The notes below the pieces were generated by a model. It saw only the letters and a program-made list of their open reading frames with translations. It did not search any database and was not told the DNA's origin. The translations under genes and the position numbers were made by a program. From Burkholderiales bacterium (GTDB lineage Bacteria > Pseudomonadota > Gammaproteobacteria > Burkholderiales > SG8-39), in assembly GCA_050246035.1 (NCBI GenBank), contig JBFWWT010000004.1, positions 1,568 to 65,567 on the forward strand: a stretch of DNA of 64,000 nucleotides, written 5' to 3'. Below, piece after piece: positions 1-64,000 of the stretch (position 1 is its first letter; the number at the start of each line of letters is the position of its first letter).

Positions 1-267
1 GCGGTGTGCATGCGGCTGAACTGCGAGTCCTACATCAACCGCACGGTGAGCCTCGGCTCGCCCGGGCTGGACAACATCCGCTGGCACAAGCCCGTGCGCC
101 CGGGCGACACCATCACCTATAGGCGCACGGTGCTCCAGTCGCGCGCGTCGCAGAGCCGCCCGGGTGTCGGGCTGCTCCTGTCGCGCACCGAGGCCTTCAA
201 CCAGGCGGGCGATCTCGTCATGTCCATGGAAGGCTGGGGCATGTTCGGCCGCCGCCCGGCCCCATGA
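1..267 (+). CDS. MaoC-like (hot-dog fold) dehydratase, C-terminal fragment; the 5' end lies outside the window
   Basis: The frame of ORF 4..267 is open to base 1. The sequence RWHKPVRPGDTITY...GVGLL is typical of the MaoC dehydratase C-terminus. Its stop overlaps the next start (ATGA). Confidence 0.7.
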   Translation, partial: AVCMRLNCESYINRTVSLGSPGLDNIRWHKPVRPGDTITYRRTVLQSRASQSRPGVGLLLSRTEAFNQAGDLVMSMEGWGMFGRRPAP

Positions 268-1007
268 GCGCGAAGATCGAGCTCGACCACCGGCTGCACG
301 TCCTCACGCGCAAGGAAGAGCTCGACAGCGTACGCGTGTCGGGCAAGGTGGTCGTGGTGCTGGACATCCTGTTCGCCACCACCACCATGGTCGCGGCCCT
401 CGCGCACGGCGCGTCGGAGGTCGAGCCGGTCGCCGACGAGTGCGCGGCGCGGGAGGCGGCGGCGCGGCGCGCACCGGGCAGCTATGTGCTCTCGGGCGAG
501 CTCTACGCGCAGACCCTGCCCGGCTTCGCGCACCCGGCGCCGATGGCATTGCTCGAGCACGGCGTGCGCGACAAGGCGCTCATCTACTCCACCACCAACG
601 GCACGGTGGCTATGACGCTCGCCGCGGGCGCCAAGCGCGTGTACTGCGGCAGCCTGCTCAACGCGCGGGCGGTGGCGGCGCACGTCGCGGCAGCGCACGC
701 GGGCGATACCGTGCTCGTCCTGTGCTCGGGCTCCGGCGGGAACTTCAATCTCGAGGACTTCTACGGGGCCGGCTGCCTGGTCGAGCGCTTCTCGCAGGTG
801 CTCGGCGGCAGCGCCGATCTGTCCGACGCGGCGCGCGCGGCGCTCGCTTTCTTTCGGCATGCCCGGGCGCCCGAGTCGCTGCTCGAGTGCCGCGTCGGGC
901 GCATGATGGCCGCGCGCGGGCTCGCGCACGAGGTGGAGTTCGCCAGCCGCGTCGATGCTTTTCCGGTGGTGCCGGCACTCGAGGGCGGACGGCTGCGGTG
1001 CGTGTGA
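264..1007 (+). CDS. 2-phosphosulfolactate phosphatase (ComB) family protein
   Basis: 247-aa ORF with ComB-like segments (VVVLDILFATTTMV, LIYSTTNGT, VLCSGSGGNFNLEDFYGAG). GC3-rich codons. Confidence 0.7.
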   Translation: MSAKIELDHRLHVLTRKEELDSVRVSGKVVVVLDILFATTTMVAALAHGASEVEPVADECAAREAAARRAPGSYVLSGELYAQTLPGFAHPAPMALLEHGVRDKALIYSTTNGTVAMTLAAGAKRVYCGSLLNARAVAAHVAAAHAGDTVLVLCSGSGGNFNLEDFYGAGCLVERFSQVLGGSADLSDAARAALAFFRHARAPESLLECRVGRMMAARGLAHEVEFASRVDAFPVVPALEGGRLRCV

Positions 1008-1012
1008 CGGCG

Positions 1013-2164
1013 CTAGTGGTAGCGCTCGTACACGAGGAAGCCGAGGGCGAGCCGCGCGATGCCGTAGGCGAGCCACGTCCAGACGCGGCGCCAGAGCGGC
1101 TCGCCGCGCCACGCCTGCGCCGGAAGCGCGCGCGCGCCGGTGCGGATCGCCTCCTCCAGGCTCGCGCGCAGCTCGCCTGCGAAGCGCGCATCGTCCACAA
1201 ACACGTTCGCCTCGCGGCCGAGCAGCAGGCTGAACGGATCGATGTTGGACGAGCCCACGCAGGCGCGGCAGCAATCGAACACCGCCACCTTGGCGTGCAG
1301 GTAGCTGCGGTGGTACTCCTCGATGCGGATGCCGCCGTCGAGCAGCGATCCATAGAGCGCGCGCGAGGCGTAGTGCGGTAGCACATATTCCACCTGCCCC
1401 TGCAGCAGGAGAATCACGCGCACGCCACGCTGCGCGGCCTCGAGCAGAGCCTGGCGGAAGCGCCGGCCGGGGAAAAAGTACGCGTTCGCGATCAGGATCT
1501 CCTCGTGCGCGCCTTCGATCAGCTCCAGATAGGCGTCCTCGATGTCGCTGCGATGGCGCAGGCTGTCGCGCACCACGAGCGCCGCGCGCTGCCCGCCTTC
1601 GAGCGGACCGCGCGCTGCGGCGGCCGGCGGCGGCATCGCCGCATGGCGCGTGGTGAGCGCGACGAGGCGCCACAGGTGCGCGGCCTCCGAGCGCACTGCG
1701 GTCGTGAGCGGGCCCTCGATGCGCACCGCGTAGTCGTGCCGGGGCGTCGTGTCGTCGAGGGCGTCGTAATCGTCGAGCACGTTGATGCCGCCCACGAAAG
1801 CGGTGCCGCCGTCCACGCAGGCGATCTTGCGGTGCATGCGGCGCAGGCGGCTGCGGCTCAGGCGCCAGCGCGCGAGCTCGGGGCGAAACACGAGGACGCG
1901 CGCGCCCGCCTGCTCCAGCATGCGCCGGAAGCGCGGCGAGAAATCGCTCGCGCCGAAGCCGTCGACGAGCAGGTGCACGGCGACGCCACGCGCTGCTGCG
2001 CGCGCGAGCGCGTCGGCGACCAGGCTCCCGGTCTGGTCGGGGGCGAAGATGTAGGTCTCGAGGAACACCTCGTCGCGCGCGCCGTCGATCGCCTCGACCA
2101 GCGCCGGAAAGTACTGCTCGCCGTTGCGCAGCAGGGTGAGCCGGTTGCCCTCGACGTAGTCCAT
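1013..2164 (-). CDS. clsB: Cardiolipin synthase ClsB (phospholipase D family)
   Basis: Two HKD motifs (HRKIACVDG; HAKVAVFD...GSSNID). I take the start at MDYVEGNRL (ATG 2164) rather than the upstream ORF extension. Confidence 0.85.
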   Translation of the reverse strand: MDYVEGNRLTLLRNGEQYFPALVEAIDGARDEVFLETYIFAPDQTGSLVADALARAAARGVAVHLLVDGFGASDFSPRFRRMLEQAGARVLVFRPELARWRLSRSRLRRMHRKIACVDGGTAFVGGINVLDDYDALDDTTPRHDYAVRIEGPLTTAVRSEAAHLWRLVALTTRHAAMPPPAAAARGPLEGGQRAALVVRDSLRHRSDIEDAYLELIEGAHEEILIANAYFFPGRRFRQALLEAAQRGVRVILLLQGQVEYVLPHYASRALYGSLLDGGIRIEEYHRSYLHAKVAVFDCCRACVGSSNIDPFSLLLGREANVFVDDARFAGELRASLEEAIRTGARALPAQAWRGEPLWRRVWTWLAYGIARLALGFLVYERYH

Positions 2165-2168
2165 GGAC

Positions 2169-2918
2169 TCAGACGCGCTTGAGCACCGCGCCGAGCGCCA
2201 GGTGGTCCGAAAGCAGCGACCAGGGCGCGCCGACATGGACGCTCGCCTCCACGATATTAAAGCCGCGCACGTACACCCGGTCCAGCCTGAGCACCGGCAG
2301 GAGGCTCGGGAAGGTGCGTGCCGGGCGCTCGCCGTAGACCGAGGTCACCTCGACGAGCCCGAGCCTCTCCTCGAGCAGGCGCGTGGCGCGCTGGCGCCAG
2401 TCGTTGAAGTCTCCCGCGACGACGATCGGCTGGCCGCGCGCGGCCGCCTCGGACAGCCGCTCCACGACGGCCTCCAGCTGCCGCCGGCGCCCGCGCTCGT
2501 GCAGCGACAGGTGCACGCAGACGCAATGCAGCTCCTGCCGCCATCCCGGCACGTCGAGCACGCAATGCAGCAGCCCGCGCCGCTCGAATCGATGGCTCGA
2601 GATGTCCGCATGCTGCATCGACAGGATGGGAAACCGCGACAGGATCGCGTTGCCGTAGTGCCCGAAGTGATGCACGCGGTTGAGGCCGTAGGCATGCTGC
2701 CAGCCTTCCTGCGCGAGGAACTCGTGCTGGGGCGCCGCTGGCCAGGTGGCGAAGCGCAGCGCGTGCCGCGCGTTCAGGCCCTGCACTTCCTGCAGGAACA
2801 CCAGGTCGGGCTCGAGGGCGTTCAGGCCCTCGCGCAGCTCGTGGATCACCACGCGCCGGTTGAACTGCGAAAGCCCCTTGTGGATGTTGAGCGTGATGAC
2901 GCGCAGCTGGCGGTTCAT
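2169..2918 (-). CDS. Endonuclease/exonuclease/phosphatase (EEP) family protein
   Basis: MNRQLRVITLNIHKG...VVAGDFNDW...SDHLAL is a typical EEP fold signature. Its start overlaps the nudB stop. Confidence 0.85.
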   Translation of the reverse strand: MNRQLRVITLNIHKGLSQFNRRVVIHELREGLNALEPDLVFLQEVQGLNARHALRFATWPAAPQHEFLAQEGWQHAYGLNRVHHFGHYGNAILSRFPILSMQHADISSHRFERRGLLHCVLDVPGWRQELHCVCVHLSLHERGRRRQLEAVVERLSEAAARGQPIVVAGDFNDWRQRATRLLEERLGLVEVTSVYGERPARTFPSLLPVLRLDRVYVRGFNIVEASVHVGAPWSLLSDHLALGAVLKRV

Positions 2919-3367
2919 GCGCGCGCGCGCCTTCTTCCAGCGAGCATGCGGATCGCGTCGCGGTTCGACCAGGAAAAGCAGGCGGCCGCAGCTTCGCGCC
3001 ACGGCAGCCAGCGTTGTGCTCGGTGCTCGTCCGGCGCGAGGCGCACTTCGAGGGGCCCCGGTACCTCGAGGCTGAACACGTGCTCGGTATTGTGCGTCGT
3101 GCCGGGCGCAAAGCGCCCGCGCCAGTGCGCAAAGATCTCGAAGGCGTTCGCGAGCTTCCAGTCGACCAGCCGCTCGGGCGGCGCATCGATACCCGTCTCC
3201 TCGAGGACCTCGCGCCGCGCGGCCTCGCGCGCCGGCTCGTCCAGCCGCTCCAGCGATCCGGTCACCGACTGCCAGAATCCAGGCCGGCTCGAGCGCTCCA
3301 GCAGCAGCACGTCGAGCCGCGGCGTGTGGATCACCACCAGCACCGACACCGGCAGCTTCACGTTCAC
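2915..3367 (-). CDS. nudB: NUDIX hydrolase, dihydroneopterin triphosphate diphosphatase-like
   Basis: Nudix box GSLERLDEPAREAARREVLEETGI. The GTG start at 3367 overlaps the barstar stop (GTGA). The position next to aspS is conserved. Confidence 0.75.
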   Translation of the reverse strand: MNVKLPVSVLVVIHTPRLDVLLLERSSRPGFWQSVTGSLERLDEPAREAARREVLEETGIDAPPERLVDWKLANAFEIFAHWRGRFAPGTTHNTEHVFSLEVPGPLEVRLAPDEHRAQRWLPWREAAAACFSWSNRDAIRMLAGRRRARA

Positions 3368-3798
3368 GCAGCCCGCGGGCGGAAGAGCTCCGGCACCGCA
3401 ACGACGTGCTGCGGATCGATGAACACCGCGAAGAACGGCCGTCCGCGCTCGCGCCAGTAGTCGGCCGCCGCGCCGAGGACGTCGCGCAGCACGCCGAGCT
3501 CGTCCGCCGGCAGATCCGCGCCGCCCTGCACCAGCAGGACGTGGCCGTCGCCTGCGCGCCAGCCGAGGTCGCACAGGCAGTCCTCGAGCGCATCCCAGTT
3601 GCCGCCGAACCAATCGGGGAAGGCGAGCGAGCGCGCCAGGCGCTCGAGCAGCGCCGCCTTGTCCGCCGCGCCGCGCAGGTCGACATGCACGACGTCGAGC
3701 CGCGTGCCGCGCGCCGCGTCCTCGATCTCGTCGGCGCCGGCGGCGCGGTACACGCCGGCGCGGCGCGCGTCGCTCAGCCTCTGCGTGAGCTTTCCCAT
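3364..3798 (-). CDS. Barstar family ribonuclease inhibitor
   Basis: The motif LAFPDWFGGNWDALEDCLCDL matches the barstar core (PEYYGENLDALWDCL). It lies 2 nt downstream of an RNase gene. Confidence 0.85.
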   Translation of the reverse strand: MGKLTQRLSDARRAGVYRAAGADEIEDAARGTRLDVVHVDLRGAADKAALLERLARSLAFPDWFGGNWDALEDCLCDLGWRAGDGHVLLVQGGADLPADELGVLRDVLGAAADYWRERGRPFFAVFIDPQHVVAVPELFRPRAA

Positions 3799-3800
3799 GG

Positions 3801-4124
3801 CTACTCCCTGATGCGCTCGAACGATCGATAGTGATCCGGCGTGTAGTAGTACTCGCCGCCCCGCCCCGCCACGATGCGCCGCGCGCCGCGGTCGCGCGCG
3901 CCCGGCGTCCGCACCGTGTACTCGCGATAGTAGCCGCGCGGCCGCTTCGGCAGCAGGCGCTCGCGGTTGTGGAACACCGCGCCGTCGCGCGCGTAGGGGA
4001 AGGGCCCCCCGGACTTGATGCTCGCGAGCGCGTCGCGCGCCTCCGGCGGCAGCGCCTGCACGTCGATCTCGCCCGCCCAGGCGCTCGCGGCGAGCGCGAG
4101 GCATAGCGCGACGATCCGCTTCAC
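3801..4124 (-). CDS. Secreted guanyl-specific ribonuclease (RNase Sa / N1-T1 microbial RNase family)
   Basis: [61 protein letters not shown] is close to RNase Sa. N-terminal signal peptide [17 protein letters not shown]. The GTG start overlaps the aspS stop (GTGA). Confidence 0.85.
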
Positions 4125-5905
4125 TGCGGTGGATTGCGCAGCCGGATGTGCAGCTCGCGCAGCTGGCGCTCGGTCACGGGCGACGGCGCGCCCGTCAGCA
4201 GGTCCTGCCCGCGCTGGGTCTTCGGGAACGCGATCACGTCGCGGATCGCCTCGGCGCCCGCCATCAGCGCGACGAGCCGGTCGAAGCCGAAGGCGATGCC
4301 GCCGTGCGGCGGCGCGCCGTACTGCAGGGCATCGAGCAGGAAGCCGAACTTGGCGCGCTGCTCCTCGGGCGAAATCTTCAATCCGCGGAACACCTGCTGC
4401 TGGATCTCCTGCCGGTGGATGCGCACGGAGCCGCCCGCGACTTCCCAGCCGTTCAGCACCAGGTCGTAGGCCTGGGCATAGGCCTTCTCCGGCGCGGCCT
4501 CCAGGTGCCGCTCGTGACCGTCCTTGGGGCTGGTAAACGGATGGTGGCGGGCCTTCCACTGCTTCGACTCCTCGTCGTACTCGAACATCGGGAAGTCCAC
4601 GACCCAGAGCGGCCGCCAGCCCGGCTCGGCGAGGCCGCGCGCGTGCCCGACCTTCTGGCGCAGGGCGCCGAGGCAGGCGTTCGCCGGGCCCGCCCGGTCG
4701 GCGGCGAAAAAGAGCAGGTCGCCGTCGGCCGCGCCGCTGCGCTCGAGGATCGCGGCGAGCGCGCGCGCGTGCAGGTTCTTCACGATCGGGGACTGCAGAC
4801 CGTCGGCCCCCTTGGCGCGCTCGTTCACCTTGATCCAGGCAAGGCCCTTCGCCCCGAGCGACTTCACGTAGTCCGTATAGGCGTCGATCTCGCCGCGCGT
4901 GAGCGCGCCGCCGCCCGGCACGCGCAGCGCCGCGACGCGCCCGTCGGCCAGGTTGGCGGGTCCCGAGAACACCTTGAAGTCCACGTCCTTCATCACGTCG
5001 GTGAGCTCGGTCAGCTTCAGCGGCACGCGCAGGTCGGGCTTGTCGACGCCGTAGTCGCGCATCGCCGTCTCGTAGGCCATGACCGGGAACGGGTCGGGGA
5101 GCTCGACGCCCAGCACCTCGCGAAACAGGTGCCGCGTAAGCTGCTCCATCAGCGCGCGGATCGCCTCCTCGCCGAGAAAGGAAGTCTCGATATCGATCTG
5201 CGTGAATTCCGGCTGGCGGTCGGCGCGCAGATCCTCGTCGCGAAAGCACTTCACGATCTGGTAGTAGCGGTCAAAGCCCGCGATCATCAGCATCTGCTTG
5301 AACAGCTGCGGGCTCTGCGGCAGCGCGTAGAAGTGTCCGTCGTGCAGGCGCGAGGGCACGAGGAACTCGCGCGCGCCCTCGGGCGTGGACTTGTACAGCA
5401 CCGGGGTCTCGATCTCGATGAAGCCCTGCGCGTCGAGAAAGCCGCGCGCGGCCGAGGCCGCGCGGTGGCGCAGGCGCAGGTTGCGCTGCATCGGCTCGCG
5501 CCGCAGGTCGAGCACGCGATGCTCGAGCCGCACCGACTCCGACAGGTTGTCCTCGTCGATCTGGAACGGCGGCGGCGCCGACGGGTTGAGGATCTCGACG
5601 GCTTCGGCCAGCACCTCGACCTCGCCCGAGGCGAGGTTCGGGTTCACGGTGCCCGCGGGCCGCGCGCGCACGCGGCCCGCCACGCGCAGCACGAACTCGC
5701 CGCGCACGCGGTCGGCGGCGGCGAAGGCCTCGGCCTGCGCGGGATCGCAGACCACCTGCGCCAGGCCCTCGCGGTCGCGCAGGTCGATGAAGATGATGCC
5801 GCCGTGGTCGCGGCGGCGATGCGCCCAGCCCGCGAGCGCGACGCGCTCGCCGATCAGCCCAGCGGACAACTGCGCGCAGTAATGGGTGCGCATGGCGCCG
5901 CTCAT
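4121..5905 (-). CDS. aspS: Aspartate--tRNA ligase
   Basis: [13 protein letters not shown]...[18 protein letters not shown]...FPKT. The start at 5905 forms an ATGA overlap with the upstream stop; ATG 5893 (MRTHYC) is an alternative. Confidence 0.95.
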
Positions 5906-6516
5906 CGAGCACGCGCGGGCGATACGACGCCCATGGAGATGATGTACTTGAGCGCCTCGTCCACCGTCATGTCGAGCTCGATCACGTCCTTGCGCGAAAG
6001 CATTACGAAGTACCCGCCCGTCGGGTTCGGCGTGGTCGGCACGTACACGCTCACGAAATCCCCGTGCAGGTGGTTGACGACGTCCCCGCCTGGCGTGCCG
6101 GTGAGGAACGCGATGGTCCACATGCCCTCCCGCGGCCACTGCACGAGAAGCGCCTTGCGAAACGCCTGCCCGCTCGAGGAGAACAGCGTATCCGAGATCT
6201 GCTTGACGCTCGAGTAGATCGAGTTCACCACCGGGATGCGGTGCAGGATCTCGTGCCACAGGTGCACGAGACGCGCGCCCAGGAAGTTGGTCGCGAACAC
6301 GCCGGTGACGAACACGATGACCAGCGTGAGCACCACGCCCAGGCCCGGCACATGCACCCCCAGGAACCGCTCGGTGCGCCACGCCTCGGGCAGCAGCAGG
6401 AGCGTCTGGTCCAGCGTCTCCACGATCAGCTTCAGCACCCAGATCGTGATCACGAGCGGGATCCAGATGAGCAGGCCGGTGATGAGGTATTTACGCAAGC
6501 GTCTTTTCGCAAACAA
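5902..6516 (-). CDS. DUF502 domain membrane protein
   Basis: 204-aa ORF with N-terminal TM helices ([18 protein letters not shown]) and a conserved DUF502-like core. The apparent start is TTG, so the start is uncertain. Confidence 0.75.
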
Positions 6517-6539
6517 AAAGGCCCAGTGCGCGCTGGGCC
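6511..6539 (-). terminator. Rho-independent terminator-like hairpin downstream of the FmdB-family gene
   Basis: On the minus strand: GGCCCAG-CGCGCA-CTGGGCC followed by TTTTTGTTT. Confidence 0.55.
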
Positions 6540-6561
6540 GGTTGCAAGCCCGGCGGGCGGG

Positions 6562-6876
6562 TCAGTTGGCCGCCGCGGGCTCGGCCTTCGCCGGTTCGGG
6601 CTTGGCCTCGGACTTGCTCTCGGTCTTGGGGTCTGGCTTCGACTCGGGCTTCGACTCTCCCTTCGCCTCCGGCTTGGCTTCCGCCGGCTTCCCCCCGCCC
6701 TTGAAATCGGTCGCGTACCAGCCGCTGCCCTTCAGCTGGAAGCCTGCGGCGCTCAGCAGCTTGGAGAAAGTAGCCCGGCCGCACGACGGGCACTGAGTGA
6801 GCGGCGGCTCCGAGACCTTCTGCAGGTACTCGTCCTGAAAGCCGCACTCCGTGCACCGGTACTCGTAGATCGGCAT
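6562..6876 (-). CDS. FmdB family zinc-ribbon protein with a Lys/Pro/Glu-rich tail
   Basis: MPIYEYRCTECGF...CPSCG is the canonical FmdB CxxC...CxxC N-terminus. The C-terminal tail is low-complexity (KPEAKGESKPESKPDPK). Confidence 0.85.
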   Translation of the reverse strand: MPIYEYRCTECGFQDEYLQKVSEPPLTQCPSCGRATFSKLLSAAGFQLKGSGWYATDFKGGGKPAEAKPEAKGESKPESKPDPKTESKSEAKPEPAKAEPAAAN

Positions 6877-6934
6877 GGCTCGATTTCCGCAAGTTCCTGA
6901 ATCGGCGCGAATTATAGCGCCAAGCGCGGTCCCG

Positions 6935-7399
6935 CTAGAAGGGAATGTCGTCGGCCATGTCGTCGAACTTGCCGGCAGGCTTCTTCGCCGGACGGGGCGC
7001 GGCCTCCGACTGAGATTCGCCGGCATCCTTGCCGCCGCTCGCCGCCCGCGGCTCGCCCGAGCCGGCGCGCGAGCCCAGCATCTGCATGACGTCGCCCCGG
7101 ATCTCCGTGCTGTAGCGGTCGTTGCCGTCCTTGTCCTGCCACTTGCGCGTGCGCAGGCTGCCTTCGACGTAGACCTGCGAACCCTTCTTCAGGTACTCGC
7201 CGGAGATCTCGGCCAGACGGCCGAAGAAGGCGACGCGATGCCATTCCGTGGCCTCCTTCATCTCGCCGCTCGCCTTGTCCTTCCAGCGGTCCGTGGTGGC
7301 CACGCGGATATTGGTGACCGCCTCGCCGCTCGGCAGGTATCGGGTCTCCGGGTCCGCGCCCAGATTGCCCACGATGATGACCTTGTTGATTGACGCCAT
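6935..7399 (-). CDS. ssb: Single-stranded DNA-binding protein
   Basis: [18 protein letters not shown]...TEWHRV, with the acidic tail DDIPF. Confidence 0.97.
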
Positions 7400-7401
7400 G
7401 G

Positions 7402-8610
7402 CTACCTCCCTTTGACCGTACCCATCCTAAACGACTCAGCGGCCATTCGGTTGACCGGGCGCATGCCGGCGGCGACCAGCATCCACGCGAGCCCGAGCGC
7501 GGCGCAGGCGCCGAAGACCGCCTCCGCCCCGAAGCGGCCGGCCAGCCAGCCGCCCACGAGGCCGCCGAAGAACAGGCCCACTGTCTGCGTGGTGTTGTAC
7601 ACGCCGATCGCCGTGCCGCGCGCCTGTGCAGGCGCGATGCGCGAGACGAGCGACGGGATGAGTGCCTCGAGGACGTTGAACGCGGTGAAGAACACGAATA
7701 GCAGCAGCGCGGTCACCGCGATGTCAGGATCGGCAAGCGCAAAGCCGCCCTCGGCCAGCGCGAGCAGCGCGATCGCGCCCAGCATCACGCGGCGTGCCGC
7801 GTTGCGACGGTCCGCGTGCAGCACCGCGGGCAACATGACCACGAACGACGCGAGAACTGCCGGCAGGTAGACCTTCCAGTGCTCGGCGAGCGGAAGGCCC
7901 GCGGCCACCAGCCGCGGCGGTACGACCACGAACATCGCCATTTGCGCGAGATGCAGGATGAAGATGCCCACGTTCAGGCGCGCGAGCTCGGCATCGAACA
8001 ACGCAAAGCGCAGCGTGCCGGGGGCGCCGCCCGGAACCACGGGCACGGGGCGGGGAGCCTCGGGCACGAGCCAGGCCACGACGCCGATGGCCGCGAGCGC
8101 GAGGCCGCCGGTGAGCGCGAACAGACCCGCCAGACCGATCAGCGCATAGAGCGCGGGCGCAGCGACCAGCGACAAGGCGAAGCTCGCGCCGATGGTCGTG
8201 CCGATCAGCGCCATCGTTTTCACGCGATGGTGCTCCCGGGTGAGATCGGCGGCGAGCGCCATCACCACGGCGGAAATGGCGCCGGCGCCCTGCAGGCAGC
8301 GCCCGGCGATCGCGGTCCATATGTCGTCGGCGCCGGCCGCGAGGAAGCTGCCTGCCGCGAACAGCACGAGGCCCGTCACGATGACCGGCTTGCGGCCCCA
8401 GCGGTCGGAAGCCATGCCGAACGGGATCTGGAGCACCGCCTGCACGAGGCCGTAGGCGCCGAGCGCGATGCCGACCAGGACGTGACTGTCTCCGCCCGCC
8501 AGCTCGGGCGCGTGCACCGCGAACACCGGCAAGATCAGGAACAGGCCCAGCATGCGCAAGCCGAAGATGCCGGCGAGCGAAAGGCCGGCCCTCAGCTCCT
8601 GGGCGCTCAT
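7402..8610 (-). CDS. MFS transporter
   Basis: About 12 predicted hydrophobic helices. Start taken at MSAQELRAG (ATG 8610). The uvrA / MFS-ssb arrangement is conserved. Confidence 0.85.
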
Positions 8611-8701
8611 GCGCTCGGTGCTCGTCACGAATCGAAGGATGACTGGCTTAAGGGAATCGGAACTCGCTATAGTAACAAGTTTGCCTTTTCCCCTTCGCGA
8701 C

Positions 8702-11542
8702 ATGAATGACGCCATCCGCGTCCGCGGCGCGCGAACGCACAACCTGAAGAACTTGAGCGTCGATCTGCCGCGCCACCGGCTGGTGGTGATCACGGGGCTC
8801 TCCGGCTCGGGAAAGTCCTCGCTGGCGTTCGACACGCTCTACGCGGAAGGCCAGCGCCGCTACGTCGAGTCGCTGTCGGCGTACGCGCGCCAGTTCCTGC
8901 AGCTCATGCAGAAGCCCGACGTCGACCTGATCGAGGGGCTGTCGCCCGCGATCGCCATCGAGCAGAAATCGGCCAGCCACAACCCGCGCTCGACCGTGGG
9001 CACGGTGACCGAGATCCATGATTACCTGCGCCTGCTCTTCGCGCGCGCCGGCACGCCGCATTGCCCGGACCACGGCCTGCCGCTCGCCGCCCAGTCGATC
9101 GCGCAGATGGTGGATCACGTGCTCGCGCTGCCGCCCGACACGCGCCTCATGGTGCTCGCGCCGGTGGTCGCCGGACGCCGGGGCGAGCAGTCGGAGCTTC
9201 TCGAGGAGCTGCGCGCGCAGGGCTTCACGCGCGTGCGCATCGACGGCAAGGTGCACGAACTGGAAGGCGCGCCGCGCCTCGCGCGGCAGGCCAAGCACTC
9301 GGTCGACGTTGTCATCGACCGGCTGCGCGTGCGGCCCGATGCGCGCCAGCGCCTGGCCGAATCGTTCGAGACGGCCCTGCGGCACGCCAATGGCCGCGCG
9401 CTCGCCGTGGAGACCGACGCCGGGCGCGAGCACGTGTTCTCGGCCCATTTCGCCTGCCCGGCGTGCGGCTTCGCGCTGGCCGAGCTGGAGCCGCGGCTGT
9501 TCTCGTTCAACAATCCGGCCGGCGCATGCCCGCGCTGCGACGGCCTGGGCGCGATCGAGTTCTTCGATCCCCGGCGCGTGGTCGCGCATCCCAACCTCAG
9601 CCTCGCGAGCGGGGCCATCCGGGGCTGGGACCGCCGCAACCATTTCTATCACGCGATGCTCGAGGCGCTCGCCGCGCACTACGGCTTCGACCTCGACACG
9701 CCGTGGGAGGCCCTGCCGGACGAGGCGCAGCAGCGCGTGCTGTACGGCTCGGGCGGGGAGGCGATCGCGTTCCGCTACCCGGGCGAGCGCGGCCGGATTT
9801 CCGTGCGCTCGCACGCCTTCGAGGGCGTGCTGCCCAATTTCGAGCGGCGCTACCGCGAAACCGAGTCCGCTGCAGTGCGCGAGGAGCTCGCGAAGTACCG
9901 CAACACGCGCGCCTGCCCGGACTGCGGCGGCGCGCGGCTGCGCCGCGAGGCGCTGCACGTGCGCGTGGCCGCGCGCGGCATCCACGAGGTCTCCGCGTGG
10001 CCGCTGCGCCGCGCGCTCGAGTTCTTCGACGCGCTCGAGCTGACCGGCGCGCAGGCCGCCGTCGCGGGACGCATCGTCGCCGAGATCGCCAGCCGCCTGC
10101 GCTTCCTCGTCAACGTCGGCCTCGACTACCTGAGCCTGGAGCGCGCCGCGCAGTCGCTCTCGGGCGGCGAGGCGCAGCGCATTCGCCTCGCGAGCCAGAT
10201 CGGCTCGGGGCTGACCGGCGTGCTCTACGTCCTGGACGAGCCCTCGATCGGGCTGCACCCGCGCGACAACGCGCGTCTCATCGACACGCTCAAGCACCTG
10301 CGCGACCTCGGCAATTCCGTGGTCGTCGTCGAGCATGATGCGGAGGCGATCCTCGCGGCCGACCACGTCGTGGACATGGGTCCGGGGGCTGGTGAGGCGG
10401 GCGGCCGGATCGTCGCAGAGGGTCCGCCAGAAGGCATAATCGAGAGTGAGCAATCGCTTACCGGAAAGTATCTATCCAATAGCCTGCGAATCGAGATCCC
10501 AGGGCGTCGCCTGCCGAGGAGGAAGGGTGGCGCGCTGCGCATCGCCGGCGCCAGCGGAAACAACCTCAAGCAGGCGACGGTCGAGTTCCCGGTCGGGCTC
10601 TTCGTTTGCGTGACCGGTGTCTCGGGCTCGGGGAAGTCGACGCTCGTCAACGACACGCTGTACCGCGCGGCCGCGCGCCACCTCTACGGAAGCGCCGAGG
10701 AGCCTGCGCCCTGCGAGTCCGTGGAAGGCCTGGAGCATTTCGACAAGGTGGTGAGCGTGGACCAGAGCCCGATCGGGCGCACGCCCCGCTCCAATCCCGC
10801 CACCTACACGGGGCTCTTCGCGCCCATCCGCGAGCTGTTCGCCGGCACGCCCGAGGCGCGCGCGCGGGGCTACGACGGGGGGCGCTTCTCATTCAACGTG
10901 AAAGGCGGACGCTGCGAGGCCTGCCAGGGCGACGGCCTCATCAAGGTCGAGATGCATTTTTTGCCCGACATCTACGTGCCCTGCGATGTCTGCCACGGCT
11001 CGCGCTACAACCGCGAGACGCTGGAAATCCGCTACAAGGGCAAGACGATCCTCGAGGTTCTGCAGATGACCGTGCGCGAGGCGAACGCCTTCTTCGGCGC
11101 GGTACCCGCCGTGGCGCGCAAGCTGCGGACGCTGCTCGACGTGGGCCTGGGCTACGTCCAGCTCGGCCAGTCGGCGACCACGCTCTCGGGCGGGGAGGCG
11201 CAGCGCGTCAAGCTCGCGCTCGAGCTGTCGAAGCGCGACACCGGACGCACGCTCTACATCCTGGACGAGCCCACCACCGGGCTGCATTTCCACGACGTGA
11301 AGCTGCTGCTCGACGTCCTGCATCGCCTGCGCGACGCGGGCAACACGGTGGTGGTCATCGAGCACAACCTGGACGTGGTGAAGACGGCGGACTGGGTGAT
11401 CGATCTCGGCCCCGAGGGCGGGGACGGCGGCGGGCGGCTCGTCGTCGAAGGAACGCCGGAGGCGGTAGCCGCTTGCCGCGAGAGCTTCACAGGTCGATAT
11501 CTGGGCAAGATCCTCGCGCCCGCTCCCCAACGGGTCGCTTGA
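8702..11542 (+). CDS. uvrA: Excinuclease ABC subunit A
   Basis: [17 protein letters not shown]...[14 protein letters not shown], two ABC modules and zinc-finger cysteines. Confidence 0.97.
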
Positions 11543-11567
11543 CACACACGAACGATCGTACTATTTT
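11539..11567 (+). promoter_or_regulatory. Candidate sigma70 promoter of tetR (TTGACA-17 nt-TATTTT); it predicts a leaderless or near-leaderless mRNA
   Basis: A perfect -35 TTGACA at 11539-11544 and a -10-like TATTTT at 11562-11567. The ATG at 11575 lies 8 nt after the -10 with no SD sequence. Confidence 0.45.
11549..11566 (-). promoter_or_regulatory. Putative TetR operator, copy 1 (AAATAGTACGATCGTTCG on the minus strand)
   Basis: Identical at 17 of 18 positions to a second copy at 12255-12272. It contains the palindrome ACGATCGT and sits in the promoter spacer and -10 region. Confidence 0.55.
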
Positions 11568-11574
11568 GCGCGCC

Positions 11575-12207
11575 ATGGAGAAGCCGACCAAGGGCGAGCA
11601 GACGCGCCTCGCGATCCTCGACGAGGCGCTGAGGGTTGCACGCCGCCTGGGCCTGGAGGGCCTCACCATCGGCACCCTCGCCGACGCCACCGGCATGTCG
11701 AAATCGGGGCTGTTCGCCCACTTCGGCTCGCGCGAAGACCTGCAGCTCGCCGTACTCGCGCATGGCGCCCGCCAATACGGCGAGCGCGTGCTCATGCCCG
11801 CGCTCGAGATCGACCGCGGCCTGCCCAGGCTGCGCGCGCTTTTCGAGCGCTGGCTCGACTGGACGTTGCAGACCGAGATCCCCGGCGGCTGCATCATGGT
11901 CTCGGCCGCGCACGAGTACGACGACCGGCCCGGCCCGATCCGGGACGCGGCGGTCGAAATGCAGCGCCGCGGCATCGGCGTGACCGAGCGCGCCGTGCGC
12001 CTCGCGATCGAGGAAGGACATCTGAAGAAAGGCACCGACCCCGAGCAGATCGCCTTCGAGCTTCTCGGCATCGTGCTCGCCAGTCACAACCATGGGCGGT
12101 TGCTCGGCGACAAGGAGGCGCGCAGGCGCGCGCTCACTGCGTTCGACGCGCTCATCGCCCGTCACGCCGCGCCCGCGCAGCCGCGCCTGCGCGCGGCCGC
12201 CCGCTAA
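11575..12207 (+). CDS. TetR/AcrR family transcriptional regulator
   Basis: N-terminal HTH (RLAILDEALRVARRLGLEGLTIGTLADATGMSKSGLFAHFGSREDLQLAVL). Confidence 0.9.
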   Translation: MEKPTKGEQTRLAILDEALRVARRLGLEGLTIGTLADATGMSKSGLFAHFGSREDLQLAVLAHGARQYGERVLMPALEIDRGLPRLRALFERWLDWTLQTEIPGGCIMVSAAHEYDDRPGPIRDAAVEMQRRGIGVTERAVRLAIEEGHLKKGTDPEQIAFELLGIVLASHNHGRLLGDKEARRRALTAFDALIARHAAPAQPRLRAAAR

Positions 12208-12225
12208 CCCGAAAGGAACCGACAC

Positions 12226-13161
12226 ATGTCCCGGACACTCTCGCTCTCGCAGATAAATAGTACGAACGTTCGCTTTATGTTTGAAACACTCGCGCGCCGC
12301 ATCGGCCTGCGTACCTCGGCGTTCATCGCGCCGGGTCTCGCTGGAATGTGGGCCGAGCGCCTGTTCCTCACGCCGCCGAAGCCGCGCTATCCGACCGCCG
12401 AGGTCTTCGACCTCCTCGATGCGCGCCAGAGCTTTGTCCTTCACAAGGGCCGGCACCTCGCGACCTGGCGCTGGGGCTCGCGCGAGGCGCCGGCCGTACT
12501 GCTCGCGCACGGCTGGGGCGGGCGCGCGACGCAGATGCGCGCGTTCGTCGCGCCGTTGCTCGCTGCCGGATTCCGCGTCATCGCCTACGACCAGCCCGCG
12601 CACGGGCTTTCCGACGGCCGTCTTACGGGCCTTCCCGATTTCTCCGATGCGCTCGCGGAGGTCGCGCGCCACCATGGCGGCGTGCGCGCGGTGGTCGCGC
12701 ACTCGCTGGGCGGCCCTGCCACCGCGATCGCGATCGCACGCGGATTGACCCTCGAACGCGTCGTGCTCGTCAGCCCGCCTTCGGACCTGGTGGGCTACTC
12801 GCGGCGCTTCGCGCGCTGGCTCGCGATTCCCGAGCGGGTGCGACGCGCCATGCAAGCGGCCATCGAGGAGCGCTTTGGCGTGCGCTGGGCGGACCTGGAA
12901 CTCGCGCGCGTCGCGCCGAGGCTGCGCGCCGACGCGCTCGTGATCCACGACCGGGCCGACACGATGGTGCCGTGGCGCCAGGGCGCCGCCGTCGCTCGGC
13001 ACTGGCCCGGCGCCCGGCTGATGAGCACGCGGGGACTGGGCCACGGCCGCATCCTCGAGGACGAGGCGGTGGCGCGCGCCGCCGCGGACTTCATCGTCGG
13101 CCGCTCGGCAGTGGTCCAGCCCGCGTGGCCCGCGCTGCCCCAGCCTGCCCCTCTCTACTGA
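12226..13161 (+). CDS. Alpha/beta hydrolase
   Basis: Nucleophile elbow AHSLGG and oxyanion region LLAHGWGG. ATG 12226 has an AAGGA SD-like sequence upstream. An alternative start at ATG 12277 would place the operator upstream of the gene. Confidence 0.75.
   Translation: MSRTLSLSQINSTNVRFMFETLARRIGLRTSAFIAPGLAGMWAERLFLTPPKPRYPTAEVFDLLDARQSFVLHKGRHLATWRWGSREAPAVLLAHGWGGRATQMRAFVAPLLAAGFRVIAYDQPAHGLSDGRLTGLPDFSDALAEVARHHGGVRAVVAHSLGGPATAIAIARGLTLERVVLVSPPSDLVGYSRRFARWLAIPERVRRAMQAAIEERFGVRWADLELARVAPRLRADALVIHDRADTMVPWRQGAAVARHWPGARLMSTRGLGHGRILEDEAVARAAADFIVGRSAVVQPAWPALPQPAPLY
12255..12272 (+). promoter_or_regulatory. Putative TetR operator, copy 2 (AAATAGTACGAACGTTCG)
   Basis: Near-identical inverted copy of the site at 11549-11566. 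It contains the palindrome CGAACGTTCG and lies in an AT-rich patch at the 5' end of the hydrolase gene. Confidence 0.55.
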
Positions 13162-13170
13162 AGAGGCTGC

Positions 13171-13890
13171 ATGCGGCGGGTTTACAGCGCTCCGGCAATG
13201 GGGCGAGAATGCCCTCGCCCCCCCATGCCCGGAAAGATCTTCCGCTTCGGGCCGACCCCGGAGCATAAGGCGCACCATCTGTTCGTGTTCCTGCACGGCA
13301 GCGGGGGGACCTCCAAGTCCATGATTCCCATCGCGTTCCGCTTCCAGGCGCGCTTTCCGAGCGCGGCGCTGGTGGTGCCGAGCGGCTTCGCCCGCTCGGA
13401 GGTGGACGGCGAGGCGCAACAGTGGTTCTCGACGCGCGGGCTGAACGACGACAACCGCATGGAGCGCGTGGCCGCCGTGTTGCCGAAGCTGGAGGTGCTC
13501 GTGCGCCGCGAGCAGGCCAACTGCGGCGTATCCGCAGAGCGCACGGTGCTGATCGGCTTCTCGCAGGGCGGCACGATGGCGCTCGAGGCGGTGAAGCAGG
13601 TGCCGGGGCTCGCCGGCGCGGTGGTCGCCTATTCGGCGCGCTTTGCGCGCCTGCCGAAGAGCGGCACCCGCATCGGCTCGCGCGTGCACCTCGTGCACGG
13701 CGAGCACGACGCGGTGGTCTCGCGGGTGCACGCCGAGCGCGCAGCGCGCATGCTCGCCGCGCTGCACGTGCCGGTGACGCTGGACATCGTCGAGGACCTC
13801 GGGCACGCCCTCACGCACAGCGCGATCTGCCTCGGATCGCTGCGGCTGCTGCAGGGCATCTACGAAGGCCGGCGGGCGACGCTGCACTGA
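13171..13890 (+). CDS. Phospholipase/carboxylesterase family serine hydrolase
   Basis: FLHGSGG...LIGFSQGGTMAL...VHGEHD is the Abhydrolase_2-type pattern. Alternative start at ATG 13225. Confidence 0.75.
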   Translation: MRRVYSAPAMGRECPRPPMPGKIFRFGPTPEHKAHHLFVFLHGSGGTSKSMIPIAFRFQARFPSAALVVPSGFARSEVDGEAQQWFSTRGLNDDNRMERVAAVLPKLEVLVRREQANCGVSAERTVLIGFSQGGTMALEAVKQVPGLAGAVVAYSARFARLPKSGTRIGSRVHLVHGEHDAVVSRVHAERAARMLAALHVPVTLDIVEDLGHALTHSAICLGSLRLLQGIYEGRRATLH

Positions 13891-13891
13891 C

Positions 13892-14860
13892 ATGGGGACG
13901 GTTGTCGCGCTCGGCGGTCAGGCGGGCGGCGCCAAGCTCGCCGAGGGGCTCTACCGCCTGCGCGGCCGCGGTCTCGCGGTCATCGTCAACACCGGCGATG
14001 ACTACGACTACCTCGGGCTGCACGTCGCCCCGGACATCGACACGATGCTCTACGCGCTCGCCGGGCTCGCCGACGCGGCGAAGGGCTGGGAGCCGGCGGG
14101 CGAGACCTTCGCCTGCCATGCGATGCTCCTGCGCCTGCGCGGCCCGGGCGCCGTGCCGATCGGCGACCGCGCGCTCGCGCTGCAACTCCTGCGCGCCGAG
14201 GCCCTGCGCGCCGAGCGCTCGCCCACGTCGATCACGCTCGAGCTCGCGCAGCGCATGGGCATCGAGGCGCGCGTATTGCCGATGTGCGACGACCCGGTGC
14301 GCACGGTGGTGCACACCGAGTCAGGGACAATGAGCTTCCAGGACTATTTCGTCGACCTGAAGTGCGAGCCCGAGGTGCGCGCCTTCCAATACGCCGGCGT
14401 CGAGGATGCCCGGATCCCCGACGAGGCACTGGAGGCGCTGCATGCCCCGGACCTGGAGGCGGTGGTGCTGCTGCCGTGCAATCCTTACCACACGATTCTG
14501 CCGATCCTCTCGGTCCCGGGAATGCGCGAGGCACTGCGCAGGCGCGGTGCGCCCGTGATCGCGGTGAGCCCGATCATCGGCGGCCGGGCCCTGCAGGGCT
14601 CGGCGGCGAAGATGATGCGCGAGCTCGGGCGCGAGGTGAGCGCGCGCGCCGTGGCCATGGAATACCGCGGGCTCGCCGACGGCATCGTCATCGACAGCTC
14701 GGACGAATCGCTCGCCGAGGGTATCCGCGCAAGCGGCCTGCACGTGCTCGCGGTGCCGACCTACATGCGCACGCCCGACGATCGCGTGCGCCTGGCGCGC
14801 GCGGTGCTCGAGTTCGCGCGCGCCGTGCGCCTGCGACAGGAAATCGCGGCCGACGCCTAG
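13892..14860 (+). CDS. 2-phospho-L-lactate transferase (CofD) family protein
   Basis: LGGQAGGAKL...VIVNTGDDYDYLGLHVAPDIDTMLYALAGL...VSPIIGGRALQGSAAKMM matches the CofD layout. It starts 1 nt after the upstream stop. Confidence 0.75.
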   Translation: MGTVVALGGQAGGAKLAEGLYRLRGRGLAVIVNTGDDYDYLGLHVAPDIDTMLYALAGLADAAKGWEPAGETFACHAMLLRLRGPGAVPIGDRALALQLLRAEALRAERSPTSITLELAQRMGIEARVLPMCDDPVRTVVHTESGTMSFQDYFVDLKCEPEVRAFQYAGVEDARIPDEALEALHAPDLEAVVLLPCNPYHTILPILSVPGMREALRRRGAPVIAVSPIIGGRALQGSAAKMMRELGREVSARAVAMEYRGLADGIVIDSSDESLAEGIRASGLHVLAVPTYMRTPDDRVRLARAVLEFARAVRLRQEIAADA

Positions 14861-15528
14861 CGCAGCAGGGCGTACTCGCCGCCCTTGTCGATCGCCCGGC
14901 GGTACGCCGGGCGCGCGTGGATGCGCTCGAGAAAGGCCATCAGCCGCGGCCGGCGTGCATCCAGGCCGCCGCGCACCGCGGCGGCCTCGAGCGGAAAGCT
15001 CATCTGCACGTCGGCGGCGCTGAACTCCGCGCCCGCGAACCACGGCCGCGCCGCGAGTTCGGACTCCATGAAGTCGAGATTGCGGTCGATATTCGGCTGG
15101 ATGTACCCGGCCTTGGCGCGCCGGGCGATGGCGCGCGCGACGGGCCGAACGAAGAACGGCATCGGTCCGGTCTCCACGCGGTCGAAGAGCAGCTTGAGCA
15201 GGAGCGGCGGCTGGGCGGTGCCTTCCGCGAAGTGCATCCAGTAGCGGTAGCGCATGCGTTCGGGCGTGCCGGCGGGCGGCACGAGACGTCCATCGCCATA
15301 GCGCTCGGCCAGATACTCGATGATGGCGCCGGATTCTGCGAGCACCTGCCCGCCGTCCTCGATCACCGGCGACTTGCCGAGCGGATGCACCGCGCGCAGC
15401 TCGGGCGGCGCCAGCATGGTCTTCGCGTCTCGCTGGTAGCGCTTCACCTCGTAAGGCAGGTCGAGCTCCTCGAGCAGCCAGAGCACGCGCTGCGAGCGCG
15501 AGTTGTTGAGGTGGTGGACGACGATCAT
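14857..15528 (-). CDS. Glutathione S-transferase
   Basis: [27 protein letters not shown]...[13 protein letters not shown] is a GST N-terminal thioredoxin-like motif. ATGA overlap with the upstream gene. Confidence 0.85.
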
Positions 15529-17495
15529 GCCTGCAGCTCCGGCAGGTCCCGGAACAGCTCCAGCGCCTCCGGATTGGCGAGCGCGTCGGTGTTGGTGACC
15601 GGCATGCCGTGCACCACCGCCTTCACGGCGAGCTCCACCACCTTGTTGTTCTTGGTGCGCGGGATGTCCTCCACCTGCACGATCCGGCCCGGCACGTGGC
15701 GCCGGGTCGTGTGCTGGGCGATCCGCTGGCGAATGCGTTCCGCGAGCGCGTCGTCGAGGCGCAGACCCTCGCGCAGCTTCACGAACAGCACCACGCGCGT
15801 GTCGGTGGGCTGGTCCGGCGGCCACAGCTGGCCGATGGCGACCGACTCCTCGATCTCGGGAAATTTTTCCACCTGCGCGTAGATCTCCGCCGTTCCGATC
15901 CTCACGCCGCCCGGGTTGAGCGTGGCATCCGACCGGCCGTAGACGATCATCGTGCCGCGCTCGGTGAGCTCGCACCAGTCGCCGTGGCACCAGACGCCGG
16001 GGTAGCGCTCGAAGTAGGCCGAGCGGTACTTCTCCCCGCCGCGATCGTTCCAGAAGCCGAGCGGCATGGACGGAAACGGCTTCGTGCACACCAGCTCGCC
16101 CTTCTTCCCGACCACCCCGTTGCCCTCCTCGTCGAACACTTCGACGGCGAGGCCGAGCGAGCGGCACTGCAGCTCGCCGCGGTACACCGGGAGCACGGGG
16201 TTGGCGTCGGCGAACGCCGCCATGATGTCGGTGCCGCCCGAGATCGACGACAGGCACACGTCGGCCTTGATCTCGCGGTACACGTAATCGTAGCTCTCGG
16301 GCACGAGCGGCGAGCCCGTCGAGATCAGCATGCGCAGGCCCGGCTGCGGCGCGAATTCGCGCGGCTGCAGGCCGCGCTTGGCGATCGCGTCGATGAATTT
16401 CGCCGAGGTGCCGAAGTGGGTGAAGCGCTCGCGCTGCGCGTACTCGAAGAGGATGCGGCCCTCGCGCGCGAACGGCGAGCCGTCGTAGAGCATGACGGTG
16501 GCCTCCGCCGCCAGCCCGTGGAAGAGCAGGTTCCACATCACCCAGTTGCACGTCGTGTAGTAGAAGAAGTGGTCGCCGGGCCTCACGTCGAACTGCAGCT
16601 TGTACATCTTGAGCGCCGCGAGCAGCGTGCCCCCCGCCCCGTGCACGATGCACTTCGGCTTGCCGGTGGTGCCGGAGGTGAACAGGATGTACACCGGGTG
16701 GTCGAACGGCAGCTGCGCCCATTCGATCTCCCCCGGGGTGTGCCGGCGCAGCCAGTCCTCGAGCAGCACCGCCTTCGGGATGTCGTCGATCTCGGGCCGC
16801 GACTCGAGGTAGGGCACCACGACCACCTTGCGCAGGGTGGGCAGCTGCTCGGCGATCGCGCGCACGCGCTCCAGCACGTCGTGCTGCTTGCCGTTGTAGA
16901 GATAGCCGTCGGCCACGAAGAGCACCTTGGGCTCGATCTGGCCGAAGCGGTCGAGCACCCCCTCGACGCCGAAGTCCGGCGAGCAGGACGACCAGACGAT
17001 CCCCTGCGAGAGCGCGGCGAGCGCGAGCATGCCGGTCTCGGGCAGGTTCGGGATGAAGGCGGCGGCGCGGTCGCCGGGGCGCAGGCCGAGCTGCGCCAGC
17101 GCCTGCGCGGCGCGCGAGACGTCGCTCGTCAGGTCGGAGTAGCTCACGCGGCGCTGCGCGCCGCGCTCGTCCCAGAACACGAAGGCGTCGCCGCGGTCCC
17201 CGCGGCGCAGCAGGTTCTCGGCGAAGTTGAGCCGCGCCTCCGGGAACCACTTGGCGCCCGGCATCCTGTCGCCGTCGACGAGCACCGTGGACCCCTTGCG
17301 CGAGGCGCGCACCCCGCACCATTCCCAGACCTCGTTCCAGAAGTCCTCGGCGTGCTCCACCGACCAGCGGTAGAAGTCCGGGTAGGTGTTCAGCTCGAGC
17401 CGGCGCTTGCGCACCACGTGGCGCGCGAACTGGGTGAGCTGCGCCTGCTCGATCGCCTCCTCGGCGGGCTGCCAGATCGGTTGCATGGAGCGCAT
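15525..17495 (-). CDS. Acetoacetate--CoA ligase (acetoacetyl-CoA synthetase)
   Basis: 656 aa with the AMP-binding motif [16 protein letters not shown] and an N-terminus typical of acetoacetyl-CoA synthetase (FWNEVWEW...). Confidence 0.85.
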
Positions 17496-17528
17496 TATCC
17501 CGCCGATGCGCTAAGATGCGCGCCTTCA

Positions 17529-17894
17529 ATGAAGAAACAATCCTACGACTGCAGCAAGTGCCCCGCCTACTGCTGCAGCTACCCGGAGATCGAGGTCTCC
17601 AAGGCGGACATCGCGCGCCTCGCGCGCCATTTCGGCCTGAGCGAAGCGGCGGCCGAGGAGCGCTTCACCAAGCTGCAGCGCGAGGAGAAGGTGCGCATCC
17701 TGCGCCACCGCGAGGACGAGCATTTCAGCTCGGTGTGCATGTTCCTCGACCGCAAGACGCGGCGCTGCACGGTGTACGAGGCGCGCCCGCATACCTGCCG
17801 CGCCTATCCCTACGGGCCGCGCTGCGGCTACTTCGAGTTCCTGAAGTTCGAGCGCGAGCACCAGGACGACGAGAACTTCGTCGCCACGACCTGA
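17529..17894 (+). CDS. YkgJ family cysteine-cluster protein (CxxCxxCC-type)
   Basis: [11 protein letters not shown] ... CMFLD...[16 protein letters not shown]. Confidence 0.8.
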
Positions 17895-17897
17895 GGG

Positions 17898-19580
17898 CTA
17901 TTTCCGGCGCCCGAGCGCCTGCTGCCGGATCGCGGTAAGGGTGGTGCCGGTGGTGATGGCGTCCGGATCGATCCTCAGCTCGATCAGCGCGGGCTTTCCC
18001 GAGGCGAGCGAGCGCTCGAAAGCCGGCGCGAACTGGTCGGTCGCCTCCACGACCTCGCCGTGGCCGCCGAAGGCGCGGGCATAGGCGGCGAAGTCCGGGT
18101 TCTTCAGCTCGGTGCCCGAAACGCGCCCGGGATACTCGCGCTCCTGGTGCATGCGGATGGTGCCGTACATGCCGTTGTTGACCACGAGCGTGATCACCGG
18201 CGCCCCGTACTGCACGGCGGTCGCGAACTCCTGGCCGGTCATGAGGAAGTCGCCGTCCCCGGTCACCGCGAGCACGGTGCGCTGCGGGGCCGCGAGCTTG
18301 GCGGCGATCGCCGAGGGCAGGCCGCAGCCCATCGAGCCGTTGGTCGAGCCGAGCTGCGTGCGAAAGCCCTTGTAGCGGAAATAGCGGTGCACCCAGCCGG
18401 AGAAGTTGCCGGCGCCGCCCGCGATGATCGCATCCTCCGGGAGGTTCGCGTCCAGCCACTTCACCACCTCGGCGTACTGGAGCTTGCCCGGGATCGGGCG
18501 GGCCTCGGTCCACGCGAGGTACTCCTCGCGCGCCCTGGCCGTGCGCGCGGCCCACTTCGCGCCATCCAGCTTCACCTGCGCGAGCGCCTGCACGAAACTC
18601 GCCATTCCCGAGTTGATCGGCAGCGCCGCGTGATAGACGCGCCCCAGCTCCTCGGCCCCGCCGTGCACATGAATGAGGCTCTGCGCGGGCACCGGCGCCT
18701 GGAAGAGCGTGTAGCCGCTCGTGGTCATCTCGCCCAGGCGCGCGCCGATCGCCAGCACCACGTCGGCCTCGCGCACGCGCTCGGCGAGTTTCGGGTTGAT
18801 GCCGATGCCGACGTCGCCCGCGAACGAGGGGCTGCGGTTGTCGAGCAGATCCTGGCAGCGAAACGACGTGCCCGCCGGGAGCTTCGCGACCTCGAGCCAG
18901 GCGCGAAGCTGGTCGCAGCTCGCGCGGTCCCAGCCGCCGCCGCCGAGGATCACGAAGGGCCGCTCGGCTGCCTGCAGGAGCTTTTGCAGCTCGCGCATGT
19001 CCGCCGGCGAAGGCGCCGGGCGCACGGACTTGTAGCGCGGCACGTCGGCGACCGCGGTCTCGGAAAAGAGCATGTCCTCGGGCAGCGCGAGCAGCACCGG
19101 CCCCGGGCGCCCCGCCGTGGCGGTGTGGAAGGCGTGGCTCACGTACTCCGGAATGCGCTCGGCGCGGTCGATCTGCGCCACCCACTTCGTGAGCGGGCCG
19201 TACATCCTCCGGTAGTCGATCTCCTGGAACGCTTCGCGCTCCGCGAAATCGTTGCCCACCTGACCCACGAACACGACGAGGGGCGTGGAGTCCTGGTGCG
19301 CCGTGTGCACGCCGACTGCGCCGTTGGTCGCGCCGGGGCCACGCGTGACGAAGAGGATGCCGGGCTCGCCCGTCAGCTTGCCGTAGGCCTCGGCCATGTA
19401 GGAGGCGCCGCCTTCCTGGCGGCAGACCACGAACTTCAACTGCTCGCGCACGTCGTAGAAGCCGTCCAGCACGGGCAGGTAGCTCTCGCCGGGCACGCCG
19501 AACGCGAGCTTCGCGCCGTGACCGACGAGTGCGTCGGCGAGGATCCGGCCGCCGTGGCGGGCCTTCAGGTCGGGTTTCAT
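17898..19580 (-). CDS. Thiamine pyrophosphate-binding enzyme (acetolactate synthase large-subunit-like)
   Basis: 560 aa with the TPP motif GDGDFLMTGQEF...VVNNGMYG. ATGA overlap with the upstream esterase gene. Confidence 0.8.
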   Translation of the reverse strand: MKPDLKARHGGRILADALVGHGAKLAFGVPGESYLPVLDGFYDVREQLKFVVCRQEGGASYMAEAYGKLTGEPGILFVTRGPGATNGAVGVHTAHQDSTPLVVFVGQVGNDFAEREAFQEIDYRRMYGPLTKWVAQIDRAERIPEYVSHAFHTATAGRPGPVLLALPEDMLFSETAVADVPRYKSVRPAPSPADMRELQKLLQAAERPFVILGGGGWDRASCDQLRAWLEVAKLPAGTSFRCQDLLDNRSPSFAGDVGIGINPKLAERVREADVVLAIGARLGEMTTSGYTLFQAPVPAQSLIHVHGGAEELGRVYHAALPINSGMASFVQALAQVKLDGAKWAARTARAREEYLAWTEARPIPGKLQYAEVVKWLDANLPEDAIIAGGAGNFSGWVHRYFRYKGFRTQLGSTNGSMGCGLPSAIAAKLAAPQRTVLAVTGDGDFLMTGQEFATAVQYGAPVITLVVNNGMYGTIRMHQEREYPGRVSGTELKNPDFAAYARAFGGHGEVVEATDQFAPAFERSLASGKPALIELRIDPDAITTGTTLTAIRQQALGRRK

Positions 19581-20500
19581 GCCGTCACTCCGGTAAAGGC
19601 GCCGCGCAGCTTCGCGCAGCATTCGGCGACCGCTTCGTTCGCGGTATCGAGGACACCGCCGAAGAGGATGAAGCCGTGCACCATGTCGGGGTACTCGCGG
19701 TATGACACGTCCACGCCCTCCCTGGCCATGCGCTCGGCATACTCGCGCCCCTCGTCGACGAGCGGGTCGTAGCCGGCCGTGATCACGAAAGCGGGCGGCA
19801 GGCCGGCGAGACTTTTCGCGAGCAGGGGGGATGCGCGCCAGTCGATGCGGTCGGCCTTCTTCGGCAGATAGAGCGACTGGAAGTATTCCATCGCCTTCGC
19901 CGTCAGGAGATAGCCCTCGCCGTTCCGGCGGATGGAGGGATGCTGCATGCGCTGGTCGGTCGCCGGATAAATGAGGAGCTGGTAGGCGAGCCGCGGCTGC
20001 CCGGCGTCGCGCGCGAGCAGCGAGACGACCGTGGCGAGATTGCCGCCCGCGCTGTCGCCGCCCACCGCCACCGCGGGGTGCCGGTCGGCAACGAACTTCG
20101 TGGCCGCGAAGCAGTCCTCGACCGCCGCGGGGAACGGGTGCTCCGGGCCCATGCGGTAATCGACCGAGTAGACCGCGCAGCGCGCGCCGTTGGCGAGCTG
20201 CCGGCACACCACGTCGTGCGTGTCGAGATCGCCGATCACCCAGCCGCCGCCGTGGAAGTACACGAGCGCCGGCAGCGTCTCGTCAGGCGTGGAGCCGAGG
20301 GGCCGGTAAGCGCGCAGCGCCACCGGGCCCGGCGCGATCAGCAGCTTCGACTCGGCCACCTCGGGTGGCTTGGGCGAGAGCGCCGCGCGCGTGTCGCGAT
20401 AGATGCGCCGCGCGACGTGCGCCGGCACCTCGTAGTACAGGGGCAGCGGCGAGTTGGCCGCGCGCTCGAGCAGCGCCGCGACCTGGGGATGCAGGCTCAC
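19577..20500 (-). CDS. Alpha/beta hydrolase, hormone-sensitive-lipase-type esterase
   Basis: HGGGW oxyanion motif and a GDSAGG nucleophile elbow. The GTG start at 20500 overlaps the NIPSNAP stop (GTGA). Confidence 0.8.
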   Translation of the reverse strand: MSLHPQVAALLERAANSPLPLYYEVPAHVARRIYRDTRAALSPKPPEVAESKLLIAPGPVALRAYRPLGSTPDETLPALVYFHGGGWVIGDLDTHDVVCRQLANGARCAVYSVDYRMGPEHPFPAAVEDCFAATKFVADRHPAVAVGGDSAGGNLATVVSLLARDAGQPRLAYQLLIYPATDQRMQHPSIRRNGEGYLLTAKAMEYFQSLYLPKKADRIDWRASPLLAKSLAGLPPAFVITAGYDPLVDEGREYAERMAREGVDVSYREYPDMVHGFILFGGVLDTANEAVAECCAKLRGAFTGVTA

Positions 20501-20838
20501 TTGACGGCCGCGAGCATCTTCTTCAGGCGCTCGACGAAGAACGGCGCGCATTTGTGGATCTTGGTCTCCTGCGTGACGATGAGCGGCCGGATGCGCGGCA
20601 GATACGCCTGCCACTCGGGATCGGCCTGCATCGCGGCACGCATCTTCTCGCGCTGCAGCAGGTCGTCGTAGGCCCACATGTGCGTCACCAGGTTCTGCAT
20701 GCCGACCTCGGTCACGTAATAGCCGACGAGGTTCGGCAGGTGCCGCAACTGCACCTTCATCCCGGCCTCCTCGTAGGCCTTGAAGTATTCGGGGGCCTTG
20801 CCGACCTGCAGCAGATACATGCGCTCTTCGACGTACAT
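20497..20838 (-). CDS. NIPSNAP family protein
   Basis: 113-aa ORF (MYVEERMYLLQVGK...THMWAYDDLLQRE) preceded by the SD sequence GAGGAGGAG. Confidence 0.7.
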   Translation of the reverse strand: MYVEERMYLLQVGKAPEYFKAYEEAGMKVQLRHLPNLVGYYVTEVGMQNLVTHMWAYDDLLQREKMRAAMQADPEWQAYLPRIRPLIVTQETKIHKCAPFFVERLKKMLAAVK

Positions 20839-20881
20839 GCGGGGCTCCTCCTCAGGGTCGCGGGATTATAGTATCCGGGTC

Positions 20882-21352
20882 ATGGACGACATCAACACGC
20901 TGCGGCGCATCCTTTCGCGGAACCGCGTCATCGCCGTGGTCGGGCTTTCGGCCGACTGGTTCCGCCCGAGCTACTTCGCCGCCAAGTACATGCAGGAGCA
21001 CGGCTACCGCGTCATACCCGTGAATCCCAAGTACGACGCGATCCTCGGCGAGAAGTGCTACAAGTCGCTGCGCGACATCCCGGAGAAGGTGGACATCGTC
21101 GACTGCTTCCGCAAGACGCAGGACATCGGCCCGATCTGCGATGACGCGATCGCCATCGGCGCGAAGGTCCTCTGGCAGCAGCTCGGGGTCAAGAACGAGG
21201 CCGCCGCGGCAAAGGCGCGCGCGGCGGGGCTGGACGCGGTCATGGACCGCTGCGTGAAGATCGAGCACGGGCGGCTCTTCGGCGGCCTCAACTGGGTGGG
21301 CGTGAACACCGGCGTCATCTCGGCGAAGCGGCCGCGCTGGCTGGCATACTGA
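20882..21352 (+). CDS. CoA-binding protein (YccU-like)
   Basis: RVIAVVGLSADWFRPSYFAAKYMQEHGYRVIPVNPK is the typical CoA-binding domain start. Confidence 0.8.
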   Translation: MDDINTLRRILSRNRVIAVVGLSADWFRPSYFAAKYMQEHGYRVIPVNPKYDAILGEKCYKSLRDIPEKVDIVDCFRKTQDIGPICDDAIAIGAKVLWQQLGVKNEAAAAKARAAGLDAVMDRCVKIEHGRLFGGLNWVGVNTGVISAKRPRWLAY

Positions 21353-21377
21353 CGCCCTCCAGCTATCTGTTCTTGCG

Positions 21378-22307
21378 ATGGAAAGCGTGACGCGCGTCAC
21401 TGGCGCGCGGCCGCCACCCCCGTTATCCTCCCGTCCCATGTCCCGACCGGTACGCATTTTCGAAGGTCGCTTCGGACGTCTTGTGCTGCTGGAGGCCCAG
21501 CCGGCCGAGGCAGCGGAGACGCGCGCCGAGCCCCTGATCCTGCTGAAGGTCGACGGCGCGGATTTCGCCGTCGTCGTCGGCGAGGAGGTCCATGCGCTCA
21601 CGCGCGCCGAAATCCTGTTCGCCAACCCGGGCCAGAGCGTGCGTCATGCGGGCAGCGCGGGAGGCGGCTCGCGCGCGATCGAGTTCCACCCGGCGATCGG
21701 GTGGCTGCGCGAGGTGTTTCCGGCCGTGTTCGAGGACGGTACCGGTATCTTCCCCCGGCCGCGCGAGACCGTGACGCCGCGCATTCGGCAGCTCGCGGAC
21801 ACCCTGGCCATCGAGGCGCAGAACGACCAGTTCCTTTCCCCCGAGCGCCTGGAGTTCATGCTGCAGGAACTCATGCTGTCGGTCATCGAGTCGTATCTCG
21901 CGCGCCGCCGGACCGGCGTCGCGCTATGGCGGGGCTCGCGCTTCGCCGACACGCGCATCCGCAAGGCGCTGGGGCTGCTGCGTGCGCGCCCCAACAAGGA
22001 CGTGAACATCGACGACCTGGCGAGCCAGGTGGGCCTGTCGCGCTCGCGCTTCTACGACCTGTTCCAGCTGTGCACCGGGCGATCGCCCCGCTCCTATCTC
22101 GATCTCCTGTGCGTGGAGAGCGCGATCGCCAAGCTTTCCAGCGGCCGGGCGCGCATCGCCGACGTCTCGGCCGAGCTCGGTTTCTCGGCGCAAAGCAACT
22201 TCACTCGTTTCTTCCTCAATCAGGTCGGCGTGCCGCCCTCGGAGTACCGGCGCGTGGCCCTGCGGCCCAGCGCCGAGGAGCCTCGCGCCGCCGAACCGCC
22301 CGCCTGA
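21378..22307 (+). CDS. AraC family transcriptional regulator
   Basis: C-terminal double HTH (IDDLASQVGLSRSRFYDLF...AELGFSAQSNFTRFF). Start uncertain; ATG 21438 is an alternative. Confidence 0.8.
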   Translation: MESVTRVTGARPPPPLSSRPMSRPVRIFEGRFGRLVLLEAQPAEAAETRAEPLILLKVDGADFAVVVGEEVHALTRAEILFANPGQSVRHAGSAGGGSRAIEFHPAIGWLREVFPAVFEDGTGIFPRPRETVTPRIRQLADTLAIEAQNDQFLSPERLEFMLQELMLSVIESYLARRRTGVALWRGSRFADTRIRKALGLLRARPNKDVNIDDLASQVGLSRSRFYDLFQLCTGRSPRSYLDLLCVESAIAKLSSGRARIADVSAELGFSAQSNFTRFFLNQVGVPPSEYRRVALRPSAEEPRAAEPPA

Positions 22308-22351
22308 GCGCCTGGCGCGGCACTGCGCGATCCGGCTGCATTTCGTGACAT

Positions 22352-23095
22352 ATGCGTAGCCCGAAGGACCTGTACCTCGACCTGCTGAAGCGGTGCCTGG
22401 CGAACACCATCTACCAGGACCACGGCGTTTTCCAGGGCTCGGACCGTCCCTTTGACATTCGCGTGCGCGGGCAGGGGCAGGACTGGCCCGCGGTGGCGCA
22501 CACCATGATCGGCATCAAGCGGCTGGACGCGCTGCATTTTTGCATGGAGGACGTGCTCAACCGTGGCGTGCCGGGCGACTTCATCGAAACCGGCGTGTGG
22601 CGCGGCGGCGCCGTGATCTTCATGCGCGGCTTGCTGATGGCGCGCGGCGTGGCCGACCGGGTGGTGTGGGCAGCGGACTCCTTCGCCGGGCTGCCGCCGC
22701 CCGATGCCGACAAGTATCCGCAGGACGCGCAAAGCACGTTCCATCACTACGCCCAGCTCGCCGTTTCCCTGGAGCAGGTGCAGGAGAACTTCCGGCGCTA
22801 TGGACTTCTCGACGACCAGGTGAAGTTTCTCAAGGGCTGGTTTCGCGACACGCTGCCCACCGCCCCGATCGAGCGACTCGCCGTCATGCGCCTGGACGGG
22901 GACATGTACGAGTCGACGATGGACGCCCTGACGCACCTGTATCCAAGGCTCTCGCGGGGCGGCTACGCCATCATCGACGACTACGGGGACGTGCCGGCCT
23001 GCAGACAGGCCGTCAGCGACTACCGCGCGAGCTGCGGCATCGATGACGTAATCGTGCCCATCGACGAGACCGGCGTGTTCTGGCAGAAGTCGTGA
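22352..23095 (+). CDS. TylF/MycF family (macrocin-type) O-methyltransferase
   Basis: GDFIETGVWRGG...MRLDGDMYEST...GGYAIIDDY are motifs typical of TylF methyltransferases. Confidence 0.8.
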   Translation: MRSPKDLYLDLLKRCLANTIYQDHGVFQGSDRPFDIRVRGQGQDWPAVAHTMIGIKRLDALHFCMEDVLNRGVPGDFIETGVWRGGAVIFMRGLLMARGVADRVVWAADSFAGLPPPDADKYPQDAQSTFHHYAQLAVSLEQVQENFRRYGLLDDQVKFLKGWFRDTLPTAPIERLAVMRLDGDMYESTMDALTHLYPRLSRGGYAIIDDYGDVPACRQAVSDYRASCGIDDVIVPIDETGVFWQKS

Positions 23096-23835
23096 TGCAC
23101 CGGCGCACGCTCGCCGTGACCGGCGGCGCGCAAGGCATCGGGCGCGAGATCGCCGAGCACTTCGCGGACCGCGGCTATGCGGTTTCCATCGCCGACACCA
23201 ATGCGGCGCTGGGCAGGGCTTTCGCGCGCACGCTGCAGCGGCGCGGCGCGCGCGCGCAGTTCCACCGGGCGGACATCGGCCGCGAGGCCGACGTGCGTGC
23301 CTGGCTGCGCGCGACCGCGCGCACGCTCGGCTGCCCGTCGGTGCTCGTGAACAACGCCGGCATCCGCGCGAGCGCGCCGTTCCTCACGCTCTCGGCCAAG
23401 GCCTTCGACACCGTCCTCGCGACCAACCTGCGCGGCGCGTTTCTCTGCACGCAGGAGGCCGCACGGCTCATGGTGAAGCACCGCGTCAAGGGCGCGATCA
23501 TCAACATCGCCTCGACGCGCGCGCTGATGTCCGAGCCGGGCACCGAGGCCTACTCCGCGTCCAAGGGCGGGCTGGTCGCCCTCACCCACGCGACCGCCGT
23601 CAGCCTCGGGCCGCGCGGCATCCGCGTCAACTGCGTGAGCCCCGGCTGGATCGAGACGCGCAAGGGCGCGCGGCACTCGCGCCGCGACCGCCTGCAGCAC
23701 CCCGTGGGCCGGGTCGGCGAGCCGGCCGACATCGCGCGCGCGTGCCTGTTCCTCGCGGAGGACGCGGGCTTCATGACCGGGCAGAATGTGGTCATCGACG
23801 GCGGCATGACCGTCAAGATGATCTACGCCGAATAA
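23092..23835 (+). CDS. SDR family oxidoreductase
   Basis: TGGAQGIG cofactor motif and YSASK catalytic motif. ATGA overlap with the methyltransferase gene. Confidence 0.85.
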   Translation: MMHRRTLAVTGGAQGIGREIAEHFADRGYAVSIADTNAALGRAFARTLQRRGARAQFHRADIGREADVRAWLRATARTLGCPSVLVNNAGIRASAPFLTLSAKAFDTVLATNLRGAFLCTQEAARLMVKHRVKGAIINIASTRALMSEPGTEAYSASKGGLVALTHATAVSLGPRGIRVNCVSPGWIETRKGARHSRRDRLQHPVGRVGEPADIARACLFLAEDAGFMTGQNVVIDGGMTVKMIYAE

Positions 23836-23850
23836 CCAAAGGGAGCTCCC

Positions 23851-24843
23851 ATGCAGCACGTCCGCTTCGGCCGCACCGGCATGCAGGTCTCGCGCCTGTG
23901 CCTCGGCACCATGACCTTCGGCCTGCAGTGCGACGAGAAAGCCTCGATCGCCATCCTCGACGCGGCGGCCGCGGCCGGCATCACCTTCCTCGACACCGCC
24001 GACGCCTACCCGCTCGGCGACAAGGTGGAGAACATGGGGCGCACCGAGGAGATCCTGGGCAAGTGGCTGAAGGGCCGGCGCGAGCAGTTCGTGATCGCCA
24101 CCAAGTGCAGCGGCAAGGTCGGGCCGGCGCCCTGGGACCAGGGCACCTCGCGCAAGCACGTGATGAAGGCGATCGACGACTCGCTCAGGCGCCTGGGCAC
24201 GGACTACGTGGACCTCTACCAGGTGCACCACTACGACGCCAACACCACGATGGACGAAACGGTCGAGGCTTTCGATGCCGTCGTGAAGGCCGGCAAGGCG
24301 CGCTACGTGGGCGTATCCAACTACCACGCCTACCGGGTCGCGCGCGCGCTCGGGCGCGCGGAGGCGCTGGGGCTCACCCGGCTCGTCTCGGTGCAGCCGC
24401 GCTACAACCTGCTTTTCCGCCAGATCGAGCGCGAGCTGCTGCCGCATTGCGCGGAGGAAGGCTTGGCGGTCATTCCCTACAACCCGCTCGCCGGGGGATT
24501 GCTCACCGGCAAGCACAAGCGCGCCGCGCCGCCGCCGGCGGGCACCCGCTTCACGCTCGGCGCGGCGGCCAAGACCTATACCGAGCGCTACTGGAAGGAG
24601 CGCGAGTTCGACACGGTGGACGCGTTCGTGAAGCTGGCGCAGGAGGCGGGCGTCGAGCCCGTGACGCTCGCGGTGGCCTGGGTGCTCGCCAACCCGGCGA
24701 TCACCGCCCCGCTCATCGGCGCGAGCAGGCCCGAGCAGCTGAAGGCGAACGTCGCCGCGGTCGACTACAAGCTCGACCCGGCGTTGAAGGCGAAGCTGGA
24801 CGAGCTGAGCCACGAATACCGCATGGGCGACGCGGCGCGGTAG
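23851..24843 (+). CDS. Aldo/keto reductase
   Basis: LGTMTFG...GITFLDTADAY...DLYQVH is an AKR signature. Confidence 0.85.
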   Translation: MQHVRFGRTGMQVSRLCLGTMTFGLQCDEKASIAILDAAAAAGITFLDTADAYPLGDKVENMGRTEEILGKWLKGRREQFVIATKCSGKVGPAPWDQGTSRKHVMKAIDDSLRRLGTDYVDLYQVHHYDANTTMDETVEAFDAVVKAGKARYVGVSNYHAYRVARALGRAEALGLTRLVSVQPRYNLLFRQIERELLPHCAEEGLAVIPYNPLAGGLLTGKHKRAAPPPAGTRFTLGAAAKTYTERYWKEREFDTVDAFVKLAQEAGVEPVTLAVAWVLANPAITAPLIGASRPEQLKANVAAVDYKLDPALKAKLDELSHEYRMGDAAR

Positions 24844-24863
24844 GCTGCCGATACAATCCGGCC

Positions 24864-26153
24864 ATGGCCGACCGCAAGTTCGGATTCGAGACGCTGTCGC
24901 TGCACGCGGGGCAGATCCCCGACCCGGCCACGGGCGCACGCGCCGCGCCGATCTACCAGACGACCTCGTTCGTCTTCGACTCGGCCGACCACGCGGCGAG
25001 CCTGTTCAACCTGCAGACCTTCGGCAACGTCTATTCGCGCATCTCCAACCCGACGCTCGCGGTGTTCGAGGAGAGGATGGCCGCGCTCGAGGGCGGCCGC
25101 GCGGCGCTCGCCTGCGCGACCGGCCAGTCGGCGGAGGCCACCGCCATCCTCACGCTGTGCAAGGCGGGCGACCACATCGTCTCGGCTTCCACGCTCTACG
25201 GCGGCACGCACACGCTGCTCGGGGTGAACCTCGCGAAGCTGGGCATCGAGACCACCTTCGTCGATCCGGACGACCCGGCGAACTTCAAGAAGGCGCTGAA
25301 ACCCAGCACGAAGCTCGTCTACGCCGAGACGCTCGGCAATCCGCTCATCAATATCGTCGACATCGCGGCGGTCGCGGCGATCGCGAAGGACGCGGGTGTG
25401 CCCTTCCTCGTCGACAACACGGTGCCCTCGCCGTATCTGTGCCGCCCCTTCGAGCACGGCGCGGACCTCGTCGTGCACTCGGCCACGAAGTACATCGGCG
25501 GCCACGGCACCACGATGGGCGGCGTGATCGTCGAGTCCGGGAAGTTCCCCTGGGGCAACGGCAAGTTCCCCGAGTTCACCACGCCCTCGCCGGGCTACCA
25601 CGGCGTCATCTTCCACGAGACCTTCGGCGACTTCGGCTTCACCATGAAGGCGCGCATGGAGATCATGCGCACCTTCGGCCCGGCGCTCTCGCCGATGAAC
25701 GCCTGGCTCCTGCTGCAGGGACTGGAGACGCTGCCGGTGCGGATGGACCGCCACTGCGCGAACGCGCTCGGCGTGGCGAAGTTCCTGCAGGGCCACAAGC
25801 AGGTGGCGTGGGTGAACTATCCCGGGCTGCCGGGCAGCAAGTACTACGCGCTCGCGCAGAAGTATCTGCCGAAGGGCGCCTCGGGCCTGCTCAATTTCGG
25901 CGTGAAGGGCGGCGCGAAGGCGGGCGAGCGCTTCATCGAGGCCGCGCAGTTCATGAGCCACCTCGCCAACATCGGCGACGCGAAGACCCTCATCATCCAC
26001 CCGGCCTCGACCACGCACCGGCAGATGAGCGACGAGGAGCAGCTGAAGGCCGGCGTCACGCCCGACATGATCCGCATGTCGGTCGGGATCGAGACGCTCG
26101 ACGACATCCTGTGGGACATCGACCAGGCACTCAACGAGGCATCCAAGGCATGA
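24864..26153 (+). CDS. metY: O-acetylhomoserine aminocarboxypropyltransferase/sulfhydrylase (PLP-dependent)
   Basis: FETLSLHAGQ...PIYQTTSF...HSATKYIGGHG (PLP lysine) is MetY/MetZ-like over its full length. Confidence 0.85.
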   Translation: MADRKFGFETLSLHAGQIPDPATGARAAPIYQTTSFVFDSADHAASLFNLQTFGNVYSRISNPTLAVFEERMAALEGGRAALACATGQSAEATAILTLCKAGDHIVSASTLYGGTHTLLGVNLAKLGIETTFVDPDDPANFKKALKPSTKLVYAETLGNPLINIVDIAAVAAIAKDAGVPFLVDNTVPSPYLCRPFEHGADLVVHSATKYIGGHGTTMGGVIVESGKFPWGNGKFPEFTTPSPGYHGVIFHETFGDFGFTMKARMEIMRTFGPALSPMNAWLLLQGLETLPVRMDRHCANALGVAKFLQGHKQVAWVNYPGLPGSKYYALAQKYLPKGASGLLNFGVKGGAKAGERFIEAAQFMSHLANIGDAKTLIIHPASTTHRQMSDEEQLKAGVTPDMIRMSVGIETLDDILWDIDQALNEASKA

Positions 26154-27214
26154 TCAGCTACCAAATCATGGAGCACGGCAGGCCCCTGCAGAAGGTGATG
26201 CAGGAGACGCCCAAGCCCACCGGCACCGAAGTCCTGGTGAAGATCACGCGCTCGGGCGTGTGCCACTCGGACGTGCACATCTGGGACGGCTACTTCGACT
26301 GGGGCGGCGGCAAGCGCTTCTACGTGAAGGACCGCGGCTGCGTCCCGCCCTTCACCATGGGACACGAGCCCTTCGGCGTGGTGGCCGCGGCAGGGCCGCG
26401 CGCGAAGGGCGTGAAGGTCGGCAAGAAATTCATCGTCTACCCCTGGATCGGCTGCGGCAAGTGCGCGGTGTGCAAGCAGGGCCAGGACAACTACTGCATG
26501 CAGGCGCGCTTCCTCGGCGTGATGAAGCCCGGCGGCTACTCGACGCACGTGCTCGTGCCGCACCCGAAGTACCTGATCGACGCCACCGGCCTCGACGAGG
26601 GCTTCGCCGCCACACTCGGCTGCTCGGCGATCACCGCCTACAGCGGCATCAGCAAGTTTCCGAAGCTCGGGCCGAAGGACTGGGTGGCGGTGATCGGCTG
26701 CGGCGGTCTCGGGCTCGTCGCGCTCTCGATCCTCAAGGCGAAAGGAATCAAGAACGTCATCGCCTGCGACGTCGACGAGTCGAAGCTCGAGGCGGCGAAG
26801 AAGCAGGGCGCGAGGCTCGTGCTCGATACGCGCGCGCCGGACGCGGCGCAAAAGCTCGGGCAGCTTGCGATGGGGAACCTGGCGGCGAGCATCGACTTCG
26901 TCGGCATGCCCGCGACAGCGATGCTCGGAACCGGCGCGCTGCGCAAGGGCGGGCGCTACGTGCTCTGCGGCCTGTACGGCGGCGAGCTTGTGCATCCCAT
27001 GCCGCCGATCGCCCAGCGCGCGATCGGCATCGTCGGCTCCTACGTCGGCAACCTGCAGGAGCTCAGAGAGGTCGTGGCGCTGGCGAAGAAGAAGAAGATC
27101 AAGCCGACGCCGGTGACGCTGCGCAAGCCCGACGAGGTCAACCGGACGCTGGAGGAGCTGAAGGCCGGGAAGATCCTCGGCCGCGTGGTGCTCGACTTCG
27201 AGGCAGCGGGCTAG
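26150..27214 (+). CDS. Zinc-dependent alcohol dehydrogenase family protein
   Basis: GVCHSDVH and GHEPFG zinc motifs, structural-zinc cysteines CGKCAVCKQG, and a GCGGLG Rossmann motif. ATGA overlap with metY. Confidence 0.85.
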   Translation: MISYQIMEHGRPLQKVMQETPKPTGTEVLVKITRSGVCHSDVHIWDGYFDWGGGKRFYVKDRGCVPPFTMGHEPFGVVAAAGPRAKGVKVGKKFIVYPWIGCGKCAVCKQGQDNYCMQARFLGVMKPGGYSTHVLVPHPKYLIDATGLDEGFAATLGCSAITAYSGISKFPKLGPKDWVAVIGCGGLGLVALSILKAKGIKNVIACDVDESKLEAAKKQGARLVLDTRAPDAAQKLGQLAMGNLAASIDFVGMPATAMLGTGALRKGGRYVLCGLYGGELVHPMPPIAQRAIGIVGSYVGNLQELREVVALAKKKKIKPTPVTLRKPDEVNRTLEELKAGKILGRVVLDFEAAG

Positions 27215-28221
27215 GGATCCCGTCCCAGCGCCTCGCGCTCCTCGGTCGGCGGGTGCGAGGAGAGATAACCCGGCACCGCAGCCCGGAAGCGCTTCGGCAC
27301 CTCGGCCTCGATGCGCTTGAGGAGCGCGGCGAGGCTCGCCGGGTCGTAGCCGGCCTTGCGCATCATCTCGATTGCAAAGCGGTCGGCCTCGCGCTCGTTG
27401 TCGCGCGAGTACTTCATCTGCAGGAGCACGGTGGGCGCGGCGGCCGCGAGCGAGGTCGCCGAGGCGACATCGCCCGTGACCGCCGCGATGACGAGCACGA
27501 CGACCGAGCCCTCGAGCAGCCGCCGCATGGTGTGCCGGTGGCGCACGTGACCCAGCTCGTGCGCGAGCACGCCGAGCACCTCGGCCTCGTCGACCGCGAC
27601 CTTCAGCATCTCGTCGGTCATGACGATGATGCCCGAGGGCAGCGCGAAGGCGTTGGCGCCGATCACCGGGCTCGAGCGGAACTCCAGCCGGTAGGGCGTG
27701 GCCTCCCCGGCTGCGCGCGCCATGTCGCCGAACTTGCGCGCCAGCGCCTCGCGGCGCGCCTCGGGAAGCTGCGAAGGCTGGAGCAGGTGCTGGTCCATGC
27801 CGCTCAGCGTCTTCTCCCCGAGCGCGGTTTCGGTCTCGACCGGAATGCGCTCGGCGATTCTCTCGACGCCCGCCGGCACCACCTGGGTGACGAGCGCCCA
27901 GAGCGCCGCCGCGACGAGAAAGATGCAGGCCGCCGCGTAGGCCGGGCGCGACTCCCAGCGGTGCAGGATCCGCTCGTAGCGCCGCGCGCGGGTCAGCCGG
28001 TCGACCGCGTCGTTATCGTCGGTGACGCAGGCCCCGCCCCCGGGCAGGTAGAGCCAGCGCGGCGTGTTCGCCACGCGCAGCGACCGGCGCACGCGCCGTG
28101 CCTCCACCTCGAGATCCACATCGCGGCCGACCACCCGGAGCTTGCCCGCCGAGAGCACGAGGCTCACCGGGTGGCGCTGCGAGGTCTTGCCGTCGAAGTA
28201 GACCGCCGCGAGGACGCTCAC
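27211..28221 (-). CDS. M48 family metallopeptidase
   Basis: HELGHVRHRH zinc motif plus a downstream NEREAD. The GTG start at 28221 overlaps the upstream stop (GTGA). Confidence 0.8.
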   Translation of the reverse strand: MSVLAAVYFDGKTSQRHPVSLVLSAGKLRVVGRDVDLEVEARRVRRSLRVANTPRWLYLPGGGACVTDDNDAVDRLTRARRYERILHRWESRPAYAAACIFLVAAALWALVTQVVPAGVERIAERIPVETETALGEKTLSGMDQHLLQPSQLPEARREALARKFGDMARAAGEATPYRLEFRSSPVIGANAFALPSGIIVMTDEMLKVAVDEAEVLGVLAHELGHVRHRHTMRRLLEGSVVVLVIAAVTGDVASATSLAAAAPTVLLQMKYSRDNEREADRFAIEMMRKAGYDPASLAALLKRIEAEVPKRFRAAVPGYLSSHPPTEEREALGRDP

Positions 28222-29264
28222 AGGCCGAAGTCCAGGTTGAAGATGTCGCCGAACTCCTGCCCCACGGCGCCCACGCGCTCGAGTGCCGGGTTCGCCTCGT
28301 GCAGGTTTTCCTCCTCCACCGCGACGCTGAAATTCTCGAGGCGGTAGCGCAGCGTGCGCACCACCGCCCAGGGGATGAGCAGCCCGGCGCTCGCCGCCGC
28401 CGCGAGCACGTTGCCGATGTACAGGCGCGCGAGCTTGCCCGCCTTCAGCGTGCTGCCGAAGCGCAAGCCCGGTCCCTGCGCGCCATTCCAGAGCAGATTG
28501 GTGGTACGCGCCTGGACGAACGCATAGGCGAGCGCGTAGGCCGCGTACATGAGCGCGATAGGCAGGAAGAGCGGCGCCCAGGCGAGCGACTCGGGCAGCT
28601 CGAATCGCGCGACCCCGAAGCCCATGAGGAAGACGAGGGGCACGACGAGCACCGCGAGCAGCAGCCCGGCGAGCACGTAGGTGAGGTAGAAGCCTCCCAC
28701 CGGCGCCCTGGCCGCGAAGCGCGTCGTGCCGAGCGCATGGTGCGAGACGACGAAGGCCTTCTGCCGCGCCATGAACCAGGGAAAGGCGAGCCCCGCGGTC
28801 AGCGCGACGAGGATCGGCCAGCCGATGAACAGGCGCGCCGCCTGCCCCCGGGTCGCCGCGAAGTCGAACCGCAGCCCCCGCCAGGCGGAATTGCGCGCGT
28901 TGAAAGCGAGCGCGCGCACGACGAGCCACGGCAGCGCGAGGAGGAACAGGATCCAGAACGCCCAGACGGAATCCGGGTACAGCTCGGCGACGAAGGCGTA
29001 GGTCACGAAGAGCGCCACCGCCACGATGCGCCCCTTGAGGATCGTCCTCGGGCTGGCGAAGTAGTCGAAGCTGTCGCCGTCCAGGCGCGTGCAGCCGTAG
29101 AGGTAGCGCTTTTTCCGCACCTTGGCCCACGCCGAGTACACGCCCAGCGTGATCAGGGTGAAGAAGAGGTTCACGATCCAGATGCGGAAGTACTCGCGCG
29201 CCGAGCCGGCGAACTCGGGGCGTACGATGCGCGGGCCCGCTTCGGCGGCGCTGGTCGTCGACAT
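28218..29264 (-). CDS. YjgN/DUF898 family inner-membrane protein
   Basis: 348 aa with multiple TM helices and an N-terminus (FRIWIVNLFFTLITLGVYSAWAKVR) typical of DUF898. Confidence 0.7.
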   Translation of the reverse strand: MSTTSAAEAGPRIVRPEFAGSAREYFRIWIVNLFFTLITLGVYSAWAKVRKKRYLYGCTRLDGDSFDYFASPRTILKGRIVAVALFVTYAFVAELYPDSVWAFWILFLLALPWLVVRALAFNARNSAWRGLRFDFAATRGQAARLFIGWPILVALTAGLAFPWFMARQKAFVVSHHALGTTRFAARAPVGGFYLTYVLAGLLLAVLVVPLVFLMGFGVARFELPESLAWAPLFLPIALMYAAYALAYAFVQARTTNLLWNGAQGPGLRFGSTLKAGKLARLYIGNVLAAAASAGLLIPWAVVRTLRYRLENFSVAVEEENLHEANPALERVGAVGQEFGDIFNLDFGL

Positions 29265-29323
29265 TGCCCCGAATCGTATAACGGGCTCCGCTTAGAATAC
29301 GGCCTTCACTTTTTCAGACCGCC

Positions 29324-30916
29324 ATGACCCCCTTCTCCTGGAACAACCCCTACGCCTGGCCGCGAAAGCCCGTCCTCGCGAAGAACGTCGTCGCGACCAC
29401 GCAGCCGCTCGCCGCGCAGGCCGGCCTGCAGATGATCGCCGCGGGCGGCAATGCCGTGGACGCCATCCTCGCCACCGCCATCACGCTCACGCTCGTAGAG
29501 CCGGTCTCGAACGGCATCGGCTCGGATGCCTACGCCATCGTCTGGGACGGCAAGGAATTGCACGGCCTCAATGCTTCGGGCCGCTCGCCCGCCGGCTGGA
29601 CGCCCGATTTCTTCAAGAATGAAAAGCAGATGACGCAGCGCGGCTGGAACTCCGTCACCGTGCCCGGCTGCGTGTCCGCGTGGCGCATGATGTCGGAAAA
29701 ATTCGGCAAGCTCCCCTTCGAAAAGCTCTTCGAGGCGGCGATCCGCTACGGGCGCGAGGGCTTCCTCGTCTCGCCCACCATCGCGCGCCAGTGGGCCGCG
29801 CAGGTGCCCGAGCTGAAGAGCCAGCCGGGCTTCGCCGAGGCCTTCCTGCCGAACGGCCGCGCGCCGCAGCCGGGCGAAGTGTTCCGGTTTCCGGACCACG
29901 CGGCGACGCTGGAAGCGATCGCGAGGACCAAGGGCGAGGCGTTCTACAACGGCTTGCTCGCCGAGCGCATGGAATCGCACTCGCGCCAGAACGGCGGGGT
30001 GATGAAGGTATCCGACCTCGCCGCGCACACCGCCGACTGGGTGACGCCGCTCTCGATGGACTATCGCGGCTACAAGCTGCACGAGATCCCGCCGAACGGC
30101 CAGGGCATCGTCGCGCTGATGGCGCTCGGCATGCTCTCGCACTTCGACATGAAGAGCCACGAAGTGGACGGCGCGGACAGCGTGCACCTGCAGATCGAGG
30201 CGGTGAAGCTCGCCTTCGCCGACGCCTGGGCCTACGTGGCGGACCTCGACCACATGAAGGATGTGAAGCCTGCCCAGCTGCTCGACACGTCCTACCTCAA
30301 GGAACGCGCGAAGCGCATCGACCTGAAGAAGGCGCAGGACTTCGGGCCCGGCAAGCCGCCGAAAGGCGGCACCGTGTATCTCACCGCGGCCGATGCTTCC
30401 GGCATGATGGTGTCCTTCATCCAATCGAACTACATGGGCTTCGGCTCGGGCGTCGTGGTGCCGGGCACCGGAATCTCGCTGCAGAACCGCGGCGGCACCT
30501 TCACGCTGAAGCCGGGCCACCCCAACCAGGTCGGGCCGAGCAAGCGCCCCTACCAGACCATCATCCCCGGCTTCGTCACCAGGGACGGCAAGCCCGTGAT
30601 GAGCTTCGGCGTCATGGGCGGCACCATGCAGCCGCAGGGCCACACGCAGGTTATGGTGAGGATCGCCGACTACGGCCAGCACCCTCAGGCGGCGAGCGAC
30701 GGCCCGCGCTTTCGCCTCGTGCAGGGCATGGACGTGAGCGTCGAGGAAGGCGGATTCAAGCCCTCGACCCTGGAAGAGCTGCAGAAGCGCGGCCACCGGA
30801 TCGTGAAGGTGGACGACTACAACCAGTTCGGCAGCGCGCAGCTCATCTGGCGGACCGAGGGCGGCTACATCGCCGCGAGCGATCCGCGGCGCGACGGCCA
30901 GGCCGTGGGCTTCTGA
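29324..30916 (+). CDS. Gamma-glutamyltransferase family protein
   Basis: 530 aa with LAAQAGLQMIAAGGNAVDA and an autoprocessing region (GGTVYLTAAD). No obvious signal peptide. Confidence 0.85.
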   Translation: MTPFSWNNPYAWPRKPVLAKNVVATTQPLAAQAGLQMIAAGGNAVDAILATAITLTLVEPVSNGIGSDAYAIVWDGKELHGLNASGRSPAGWTPDFFKNEKQMTQRGWNSVTVPGCVSAWRMMSEKFGKLPFEKLFEAAIRYGREGFLVSPTIARQWAAQVPELKSQPGFAEAFLPNGRAPQPGEVFRFPDHAATLEAIARTKGEAFYNGLLAERMESHSRQNGGVMKVSDLAAHTADWVTPLSMDYRGYKLHEIPPNGQGIVALMALGMLSHFDMKSHEVDGADSVHLQIEAVKLAFADAWAYVADLDHMKDVKPAQLLDTSYLKERAKRIDLKKAQDFGPGKPPKGGTVYLTAADASGMMVSFIQSNYMGFGSGVVVPGTGISLQNRGGTFTLKPGHPNQVGPSKRPYQTIIPGFVTRDGKPVMSFGVMGGTMQPQGHTQVMVRIADYGQHPQAASDGPRFRLVQGMDVSVEEGGFKPSTLEELQKRGHRIVKVDDYNQFGSAQLIWRTEGGYIAASDPRRDGQAVGF

Positions 30917-30918
30917 CC

Positions 30919-31536
30919 GTGCTGCGCATCTGGGGCCGCGTCAATTCGGTGAACGTGAAGAAGGCGCTCTGGTGCGCCGAAGAGCTCGGCCTGCCGTACG
31001 AGCGCATCGACGCGGGGCTGCAGTTCGGCGTGAACAAGACGCCCGGGTACCTGGCGATGAACCCCACCGGCCTCGTGCCCACGATCGACGACGACGGCTT
31101 CGTGCTCTGGGAGTCGCACAGCATCGTGCGCTACCTGTGCGCGAAGCACGGCGCCGGCAGGCTCTGGCCGACCGACCCGCAAAAGCGCGCCGACGCCGAG
31201 CGCTGGATGGACTGGGCCTTCACCTTCCAGCGCGCGATGCGCGACGTCTTCTGGGGCCTCGTCCGCACGCCGCCGGAGAAGCGCGACGCCCGGGCGATCG
31301 AGGAGGGCACGAAGCAGAGCAACCAGCTCGCCGCGATGCTCGACGGCGCGCTCGGCGACAAAGCCTGCGTCACCGGCGCGGAGTTCACCATGGGCGACAT
31401 CCCGATCGGCTGCGAGGTGCAGCGCTGGATGCGCGTGCCGATCGAGCGGCCGAGGCTGCCGCGGCTCGAAGCCTGGTTCGAGCGGCTGCGCGCGCGGGCG
31501 CCCTTCGCGCGGCACGTCGACATCCCGCTCACGTGA
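30919..31536 (+). CDS. Glutathione S-transferase
   Basis: GTG start. NVKKALWCAEELGLPYE...NPTGLVPTIDDDGFVLWESHSIVRYL is a GST N-domain. Confidence 0.8.
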   Translation: MLRIWGRVNSVNVKKALWCAEELGLPYERIDAGLQFGVNKTPGYLAMNPTGLVPTIDDDGFVLWESHSIVRYLCAKHGAGRLWPTDPQKRADAERWMDWAFTFQRAMRDVFWGLVRTPPEKRDARAIEEGTKQSNQLAAMLDGALGDKACVTGAEFTMGDIPIGCEVQRWMRVPIERPRLPRLEAWFERLRARAPFARHVDIPLT

Positions 31537-32288
31537 GCAAGGTCGCGATCGTCACCGGCGCGGCGAGCGGCATCGGCCTCGCCTGCGCCGAGCGCCTCGC
31601 CGCCGACGGCGTGAACGTGGTGCTCGCCGACGTGAACGAGAAGGCGGGCGCGGAGCACGCGCAGCGCCTCGGCGGCACCTTCGTCGCGGCCGACCTCACC
31701 GCGCGCGAGGGCTGCCGCAGGCTCGTGGACGAGGCCCTGAAGGCGCACGGGACCGTGCACGTGCTCGTCAACAACGCCGGCTTCCAGCACGTCTCGCCGA
31801 TCGAGGATTTCCCCGAGGACCAATGGGAGCGCATGATCGCGCTGATGCTCACGGCGCCGTTCCTGCTCACGCGCTACTGCTGGCCGGCGATGAAGAAGCA
31901 GCGCTGGGGCCGCATCGTGAACATCGCCTCGATCCACGCGCTCGTCGCCTCGCCCTTCAAGGCGGGCTACATCTCCGCCAAGCACGGCCTGATCGGCCTC
32001 ACGCGCACCGCCGCGCTCGAGGGCGGCGAGCACGGCATCACCGCGAACGCGATCTGCCCCGCCTACGTGAGAACGCCGCTCGTCGACGGCCAGATCGCCG
32101 ACCAGGCGAAGGCCAACCGGATGTCGCCCGACGAGGTGATCGAGAAGATCATGCTCGCCCCGGCGGCGGTCAAGCGCCTCATCGAGCCGCGCGAGGTCGC
32201 CGACTACGTCGCCTACCTCTGCACCGAGCCCGCGGGCACGATCACCGGCGCTGCGCTCACCATGGACCTGGGCTGGACCGCGCGCTAG
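31533..32288 (+). CDS. bdhA: 3-hydroxybutyrate dehydrogenase (SDR)
   Basis: TGAASGIG, NNAGFQHVSPIEDFP and YISAKHG resemble BdhA. GTGA overlap with the upstream GST gene. Confidence 0.75.
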   Translation: MSKVAIVTGAASGIGLACAERLAADGVNVVLADVNEKAGAEHAQRLGGTFVAADLTAREGCRRLVDEALKAHGTVHVLVNNAGFQHVSPIEDFPEDQWERMIALMLTAPFLLTRYCWPAMKKQRWGRIVNIASIHALVASPFKAGYISAKHGLIGLTRTAALEGGEHGITANAICPAYVRTPLVDGQIADQAKANRMSPDEVIEKIMLAPAAVKRLIEPREVADYVAYLCTEPAGTITGAALTMDLGWTAR

Positions 32289-32370
32289 CTCGCCTGCTGC
32301 TCCGCAGCATCCGCAGATTCGCGGGAACACTGGCCCCGGTTCCGGGGTCCTCTTAGAACAAGGGGGACCC

Positions 32371-32853
32371 ATGCAGATCAACACCATGCGTTGCACCCAT
32401 TGCAAGGGCGAGATGTCGCCCGCCACGCTCGTGTCCCTGTCCGGCGAGGAGCACGGCGTGCGCCTGAGCATCGAGGGCATGCCTGCGATGCGCTGCGCCG
32501 AAGGGCATACGCGCTTCATCGCGCCGGAGTTCGCCGTGCGCATGATGGAGACGTTCGTCGCCGGGGGGCCGCTCGCGCCCCTCGAGGCCGCGGCCGAGAA
32601 AGGGCTGCTGCGCAAGCGCCTGCACTGCGCGGGCTGCGGCGCCGAGCTCGCGCAGCCCGAGGGCGAGCGCCTCGCGGCGAAGCGCGAGGTCGAGCTGAAA
32701 GGCCTCGCGCCGTTCGCGATCCAGGCGGAGATTCCGAAGTACCGCTGTGGCGGTTGCGGCAAGGAAAGCCTGCCGCCCGCGAAGGCCCTCAACGAAGGGT
32801 TGATGAAGGCGTCGGTGCAGGCGTTTCGCTCGGCCGGGATAACGCCGACCTGA
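32371..32853 (+). CDS. Hypothetical protein with two zinc-ribbon-like modules
   Basis: GC3-rich 160-aa ORF with an SD sequence (AAGGGGGA). Pattern CxxC...CxxxH then CxxC...CxxC. I recognise no family. Confidence 0.6.
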   Translation: MQINTMRCTHCKGEMSPATLVSLSGEEHGVRLSIEGMPAMRCAEGHTRFIAPEFAVRMMETFVAGGPLAPLEAAAEKGLLRKRLHCAGCGAELAQPEGERLAAKREVELKGLAPFAIQAEIPKYRCGGCGKESLPPAKALNEGLMKASVQAFRSAGITPT

Positions 32854-33823
32854 GCGCCGCGTCGCGCTCGGCGCGCGGCAGGCGCGCGATCTCGCGCACG
32901 CGCGCGTAGAAGCGCGCGAGATCCCCTCCCGCGTCGGCGAGCAGCCGCTCGAACGCGGGCACATCCTGCGTGTAGGCCGCGAAGAGCGCGAGGAACGCGT
33001 TGTTGGCCTCCTGCCCCTCGAAGCCGGGCAGCCGCGCCACCCAGGGCTGCAGCGGCTCGAGCGCCTCGCGCTTGCGCCGGCGCTTCTCCTCCTCCGGCAA
33101 GCCCGACGCATAGAGCGGCTCAAGCTCGGCGCGCGCCTTCTCCGCCAGCGCGAGGAGCGCCTGTCGCCCTTCGTTCGGCGGTACGGCCCTGCCCGTCGCG
33201 GCCGCCCAGCGGCGCAGGCCTTCACGCTCGACCGCCACCGCGAAGGACTCGCTGAACGTGGTGTCGTCCTTCACGTAGGCCACCTGGTGCGCGAGCTCGT
33301 GGAAGACGAGCCGCGCGAGCTCCACCTCCGGATAGTCGATGAAGGTGGAAAGCAGCGGATCGTCGAACCAGCCGAGCGTGGAGTACGCGGGCACGCCATA
33401 GACCACGACATCCTCGCCCGCCGCGCGCCGCGCCTCGCCGTGGCGCTCGGCCGCCTCGCGCTCGAAGTAGCCGCGGTACGCGACGCAGCCCGCAACCGGA
33501 AAGCACGACTGCACCGGCTCGAGCGAGAACTCGGGCGCCGCGACCACGTTCCACACGGCATAGGGCCGTTCGAGCCCGGCGTAACGGCGAAAGGCGCCGT
33601 CGCCCGGCAGGGCGAGCTCGCGCGCAGCGAACTCGCGAATGGCTTTCGCGCGCTCGAGCTTCGCGCGCAGCGCGGGCGGCGTCGCCTCGTCGGCGATCAC
33701 CTCCGCCACCGGCCGCGCCCGGCCGAGCAGCTCGAGCTGGCCGCTCGCCGCCTGCCCGTAGTAGGCGAGCGTCTCGCAGCCGGCGAGCGCGGCGGCGCTA
33801 GCGAGGATGAGCAAAGCGCGCAT
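32789..33823 (-). CDS. Putative zinc aminopeptidase lipoprotein
   Basis: Lipobox LAGC at the N-terminus and an HELAH zinc motif (VFHELAHQV). Its 3' end overlaps the convergent gene by 65 nt. Confidence 0.7.
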   Translation of the reverse strand: MRALLILASAAALAGCETLAYYGQAASGQLELLGRARPVAEVIADEATPPALRAKLERAKAIREFAARELALPGDGAFRRYAGLERPYAVWNVVAAPEFSLEPVQSCFPVAGCVAYRGYFEREAAERHGEARRAAGEDVVVYGVPAYSTLGWFDDPLLSTFIDYPEVELARLVFHELAHQVAYVKDDTTFSESFAVAVEREGLRRWAAATGRAVPPNEGRQALLALAEKARAELEPLYASGLPEEEKRRRKREALEPLQPWVARLPGFEGQEANNAFLALFAAYTQDVPAFERLLADAGGDLARFYARVREIARLPRAERDAALRSALSRPSETPAPTPSSTLR

Positions 33824-34427
33824 CGCGAAGGAAGCTGGCCGCCTGCAGCGCCACGCGCGCCGAGAGCAGCATCGCGGCGTGGCTCACGCGCAGCACGATG
33901 CGCTCGCGCATGCCCTCGACCGCGGTCTCCGCCACGCGCACCACGCCGTCGTTCGCGCCCGGCAGCGCGCCGAAGAGGCGCCCGAGGCCGAGCGACAGCG
34001 AGCCGGCGATCACCCCGAGCGGCTCCGCGCGCGTCCAGCGCGCCGTGCGCGGATCCTGCCAGAGGGCAAGCGTCGTGCCGAGCATCCAGCGGCCCCAGCC
34101 GTGCCGCGCGAGGCGCCGCCCGGCGACGTTGCCGCGCACCGGGGCGCCGATGAGGACCACGTTCGCGGCGGCGATGGCGCGGTGCCGCTCCAGCGCGTGC
34201 AGCACCAGCACGCCCCCGAGGCTGTGGCCCACGAAATGCGCCCGTCCGATTCCGCCCGCGAAGCGCGCGAGGCGCTCGGCGTGCACATCGAGCGGGCGCC
34301 CGCGGCTGGGGTAGCCGAACAGATGGCAACGAAACCCGGCCGACTGCAACCGCGCGGCGAGCGGCGCCATGACCGCCGCGGGCATCCACAGGCCGTGCAC
34401 CAGGATCACCTCGCGCGCGCCGCTCAC
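33798..34427 (-). CDS. Alpha/beta hydrolase (small, about 209 aa)
   Basis: ILVHGLW...GHSLGG nucleophile elbow. The GTG start at 34427 overlaps the MFS gene stop (GTGA). Confidence 0.7.
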   Translation of the reverse strand: MSGAREVILVHGLWMPAAVMAPLAARLQSAGFRCHLFGYPSRGRPLDVHAERLARFAGGIGRAHFVGHSLGGVLVLHALERHRAIAAANVVLIGAPVRGNVAGRRLARHGWGRWMLGTTLALWQDPRTARWTRAEPLGVIAGSLSLGLGRLFGALPGANDGVVRVAETAVEGMRERIVLRVSHAAMLLSARVALQAASFLRDARFAHPR

Positions 34428-35611
34428 GCGCCCCCCTTCAGCGCAAGCCGCGCGCCGATCGCGAGCGCGGGCAGGCCGAGCAGCGCGTAGGCGAGCGCGT
34501 AGCTCGCGCCGAGCGCGAGCAGCGCGTTGAAGACGAGCGGCGTGAGCACCACGCCGAGGAAGGTGACCGCGAGGCAGGCGCCGGTCGCCGCGCTCACCTG
34601 CCCCGGCGGCGCGACGCGCGCCACCTGCGCGAGGAACACGCCGTTCCAGCCGACCGCCGTCGCGCCGAAGGCGGCCGCGAAGGCGAAGAGCAGCCACTGG
34701 GGCCAGGCGGGCGACGCGGCGAGCGTCGCGAGCGCGCAGGCGCCCATGCCGAGGCCGAGCAGCCCGAGCACGCGGCGCTGGCCGAGGCCCCGATCGGCAA
34801 GCGCGCCCCAGGCGATGCGGCCGGCGACGCTCGCCACCTGGGACACGGCCATCACGCCTCCCGCAAAAACGAGCGCCAGCGAGAAGCTCTCCACGAGGAA
34901 CGACACGAGGTAGGTCACCAGCATGATCTGCACGCCGCCGTAGATGAACGAGATCACGGCCATCTCGCGCAGCGCGGGCAGGCGCGCGACGAGTCGCAGC
35001 GGCTGGAACGCGGCGGCGAGCGAGACCGGCGCGCGCGGATTCAAGCCCACGTCATAGCGTGCGCGCACCGGCGCGACGGCGAGCGCGAGCGCCAGGCAGC
35101 TCGCGCCCACCACGACCGCGCTCCAGCGCCACCCGAGCGCGAGCACGAGCAGCGGCACGAGCGCCCCGGCGAGCACGCCGCCCGCCGGTACGCCGGTCTG
35201 CTTGATGGAAAAGACGAGCGAGAACGCCCCTGGCGGCGCCGCGCGAGCGAGGATCGCCGAGCTCGCGGGCGTCGTCGGCCCGTAGCCCAGGCCGACGAGG
35301 AAGGCGCCCGCGAGCACGAGCGGCAATCTGCCGCTTGCGGCGAGAGCGAGCCCGGCCAGGCACAGTGCGAGCCCCACCTGGCTCACGCGGATCGGCCCGG
35401 CGCGCGCCACCCAGCCGCCCGCGCTCGCCGAGCCGATCATGCTGCCGACGTAGGCGAGCGCGACGAAGTAACCCACCGCCGAGGCCGGCACGCCGAGCTC
35501 GGGCGCGGCGACCGGCGCCATTACCGGTGCGCTGTACATGGCGAACGCGACCAGCGCCTGGATCGCGAGCGTGACGGCGAGCGGGAGGAGAACGCCGCCC
35601 AGAGGGCTCAG
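34424..35611 (-). CDS. MFS transporter (start codon uncertain)
   Basis: About 12 hydrophobic helices. There is no in-frame ATG or GTG before TM1; a CTG at 35611 overlaps the citE-like stop (CTGA). Confidence 0.7.
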   Translation of the reverse strand: MSPLGGVLLPLAVTLAIQALVAFAMYSAPVMAPVAAPELGVPASAVGYFVALAYVGSMIGSASAGGWVARAGPIRVSQVGLALCLAGLALAASGRLPLVLAGAFLVGLGYGPTTPASSAILARAAPPGAFSLVFSIKQTGVPAGGVLAGALVPLLVLALGWRWSAVVVGASCLALALAVAPVRARYDVGLNPRAPVSLAAAFQPLRLVARLPALREMAVISFIYGGVQIMLVTYLVSFLVESFSLALVFAGGVMAVSQVASVAGRIAWGALADRGLGQRRVLGLLGLGMGACALATLAASPAWPQWLLFAFAAAFGATAVGWNGVFLAQVARVAPPGQVSAATGACLAVTFLGVVLTPLVFNALLALGASYALAYALLGLPALAIGARLALKGGA

Positions 35612-36507
35612 CCCCCTTTCGCGGCGATTTCGCGCATCGTCTCGAGCAGCGCGCGCGCCCGATACACGACCGGGTAGTCGACCATCTGGCCGTCCACCTC
35701 GACAGCCGCGCCGCCCTTCGCCTCGACCTCGCGGAACGCCGCGTCGATGCGCTCGGCGCGCGTCACCTCTTCGGGCGTGGGCGTGAATGCCGCGTTCGCC
35801 ACCGGCACCTGGTCCGGATGCACGCAGAGCCTCCCCTGAAAACCGCCGCGGCGGCTTCTCTCGAGCGCCCGCTCGAAGCCCTCGACATCGCGCAGCTGGA
35901 ACCACGGGCTGTCGATCGGTGCCTCAGCGCCCGCCGCGCGAGAAGCGAGGACAATGCGGTCGCGCGCGCTCGCGAGCTCGGGCTCCTCGTGCGAGGGCTG
36001 GATGCCCGCCTCGAGGCTGTAATCGGCCGCGCCGAAGGCGATGCGCTTCACCCGCCACGGGCCCTTGTAGGGCCGCAGGCTTCGCGCCTGCAGGATGCGG
36101 TCCACGCGCGCCACGCCCGCCGCCGTCTCCACGATCGGCATCAGGTCGATCGAGCCCTCGGCGATGCCGCGCTCGCGCTCGAGCGCCGCCATCAGCCAGT
36201 CGATCGCGTGCAGGTCGGCCGCGCTTTCCACCTTGGGCAGCACCACGCCGTCCACCTTGTCGTGCAGCGTCTCCACCAGGTCGCGGTAGCAGAACGGCGA
36301 AGACGGCGCGTTGACGCGCACGTAGCCGCGCGAACGCCTCGGCCGCGCGAGCGCCTCGGCGACGGGCTTGCGCGCCGCGGCCTTGTCCGCGGTCGCGACG
36401 GAGTCCTCCAGGTCGAGGATGACGGCGTCGGCCGAGAGGCCGAGCGCCTTTTCCACGCGCCGCGGATGGTTGCCCGGCGCGAAGAGAAAGGACCTATTGA
36501 GGGGCAT
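35608..36507 (-). CDS. HpcH/HpaI aldolase / citrate lyase beta-subunit-like (CitE family) acyl-CoA lyase
   Basis: RSFLFAPGNHPRRVEKAL...DAVILDLEDSV...GFQGRLCVHPDQV is the CitE pattern. Confidence 0.8.
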   Translation of the reverse strand: MPLNRSFLFAPGNHPRRVEKALGLSADAVILDLEDSVATADKAAARKPVAEALARPRRSRGYVRVNAPSSPFCYRDLVETLHDKVDGVVLPKVESAADLHAIDWLMAALERERGIAEGSIDLMPIVETAAGVARVDRILQARSLRPYKGPWRVKRIAFGAADYSLEAGIQPSHEEPELASARDRIVLASRAAGAEAPIDSPWFQLRDVEGFERALERSRRGGFQGRLCVHPDQVPVANAAFTPTPEEVTRAERIDAAFREVEAKGGAAVEVDGQMVDYPVVYRARALLETMREIAAKGG

Positions 36508-37663
36508 GCACCCGCCTTTCGTCCCATCGGGGATAGGGAAGCCGCCATTGTGCCGCGGCGAGCGGCGGCGGCCAGACGACCGTGCGGCGGCCTTTCACGA
36601 TCTGCACGACCGCGGGCCTCGCCCCGAGCTGCGCGCCGCCCGGACCCACGCGGTAGGGCCCGAGGGGCGTTTCCAGCTCGAGCGCGGCGAGTGCCGCGCG
36701 CAGGCGCTCCTGGTCGAGCGAGCCGGCCGCGCGCGCAGCAGCCTCGGCGACCATCGCGGCAGCGTAGGTCGCAGCGCCCACGGCACCGGGCTCGGACGGC
36801 CAGCGCTTGCGCCATGCCTCGACGAACGCCGCGTTCACCGCGGAGTCGAACGCCGGTTCGTAGGCGGAGACGCCGAGGGCGAGCTCGGCATCCTGGCCGA
36901 CGAGCCGCAGGAAGGACGGATCGGCGGCTCCCTGCGCGAAGAACATCCACGGCGCATAGCCGATCCGCTTGAAGCTCTTCACCATCTCGGCAGCGTCCCG
37001 GGCAAGGCCGAAGGCGATCCAGGCCTCGGCGTTGCGCGCGCGCGCCGCGGCGATCTGCGGTCCGTAGTCGGTCGTACCCGCCGGCACGGACTGCAGCACC
37101 ACGTCGAGGCCCGCGGCCGTGGCGGACGTCAGCAGGCCGTCGGCGGCCTCGCGCGAGGCGGAATCGCTGCGCGCGAGCACCTGCAGCCTCGTGTACCCGG
37201 CGGCGCGCGCGATGGCGAGCGCGCCCGCGCCATAGGCGGCGAGCGGCGCGGGCACGTGGAAGACGTAGCGGTCCTGCGGCCGCAGCACGCGCCCGGATAT
37301 GCCGGTGGCGTTGAGGAGCACGCGGCCCGCGCGCTCGGCGGTGGCGGCCGCGACGACCGACGCGGCGCTGCCGAACGGGCCGATCAGCAGGTCGGCGCGC
37401 TCCTCTTCGATGAGCCGCGTATAGAGCCGCATCGACGCCGAGGCCTCCGAGCGGTCATCGAGCAGCCGAAGCTCGACCGGACGCCCGAGCAACCCTCCCG
37501 TGGCATTGCGCGTCTCCTGCCAGAGGACGAGCGCTTTCTTCATGTCGGCGGCGAGGTCGGCGAGCAGCCCCGTCTCGGGCAGCACGGCGCCGACGATCAC
37601 GGGCTCGGATTGCGCCGCGGCGGGCGCCGCGGCGAGCGCGGCCGCGAGCAGCCAGCCGCGCAT
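36494..37663 (-). CDS. ABC-type periplasmic substrate-binding protein (Leu/Ile/Val-binding family), with no ABC permease or ATPase nearby
   Basis: Signal peptide MRGWLLAAALAAAPAAAQ, then IVGAVLPETG...GPFGSAA, typical of the LivK-like family. Confidence 0.8.
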   Translation of the reverse strand: MRGWLLAAALAAAPAAAQSEPVIVGAVLPETGLLADLAADMKKALVLWQETRNATGGLLGRPVELRLLDDRSEASASMRLYTRLIEEERADLLIGPFGSAASVVAAATAERAGRVLLNATGISGRVLRPQDRYVFHVPAPLAAYGAGALAIARAAGYTRLQVLARSDSASREAADGLLTSATAAGLDVVLQSVPAGTTDYGPQIAAARARNAEAWIAFGLARDAAEMVKSFKRIGYAPWMFFAQGAADPSFLRLVGQDAELALGVSAYEPAFDSAVNAAFVEAWRKRWPSEPGAVGAATYAAAMVAEAAARAAGSLDQERLRAALAALELETPLGPYRVGPGGAQLGARPAVVQIVKGRRTVVWPPPLAAAQWRLPYPRWDERRVHAPQ

Positions 37664-38400
37664 CAGAAGCCGAGAAACGTGGCGAAGCGCGACACCGGCT
37701 CGCGCTCGGTGACGAGCGTGTTCTCCACGGCGTCGGCGCGCGCGTAGCCGAGCGACATGCCGCAGACCACGATCTCCGCCTGCGGAATCGGGAGCTCGCG
37801 CCGCAGCACGGCGTGCGCCGACGCGATCGCGGCCTGCGGGCAGGTGTCGAGGCCCAGCCCGCGCGCCGCAAGCATCACGTTCTGCAGGAACATGCCCGTG
37901 TCGAGGAAGGCGCCCACCGGCAGGTCGCGCTCGAGCGTGAACACGAGGCCCACCGGCGCATCGAAGAAGAGGTAGTTGCGCGCGTGCTGGCGCCGGGTCT
38001 TCTCGCGCTCGCCCTTGCGGATGTCGAGCAGGCCGTAGAGGTCCCAGCCGAGCTTGCGGCGCCGTGCGAGATAGGGATCGCGCCACTGGGAAGGGTAGTA
38101 GTCGTACTCGCGCGTCAGGCCCTCCTCGCCGACGCGCTCGACTTCCTCCATCATCGCCTTCGTCAGCCGGTCGCGCGCCTCGCCGGCGACGACGTATGCC
38201 TTCCAGGGCTGGATGTTGGTGCCCGAGGGCGCGCGGCTCGCCAGGGCCAGGATGCGCTCCACCGTCTCGCGCGGCACGGGATCGGGCTTGAAGGCGCGCA
38301 CGCTGCGCCGCGAGAGGATCGCCTCTTCCACCGTGCGCGCGGCGCTGCCGGCGGCGAAGGGCAGCGCGCCCCTCGCCGGATCACAGGCGGGCATATTCAT
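37663..38400 (-). CDS. Nitroreductase family protein
   Basis: RRSVRAFKPDPVPRETVERILALASRAPSGTNIQPW is the canonical nitroreductase N-terminus. Confidence 0.85.
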   Translation of the reverse strand: MNMPACDPARGALPFAAGSAARTVEEAILSRRSVRAFKPDPVPRETVERILALASRAPSGTNIQPWKAYVVAGEARDRLTKAMMEEVERVGEEGLTREYDYYPSQWRDPYLARRRKLGWDLYGLLDIRKGEREKTRRQHARNYLFFDAPVGLVFTLERDLPVGAFLDTGMFLQNVMLAARGLGLDTCPQAAIASAHAVLRRELPIPQAEIVVCGMSLGYARADAVENTLVTEREPVSRFATFLGF

Positions 38401-38418
38401 CGGGCGATAATACCCAAC

Positions 38419-39768
38419 ATGGATGCCCGGCTGCAGTCCGCGTTCGCAGCGCTCGTCGGCGAGCGGCACGTGCTCACCGCGCCCCAGGACACGGCTGCGT
38501 ACTATCGCGACTGGCGCCGGCAATTCGGCGCGCAGGCGCTCGCCGTCGTGCGCCCGGCGAGCACCGCCGAGGTCTCGGGCGTGATGGCCCTGTGCGCGCG
38601 CGAAGGGATCGCGGTGGTGCCGCAAGGCGGCAACACGAGCCTCGCGGGCGCCTCGGTGCCGACCGGCGCGCGGCGCGAAATCGTATTGTCGCTTTCGCGA
38701 CTCAATCGAATCCGCGCGCTGGACGCGCTGAACGACACGATCACCGTCGAAGCGGGCTGCATCCTCGCCGACGTGCAGAAGGCCGCCGGCGAAGCGGGCC
38801 GGCTCTTCGCGCTCTCGCTCGCGGCCGAGGGCAGCTGCGAGATCGGCGGCAATCTCTCCACCAACGCGGGCGGCGTCAACGTGCTGCGCTACGGCAACGC
38901 GCGCGAGCAGGTGCTCGGGCTCGAGGTGGTGCTGCCCGACGGGCGCGTCTGGGACGGGCTGCGCGCCCTGCGCAAGGACAACACGGGCTACGACCTGAAG
39001 CAGCTCTTCGTCGGCGCCGAGGGCACGCTCGGGGTGATCACGGCTGCGGTGCTGAAGCTGCACCCGAAACCCGCCGCGCAGACAACCGCCTGGATCGGCG
39101 TCGGCAGCCCGGCCCAGGCAGTGGCGCTGCTCGCGGCGCTGCGCGCGCGCCTCGGCGAATGCGTGAGCGCGTTCGAGCTCGTCTCGCGCGCGTGCCTGGA
39201 GGCCGTGCTCGCGCACGACCGCTCGGCGCGCGATCCGCTGCCGAAAGCCCATGCCTGGTACGTGCTCGCGCAGTTCGACGAGGCGCTCGCGCCCGAGGTC
39301 CTCGCGGGGGCGCCGCAGGTCGAGGATGCCGCTCTCGCCGCGAGCGCCGCCCAGGCGCAGGCCCTGTGGAAGATCCGCGAGACCATCCCGGAAGCGCAGT
39401 TCTCGAACGTCAAGCACGACGTCTCGGTCCCGGTATCGCGCGTGCCCGAGCTGATCGAGCGCGCGGGCGCGGCGCTCGCCGCGGCGTTTCCCGGCGCGCC
39501 GGTGTACGCCTTCGGCCATATCGGCGACGGCAACATCCACTACAACGTCGGCGACGCGGCGCTCACCGCGCGCCGCGAAGAGGTGAACGGCGTCGTCTAC
39601 GAGGTCGTGGACGCGCTCGGCGGCTCGATCTCGGCCGAGCACGGGCTGGGACAGCTCAAGCGCGAGGCGATCCGCCGGCACAAGCCGCCGCTCGAGCTGG
39701 AGCTCATGCGCGCCGTCAAGCAGGCGCTCGACCCGCAGGGGCTCATGAATCCCGGGAAGGTGATCTAG
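38419..39768 (+). CDS. FAD-binding oxidoreductase (GlcD / D-2-hydroxyacid dehydrogenase-like)
   Basis: VVPQGGNTSLAGASVP...GGNLSTNAGG...SISAEHGLGQLK is FAD_binding_4 / FAD-oxidase_C-like. Confidence 0.85.
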   Translation: MDARLQSAFAALVGERHVLTAPQDTAAYYRDWRRQFGAQALAVVRPASTAEVSGVMALCAREGIAVVPQGGNTSLAGASVPTGARREIVLSLSRLNRIRALDALNDTITVEAGCILADVQKAAGEAGRLFALSLAAEGSCEIGGNLSTNAGGVNVLRYGNAREQVLGLEVVLPDGRVWDGLRALRKDNTGYDLKQLFVGAEGTLGVITAAVLKLHPKPAAQTTAWIGVGSPAQAVALLAALRARLGECVSAFELVSRACLEAVLAHDRSARDPLPKAHAWYVLAQFDEALAPEVLAGAPQVEDAALAASAAQAQALWKIRETIPEAQFSNVKHDVSVPVSRVPELIERAGAALAAAFPGAPVYAFGHIGDGNIHYNVGDAALTARREEVNGVVYEVVDALGGSISAEHGLGQLKREAIRRHKPPLELELMRAVKQALDPQGLMNPGKVI

Positions 39769-40556
39769 GGCACGCGCTCGAAGACGAGCGACCCGACGCC
39801 CTCGAGTACGCCCTCGATACGGCCACCGCGCACGTGGCCGCGAAAGTCGAACCCCGTTCCTTCGATCTCGATTCGCTCGCCTTCCAGCCGCGCCACGCGT
39901 ACCGGCAGGCGAGCGCCCTCGCGCTCGAGCTCGACGTCGATGCGCTGGTAGTTCTGCGCGATGCGCATGCGCCAGCCGCCTGCCGCGCCCCAGGCACCGC
40001 GCGCCTGCGCCGGCACGACGTGGAGGAAGATGCGGCTGGAGTCGCCCTGCCCTTCGTGCGACCGGGACAAGCGCACCGTCTCGATGCGGTCGGCGGGCCA
40101 GCTCCCCAGGGGAAAGGCATGCGTCACGATGCGCGCCCCGGGGCGCAGCTCGTAGAGCAGGCGCGTCTCCAGGCGCTCGAGGAGCCACGGCAGGAGGTAG
40201 ATCGTGACCACGCTCGCCCCGGACAGGTCCGTGCGCAAGGCATCCTGCACGGCGAAGCGGGCCCGATCGGCGACACCGGCCCGCGCGGCGTTCTCGCGCG
40301 CGCGCGCGACGAGCGCCGGATCCAGATCGACGCCGAGTCCGCGCGCGCCGTGCGCCCTCGCCGCCTGGATGACGATGCGCCCGTCCCCGGAGCCCAGGTC
40401 CAGCACGACGTCCGCGGGCCCCGTGCGCGCGAGCTCGAGCATGCGCGCGACCACCTCGGGCGGCGTGGTGATGAAGGGGGCCTGCTGCGGCGCTTCCTGG
40501 GCCCGGGCAGACGTCGCGACGAGCAGCGCCGACGCGAGCGCCGCGCCGAGCCTCAT
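39765..40556 (-). CDS. Class I SAM-dependent methyltransferase with an N-terminal signal peptide and an extra C-terminal domain
   Basis: Signal-like MRLGAALASALLVATSARAQE and SAM motif I VLDLGSGDGRIV. ATGA overlap with the upstream gene. Confidence 0.7.
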   Translation of the reverse strand: MRLGAALASALLVATSARAQEAPQQAPFITTPPEVVARMLELARTGPADVVLDLGSGDGRIVIQAARAHGARGLGVDLDPALVARARENAARAGVADRARFAVQDALRTDLSGASVVTIYLLPWLLERLETRLLYELRPGARIVTHAFPLGSWPADRIETVRLSRSHEGQGDSSRIFLHVVPAQARGAWGAAGGWRMRIAQNYQRIDVELEREGARLPVRVARLEGERIEIEGTGFDFRGHVRGGRIEGVLEGVGSLVFERVP

Positions 40557-41137
40557 TGCAGCAGGGCGTCCTTGCCCAGCAGGGCCTCGCGGAAGCGGTT
40601 CTTGAGCACCGTGCCTTCGCGCGGCGGCAGCACGAGCGGAATCTTCTCCGCCGCCACCTTCACTTGCGCGAAAGCAGGGCCGGCGCTCCCGTGCACGGTC
40701 TTGCGCAGCGCCTCCACCCCCGCCATGTCGCGCACGAGCACGCTGGAGGTGAAGCCGCAGGCCGTCGCCACCGCGGAGAGATCCACGCCGTGCGAGGTGT
40801 GCGTCGCCTGCATGCCGGTCTCGCCGTAGCGCTCGTTGTCGATCACGACCACGGCGAGGTTGGCGGGCTTGTGCGCGCCGACGGTGGCGAGCGACCCCAG
40901 CCCCATCAGCATCTCGCCGTCGCCGGTGAGCACGAGCACGCGCCGCGACGGCTGCGCGAGCGCGAGGCCGAGTCCGGTCACCGCGGCGCAGCCCATCGCG
41001 CCCCACATCGGGAAGGTGAGCGGATGGTCGCCCGCGGCCGTGCAGTCCCAGGCGGTCGAGCCCAGGCCGGCCACGACCAGCAGATCGCCGCGGCCCGCGA
41101 GCAGCGCCTTCACCACGTCGCGCCGGTGCAGGCTCAT
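40553..41137 (-). CDS. Split TPP-dependent 2-oxoacid decarboxylase, beta subunit (sulfopyruvate/phosphonopyruvate decarboxylase-like, ComE-like)
   Basis: TPP motif GDGEMLMGLGSLATV...VVIDNERYGETG, 194 aa. ATGA overlap with the alpha subunit gene. Confidence 0.7.
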   Translation of the reverse strand: MSLHRRDVVKALLAGRGDLLVVAGLGSTAWDCTAAGDHPLTFPMWGAMGCAAVTGLGLALAQPSRRVLVLTGDGEMLMGLGSLATVGAHKPANLAVVVIDNERYGETGMQATHTSHGVDLSAVATACGFTSSVLVRDMAGVEALRKTVHGSAGPAFAQVKVAAEKIPLVLPPREGTVLKNRFREALLGKDALLQ

Positions 41138-41679
41138 CGCGCCGCCTGCTCCTGAAAGCTCTTGATGCCGATCACGCGCTGCGAGATGAGCACGGCCGCC
41201 GCGCAATAGCCGCCGAAGGCGATGCGGGCAGCCGCGTCCACGTGCTCGGCGACCTCGGCGGCCTGCGCCGCGGGCTGCACGACGACGCCCATGGCGCGCA
41301 GCACCTGCGCGGTGGCCTGCCCCATCGGGATCTGCCAGGGGTTGAACTCGCCGTACTCGCCGCGCATGGTGACGAGGATCAGCACCGGCACGCGGCATTC
41401 CTGGATCATGCCGAGGGCATTGACGATGTTGCCGACGCCGCTCGACTGCATGAGGAGCGCGGTCTTCGCGCCGCCCAGCCAGGCGCCGGTGGCGAGGCCG
41501 ATGCCCTCTTCTTCCGTGCTCATCACCACGGTGCGCATGCGCGCATCGGCCTGGCACAGCTCGATCAGGCGCTTGTGGCCCGCGTCGGGCACGAAGCCGA
41601 TCACGCCGAAGCCCAGGCGCGAAAGCGTCTGGTGCACGGCGAGCGGCCAGTCGACGGCGGCGGAAATCGGGGCGTTCAA
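41134..41679 (-). CDS. Split TPP-dependent 2-oxoacid decarboxylase, alpha subunit (ComD-like)
   Basis: 181-aa TPP-enzyme N-terminal (pyrimidine-binding) domain: GFVPDAGHKRL...EEEGIGLATGAWLGG...MQSSGVGN. Confidence 0.7.
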   Translation of the reverse strand: MNAPISAAVDWPLAVHQTLSRLGFGVIGFVPDAGHKRLIELCQADARMRTVVMSTEEEGIGLATGAWLGGAKTALLMQSSGVGNIVNALGMIQECRVPVLILVTMRGEYGEFNPWQIPMGQATAQVLRAMGVVVQPAAQAAEVAEHVDAAARIAFGGYCAAAVLISQRVIGIKSFQEQAAR

Positions 41680-41697
41680 GGCGGGGCCGATTCTAAG

Positions 41698-42771
41698 CTA
41701 CCCGACGCGCACCGTGACCCGCTGTATCGCATTGTTGCCGAAGCCGGAGACGTCCCACGGCGGCTCGAGCGGCTGGACGTTCCCCCCGGCGTCGGTCGCG
41801 CGGCAGGCGATCACGTGCACGCCGGGCCTCGCGTCCCAGGCGGCGCGCCAGAGCTGCCACGCGTAGGGCGATGGAGGCGTCTCGAGGCGCGCGTCGCGCC
41901 AGTCGCCGTCCACGGCGAACTCGACGCGCCGCACGGGCCCGATCCCCGACCAGGCGCGGCCGACGATCTCCACGCGTCCCGGCGCGAGCACGCGCTCGCG
42001 CGTGTAGAAGTCGGGGATGCCCGGCGGCAAGAGCAGCGAGTTGACGCGCATGTGCGTGCACGGCTCGCCGCGCTCGCCCGCCACTTTGCGGAAGTGGTAG
42101 CTGTGCGCCTGCTGCACGCCGTCGAAGGCGCCCTCGATCGCCTCGATGCGCGCGAGCCACTTCACGCTCGCCATGCCGTACCAGCGCGGCACCACTAGCC
42201 GCAGCGGGTAGCCGTGCGGCGGCGGCAAAGGATGCCCGTTCATCGCCCAGGCGAGCAGCACGTCCTCTTGCCGCGCGAGCGCCGGCGAAAGGCTGCGGGC
42301 GAACGCGTGCTCCCGGCCCCGGTCGATGCCGCGGTCGGCGCCCCAGAACACGATCTCGCGCGCCTCGGGGCGCAAGCCCGCGGCGCGCAGCACCTCCACG
42401 AGCGGCACGCCAGTCCACTGCGCCGTCGACACGCCCTCCTCGATCCACGGGATCGAGGGGTAGCGCGGCGAAACCTGCGCGCGCCCGTTGCCCGCGCACT
42501 CCAGGGTCACGGTGACCGTGCGCGAGGGCATCGTGCGCAGCTCCTCCAGCGATATCGCGAGCGATCGCCCGACGAGGCCGCCGACCTCCAGGCGCCAGGC
42601 GGCCGCCTCGAGATGCGGAATATCGAAGTGGACGAGCTGATAGTGCTGGCCCACCGGCGTGACATCGTGGCGCAGCGCCTCGAGCGGCATGCCGGCGTTG
42701 CGCCAGGCGAGCGCGAGCTCCTCGCGGGTGTGCCGGCCGACGATCGGCGGCCGGCGCGTGATTGCCGTCAT
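41698..42771 (-). CDS. Sulfite-oxidase-fold molybdopterin oxidoreductase (no signal peptide evident)
   Basis: Mo-ligand cysteine context VTLECAGNGR, WGADRG, GYPLRLVVPRWYGMASVKW and a C-terminal dimerisation/Ig-like domain. Confidence 0.8.
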   Translation of the reverse strand: MTAITRRPPIVGRHTREELALAWRNAGMPLEALRHDVTPVGQHYQLVHFDIPHLEAAAWRLEVGGLVGRSLAISLEELRTMPSRTVTVTLECAGNGRAQVSPRYPSIPWIEEGVSTAQWTGVPLVEVLRAAGLRPEAREIVFWGADRGIDRGREHAFARSLSPALARQEDVLLAWAMNGHPLPPPHGYPLRLVVPRWYGMASVKWLARIEAIEGAFDGVQQAHSYHFRKVAGERGEPCTHMRVNSLLLPPGIPDFYTRERVLAPGRVEIVGRAWSGIGPVRRVEFAVDGDWRDARLETPPSPYAWQLWRAAWDARPGVHVIACRATDAGGNVQPLEPPWDVSGFGNNAIQRVTVRVG

Positions 42772-42798
42772 CGTGACCTCTCCTGCGGCGATTCTATA

Positions 42799-43647
42799 AT
42801 GCGCGCGTTACCGCCCATGGCGCACCGGACCTGGCTCGAGGTGGCACTGAACGGCCCGTGGGGACGCGGGCGGCAGCCGGGCATCCCGGTGAGCGTCATG
42901 GAAATCATCGCCCAGGGCATCGCCTGCGCGCGCGAGGGCGCGGCCATCGTGCACGTGCACGCCTACGACGAATCGAGCGGGCGACAGCACGACGACGCCG
43001 ACCTCTACGCGCGCATCATCGAAGGCATCCGCGCGCAGGCCGATTGCATCGTCTACCCGACGATCCCCTTCGGCGGCAAGCACACCGCGCAGTCGCGCTA
43101 TGCCGCGATCGAGGCGCTCGGCCGGCGCGGGCTGCTCGAGTGCGCGGTGGTCGATCCCGGCTCGGTCAATCTCGACGGCTTCGTCTACCTGAACCCCGAC
43201 GACCACATCCGCCACGGCCTCGCGCTCGCCGCACGCTACCGCTTCCACCCCGGATACGCCATCTACGAGCCCGGATTCCTGCGGCTCGGCGCGCAGCTCG
43301 CCCGCGAGGCCGCCGCGCCGCAGCCGATCTACCGCTTCATGTTCTCCGAGGGCTTCGCCTTCGGCTTTCCTCCGGCGCGCTATGCGCTGGAAGCCTACCT
43401 GCGGCTGATCGAGGACACCGCGCCCGGTGCGCCCTGGATGATCGCGGGCCTCGCCGTGGACATCCTGCCGCTCGCCGGGGAGGCCGCGGCACGCGGCGGT
43501 CACGTGCGGGTGGGCCTCGAGGATGCCCCGTTCGGCTCCGCCCGCGCCAACCTGGACTGGGTGCGCGCGGCGCGGCGGGAGATCGAGGCCGCTGGCCGGT
43601 CGCTCGCGAGCGCCGCCGACGTGCGGGCGGCGCTGGGCGGGCGATGA
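42799..43647 (+). CDS. 3-keto-5-aminohexanoate cleavage enzyme family (BKACE/DUF849) protein
   Basis: VALNGP...AIVHVHAYDE...HVRVGLEDAP is the BKACE TIM-barrel pattern. ATG 42817 is an alternative start; a TATAAT at 42795-42800 overlaps ATG 42799. Confidence 0.75.
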   Translation: MRALPPMAHRTWLEVALNGPWGRGRQPGIPVSVMEIIAQGIACAREGAAIVHVHAYDESSGRQHDDADLYARIIEGIRAQADCIVYPTIPFGGKHTAQSRYAAIEALGRRGLLECAVVDPGSVNLDGFVYLNPDDHIRHGLALAARYRFHPGYAIYEPGFLRLGAQLAREAAAPQPIYRFMFSEGFAFGFPPARYALEAYLRLIEDTAPGAPWMIAGLAVDILPLAGEAAARGGHVRVGLEDAPFGSARANLDWVRAARREIEAAGRSLASAADVRAALGGR

Positions 43648-44255
43648 TCGACCTCGCGCAGTTCCACGCCGGCCTTCCGCGCGGCGACCTGTGGGTATTC
43701 GGCTACGGCTCGCTCATGTGGTCGCCGGGCTTTCCGTACCGGGAGCGATCGGTCGGGCTGCTGCGCGGCTATCACCGGGCGCTTTGCATACTGTCCACGC
43801 GCTACCGCGGCACCGACCGGCGGCCCGGCCTCGTGATGGGCCTGTGCCGCGGCGGCTCCTGCTGGGGCATGGCCTTTCGCGTGCCCGCCGGCAAGGTCGC
43901 CCTGGCCCTGAAAAGGCTCTGGACCCGCGAGATGCCCCGGCGCGTCTACAAGGCGAAGCTCGTGCCGGTGCGCATCTCGCGCGGCCGCCGGGTGCGCGCC
44001 CTCGCCTTCGTCGCGGACCCGTCGCATCCGCAGTTCATGCGCGAGCTCGATCTCGAGCGCCGCGTGCGCTTCGTCGCCCAGGGCGTCGGGGAGCGCGGTC
44101 CCTGCACCGAATACATCCGCTCGACGCTCGAGCACATGGGCGTGCTCGGCGTGTCGGACCCTCACCTCGAGCGCGTGCTGGAGGCGGCGGAAGCCATGCG
44201 CGCGAGGGCGGCCTCCAGGCGCGCGCGTTGCGTGCCGAAATTGAGGCGTACGTAG
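43644..44255 (+). CDS. ChaC family gamma-glutamylcyclotransferase
   Basis: LWVFGYGSLMWSPGFPY...GYHRALC is the ChaC signature. ATGA overlap with the upstream gene. Confidence 0.8.
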   Translation: MIDLAQFHAGLPRGDLWVFGYGSLMWSPGFPYRERSVGLLRGYHRALCILSTRYRGTDRRPGLVMGLCRGGSCWGMAFRVPAGKVALALKRLWTREMPRRVYKAKLVPVRISRGRRVRALAFVADPSHPQFMRELDLERRVRFVAQGVGERGPCTEYIRSTLEHMGVLGVSDPHLERVLEAAEAMRARAASRRARCVPKLRRT

Positions 44256-45313
44256 CCGGGCGCGCCGAACTGCTCGCCCGGCGAGAGCGCCACGCCGTGC
44301 GCGAGGAAGTGCGCGTGCGCATCCGTCACACCGAGCGCGGTGGCGTCGATCCACGCGAGATAGGTCGCCTCCACGTGCGCCATGGCGAGCCCCGGCATGC
44401 GCGCCACCGCGAGCTCGACGAGGTCGCGATTGCCGCGCAGGTAATCGAGCTGCGCCGAAAGCCAGGCTTCGCCCTCCCGATAGGCGGCGAGCGCGCCGAT
44501 GTAGCCGAACACGGAAGGGTCGTGGACAGTGGCGTGGTGATCCGCGGAGAGCTCGCGCCGCAGGGCCTCGTCCGCGATGATCGCCCAGGCGCAGCCCGCG
44601 CCCGGGAAGTTGAACGTCTTGTTGGGCGAGGCGAGCGTCACGGTGCGCCGGCACACCTCCGGGGCGAGGCTCGCGATGGGCACGTGCGGCTTGCCCGCAT
44701 CGAGCAGCAGGTCGGCGTGGATCTCGTCGGAGCAGATGACGAGATCATGGCGCTCGGCGAAGTCCGCCAGCCGCTCGAGCTCGGCGCGCGTGAAGACGGT
44801 GCCGCCCGGGTTCTGGGGATTGCACAGGTACATCAGCCGCGTACCCGGCCGCACGAGCGCGGCGAGGCGCTCCTCGTCGAGCACCCAGCGGCCCCGCTCG
44901 AGCACGAGCGGCACGTCGTCGTGCGCGCGCGGCGCGAGTTCGACGGCGCGCTTGAAGTGATGGTAGATGGGGCGAGGCACGAGCACGTGCCCGTCGGCGG
45001 GCACGAGGCGGCGCGCGGCGAGGTGCAGGCCCGGCACGACGCCCGGCAGGAACACGATCCATGCGGGGTCGATCGACCAGCGGTACAGGCGCTGCACTCG
45101 CGCGACGATGGCCTCGCGCAGCTCGGCCGGCGGCGCCGTGTATCCGAGCACGCCGTGGCGCAGGCGCGCCGCCATGGCCTCCAGCACGCAATCCGGCGCG
45201 CGGAAATCGGTGTCCGCGACCCAGAGCGGGATCACGTCGCGCCCGGCGTAGCGCTCCCAGCGCGACGACCAGGTGCCCGCGCGGTCCACGGGTGCGTCGA
45301 AGTCGATCGGCAC
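44162..45313 (-). CDS. MalY/PatB-type PLP-dependent C-S lyase (aminotransferase class I/II)
   Basis: FDAPVDRAGTWSSRW...WVADTDF...SPNKTFNFPG (PLP lysine). The GTG at 45313 has an AAGGG SD sequence. The upstream ATG 45367 would span the dctM terminator. Confidence 0.8.
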   Translation of the reverse strand: MPIDFDAPVDRAGTWSSRWERYAGRDVIPLWVADTDFRAPDCVLEAMAARLRHGVLGYTAPPAELREAIVARVQRLYRWSIDPAWIVFLPGVVPGLHLAARRLVPADGHVLVPRPIYHHFKRAVELAPRAHDDVPLVLERGRWVLDEERLAALVRPGTRLMYLCNPQNPGGTVFTRAELERLADFAERHDLVICSDEIHADLLLDAGKPHVPIASLAPEVCRRTVTLASPNKTFNFPGAGCAWAIIADEALRRELSADHHATVHDPSVFGYIGALAAYREGEAWLSAQLDYLRGNRDLVELAVARMPGLAMAHVEATYLAWIDATALGVTDAHAHFLAHGVALSPGEQFGAPGYVRLNFGTQRARLEAALARMASAASSTRSR

Positions 45314-45326
45314 GCGCCCTTGTAGC

Positions 45327-45356
45327 AAAAAAAAACGCCGGGCGCGAGGCCCGGCG
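45327..45356 (-). terminator. Rho-independent terminator of the TRAP operon
   Basis: On the minus strand: CGCCGGGC-CTCGC-GCCCGGCG followed by T9, 22 nt after the large-permease stop. Confidence 0.85.
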
Positions 45357-45377
45357 TCCGATGCCAAACGCGGGCCG

Positions 45378-46913
45378 CTACTTGGCGGCCGGGGCTCCTT
45401 CGTCTTGATTCTCGCTGCCCTCCGCGTCCTCCTCCTCCGAATCCTGGCTGCGCGCGTCCTCGAGCGCCTCGCGCAGCGCCTCGCCGTAGCCGCCGCCCTG
45501 CTGGTAATCCTCCAGCGACGCGCCGTCCCTGACTTCCTCGGTCACCACGGCGCGCGAGGCCGCCTGCAGGCGCTCGGGGAACCAGGTGGCGATGCCCGGC
45601 ACCGCCACGATCGCCCCGATGGCGATCACCTGCAGGATCATGAACTGGAACATGCCGTGGTAGATGTTGGCGAGCGACCAGTCCCTCACCACCTGGCGCA
45701 GGTAGTACGCGGACATGGCCACCGGCGGCGACAGGAACGCGGTCTGCAGCACGACGGCGACGAGGGCGCCGAACCACACCATGACCATCTCCACCGGGAT
45801 GCCCATCGCCTGGGCGAGGTCGGGCTTGAGGGCGTCCATCACCGGATAGAAGATGGGCAGGAACACGAGGATGATCGCCGGCCACTCGAACGGCCAGCCG
45901 AGCACGAAGATCAGCGCCAGCACCACCACCAGCATGAGCACCGGCGAGAACTGCAGCGCGAGCATCGACTCCGTGATCCAGTTCGCCGTGCCCATGCGCG
46001 CGAACACCGCGCCGAAGATGTTCGAAGTCACCGCCAGCAGCAGCACCATCGCGGAGGTGGCGGTGGTGGACAGCACGGCGCGCTTCAGGCCGTCATAGGA
46101 GAACCTGCCGTAGGCCGCGGCGAGCAGCAGCGCGCCCATGGCGCCCATCCCGGCCGCTTCGGTCGGCGTCGCCAGTCCGGCGAGGATCGACCCCAGGGCG
46201 GCGGCGATCAGCCCCACCAGCGGCAATACGCCCAGCACAACCTCTCGCAGGATCGTTCCCACGCCGGCGACGCGCTCCGCCTTGGGCACCGGCGGGCCGA
46301 GCCGCGGATTGAGGAACGCGCGCCCCATCAGGTACGCGAGGTACAGGCCGGCGAGCAGGAATCCGGGCCCGAAGGCCGCCGCGTAGAGGTCCGCCACCGA
46401 CACGCCCAGGACCGGCCCCATGACGATCAGCATGACCGAAGGCGGAATCAGGATGCCGAGCGTGCCGCCCGCGGTAATGGCGCCGGCCGACAGGCGCGAG
46501 TCGTAGCCCGTCTTCACCATGATCGGGCTCGCCATGATGCCCAGCACCGTTACCGCCGCGCCGACGATGCCGGTCGCCATGGCGAAGATGGCGGCCGTCA
46601 GGATCACCACGGCGTACAACGCGCCGCGCACCGGCGCGAGCAGCAGCCGCAGCGCGACGAACAGGCGCTCCATCAGGCCGGCCTGCTCGGTGATGAAGCC
46701 CATGAAGATGAACAGGGGCACCGCGGCGAGCAGCGACTCCTTCATCATGCCGATGGTCTGGAAATAGGCCAGGCTGAACACCACCTCCCCGAGGCCGAGG
46801 TAGCCGAAGGTGAGCGCGAGGAACAGCAGCGTGAAGGAGATCGGAAAGCCGATGAAGATCGCGCCGATCATCACCACCAGCATGACCATGCCCAGGGCGG
46901 CGATGTCGGTCAT
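45378..46913 (-). CDS. TRAP transporter large permease (DctM family) with an acidic C-terminal extension
   Basis: 511 aa with many TM helices. The tail is ...DARSQDSEEEDAEGSENQDEGAPAAK. Confidence 0.9.
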   Translation of the reverse strand: MTDIAALGMVMLVVMIGAIFIGFPISFTLLFLALTFGYLGLGEVVFSLAYFQTIGMMKESLLAAVPLFIFMGFITEQAGLMERLFVALRLLLAPVRGALYAVVILTAAIFAMATGIVGAAVTVLGIMASPIMVKTGYDSRLSAGAITAGGTLGILIPPSVMLIVMGPVLGVSVADLYAAAFGPGFLLAGLYLAYLMGRAFLNPRLGPPVPKAERVAGVGTILREVVLGVLPLVGLIAAALGSILAGLATPTEAAGMGAMGALLLAAAYGRFSYDGLKRAVLSTTATSAMVLLLAVTSNIFGAVFARMGTANWITESMLALQFSPVLMLVVVLALIFVLGWPFEWPAIILVFLPIFYPVMDALKPDLAQAMGIPVEMVMVWFGALVAVVLQTAFLSPPVAMSAYYLRQVVRDWSLANIYHGMFQFMILQVIAIGAIVAVPGIATWFPERLQAASRAVVTEEVRDGASLEDYQQGGGYGEALREALEDARSQDSEEEDAEGSENQDEGAPAAK

Positions 46914-46916
46914 GGC

Positions 46917-47468
46917 CTAGACCTCGATCTTCTCTTTGTGCTCGAGCTCGAGGCCGGTGCGCGCGGCGTACACGCTCTTGATGGTCTCCGAGATGCCCTG
47001 GATGAGCAGCAGCAGGCAGGTGAGCGGCACCACCATCTTGAAGGGCCACAATACCGGCCGCCACGGCGTCTGCTCGGATTCCTCGCCGATGGTGAAGGCA
47101 TACCAGCCCTCGGAGCTGCCCACCAGCATGAACACGAAGATCGACGGGAAGAAGAACACCAGGTAGGCGACCGAATCGATGATGCCCTTGGTGCGGATCG
47201 ACCACTTCTCGAAGAAGAAGTCGGTGCGGATGTGGGCGCCCTTGTGCAGGGCATAGGCCGAGCCCAGCATGAAGATCGTGCCGTAGAGCATGTAGGTGAG
47301 CTCGAACGACCAGATCGTGGGCGCATTGAAGGCGTAGCGCGCGATGACCTCGTAGACCACCACGAATACGAGCGGCAAGTTGAGCCACGCGACCAGCGTG
47401 CCCGTGCTGTCGGTGAACTTGTCCACGATGCGGACGAGCCGGATCTGGAACGGGACCGGTTCTGCCAT
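46917..47468 (-). CDS. TRAP transporter small permease (DctQ family)
   Basis: 183 aa with 4 hydrophobic helices, positioned between the DctP-type and DctM-type genes. Confidence 0.85.
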   Translation of the reverse strand: MAEPVPFQIRLVRIVDKFTDSTGTLVAWLNLPLVFVVVYEVIARYAFNAPTIWSFELTYMLYGTIFMLGSAYALHKGAHIRTDFFFEKWSIRTKGIIDSVAYLVFFFPSIFVFMLVGSSEGWYAFTIGEESEQTPWRPVLWPFKMVVPLTCLLLLIQGISETIKSVYAARTGLELEHKEKIEV

Positions 47469-47479
47469 GTCCTGCCTCT

Positions 47480-47513
47480 ACACAATAAAACGGGGGCGGA
47501 TGACCGCCCCCGT
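47480..47513 (-). terminator. Intercistronic hairpin / partial terminator between the TRAP binding-protein and permease genes
   Basis: On the minus strand: ACGGGGGCGG-TCAT-CCGCCCCCGT followed by TTTATTGTGT. It lies 17 nt after the SBP gene stop. Confidence 0.6.
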
Positions 47514-47530
47514 GCCCGAGGCTTGCTCGC

Positions 47531-48646
47531 CTACTTCTTCCGTGCCGCCGGCTTGGCCGGGCGCTCGGGGAAGTAGTAGTTCGGAATGAACTGCGACGGC
47601 GGGAACATGAAGCGCTTCGCCGGCACCACGAGCGACGCGTAGGCGCGCTGCGAGTCGAGCACCTTCTTGAAGAAGGGGTTCTTCGCGCTCTCCTCGGCGG
47701 CGATCTTGTCCCAGGTCTTCAGGAACTCGATCAGGATGGCGGGCGGGGTGCGCAGGATCTGCACGCCATGCTTTTCCTGCAGCTCCTTGAGGGCGTCGGC
47801 GTTCTGCCGCTGCCACTTCGCCCACCAGATGATGAAGGTCTCGCTGGCGATGGACTTCATCAGCTCCTGGTGCTCGGGCTTCATCGCGCGCCACACGTCG
47901 CCGTTGATCAGCACCTCGCCGATGGTGACGTTCTCGTGCGCGCCGGGCGTGTAGTGGTACTTCCACACGTTCTGGAAGCCCAGGCGCAGGTCCTCGACGC
48001 CGCCCACCCACTCGGCGCAGTCGATCACGCCGCGCTGCGCGGCGGGGATGATCTCGCCGCCCGGCATGTTGACCGTGGTCATGCCCATCTTCTGCCACAC
48101 CTCGGCCGCCATGCCGGTCTGCCGGCACTTCATGCCCCTGAAGTCGGCCAGGTTCTTGATCGGGCGCTTGAACCAGCCGAAGGCCTGCGGTCCGGAAGGC
48201 AGGATCGGAATCCACTGCACGTTGAGCTTGAGTTCCTTCTGGAAGAACTCGTTGCACAGCTCGATTCCGCCGCCGTGGTGCATCCAGCCGAGCGCATCGA
48301 TCATGTCCATGCCGAACGTGCCGCCCGGGCCGCCGGTGCAAAGGATCGCGGTCTTGTTCTTGCCGACCCAGTAGCCCGACCAGGCGTGCGCGCCATCGAG
48401 CACCTTCTTGTGCGTGGCGTCCAGCACCTCGAAGGCCGGCACGACCTGGCCGGCGGGCATCGCATCGATCTTCAGGGCACCGCCCGAAGTCTTGTGGATG
48501 CGATCGACGAAGTAGGTGAAGTTCTCGTAGAGCGTCAGGCTGGCAGGCCAGGTGGCCTGCATCTTCAGACTGGTTTGCGCCTGCGCGCCCACGCTGAATG
48601 CTGCCGCGGCCGCGATGACCGCAGCCGAACGAACGAACTGCCTCAT
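47531..48646 (-). CDS. TRAP transporter substrate-binding protein (DctP superfamily, TakP/COG4663-like)
   Basis: Signal peptide ...AAAAAFSVGAQAQ, 371 aa, preceded by the SD sequence AGGGAGGGGGAG. Confidence 0.9.
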   Translation of the reverse strand: MRQFVRSAAVIAAAAAFSVGAQAQTSLKMQATWPASLTLYENFTYFVDRIHKTSGGALKIDAMPAGQVVPAFEVLDATHKKVLDGAHAWSGYWVGKNKTAILCTGGPGGTFGMDMIDALGWMHHGGGIELCNEFFQKELKLNVQWIPILPSGPQAFGWFKRPIKNLADFRGMKCRQTGMAAEVWQKMGMTTVNMPGGEIIPAAQRGVIDCAEWVGGVEDLRLGFQNVWKYHYTPGAHENVTIGEVLINGDVWRAMKPEHQELMKSIASETFIIWWAKWQRQNADALKELQEKHGVQILRTPPAILIEFLKTWDKIAAEESAKNPFFKKVLDSQRAYASLVVPAKRFMFPPSQFIPNYYFPERPAKPAARKK

Positions 48647-48685
48647 GACTCCCCCTCCCTAAGATGGTTTCGCAAGGCGAAACGC

Positions 48686-48714
48686 AGACTACACGTTCGA
48701 ATTTGCCCGGTCAA
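48686..48714 (-). promoter_or_regulatory. Candidate promoter of the TRAP operon (TTGACC-17 nt-TAGTCT) followed by a 5' stem-loop
   Basis: Hexamers at 48709-48714 and 48686-48691 on the minus strand. The predicted transcript starts at the hairpin GTTTCGC-CTT-GCGAAAC (48667-48683). Confidence 0.4.
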
Positions 48715-48741
48715 CCGGATAAGCGTCCCGGGTGCGCGCGG

Positions 48742-49518
48742 TCAATCCAGCCGTGCGACGACGCCCTGCAGCTCCCGAGACGGCGCGGGGTAGCGCGCCA
48801 TCACCAGCGGGTCGTGACCGGGAATCACGTGCGCATCCGAATCGGCGAGCGCGCGCGCCTTGCGCCAGCCCTCGACCATGTCGCCGACGTTGTAGACGAT
48901 CGGAAACGGGCGCCGCTGCTCCATGTTCGCGTAGTAATGGCTGGCATCGGAGGCGAGCACCACCCGGCCGCGCCGCGTCGCGACGCGCACGATCTGCAGC
49001 CCCATCGTGTGGCCGCCCACGTGGTGCAGGCTCAGCCCGGGCGCAAGCTCCCCTTCTCCGTCGTGAAACCGCACGCGCCCGGCATACACGCGGCGCACCA
49101 TGCCGACCACGTCCTCCACCTCGTAAGGATGTCGCATCGCCTCCACGCCCATGCACCGGCCGGCGGCGTATTGCATCTCCAGGTCCTGGAGGTGGAAGGT
49201 GGCGCGCGGGAAAAGATCGAAGTTGCCGACATGGTCGTAATGCAGGTGCGTGATCACGACGTCCTGTACCGCGGCCGCGTCGACGCCCATGCGCGCGAGC
49301 CCTGCCTCGACCGGCAGCGTGACGCGGCGACCGCGCTTGGCGGCGACTGCCGCGTTGAAGCCGGTGTCGACGACCACCTCGCGCCCGCCGCCGCGGATCA
49401 GCCACACGAAGTAGTCCATCGGCATCGGGCCGTCGTGCGGATCGCCGCCGAGGAAGTTCTCCTTGGCGGTGCGCGCGTGATGCGCGTACTTGATCGCGTA
49501 GACCTCGTAGGCGCTCAT
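48742..49518 (-). CDS. MBL-fold metallo-hydrolase (N-acyl homoserine lactonase-like)
   Basis: HLHYDH metal motif. ATGA overlap with the tyrS stop. Confidence 0.8.
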
Positions 49519-50729
49519 GCGATCGTAATGCGCGCGAACTTGCGCTTGCCCACCTGCGCGACCACGGTCTCGCCGGCGGCAAGCTTCAATGCCTTGTCGC
49601 TCAGGCGCTCGCCGTCCAGGCGCACGCCGCCCTGCTCGATGTTGCGCACGGCCTCCGACACGCTTGGTGCGAGCCCCGCCTGCTTGAGCGCCTGGGCGAT
49701 GGCCAGGCCGCCGGCTGGCGCCCGCAGGGTGACTTCCGGCATGTCTTCGGGCGCCTGCCCGTGTCGAAAGCGCTGCTCGAATTCCGCCGCGGCGCGCTCC
49801 GCGGCCGCCGCGGAATGGAAGCGCGCCACGATCTCCCTGGCGAATCGCACTTTCACGTCGCGCGGATTCGCGCCCGCCGCGACTTCCTGGCGCCAGCGCT
49901 TGACGGCCGCCGAGGGCTCGAACGAAAGTAGCTCGATGTAGCGCCACATCAGCTCGTCGGAGACCGACATGAGCTTGCCGAAGATCTCGCCCGGCGGCTC
50001 GTCGATGCCGACGTAGTTGCCGAGCGACTTCGACATCTTGTTCACGCCGTCCAGGCCTTCCAGCAGCGGCAGGGTGAGAATGCACTGCGGCTCCTGGCCG
50101 AAATCCTTCTGCAGCTCGCGGCCGACGAGCAGGTTGAACTTCTGGTCGGTGCCGCCCAGCTCGACGTCGGCCTTCATGGCGACCGAGTCGTAGCCCTGCA
50201 TCAGGGGATAGAGCAGCTCGTGCACGGCGATCGGCTGGCTCGCGCGCATGCGCTTGGCGAAATCTTCGCGCTCGAGCAGCCGCGCCACCGTGTAGCGCGC
50301 GGCGAGCCGGATCATGCCTTCGGCGCCGAGCTTGTCGGACCACTCCGAGTTGAACATCACCTGGGTGCGCTCCGGATCGAGGATCTTCGACATCTGCGCG
50401 CGATAGCTCTTCGCGTTCTCGAGGATCTGCTCGCGCGACAGGGGCGGGCGCGTCTGATTCTTGCCCGTCGGGTCGCCGATCATGCCGGTGAAGTCGCCGA
50501 TCAGGAACTGCACGTGGTGGCCGAGCTCCTGGAAGTGGCGCAGCTTGTTGAGCACCACGGTGTGCCCGAGGTGGAGGTCGGGCGCGGTGGGGTCGAGCCC
50601 GAGCTTGACGCGCAGCGGCGCGCCGCGCGCGAGCTTGCGGGCGAGTTCCTCCTCGACGATCAATTCCTCGGCGCCGCGCTTGATGAGCTCGAGGGCCTCG
50701 GCGACCGGGACGTTCGTGGTTTGCCGCAC
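49515..50729 (-). CDS. tyrS: Tyrosine--tRNA ligase
   Basis: HLGH (HIGH) and KMSKS motifs plus a C-terminal S4-like domain. Confidence 0.95.
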
Positions 50730-50788
50730 CGGGTATTCTTGGCTAGACTGCCGCAGGCATCTGAATAAAAAAGAATTCTAGCCGATCC

Positions 50789-52054
50789 GTGATCCGCCAC
50801 GTCTCGCTCAAGCGCCTCGCCCTGCTCGCCGCGCTCGCGCTGTCCGGGGCGGTCGTCGCCTTCGCCACCATCGCGCCCTCGCCGCAGGCCGAGGCATCAC
50901 TCCTGCAGCGCGCGGTCGTCGAGCCCCTCATCCTGCAGCCGGCGGCCTCCGTGCTGCCCGAGCCCCCCGTGTATCGCAGCGAGGCGCGTTTCGTGCGCGG
51001 CGACACGCTCTCCGCGCTCCTCGGGCGCCTGGGCGTCGCGCCCGATGACGCGCGCCGGCTCGCGCGCGTGCCCTCGATGCGGTATCTGCGTACCGGCTAT
51101 ACGGTCACGGCCGAGCTCGGACCGGACGGCGAGCTGCGCTGGCTGAGCTTCCTCTCGGCGCGCGACCGGCGGATGCGCATCGAGCGAGCGGACGAGGGCT
51201 TTCGCGCCGAGGAGCGGCCCATCGAGCTGCAGACCGGAATCGAGGTGCGCTCGGGCGTCATCCGCAGCTCGCTCTTCGGCGCAACCGACGCCGCCGGCAT
51301 CCCGGACGCGGTCGCCATGCAGCTGGCCGATGTCTTCGCCGGCGACGTCGATTTCCATCGCGAGCTGCGCCAGGGCGACCGGTTCTCCGTCATCTACGAG
51401 CAATACTGGCTCGACGGTCGCCCCTTGTACGCGGGCCGCGTGCTCGGCGCGGAGTTCGTCAACCAGGGGCGCGTGCTGCGCGCGGTGCACTACGCGCGCG
51501 AGAAGGGCGGCAACGGCTACTACGCCCCCGACGGCAGCAACCTGCGCAAGGCCTTCCTGCGCTCTCCCCTCGAGTACACGCGCATCAGCTCCCGATTCGG
51601 CATGCGCCGGCATCCGTTCCAGCGCGGCTGGCGCGCGCACACCGGGGTCGACTATGCGGCGCCGACGGGCACGCGGGTGCGCGCGGCGGGCGACGGGATC
51701 GTCGAGTTCGCGGGCTGGAAGGGCGGGTACGGCAAGGCGGTGATCCTGCGCCACCGCAGCCGCTACTCGACGCTGTATGGGCACCTTTCGAGGATCGAGC
51801 CCGGCCTGCATCGCGGGCAGCGCGTCGCGCAGGGCGAGGTCATCGGCCGCGTCGGCAGCACCGGGTGGGCGACGGGGCCGCACCTGCACTACGAGTTCCA
51901 CGTGGGCGGCCAGGCGCGCAATCCCTACGCCATCGCCATGCCGGCCGGCGAGCCGGTACCGGAGGCGGAGCTCGCTGCGTTCCGCCGCCAGGCCGAGCCG
52001 CTCATCGCGCGGCTGGAGCGGCTCGCGGCGTATCAGCTCGCGCAGACGGAGTGA
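50789..52054 (+). CDS. M23 family metallopeptidase
   Basis: HTGVDYAAPTGTRVRAAGDG...GPHLHYEF, an N-terminal TM/signal segment and a GTG start. The tyrS / M23-anmK arrangement is conserved. Confidence 0.85.
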   Translation: MIRHVSLKRLALLAALALSGAVVAFATIAPSPQAEASLLQRAVVEPLILQPAASVLPEPPVYRSEARFVRGDTLSALLGRLGVAPDDARRLARVPSMRYLRTGYTVTAELGPDGELRWLSFLSARDRRMRIERADEGFRAEERPIELQTGIEVRSGVIRSSLFGATDAAGIPDAVAMQLADVFAGDVDFHRELRQGDRFSVIYEQYWLDGRPLYAGRVLGAEFVNQGRVLRAVHYAREKGGNGYYAPDGSNLRKAFLRSPLEYTRISSRFGMRRHPFQRGWRAHTGVDYAAPTGTRVRAAGDGIVEFAGWKGGYGKAVILRHRSRYSTLYGHLSRIEPGLHRGQRVAQGEVIGRVGSTGWATGPHLHYEFHVGGQARNPYAIAMPAGEPVPEAELAAFRRQAEPLIARLERLAAYQLAQTE

Positions 52055-53142
52055 GCGGCACGCTCTACGCCGGGCTCATGTCCGGCACGAGCCTCGATGG
52101 CGTCGACGCGATTCTGCTGGAACTGGGCGGAGCGCGGCCCATAGGCCGTGCGCATGCCTACGAGCCGTTCGACGCCGAGCTGCGCACGGAGCTGCTCGCC
52201 CTGAACACGCGGGGCACGGACGAGCTCGAGCGCGCGGCCGCGTGCGGCAATCGGCTGGCGCATCGCTACGCGGTGGCGATCGAAGCGCTGCTTGCGCGTG
52301 CGGTGGTGCAGCGGCACGAGGTGCGCGCGATCGGCTGTCACGGTCAGACCGTGCGCCACCGGCCGGAGGCGGGCTACACGCTGCAGATCGGCAATGCCGC
52401 GCGCCTCGCCGAGCTCTCGGGCATCACGGTGGTCGCCGACTTTCGCAGCCGCGACGTGGCGGCCGGCGGCCAGGGCGCGCCCCTCGCGCCCGCGTTCCAC
52501 GCGGTCATGTTCGGCGGCGCGGAGCATCGAGCAGTCCTCAACCTGGGCGGCATGGCCAACCTGACGTGGCTGCCGGCGGGGGGCGAGGTGCGCGGGTTCG
52601 ACACCGGCCCCGGCAATTGCCTGATGGATCTCTGGGCGCAGATCCATCTTCAACAGCCGCTCGATCGCGACGGCGCGTGGGCGGCGCGCGGCAAGGTGGA
52701 TGCGGACCTGCTCGAGGCGCTGCTCGCCGAGCCCTATTTCGCGCAGTCGCCGCCGAAGAGCACGGGGCGCGACCTGTTCAACGAGGCCTGGCTGCGCCGG
52801 CGGCTGCCCGGCGGCGTCGAGCCGCAGGCGGTGCAGGCGACGCTCCTCGAGCTCACGGCAAGGACCATCGAGCGCGCCCTCCGCGCGCATTGTCCCGGTG
52901 CCCGGCGCCTCATCGCCTGCGGCGGCGGCGTACGCAACGCGAGTCTCATGGCGCGCCTGCGCGCGCTGCTCGCACCCCTGCCGGTCGAGACGAGCGAGCC
53001 GCACGGCCTGGACCCGGCCTGGGTAGAGGCGGCAGCCTTCGCCTGGCTCGCGCGCGAGGCGCTGGAGGGCCGGCCGGGAAATCTGCCGGCGGTCACCGGC
53101 GCGCGCGGCCCGAGGATCCTGGGCGCGATCTACCCGGCGTAG
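52051..53142 (+). CDS. anmK: Anhydro-N-acetylmuramic acid kinase
   Basis: YAGLMSGTSLDGVDA...GCHGQTVRH...GGGVRN. The GTG start overlaps the M23 gene stop (GTGA). Confidence 0.9.
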   Translation: MSGTLYAGLMSGTSLDGVDAILLELGGARPIGRAHAYEPFDAELRTELLALNTRGTDELERAAACGNRLAHRYAVAIEALLARAVVQRHEVRAIGCHGQTVRHRPEAGYTLQIGNAARLAELSGITVVADFRSRDVAAGGQGAPLAPAFHAVMFGGAEHRAVLNLGGMANLTWLPAGGEVRGFDTGPGNCLMDLWAQIHLQQPLDRDGAWAARGKVDADLLEALLAEPYFAQSPPKSTGRDLFNEAWLRRRLPGGVEPQAVQATLLELTARTIERALRAHCPGARRLIACGGGVRNASLMARLRALLAPLPVETSEPHGLDPAWVEAAAFAWLAREALEGRPGNLPAVTGARGPRILGAIYPA

Positions 53143-53149
53143 AAAACAC

Positions 53150-53171
53150 AAAGGGGGCGTAGGCCCCCTTT
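53150..53171. terminator. Shared (bidirectional) terminator hairpin between the convergent anmK and erpA genes
   Basis: AAAGGGGGC-GTAG-GCCCCCTTT. The T-rich tract is stronger on the minus strand (TTTGTGTTTTCT). Confidence 0.7.
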
Positions 53172-53196
53172 GCGAATTGCGACGGTTCGAGAACGG

Positions 53197-53547
53197 CTAG
53201 GCGGAGAAAGACGAGCCGCAGCCGCAGGTGGTCGTGGCGTTCGGATTCTTGATGACGAACTGCGCGCCCTCGAGGCCTTCCTGGTAATCGATCTCCGCGC
53301 CCACCAGATACTGGTAGCTCATGGGATCGATGAGGAGCGTGACCCCGTCCTTCTGCATGACGGTATCGTCCTCGTTCTGCACCTCGTCGAAGGTAAAGCC
53401 GTACTGGAAGCCGGAGCAGCCGCCGCCGGAGACGAACACGCGCAGCTTGAGCTCCGCATTGCCTTCTTCCTCGATCAGCTGCTTGACCTTGCCCGCCGCG
53501 TTGTCGGTGAAGACCAGCGGCGCCGGCATCTCGGTGACTGCGTTCAT
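53197..53547 (-). CDS. erpA: Iron-sulfur cluster insertion protein ErpA
   Basis: [16 protein letters not shown]...CGCGSSF C-terminal signature. Confidence 0.95.
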
Positions 53548-53575
53548 GTGTGTCGCTCCGTCGTTTCCCTGTCTG

Positions 53576-53989
53576 TCAGCGCGGCTTGTCGCCGCCCGCG
53601 GCGAGCTTCAGCTCGACGCCCTTCACCTCGACCCCGCCCTGGTGCACGAGGCGGCCTTCCACCACCGCGCCCTGCTGGATCTCGAGGTTCTTGTAGTGCA
53701 CGTCTCCTTTGACGCGCGAGCCCGTCTGGAGTTCAAGCGTCTCCGAGGCATGCACCGGCCCCACGATCGTGCCGTTCACGACGATGTGCGCCGCGGACAC
53801 CTCGCCGTCGATGCGCGCCTGCTCCGAGACCACCAGCGTGCCCGGCTGGTCGGGCAGCGCGGCGACATTGCCGCGCACCGCGCCGTCCACGCGCAGCCCG
53901 CCGCTGAAAAAGAGATTGCCCTCGATGCGCGTCGTGGCCCCGATCAGGCTGTCGATCCGGCTCTGCGGCTTCGAGCTCTTGCTGAACAT
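53576..53989 (-). CDS. Bactofilin family polymer-forming protein
   Basis: Repetitive beta-helix pattern ([21 protein letters not shown]...[18 protein letters not shown]...). Confidence 0.85.
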
Positions 53990-54003
53990 GCGCGGCTCCT
54001 TTC

Positions 54004-54768
54004 TCAGCTCGGCGACGCGGTCTGCGCCGCCTTGATCTGGTCCGACGTCCCCTCGTAGACCCGCACCTGCACGCTGTCCACCTTGGCCTTCGGGTCCACG
54101 CGAAAGATGCCCTCGACGCGATGGAAGTGCCTGAATGCCAACCGGAAAGCTTCGGCGCTCGGGTCGCCGGGCTCAGGGAAAGTCATCATAGCATTTTTGC
54201 CCCCCTCGGACAGGGAGACCACCAGCTCCAGGCGGCCCTGGAAATCGCGATCGCGGCGGCTGCCGGGCGCGAGCAAGAGCAGCAGCCGATAGCGGTATTC
54301 CCCCGGCAGCACGTCGGGTACCACGCTGAAGCGGTTGATGCTGAGCGGGTTCGCGGCGCGCGATTCCGCCGACAGCATGCTCTCGAAGATCGCGAGCTCC
54401 TCGCGCAGCCGCGCGGCTTCCTGCTCGAGCCCGCGAATCTGCTGGGCGAGCTTGAGCTGCGCCGTGCGCTCTATCGCGAGCCGGCTGTCGGCCGCGTTGG
54501 CGACCGCGCGCAGCCGGTCCACCTCGGCGCGCGTCCCCTCCAGGTCGCGGCGCGTCCTGTCCAGCTCCTGCTCGACCTCGCTGCGGTCGAAGCCCGCGAA
54601 CCGGCGCCCGGCGTCGTACATCCAAGCCGCCAGGACCGCGGAGCAGGCCAGAACCACGATGAGGCCCGTCCAGCGCAGGTACCAGGCGACCTCGGAGCGC
54701 ACGGACACGCGCGGCGCGGCGATGCCGAAGCGCCGCCGCCACTTGGTCAGCCTGGTGCCGATGCGCAT
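54004..54768 (-). CDS. Hypothetical membrane-anchored coiled-coil protein
   Basis: One TM helix (WTGLIVVLACSAVLAAW) followed by a heptad-like segment. It is conserved upstream of the bactofilin and erpA genes. Confidence 0.65.
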   Translation of the reverse strand: MRIGTRLTKWRRRFGIAAPRVSVRSEVAWYLRWTGLIVVLACSAVLAAWMYDAGRRFAGFDRSEVEQELDRTRRDLEGTRAEVDRLRAVANAADSRLAIERTAQLKLAQQIRGLEQEAARLREELAIFESMLSAESRAANPLSINRFSVVPDVLPGEYRYRLLLLLAPGSRRDRDFQGRLELVVSLSEGGKNAMMTFPEPGDPSAEAFRLAFRHFHRVEGIFRVDPKAKVDSVQVRVYEGTSDQIKAAQTASPS

Positions 54769-54794
54769 GTGCCGATGATGCCCTTCACGACCCG

Positions 54795-54824
54795 GAAAGC
54801 AAAAGGCCGCCAGACGGCGGCCTT
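54795..54824 (-). terminator. Rho-independent terminator of rplM-rpsI
   Basis: On the minus strand: AAGGCCGCC-GTCT-GGCGGCCTT followed by TTGCTTTC. Confidence 0.75.
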
Positions 54825-54855
54825 GTGCAGCTTCGCGATGCCTGCGCGCGCGTGC

Positions 54856-55248
54856 TCAGCGCTTGGAGTACTGTTTGCGCCGGCGCGCCTTGTGCAGGCC
54901 GACCTTCTTGCGTTCCACCGCGCGCGCGTCGCGCGTCACCAGGCCGGCGGCGCTCAGCACGGGCTTGAGCCCCGCGTCGTACTCGACGAGCGCGCGCGCG
55001 ATGCCATGGCGCACCGCGCCCGCCTGGCCGTTCTCGCCGCCGCCGTAGACGTTCACCAGGATGTCGAAGCTGGCGGCGTTCTTCGTCACCTCCAGCGGCT
55101 GGCGCACGATCATGCGGCCCGTGTCGCGTGAGAAGAACTCGTCGACGGGCTTGCCGTTGACGACGATCGCGCCCTTGCCGGGCTTGAGAAAGACGCGGGC
55201 CACGGCGCTCTTGCGCCGCCCCGTGCCGTAGTAGTAGTCGCCGACCAT
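54856..55248 (-). CDS. rpsI: 30S ribosomal protein S9
   Basis: ...[19 protein letters not shown]...[18 protein letters not shown]. Confidence 0.97.
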
Positions 55249-55258
55249 GGATGCGTCC

Positions 55259-55687
55259 TCAGATTTCCAGCGCCTTGGGCTGCTGCGCGGTATGCGGGTG
55301 GTTCGCCGCGCCGTAGACCTTCAGCTTCTTCAGCATGGCGTAGCCGAGGGGGCCCTTCGGCAGCATGCCCTTCACCGCCAGCTCCAGCGCGCGCTCGGGA
55401 TGGCGTGCCTGCAGCTTGGCGAAACTCGTCTCGCGCAGGCCGCCGGGATGACCCGTGTGCCGGTAATACATCTTGTCCTGCGCTTTCCTGCCCGTGACGC
55501 GGATCTTCGCCGCGTTCACCACGACCACGTAGTCGCCGGTGTCCACGTGCGGCGTGTACTCGGGTTTGTGCTTGCCGCGCAGGCGCGACGCGATCTGCGA
55601 GGCGAGCCGCCCGAGCACCTTGCCCTCGGCGTTCACCAGGTACCATGCATGCGTCACGTCCTGGGGTTTGGCTGCGAAAGTCTTCAT
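55259..55687 (-). CDS. rplM: 50S ribosomal protein L13
   Basis: [18 protein letters not shown]...HTGHPGG. Start at ATG 55687. Confidence 0.97.
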
Positions 55688-55715
55688 TGACCTGACTGCC
55701 GGAGAAAAGTCGCGA

Positions 55716-55744
55716 ATTTTAGGCGAGGGGCTCGCGAGCGTCAA
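55716..55744 (-). promoter_or_regulatory. Candidate sigma70 promoter of rplM-rpsI (TTGACG-17 nt-TAAAAT)
   Basis: Minus-strand hexamers at 55739-55744 and 55716-55721 with an exact 17-nt spacer. Confidence 0.6.
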
Positions 55745-55758
55745 ACCCTTGTTCGGAC

Positions 55759-55864
55759 AAAAAAAAAGCGCAACCCGAAGGTTGCGCTTGAATCCACCAA
55801 AGGAGGAGGGTGGAGTACTGCAAATCGCGCGGCGCAAGGAGGAGGAGGATATGCGCCTGCGACG
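55759..55864 (-). ncRNA. Candidate trans-acting sRNA (about 106 nt) with two CCUCCUCC anti-SD loops and an intrinsic terminator
   Basis: Minus strand, hairpin 1: GGCGCA[UAUCCUCCUCCUCCU]UGCGCC. Hairpin 2: UCCACC[CUCCUCCUUU]GGUGGA. Terminator: AAGCGCAACC[UUCG]GGUUGCGCUU plus a U tract. It has its own promoter upstream and sits in a local GC dip. Confidence 0.7.
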
Positions 55865-55870
55865 AGGCGA

Positions 55871-55899
55871 ATTATGCCCCTTTGAATGGTGCGTTGCAA
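55871..55899 (-). promoter_or_regulatory. Candidate sigma70 promoter of the sRNA (TTGCAA-17 nt-CATAAT)
   Basis: Minus-strand -35 at 55894-55899 and -10 at 55871-55876 with a 17-nt spacer. The predicted TSS is near 55864. Confidence 0.6.
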
Positions 55900-56019
55900 T
55901 AACAGAGGCTCTTTCATTTCGCAGGAGAGTGATAACTTCCTTTATCCCTCAATAACCTCAATGCCACGCGGCCCTTTGCATTGCACTGCACAACTATCTG
56001 ATTTGACTGGAGGAATTCG

Positions 56020-56448
56020 ATGGAATGCACGGTTCGCTGGTCCGGCTCGGGCATGTCGTTCATCGCGGAGACGGGCAGCAATCACATCCTGGCCATGGAT
56101 GGCGCGCCCGACGGCGGCGGTCGCAATCTCGCGCCGCGCCCGATGGAGACGGTGCTCGCGGGCACGGGCGGATGCACCGCCTACGACGTGATGGTGATCC
56201 TGAAGAAGAGCGGCCAGGAAGTGACCGGCTGCGAGGTGCGGCTCGAGGCCGATCGCGCGGAGACCGATCCCAAGGTGTTCACGCGCATCCATACGAAGTT
56301 CCTCGTGCGCGGGCGCAACCTCAAGCGCAACATCGTCGAGCACGCGGTCCGGCTCTCGCACGAAAAATACTGCTCGGCCACGGCGATGCTCGGAAAAACC
56401 GCCGACATCACGCGCGAGGTCGAGATCTTGGACGAAGCGCTCGGCTAG
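56020..56448 (+). CDS. OsmC family peroxiredoxin-like protein
   Basis: 142 aa with GGCTAYDV and EKYCSA, the two conserved cysteine contexts. SD sequence GGAGGA upstream. Confidence 0.85.
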
Positions 56449-57074
56449 ATCCGGTAGGCGACGGTCGTCATGACCTTCGCCAGGGCTCGCATGGCGCGCT
56501 TGGCGGGCTCGGGGAGCTCGGCAGCGCCGAGCGAGACCGCGGTCTGCCGGTGGCGCGCCTCGTCGTCGCGCATCGCTTCCACCACGGCGCGCGTGGGCGA
56601 GTCCTCGGGCGAGAGCTTTTCCAGATGCCCGGCGAGGTGCTCTTCCACCTGGCGCTCGGTCTCGGCGAGGAAAGCGAGATTCCAGCGATCTCCAAGAAGC
56701 CCCGCGCCGACGCCGAGCGCGAGCGAGCCCGCGTACCACAGCGGATTCAGCAGGCTCGGCCGCCCGCCGAGCGCGCGGATGCGGTCCATGCTCCAGGCGA
56801 GGTGGTCGCCCTCCTCGCGCGCGGCGTGCTCGAGCGACTCGCGCGCGGCCGGGTTTCGCGCGGTGAGCGCCTGTCCCTGGTAGAGCGCCTGCGCGCAGAC
56901 TTCGCCCACGTGGTTGACGCGCATGAGCGCGGCCGAGCGCGCGCGCGCTTCTTCGTCTAGATCGGCTTCCGCGATGCCGTCGGCGGGGTTCGGCCGTTCG
57001 GCCTGATGGATGCCCGCGACGGCCCGCAGGGCCCGGTCGAACTCCAGAATCGCGCGGTCGAGCACGTCGGTCAT
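56445..57074 (-). CDS. coq7: 2-polyprenyl-3-methyl-6-methoxy-1,4-benzoquinol hydroxylase (Coq7 family di-iron protein)
   Basis: [18 protein letters not shown]...EEGDHLAW...EHL...DEARH are the di-iron ExxH motifs. Confidence 0.9.
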
Positions 57075-57078
57075 GCGT

Positions 57079-57564
57079 TCAATTCTGCTCCGGCCCGGGC
57101 ATGTAGACCACCCGCCCGCCCTTTTCCCTCGCGATGCGCTCGGCGCGCTCGCAGGTCATCGGCGCGGGCTGGCGCTCCGCCGGAATGCGGTCGAGCCAGG
57201 GCCGGCAGTAGCCGGGCGGCGGCAGCTGCTCGGGCGGCACGTCCGGGAAATTGCTCGGGCCGTAGTCCACGCTGAGCGTGCGTCCGTCGCGGAAAGACTT
57301 CTGCGAAATCGCCTTCACGACGCGCCCGCCGTGCTTCTCCGCGAGCGCGTGCGCGCGCGGGCAGGGCATTTCCGGGGGCTGCCATTCGGGAGGGAGCTCC
57401 GCGTACCAGATGCGGCACTGGCCGAGCGGCGGGACCGACTGGGGCGGGACGTGGAATTCGAGCGGCGCGCCGGGCGCGCGCGCGCGCTCGTAGGCGACGG
57501 GGGCGGCGCAGCCGGCGAGCAGCGCGAGTGTCGCCAGCGGGAGACAGGCTCTGAAACGATGCAT
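57079..57564 (-). CDS. Hypothetical lipoprotein with two tandem Cys-containing repeats
   Basis: Lipobox LLAGC. The repeats are [39 protein letters not shown] and [39 protein letters not shown]. Confidence 0.7.
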
Positions 57565-57592
57565 GCGTGGATGTTACCGGGATCGACAGGGC

Positions 57593-57622
57593 AAAAAAAA
57601 GCCGCCCCGAGGGGCGGCTTTT
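57593..57622 (-). terminator. Rho-independent terminator of the porin gene
   Basis: On the minus strand: AAAAGCCGCCCC-UCG-GGGCGGCUUUU followed by a T8 tract, 39 nt after the porin stop. Confidence 0.85.
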
Positions 57623-57660
57623 GAAGTGCTTCTTGCTACCGGTGCTAGACCGGCCGCGCG

Positions 57661-58710
57661 TTAGAACGCGTGCGCGACGCCGACGCTGATACCGGTGGCG
57701 CCGTCGAGCAGCGGCCCCGACTGGGCGCCGCCGAGCGTGACCGTGCCCGGCTGGTCCAGCGAGAGGCGGTCGAGCAGGACGTACAGGGTCGTACGCTTGG
57801 ACAGGTAATAGTCCAGTGCGGCGAGGAATTGCGTGCGCTTCTGCGTCTCCACGCCGTTCACTTCGGTCTTGACGTTGTAGTAGCCCAGGCGGCCGTTGAG
57901 GGTGGGCGAGATGGCGTATTGCAGACCGAGAACCATCATCGGCGTCTCGGTGTTGGTCGCCTCGTTATCCGTGTTCGACCAGCCGGCACGGATGGTGAAC
58001 GCCCCCATCGTGTAGGCGCCGCCGAAGTTCGTCACGTCGCTGGACTGCCCAGCATTGTTGACGTCGACCGACGAAAACGCCGCCGTGACCGTCACCGGTC
58101 CGAACTTGAAGTCGCCGTTGATACCGAAGCCGTCGCCCGAGTCGTCTCCGGGCGCGCCATCCCCAGTAGCAGCACCGCCAGCGGTCGTGTAGTCCACGCG
58201 AATCCCGCCCGTACCAAAGCGGAAGCCGGCGGTCACCAGGTTGCTGAAGCGCACGCCCTGGGTGTTGGTACCCGCCGTGGGCGCGATCCCGGTGTAGGTG
58301 TAGCTCATGGGATCGTAGATGCCCTGCGACTTGAAGTTCACCGTGTAGTCGCGGCCGATATCGACGCTCATGCCGCCCTTGGACAGGCCGACGATCGACT
58401 TACGGTTGAAACCGGTACGGCCACCGCTGTCGGTGAAACCGTTGCCCGTGTCGGACGCCATCGAACCTTCGAGCCAGAAGTTCGCCATCATGCCGCCGCC
58501 CAGATCCTCGGAGCCGCGAACGCCCCACCGGTTCGTGGTGCGCAGGCCTTCCGTCACTACCAAGTTGCTTTCGTCGCCAGTGGCCGTCTGCGCCTTCGAC
58601 TGGCTGCGAATGCCGCCGTCGATCGTGCCGAACACGGTCACCTGCGCGAAAGCCGCCACCGGCGCGGCGAGCGCGCCAGCAACTGCGATCGTCAGAAGTT
58701 TCTTTTGCAT
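57661..58710 (-). CDS. Outer-membrane porin (Gram-negative general porin family)
   Basis: Signal peptide MQKKLLTIAVAGALAAPVAAFA, alternating beta-strand pattern and a C-terminal ...VGVAHAF. SD sequence GGAGAC upstream. Confidence 0.9.
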   Translation of the reverse strand: MQKKLLTIAVAGALAAPVAAFAQVTVFGTIDGGIRSQSKAQTATGDESNLVVTEGLRTTNRWGVRGSEDLGGGMMANFWLEGSMASDTGNGFTDSGGRTGFNRKSIVGLSKGGMSVDIGRDYTVNFKSQGIYDPMSYTYTGIAPTAGTNTQGVRFSNLVTAGFRFGTGGIRVDYTTAGGAATGDGAPGDDSGDGFGINGDFKFGPVTVTAAFSSVDVNNAGQSSDVTNFGGAYTMGAFTIRAGWSNTDNEATNTETPMMVLGLQYAISPTLNGRLGYYNVKTEVNGVETQKRTQFLAALDYYLSKRTTLYVLLDRLSLDQPGTVTLGGAQSGPLLDGATGISVGVAHAF

Positions 58711-58738
58711 TGGGTCATGTCTCCAACTTTGGTTTGTG

Positions 58739-58764
58739 AAAAACGGACGGCCATGGCCCTCCGT
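58739..58764 (-). promoter_or_regulatory. Terminator-like hairpin in the porin upstream/leader region
   Basis: On the minus strand: ACGGAGGGCC-AU-GGCCGUCCGU (one G-G mismatch) followed by UUUUU. It ends 28 nt before the porin ATG. Confidence 0.35.
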
Positions 58765-58774
58765 AACCAACCCC

Positions 58775-58803
58775 TCACGTGAGAAGTCACGTGAATTCTC
58801 ACG
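58775..58803. repeat. Phased TCACGTGA palindromes (two full boxes plus one half box, 12-nt spacing) upstream of the porin gene
   Basis: TCACGTGA at 58775-58782 and 58787-58794, and TCACG at 58799-58803. Confidence 0.6.
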
Positions 58804-58859
58804 CCGAGCCCCGTGTACAAGCAACGCAAGTGGCCGGATTTCCACGCAAATGTCCGAGG

Positions 58860-58879
58860 CTGTTGCGAATATGCAACAG
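58860..58879. repeat. Perfect inverted repeat CTGTTGC-N6-GCAACAG between trpC and the porin gene
   Basis: Read directly from the sequence: 7-bp arms with a GAATAT spacer. Confidence 0.6.
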
Positions 58880-58918
58880 GACAGCGGCTACATGCCTAAT
58901 TATTTAAAAATCAGCACG

Positions 58919-59713
58919 TTAGGAGATACTGAAGAGCCTGCCAAGGGCTTCGCCAGGGTCGGCGGCCCGCATGAACGCCTCCCCCACAAGGAACGCGGCG
59001 ACCCCGTCGGACCGCAGCCGCTGGACATCCCCTGCGGCCAGTATTCCGCTTTCGGTCACCACGATCCGGCCGGCCGGCACGCGCTTTCGCAGCTCGAGCG
59101 TCGTCTCGAGCCGCGTTTCGAAAGTGCGGAGGTTCCGATTGTTGATGCCCACGAGCGGGGTGCGCAACGCGAGCGCCGCCTCGAGCTCCTGCGCATCGTG
59201 CACTTCGACGAGCACCGCGAGACCCAGGCCTTCGGCGACGGACTCGAGCTCGCGCATGACTTCCACATCGAGCGCCGCCGCGATCAGCAGGATGCAATCC
59301 GCACCCATCGCGCGCGCCTCGAGGACCTGGTAAGGGTCGATGACGAAGTCCTTGCGCAGCACGGGCAGCGAACACGCCGCCCGCGCGGCCACGAGATGCT
59401 CGGCAGAGCCCTGGAAATACTCGTGATCGGTGAGCACGGAAAGGCACGCCGCGCCGCCGCGCTCGTAGCTGCGCGCGATCGCGGCGGGATCGAAGTGCTC
59501 GCGCAGCAGCCCCTTCGAGGGGCTCGCCCGCTTCACCTCGGCGATCACCGCGGGCTTGGCGGCGTCGATGCGGCTGCGCAGCGCGCCGACGAAGTCGCGC
59601 ACGGCCGGCGCCTCGCGCGCGCGGCGCTCCATCTCGGCGAGCGGCGAGGCGGCCCGGCCCGCGCGCACCTCGGCGCGCTTGGTCTCCAGGATCCGCTGCA
59701 GGATGTCGGCCAC
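58919..59713 (-). CDS. trpC: Indole-3-glycerol phosphate synthase
   Basis: [12 protein letters not shown]...LRKDF...INNRNL motifs. Confidence 0.95.
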
Positions 59714-59715
59714 GC

Positions 59716-60752
59716 TCAGGCCTTTGCGGTGAATTGCTTCGTGAAGGCGACGAACGCATCGAGCTTCGCGCGCGCCTCGCCCTTCGCGATCACGCGCCGC
59801 GCGCGGTCGATGCCCGCCTGCAGCGAGTCCGCCACGCCCGCGACGTAGATCGCCGCGCCCGCGTTCAAGAGCGTGATGTTGAGCGCCGGCCCCGGCTGGC
59901 CCTCGAGCACGGCGAGGATCATCTGCTTCGATTCGTCCACCGTGCCCACCTGGATCGCGCGCCGGTCGTAGAGCTCGATGCCGAACTGCTGCGGGTGGAC
60001 GAGGTACTCGATGATCTCCCCGTTCTTCAGCTCGCCCACCATGGTCTCGCCGGAGATGGAGATCTCGTCCAGCCCCTCGATGCCGTAGACCACCATGACG
60101 TGCTTGGAGCCCAGGCGCTGCAGCACGCGCACCTGGATGCCGACGAGGTCGGGGTGGAAGACGCCCATCACCTGGTTGGCCGCGCTCGCCGGGTTGGTGA
60201 GGGGGCCGAGGATGTTGAAGATGGTGCGCACGCCGAGCTCCTTTCGCACCGGCGCGGCGTACTTCATCGCCGCGTGGTGCGCGGGCGCGAACATGAACCC
60301 CAGGCCCAGCTTGTCGATCGCCTGCCCGGTCTGCTCCGGCGTGAGCGCGATGTTCGCGCCGAGCGCCTCCAGCACCTCCGCGCTGCCCGAGGCCGAGGAC
60401 ACCGAGCGCCCCATGTGCTTGGCGACGCGCGCGCCGGCGGCGGCCGCGACGATCGCCGATACCGTGGAGACGTTGAAGGTGTGCGCGGCGTCGCCGCCGG
60501 TGCCGCAGGTGTCCACCAGGTGCTTCGTGTCGGCCACCTTGACCGGCGTGGCGAACTCGCGCATCACCTGGGCGGCTGCCGCGATCTCGCCGATGGTCTC
60601 CTTCTTCACGCGCAAGCCGACGATGAAGCCGGCGATCTGCGCGGGCGTGACCTCGCCGCGCATGATCTGGCGCATCACGTGCAGCATCTCGTCGTGGAAC
60701 ACCTCGCGATGCTCGACCGTGCGTTGGATCGCCTCGGAAATCGTGATCTGCC

Positions 60753-60756
<4 letters not shown>
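59716..60756 (-). CDS. trpD: Anthranilate phosphoribosyltransferase
   Basis: DTCGTGGD...NILGPLTNP. Start at MRQITISE. Confidence 0.95.
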
Positions 60757-61321
<565 letters not shown>

Positions 61322-61325
<4 letters not shown>

Positions 61326-62815
61326 GGCGCGTTCTCCGCCGCGGCGACCTCGGCCGCCTTGAGGATGGCGCGCGCCTTGTGCTGCGTCTCCTGCCACTCC
61401 GATTGCGGGTCGGAGTCCGCGACCACGCCGGCCGCGGCCTGAACATGCAGCCGGGCGTCCTTCACCACCGCGGTGCGGATGGCGATCGCCACGTCCATGT
61501 CGCCGTTGAAGCCGAGATAGCCCACCGCGCCGCTGTACACGCCGCGCTTCACGGGCTCGAGCTCGTCGATGATCTGCATGGCGCGCACCTTGGGCGCGCC
61601 GGTCACGGTGCCGGCCGGAAAGCTCGCCTTGAAGACGTCGAGCGCGTCCACGCCCGGCGCGAGGCGGCCCTGCACGTTGGAGACGATGTGCATGACGTGC
61701 GAGTAGCGCTCGACGACCATCTTCTCGGTGACGCGCACGCTGCCCACCGCGGCCACGCGCCCGACGTCGTTGCGGCCGAGGTCGATGAGCATCACGTGCT
61801 CCGCGCGCTCCTTGGGATCGGCGAGCAGCTCGCCGGCGATGCGCGTGTCGTCCTCGGGCGTGGCGCCGCGCGGGCGCGTGCCGGCGATCGGGCGCAGCGT
61901 GATGGCGTCGCCCGCCACGCGCACCATGATCTCGGGCGAAGCCCCGATCACATGGTGGTCGCCGAAATCGAAATAGAACATGTACGGCGAGGGGTTGAGG
62001 CCGCGCAGCGCGCGGTAGAGCGAGATGGGCGGCGCGCTGAACTCGCGGGAGGTGCGCTGCGAGATCTGCACCTGCATGCAGTCGCCCGCGAAGATGTAGT
62101 CCTTCGCGCGACGCACCGCGGCAAGGAACTGCTCCTCGCGGATCGAGCGCTCGAGCGGCGCGGGCTCGCCGCCGCCGCGCGGCTGGGCGAGGATCACGTG
62201 CTCCGGGAGCGGCGCCGCGAGCCGCGCACGCAGCTGCTCGAGACGCTCCTGCGCGATGCGCAGGGCGTCGGGCTGCCGCGGGTCCGCGTACACGACGAGA
62301 TGGAGCTTGCCCATCACGTTGTCGACGACGGCGAGCTCGTCGGAGACGAGCAGCAGCATGTCGGGCGTGCCGAGCGCATCGGGCTTGGGCGCGCCCAGGG
62401 CCTTCGGCTCCACATGGCGCACCAGCTCATAGCCGAAGTAGCCGGCGAGCCCCCCCGGAAACTTCAGCTCGCCCGGGGCGGGCGCGACCTTGTGGCGCCC
62501 GAGGTAGGCGCGCACGTACTGGAAGGGGTCGCCTTGCGCCTCCTCCAGGCAGACGTCGGCGCCGCGCGCGTCGCGCAGCAGCCGGCGCACGCGATCCCCG
62601 CGCGCCTCGATGCGCTCCGCGCAAGGCAGGCCGATGAAGGAGTAGCGCCCGAAGCGCTCCCCGCCCACGACCGACTCGAGCAGGTAGCTGTGGGGGCCGC
62701 CGGCGAGCTTGAGGTACACCGCGAGCGGCGTGTAGAGGTCGGCGCGCGCCTCGGCGATGACGGGTACCCGGGTATAGCCTTGTTGCGCGAGCTGCTGGAA
62801 CTCGAGCTCGTTCAT
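61322..62815 (-). CDS. trpE: Anthranilate synthase component I
   Basis: [16 protein letters not shown]...[11 protein letters not shown]...GAVGY. Start at MNELEF. Confidence 0.95.
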
Positions 62816-62973
62816 GACACGATCTCCGCTGCTGCGATTACGGTTGGGAACTGACCTGCGGCCCGGGAAAGACGCGCCGCCGGGCCGCACGGGGCGCGCG
62901 AGTGTCTAGCGGCGCCAGGGGCGCCAGCGGAGGGGCTCGGTGCGGAAGGAGTGTCGCGTCACGTCGGGGAAGA

Positions 62974-63633
62974 CTATACCACCAGGCGCGCGCGCATGTC
63001 GCGGATCGTCGCGGCGTAATCCCCGGCGCCGAAGATCGCCGATCCGGCGACGAAGGTGTCCGCCCCGGCGCGCGCGATCTCGGCGATGTTGTCCACCTTC
63101 ACTCCGCCGTCCACCTCCAGCCAGACCTCGCGCCCGAGCCGGTCGATGCGCTTGCGCACCTCCGCGATCTTGGGCAGCACCGAGCGGATGAACTGCTGAC
63201 CGCCGAAGCCGGGATTGACCGACATGAGGAGCACGAGATCGAGCTTGTCCAGCGTGTAGTCCAGGCAGTCGAGCGGCGTGGCCGGATTGAGCACGAGCCC
63301 CGCCTTGCAGCCCTGCTCCTTGATGAGCGCGATGGTACGGTCCACGTGCTCGGAGGCTTCCGGATGGAAGCTGATGATGCTCGCCCCGGCCTTCGCGAAA
63401 TCGGGAACGATGCGGTCCACGGGCTTCACCATCAGGTGCACGTCGATCGGCATGCGCACCAGGGGCTTGAGCGCCGCGCACACCAGCGGCCCCACGGTGA
63501 GATTGGGAACGTAATGGTTGTCCATGACGTCGAAGTGCAGCAGGTCCGCCCCCGCGGCCTGCACCGCGCGCACTTCATCGCCGAGCCTGGCGAAGTCCGC
63601 GGCGAGGATGCTGGGTGCGATGCGCATGGCCAT
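62974..63633 (-). CDS. rpe: Ribulose-phosphate 3-epimerase
   Basis: [14 protein letters not shown]...[12 protein letters not shown]...[10 protein letters not shown]. Confidence 0.95.
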
Positions 63634-63658
63634 GGCCGCGCGAGTTTACAATGCGCGC

Positions 63659-64000
63659 ATGGTCCAGGAGAAGCACTACGACATCGCGGTGAGCGCCGCC
63701 ACGCAGTACCTCGCGGAGCAGTCCGACGAGCGCGCCGGGCGCTACGTCTTCGCCTACACCATCACGCTGCGCAACCTCGGCAGCGTCGCCGCGCAGCTGG
63801 TCAGCCGTCACTGGATCATCACCGATGCGCAGGGGCTGGTGCAGGAAGTGCGCGGGCTGGGCGTGGTCGGCGCGCAGCCGCTGCTCAAGCCGGGCGAATC
63901 CTTCGAGTACACGAGCGGCACCTCGATCGCGACGCCCGTGGGCACCATGCGCGGCGCCTACCAGATGGTGGCCGAGGACGGCACGAAGTTCGAGGCGCCG
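63659..64000 (+). CDS. apaG: ApaG (DUF525) protein, partial; the 3' end lies outside the window
   Basis: My own translation from ATG 63659 gives MVQEKHYDIAVSAATQYLAEQSDERAGRYVFAYTITLRNLG...RHWIITDAQG...GESFEYTSG. It is divergent from rpe. Confidence 0.85.
   Translation, partial: MVQEKHYDIAVSAATQYLAEQSDERAGRYVFAYTITLRNLGSVAAQLVSRHWIITDAQGLVQEVRGLGVVGAQPLLKPGESFEYTSGTSIATPVGTMRGAYQMVAEDGTKFEAP

Follow-up and report, generated by a model that had tools for sequence, protein, structure and literature searches.

What is encoded in the gap between rplM and the OsmC-family gene is the question raised by this locus. The 330 bp at 55677-56006 have the lowest GC content of any such stretch in the window, by which we mean the whole 64,000-nt piece of DNA that was analysed (51% versus 70% GC overall), in agreement with an earlier reading made from the letters only (the sequence-only reading), which had singled out the gap as the most AT-rich part. 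That reading had proposed a self-contained minus-strand sRNA with CU-rich loops complementary to Shine-Dalgarno (SD) sequences. Our analysis points to a trans-acting sRNA of the RF02278 family at 55864-55759 on the minus strand, with its own promoter and terminator and with CU loops directed against ribosome-binding sites (RBSs), likely the same ancestral gene as NcS27 and S17; we give this reading a probability of about 0.8. The genes around it are rpsI, rplM, the OsmC-family gene and coq7, in the order coq7-osmC-sRNA. The features of the locus are listed below.

55871-55899, minus strand: sigma-70-type promoter (promoter scan; same motif and spacing upstream of every homologue), with -35 TTGCAA at 55899-55894, a 17-nt spacer and -10 CATAAT at 55876-55871
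55759-55864, minus strand: predicted primary sRNA transcript of ~100-106 nt, from CGUCGC to the U-run
55824-55863, minus strand: hairpin 1 (HP1; minimum-energy folds, covariation in 41 homologues)
55863-55859 with 55828-55824, minus strand: HP1 outer stem GUCGC/GCGAU
55857-55831, minus strand: GGCGCA[UAUCCUCCUCCUCCU]UGCGCC of HP1
55857-55852 with 55836-55831, minus strand: HP1 inner stem GGCGCA/UGCGCC
55851-55837, minus strand: HP1 loop UAUCCUCCUCCUCCU, 15 nt, proposed extra anti-SD seed
55815-55823, minus strand: linker UUGCAGUAC, single-stranded, at the place of the canonical 'site 1' (alignments with homologues, S17S and NcS27)
55793-55814, minus strand: hairpin 2 (HP2) UCCACC[CUCCUCCUUU]GGUGGA, the conserved family seed hairpin, equivalent to S17S 'site 2'
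55759-55789, minus strand: intrinsic terminator AAGCGCAACC-UUCG-GGUUGCGCUU followed by nine U (terminator scan)
55716-55744, minus strand: promoter of rplM-rpsI, TTGACG-17-TAAAAT (promoter scan), a neighbour outside the sRNA
56020-56448, plus strand: OsmC-family gene (NCBIfam NF008009), divergent from the sRNA, a conserved neighbour by which the locus is recognised

The sRNA promoter, both hairpins and the 10-bp terminator with its UUCG loop and U9 tract had been described in the sequence-only reading, and all were found where it had placed them, by inspection of the letters and by promoter and terminator scans. The promoter scan returned 2 sites in 1.6 kb versus 0.1 expected and recovered the sRNA promoter; the rplM promoter named earlier was likewise found by the scan. 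Judged by these promoter and terminator signals, the locus is an independent transcription unit. Its probable transcription start was deduced from where the -10 element lies and from CGUCGC, the 5' end that the homologues share. The terminator stem of 10 bp contains 6 G-C pairs and, by analogy with S17 (PMC11722255), likely doubles as an Hfq-binding 3' module.

Folding of the 114-nt RNA gave the structure described earlier at -44.6 kcal/mol (z = -5.86), and 0 of 200 dinucleotide shuffles were as stable. The outer stem GUCGC/GCGAU around HP1 adds to the earlier description. The predicted fold leaves both CU loops unpaired. The earlier statement that the CCUCCUCC loops are single-stranded therefore stands apart from one base, as the HP2 octamer CCUCCUCC begins at the last stem base and has 7 of its 8 nt in the loop. 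The CU-rich sequence displayed by the HP1 loop is CCUCCUCCUCC. The motif CCTCCTCC has 9 matches in 64 kb, 3 of them inside a 50-nt stretch of the sRNA.

Family assignment was addressed with Rfam and with covariance models. The cmscan check proposed earlier had a divided outcome: scanning the whole window at gathering thresholds reported no match, but with E-value thresholds the best match was RF02278 (Betaproteobacteria toxic sRNA; 47.2 bits, E = 1.5e-8, model positions 1-64, 55819-55760). This is the family that the sequence-only reading had guessed, and the guess is further backed by the slot relatives that pass the gathering score and by the matching NcS27 locus. The window sRNA lies 2.8 bits under the RF02278 gathering score of 50 bits, and thus below the family threshold, because model positions 1-7 (UGUCUCC) differ in the window. 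As the score falls just short, standard Rfam annotation overlooks the gene, although by descent it clearly belongs to the family. When RNAs in the osmC-rplM slot were tested on RF02278 (n=19), 18 scored 58.8-71.3 bits and the RNA of locus L001 scored 50.8. From a covariance model that excluded both the window and L001, the window sRNA received 67 bits (E = 1.6e-16), and with filters off it was the sole significant match in 64 kb. A second sRNA copy, sought across the 64 kb with the covariance model and filters off, was not found; the next-best model match at 57593-57652 was rejected as the terminator of the porin gene.

The traits of RF02278 were compared with the locus one by one. The CU-rich (CUCCUCC) loop hairpin followed by a terminator within a few nt is present (55814-55793 and 55789-55759). 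A single-stranded UGUCUCC immediately before the CU-loop hairpin is absent, with GCAGUAC in its place. Common descent is indicated by the same locus and by the threshold-passing RNAs found there, and a betaproteobacterial host by the nearest coq7, osmC, rplM and rpsI genes (70-92% identity), which are all on metagenome-assembled genomes of Burkholderiales or Betaproteobacteria. The model scores, the shared slot and 25 nt of identity with S17S together show that the window RNA is a homologue of the RF02278 family.

Other families were rejected by score. The link to the CcsR/cuckoo RNAs drawn in the sequence-only reading was not upheld (RF02791; CcsR1 14.1 bits versus a gathering score of 65.3). 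Membership in ar14 (RF02344; 30.1 bits versus 58.8) and in Neisseria NmsR/RcoF (RF02877; NmsRb, 29.4 bits versus 52) was rejected in the same way, and the sbrA and suhB families were also ruled out by score.

Occurrence was assessed in a coq7-anchored scan with one genome per species, which gave 80 loci (L001-L080; coq7 identity <=82%), every one of them in a metagenome-assembled genome of uncultured Burkholderiales or Betaproteobacteria. When searched with a covariance model covering HP2 and the terminator, the window had a single copy and 27 of the loci were positive, always on the coq7 strand. The sRNA was located between osmC and rplM in 26/26 positive loci having both genes; in the 27th (L002), whose contig stops short of rplM, it closely follows osmC. 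Adjacency of osmC and rplM was seen in 45 loci, of which 26 carry the sRNA (gaps of 116-450 bp) and 19 do not, the latter with gaps of 47-146 bp except for L032 with 281 bp (n=19). Upstream of every copy there is a TTGC-N3-GCA(G/C)CA motif and a CATAAT-like -10 at a 17-nt spacing.

Partial versions of the element were also seen. At L008:5314-5394 and L009:4643-4723 the promoter and the 5' UGUCUCCUCCACCC are kept and the seed hairpin is replaced by a CACCCGC...GCGGUG hairpin, and L030:6529-6582 is a decayed remnant without CU motif or promoter. Separately, an identical OsmC was present on contigs L081-L090 from independent samples (GCA_050248415.1, JGI 3300009873 and several SRA runs), so the same organism recurs across datasets. 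The rplM-osmC gap of these contigs differs from that of the window at 1-2 positions (55690, 55936), all outside the sRNA, and being near-identical to the window they are uninformative on selection.

Several observations concern the neighbouring genes. The outer TTGC..GCAA of the sRNA promoter motif, TTGC-N3-GCA(G/C)CA(A/T), is palindromic. A look-alike of this motif, TTGCATTGCACTGCACAA, is located at 55976-55993 on the plus strand, 27 nt upstream of the osmC start codon, similar TTGCAnnGCACAA-N6-TGATTT motifs occur in the osmC upstream regions of several relatives, and the promoter motif is still present in the osmC-rplM gap of 5 sRNA-less loci. The TTGC..GCAA motif may be a common operator of osmC and the sRNA. 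Between coq7 and the porin gene, a 161-aa ORF (57079-57564, minus strand) without a family or Pfam match is kept in 8 related loci at 64-81% identity. The region downstream of rpsI (54004-54768, minus strand) holds a DUF6776 gene and a bactofilin gene.

Conservation of the structure was evaluated in two sets of homologues. Among 27 sequences found via synteny, the terminator showed compensatory changes at 7/10 pairs, and HP2 was near-invariant with a single G-U change, giving invariance only and no covariation for HP2 in this set. In an alignment of 41 homologues, compensatory changes were present at 12/12 HP1 pairs and 6/9 terminator pairs; because this alignment was fitted to the three-hairpin model, the HP1 pair counts lean toward structure. 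Paired cells in the same fitted alignment reached 96.6%; shuffles gave 83.5%, and slid controls 32-44%. An unfitted alignment of close relatives showed weak covariation, with 2 pairs carrying compensatory changes, and HP1 was not alignable in a plain MAFFT alignment of 18 long forms. A 5' hairpin is found at the same place in every long-form homologue, with unrelated hairpin sequences. The earlier proposal to look for covariation in the stems was thus borne out for HP1 and the terminator but not for the invariant HP2. We take the structure to be under selection. Taken together, the fold, the homology and the covariation support the self-contained minus-strand sRNA with CU-rich anti-SD loops put forward in that reading.

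The main departure from the family lies in the seeds. The canonical RF02278 seed UGUCUCC ('site 1') is lost in the window, and the HP1 loop offers a second CU-rich stretch. The sequence-only reading had taken two CU loops plus a terminator as the design that defines the family; this proved incorrect, as the canonical design is a single-stranded CU stretch, one CU loop and a terminator. Scanning metagenomes for HP2 preceded by a CUCCUCC yielded 31 contigs. At least 14 distinct genome or metagenome sequences form a window-like subfamily with a CU loop on the 5' hairpin, sharing the promoter variant TTGCAC-TGCACCA, the 5' end CGUCGC, a two-tier HP1 and the invariant loop core UCCUCCUCCU. Locus L001 has the CU-loop hairpin of the window. 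Within this subfamily site 1 decays stepwise, from UGUCUCC through UGUCUUC, UGUCAUC, CAAUCUUC (L001) and GCAACACC (L121) to GCAGUAC in the window. Two further HP1 types also have CU loops, one of which holds the 13-mer UCCACCCUCCUCC; this matches the 5' half of HP2 exactly, which suggests that the seed was duplicated within the RNA. The subfamily with the UCCACCCUCCUCC loop comprises L054, L064, L093, L096, L102, L108, L110, L112, L113, L115 and L118.

The HP1 CU-rich loop is probably a second seed in the window lineage, and if so, the active species may be the three-hairpin transcript before any processing. A fuller version of this reading, which we put forward tentatively, is that the seed layout was rebuilt: site 1 was replaced by an HP1 loop copied from the HP2 seed, the unprocessed three-hairpin RNA is active, and the RBS set is of the GGAGGAGGAGG type and not of the GGAGGAGACA type of NcS27 and S17S. 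What is known of the relatives suggests another outcome, in which only a processed short form (HP2 plus terminator) is active, the 5' hairpin is a discarded leader and the seed likeness of the CU loop is incidental. S17 of B. pertussis, which adjoins coq7, is made as a 190-nt S17L that RNase E converts to the 67-nt Hfq-bound S17S (PMC11722255), with the cut just upstream of the HP2 equivalent and S17S as the abundant active form (PMC11722255). NcS27 also has a processing site and a processed short form as its abundant active species, and if the window RNA is processed in this way its HP1 loop would be cut off. The window linker AUUUGCAG is AU-rich and single-stranded, the 5' hairpins of most homologues are without CU loops, and L058 and L072 lack any 5' hairpin. 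Against this stands the conservation of the loop itself: its CU core is invariant in 14 window-like sequences while flanking stem positions vary, and CU-rich loops are found on three kinds of HP1 stem, one of them with the duplicate of the HP2 seed. In addition, the decay of site 1 is restricted to the lineage having the CU loop, which fits a CU loop that took over the role of site 1. We consider activity of the short form only to be doubtful for the window RNA; the conserved HP1 loop and the absence of site 1 speak for the full-length RNA having a role.

Two explanations without a trans-acting sRNA were weighed as well. The element lies immediately upstream of rplM on the same strand, with 72 nt between the end of the U-run and the rplM start, and this tandem arrangement is kept in many relatives, as is 'caacaagggTTTGAC' downstream of the sRNA, so that a cis-acting leader of the rplM-rpsI operon starting at 55864, with the terminator as a regulated attenuator, was considered. 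This is very unlikely, as rplM has its own conserved promoter past the terminator (its -35 begins 14 nt past the U-run), the element is absent from the 19 of 45 loci noted above despite the same osmC-rplM arrangement, and the homologues from elsewhere, namely S17 and the four copies dispersed in B. cenocepacia, act in trans as sRNAs in their own right. The terminator is moreover strong (10-bp stem, nine U), and folding revealed no anti-terminator alternative to it. Read-through of this terminator, raised in the sequence-only reading, might at most couple the sRNA to rplM. A small protein gene is more improbable still. ORFs of 58 or 34 codons on the minus strand and of 30 codons on the plus strand do exist, and an ORF of 32 codons in S17L was pointed out by the authors of the S17 work (PMC11722255), but the 58-codon ORF begins 53 nt before the predicted transcription start and the 34-codon ORF extends past the terminator. 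A conserved reading frame was sought in the homologues and none was found; frames, starts and lengths vary even among close relatives, single-base indels occur between the hairpins, and base pairing rather than codons tracks conservation. The earlier view that no protein gene explains the gap is in line with these results, including those for the 34-codon ORF, whose conservation it had wanted checked: its frame is not conserved and it is not contained in the transcript.

Under the preferred reading of a trans-acting RF02278-family sRNA, a mechanism can be proposed from the relatives. The exposed CU-rich loops would act as mimics of the 16S rRNA 3' end, Hfq would be bound at the U-rich 3' end of the sRNA, and the CU loops would pair with the GGAGG-type RBSs of a set of mRNAs, which would block translation initiation. 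The target set would be expected to resemble that of the relatives, mostly transporter and carbon-metabolism genes. As the seed validated in S17 (site 1) is absent in the window, targets and potency may differ. Within the 64 kb, the best predicted RBS candidate was that of a DctP gene (start 48646, region CUUAGGGAGGGGGAGUCAUG, duplex -24.6 kcal/mol), and this RBS was the top in-window predicted partner of both CU loops (-24.6 and -22.0 kcal/mol). Most of the remaining top duplexes were at internal start codons and were disregarded. Solute-binding proteins have been reported as targets of the relatives, and we regard the DctP gene as a lead only, based on the duplex model. The gene itself (47531-48646, minus strand) encodes a DctP-family TRAP solute-binding protein and has an unusually G-rich RBS, CUUAGGGAGGGGGAGUCAUG.

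The RF02278 family is among the most widely conserved sRNA families of the Betaproteobacteria. The mechanism is not new, and apart from the seed layout most of the proposed features are known in relatives. What goes beyond the published work is the osmC-adjacent slot common to the window, 26 related genomes and Burkholderia NcS27, the patchy presence in 26/45 loci of the same gene arrangement, and a subfamily whose 5' hairpin bears a second anti-SD loop as its classical seed is being lost. This window-like subfamily is a natural experiment on the movement of sRNA seeds and possible shifts in target sets.

Known systems resemble the window sRNA to different degrees. The alphaproteobacterial CcsR/cuckoo (RF02791) and ar14 (RF02344) RNAs also have hairpins with CCUCCUCCC-type loops followed by a terminator, but they belong to another bacterial class, and their hairpin units are repeated behind a gene; the resemblance is one of convergent design and serves as an analogy only. 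The Neisseria siblings NmsR/RcoF likewise have several hairpins and two CU-rich unpaired stretches complementary to the RBSs of metabolic genes (PMC5688073), but differ in forming tandem pairs. Their likeness is mechanistic, and common descent would be distant at best.

S17 is closer. Over the 'site 2' hairpin the window shares 25 identical nt with S17S, CUCCACCCUCCUCCUUUGGUGGAUU (S17S sequence from the supplement of the paper). The two RNAs also agree in having coq7 nearby, a terminator that ends in a long U-run and a sigma-70-type promoter (-35 TTGCA, spacer of 17 nt). S17S binds Hfq and represses BP2158 via its CU sites, with site 1 as the demonstrated seed (PMC11722255), and it was not clearly toxic (PMC11722255). 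Site 1, the UGUCUCC at the processed 5' end of S17S, is missing from the window. The 5' part of S17L is 123 nt long and holds a small ORF, whereas the window has a compact CU-loop hairpin, and control by BvgA is confined to Bordetella (S17).

The members of RF02278 in B. cenocepacia are the "double-hairpin" sRNAs ncS03, ncS05, ncS27 and ncS62, four dispersed copies. Burkholderia members appear, where Kimelman 2012 is cited (PMC4603805, PMC5688073), as short transcripts inhibiting E. coli growth when cloned. Targets of the relatives are mainly transporter and carbon-metabolism genes, and their expression goes up in starvation or stationary phase (PMC5688073, PMC10987360, PMC11722255). NcS27 (alias bdhR1) is 92 nt long with a three-hairpin fold; its overexpression slows growth, and its CU region is predicted to cover RBSs (PMC5688073). 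Like the window RNA (~100-106 nt), it consists of a 5' hairpin, a CU-loop hairpin UCCACC[CUCCUCCU..]GGUGGA and a terminator, is divergent from an OsmC-like gene (BCAL3349), and has CU-rich unpaired stretches complementary to RBSs (PMC5688073). Downstream, the window has rplM where B. cenocepacia has a gene for an exported protein. The 5'-hairpin loop of NcS27 is 3 nt without a CU motif, in contrast to the 15-nt CU loop of the window, and NcS27 keeps the single-stranded CUCCGAAUGUCUCC seed that the window lost. The window sRNA is therefore of an already known kind and is best described as a divergent RF02278 variant with a relocated second seed.
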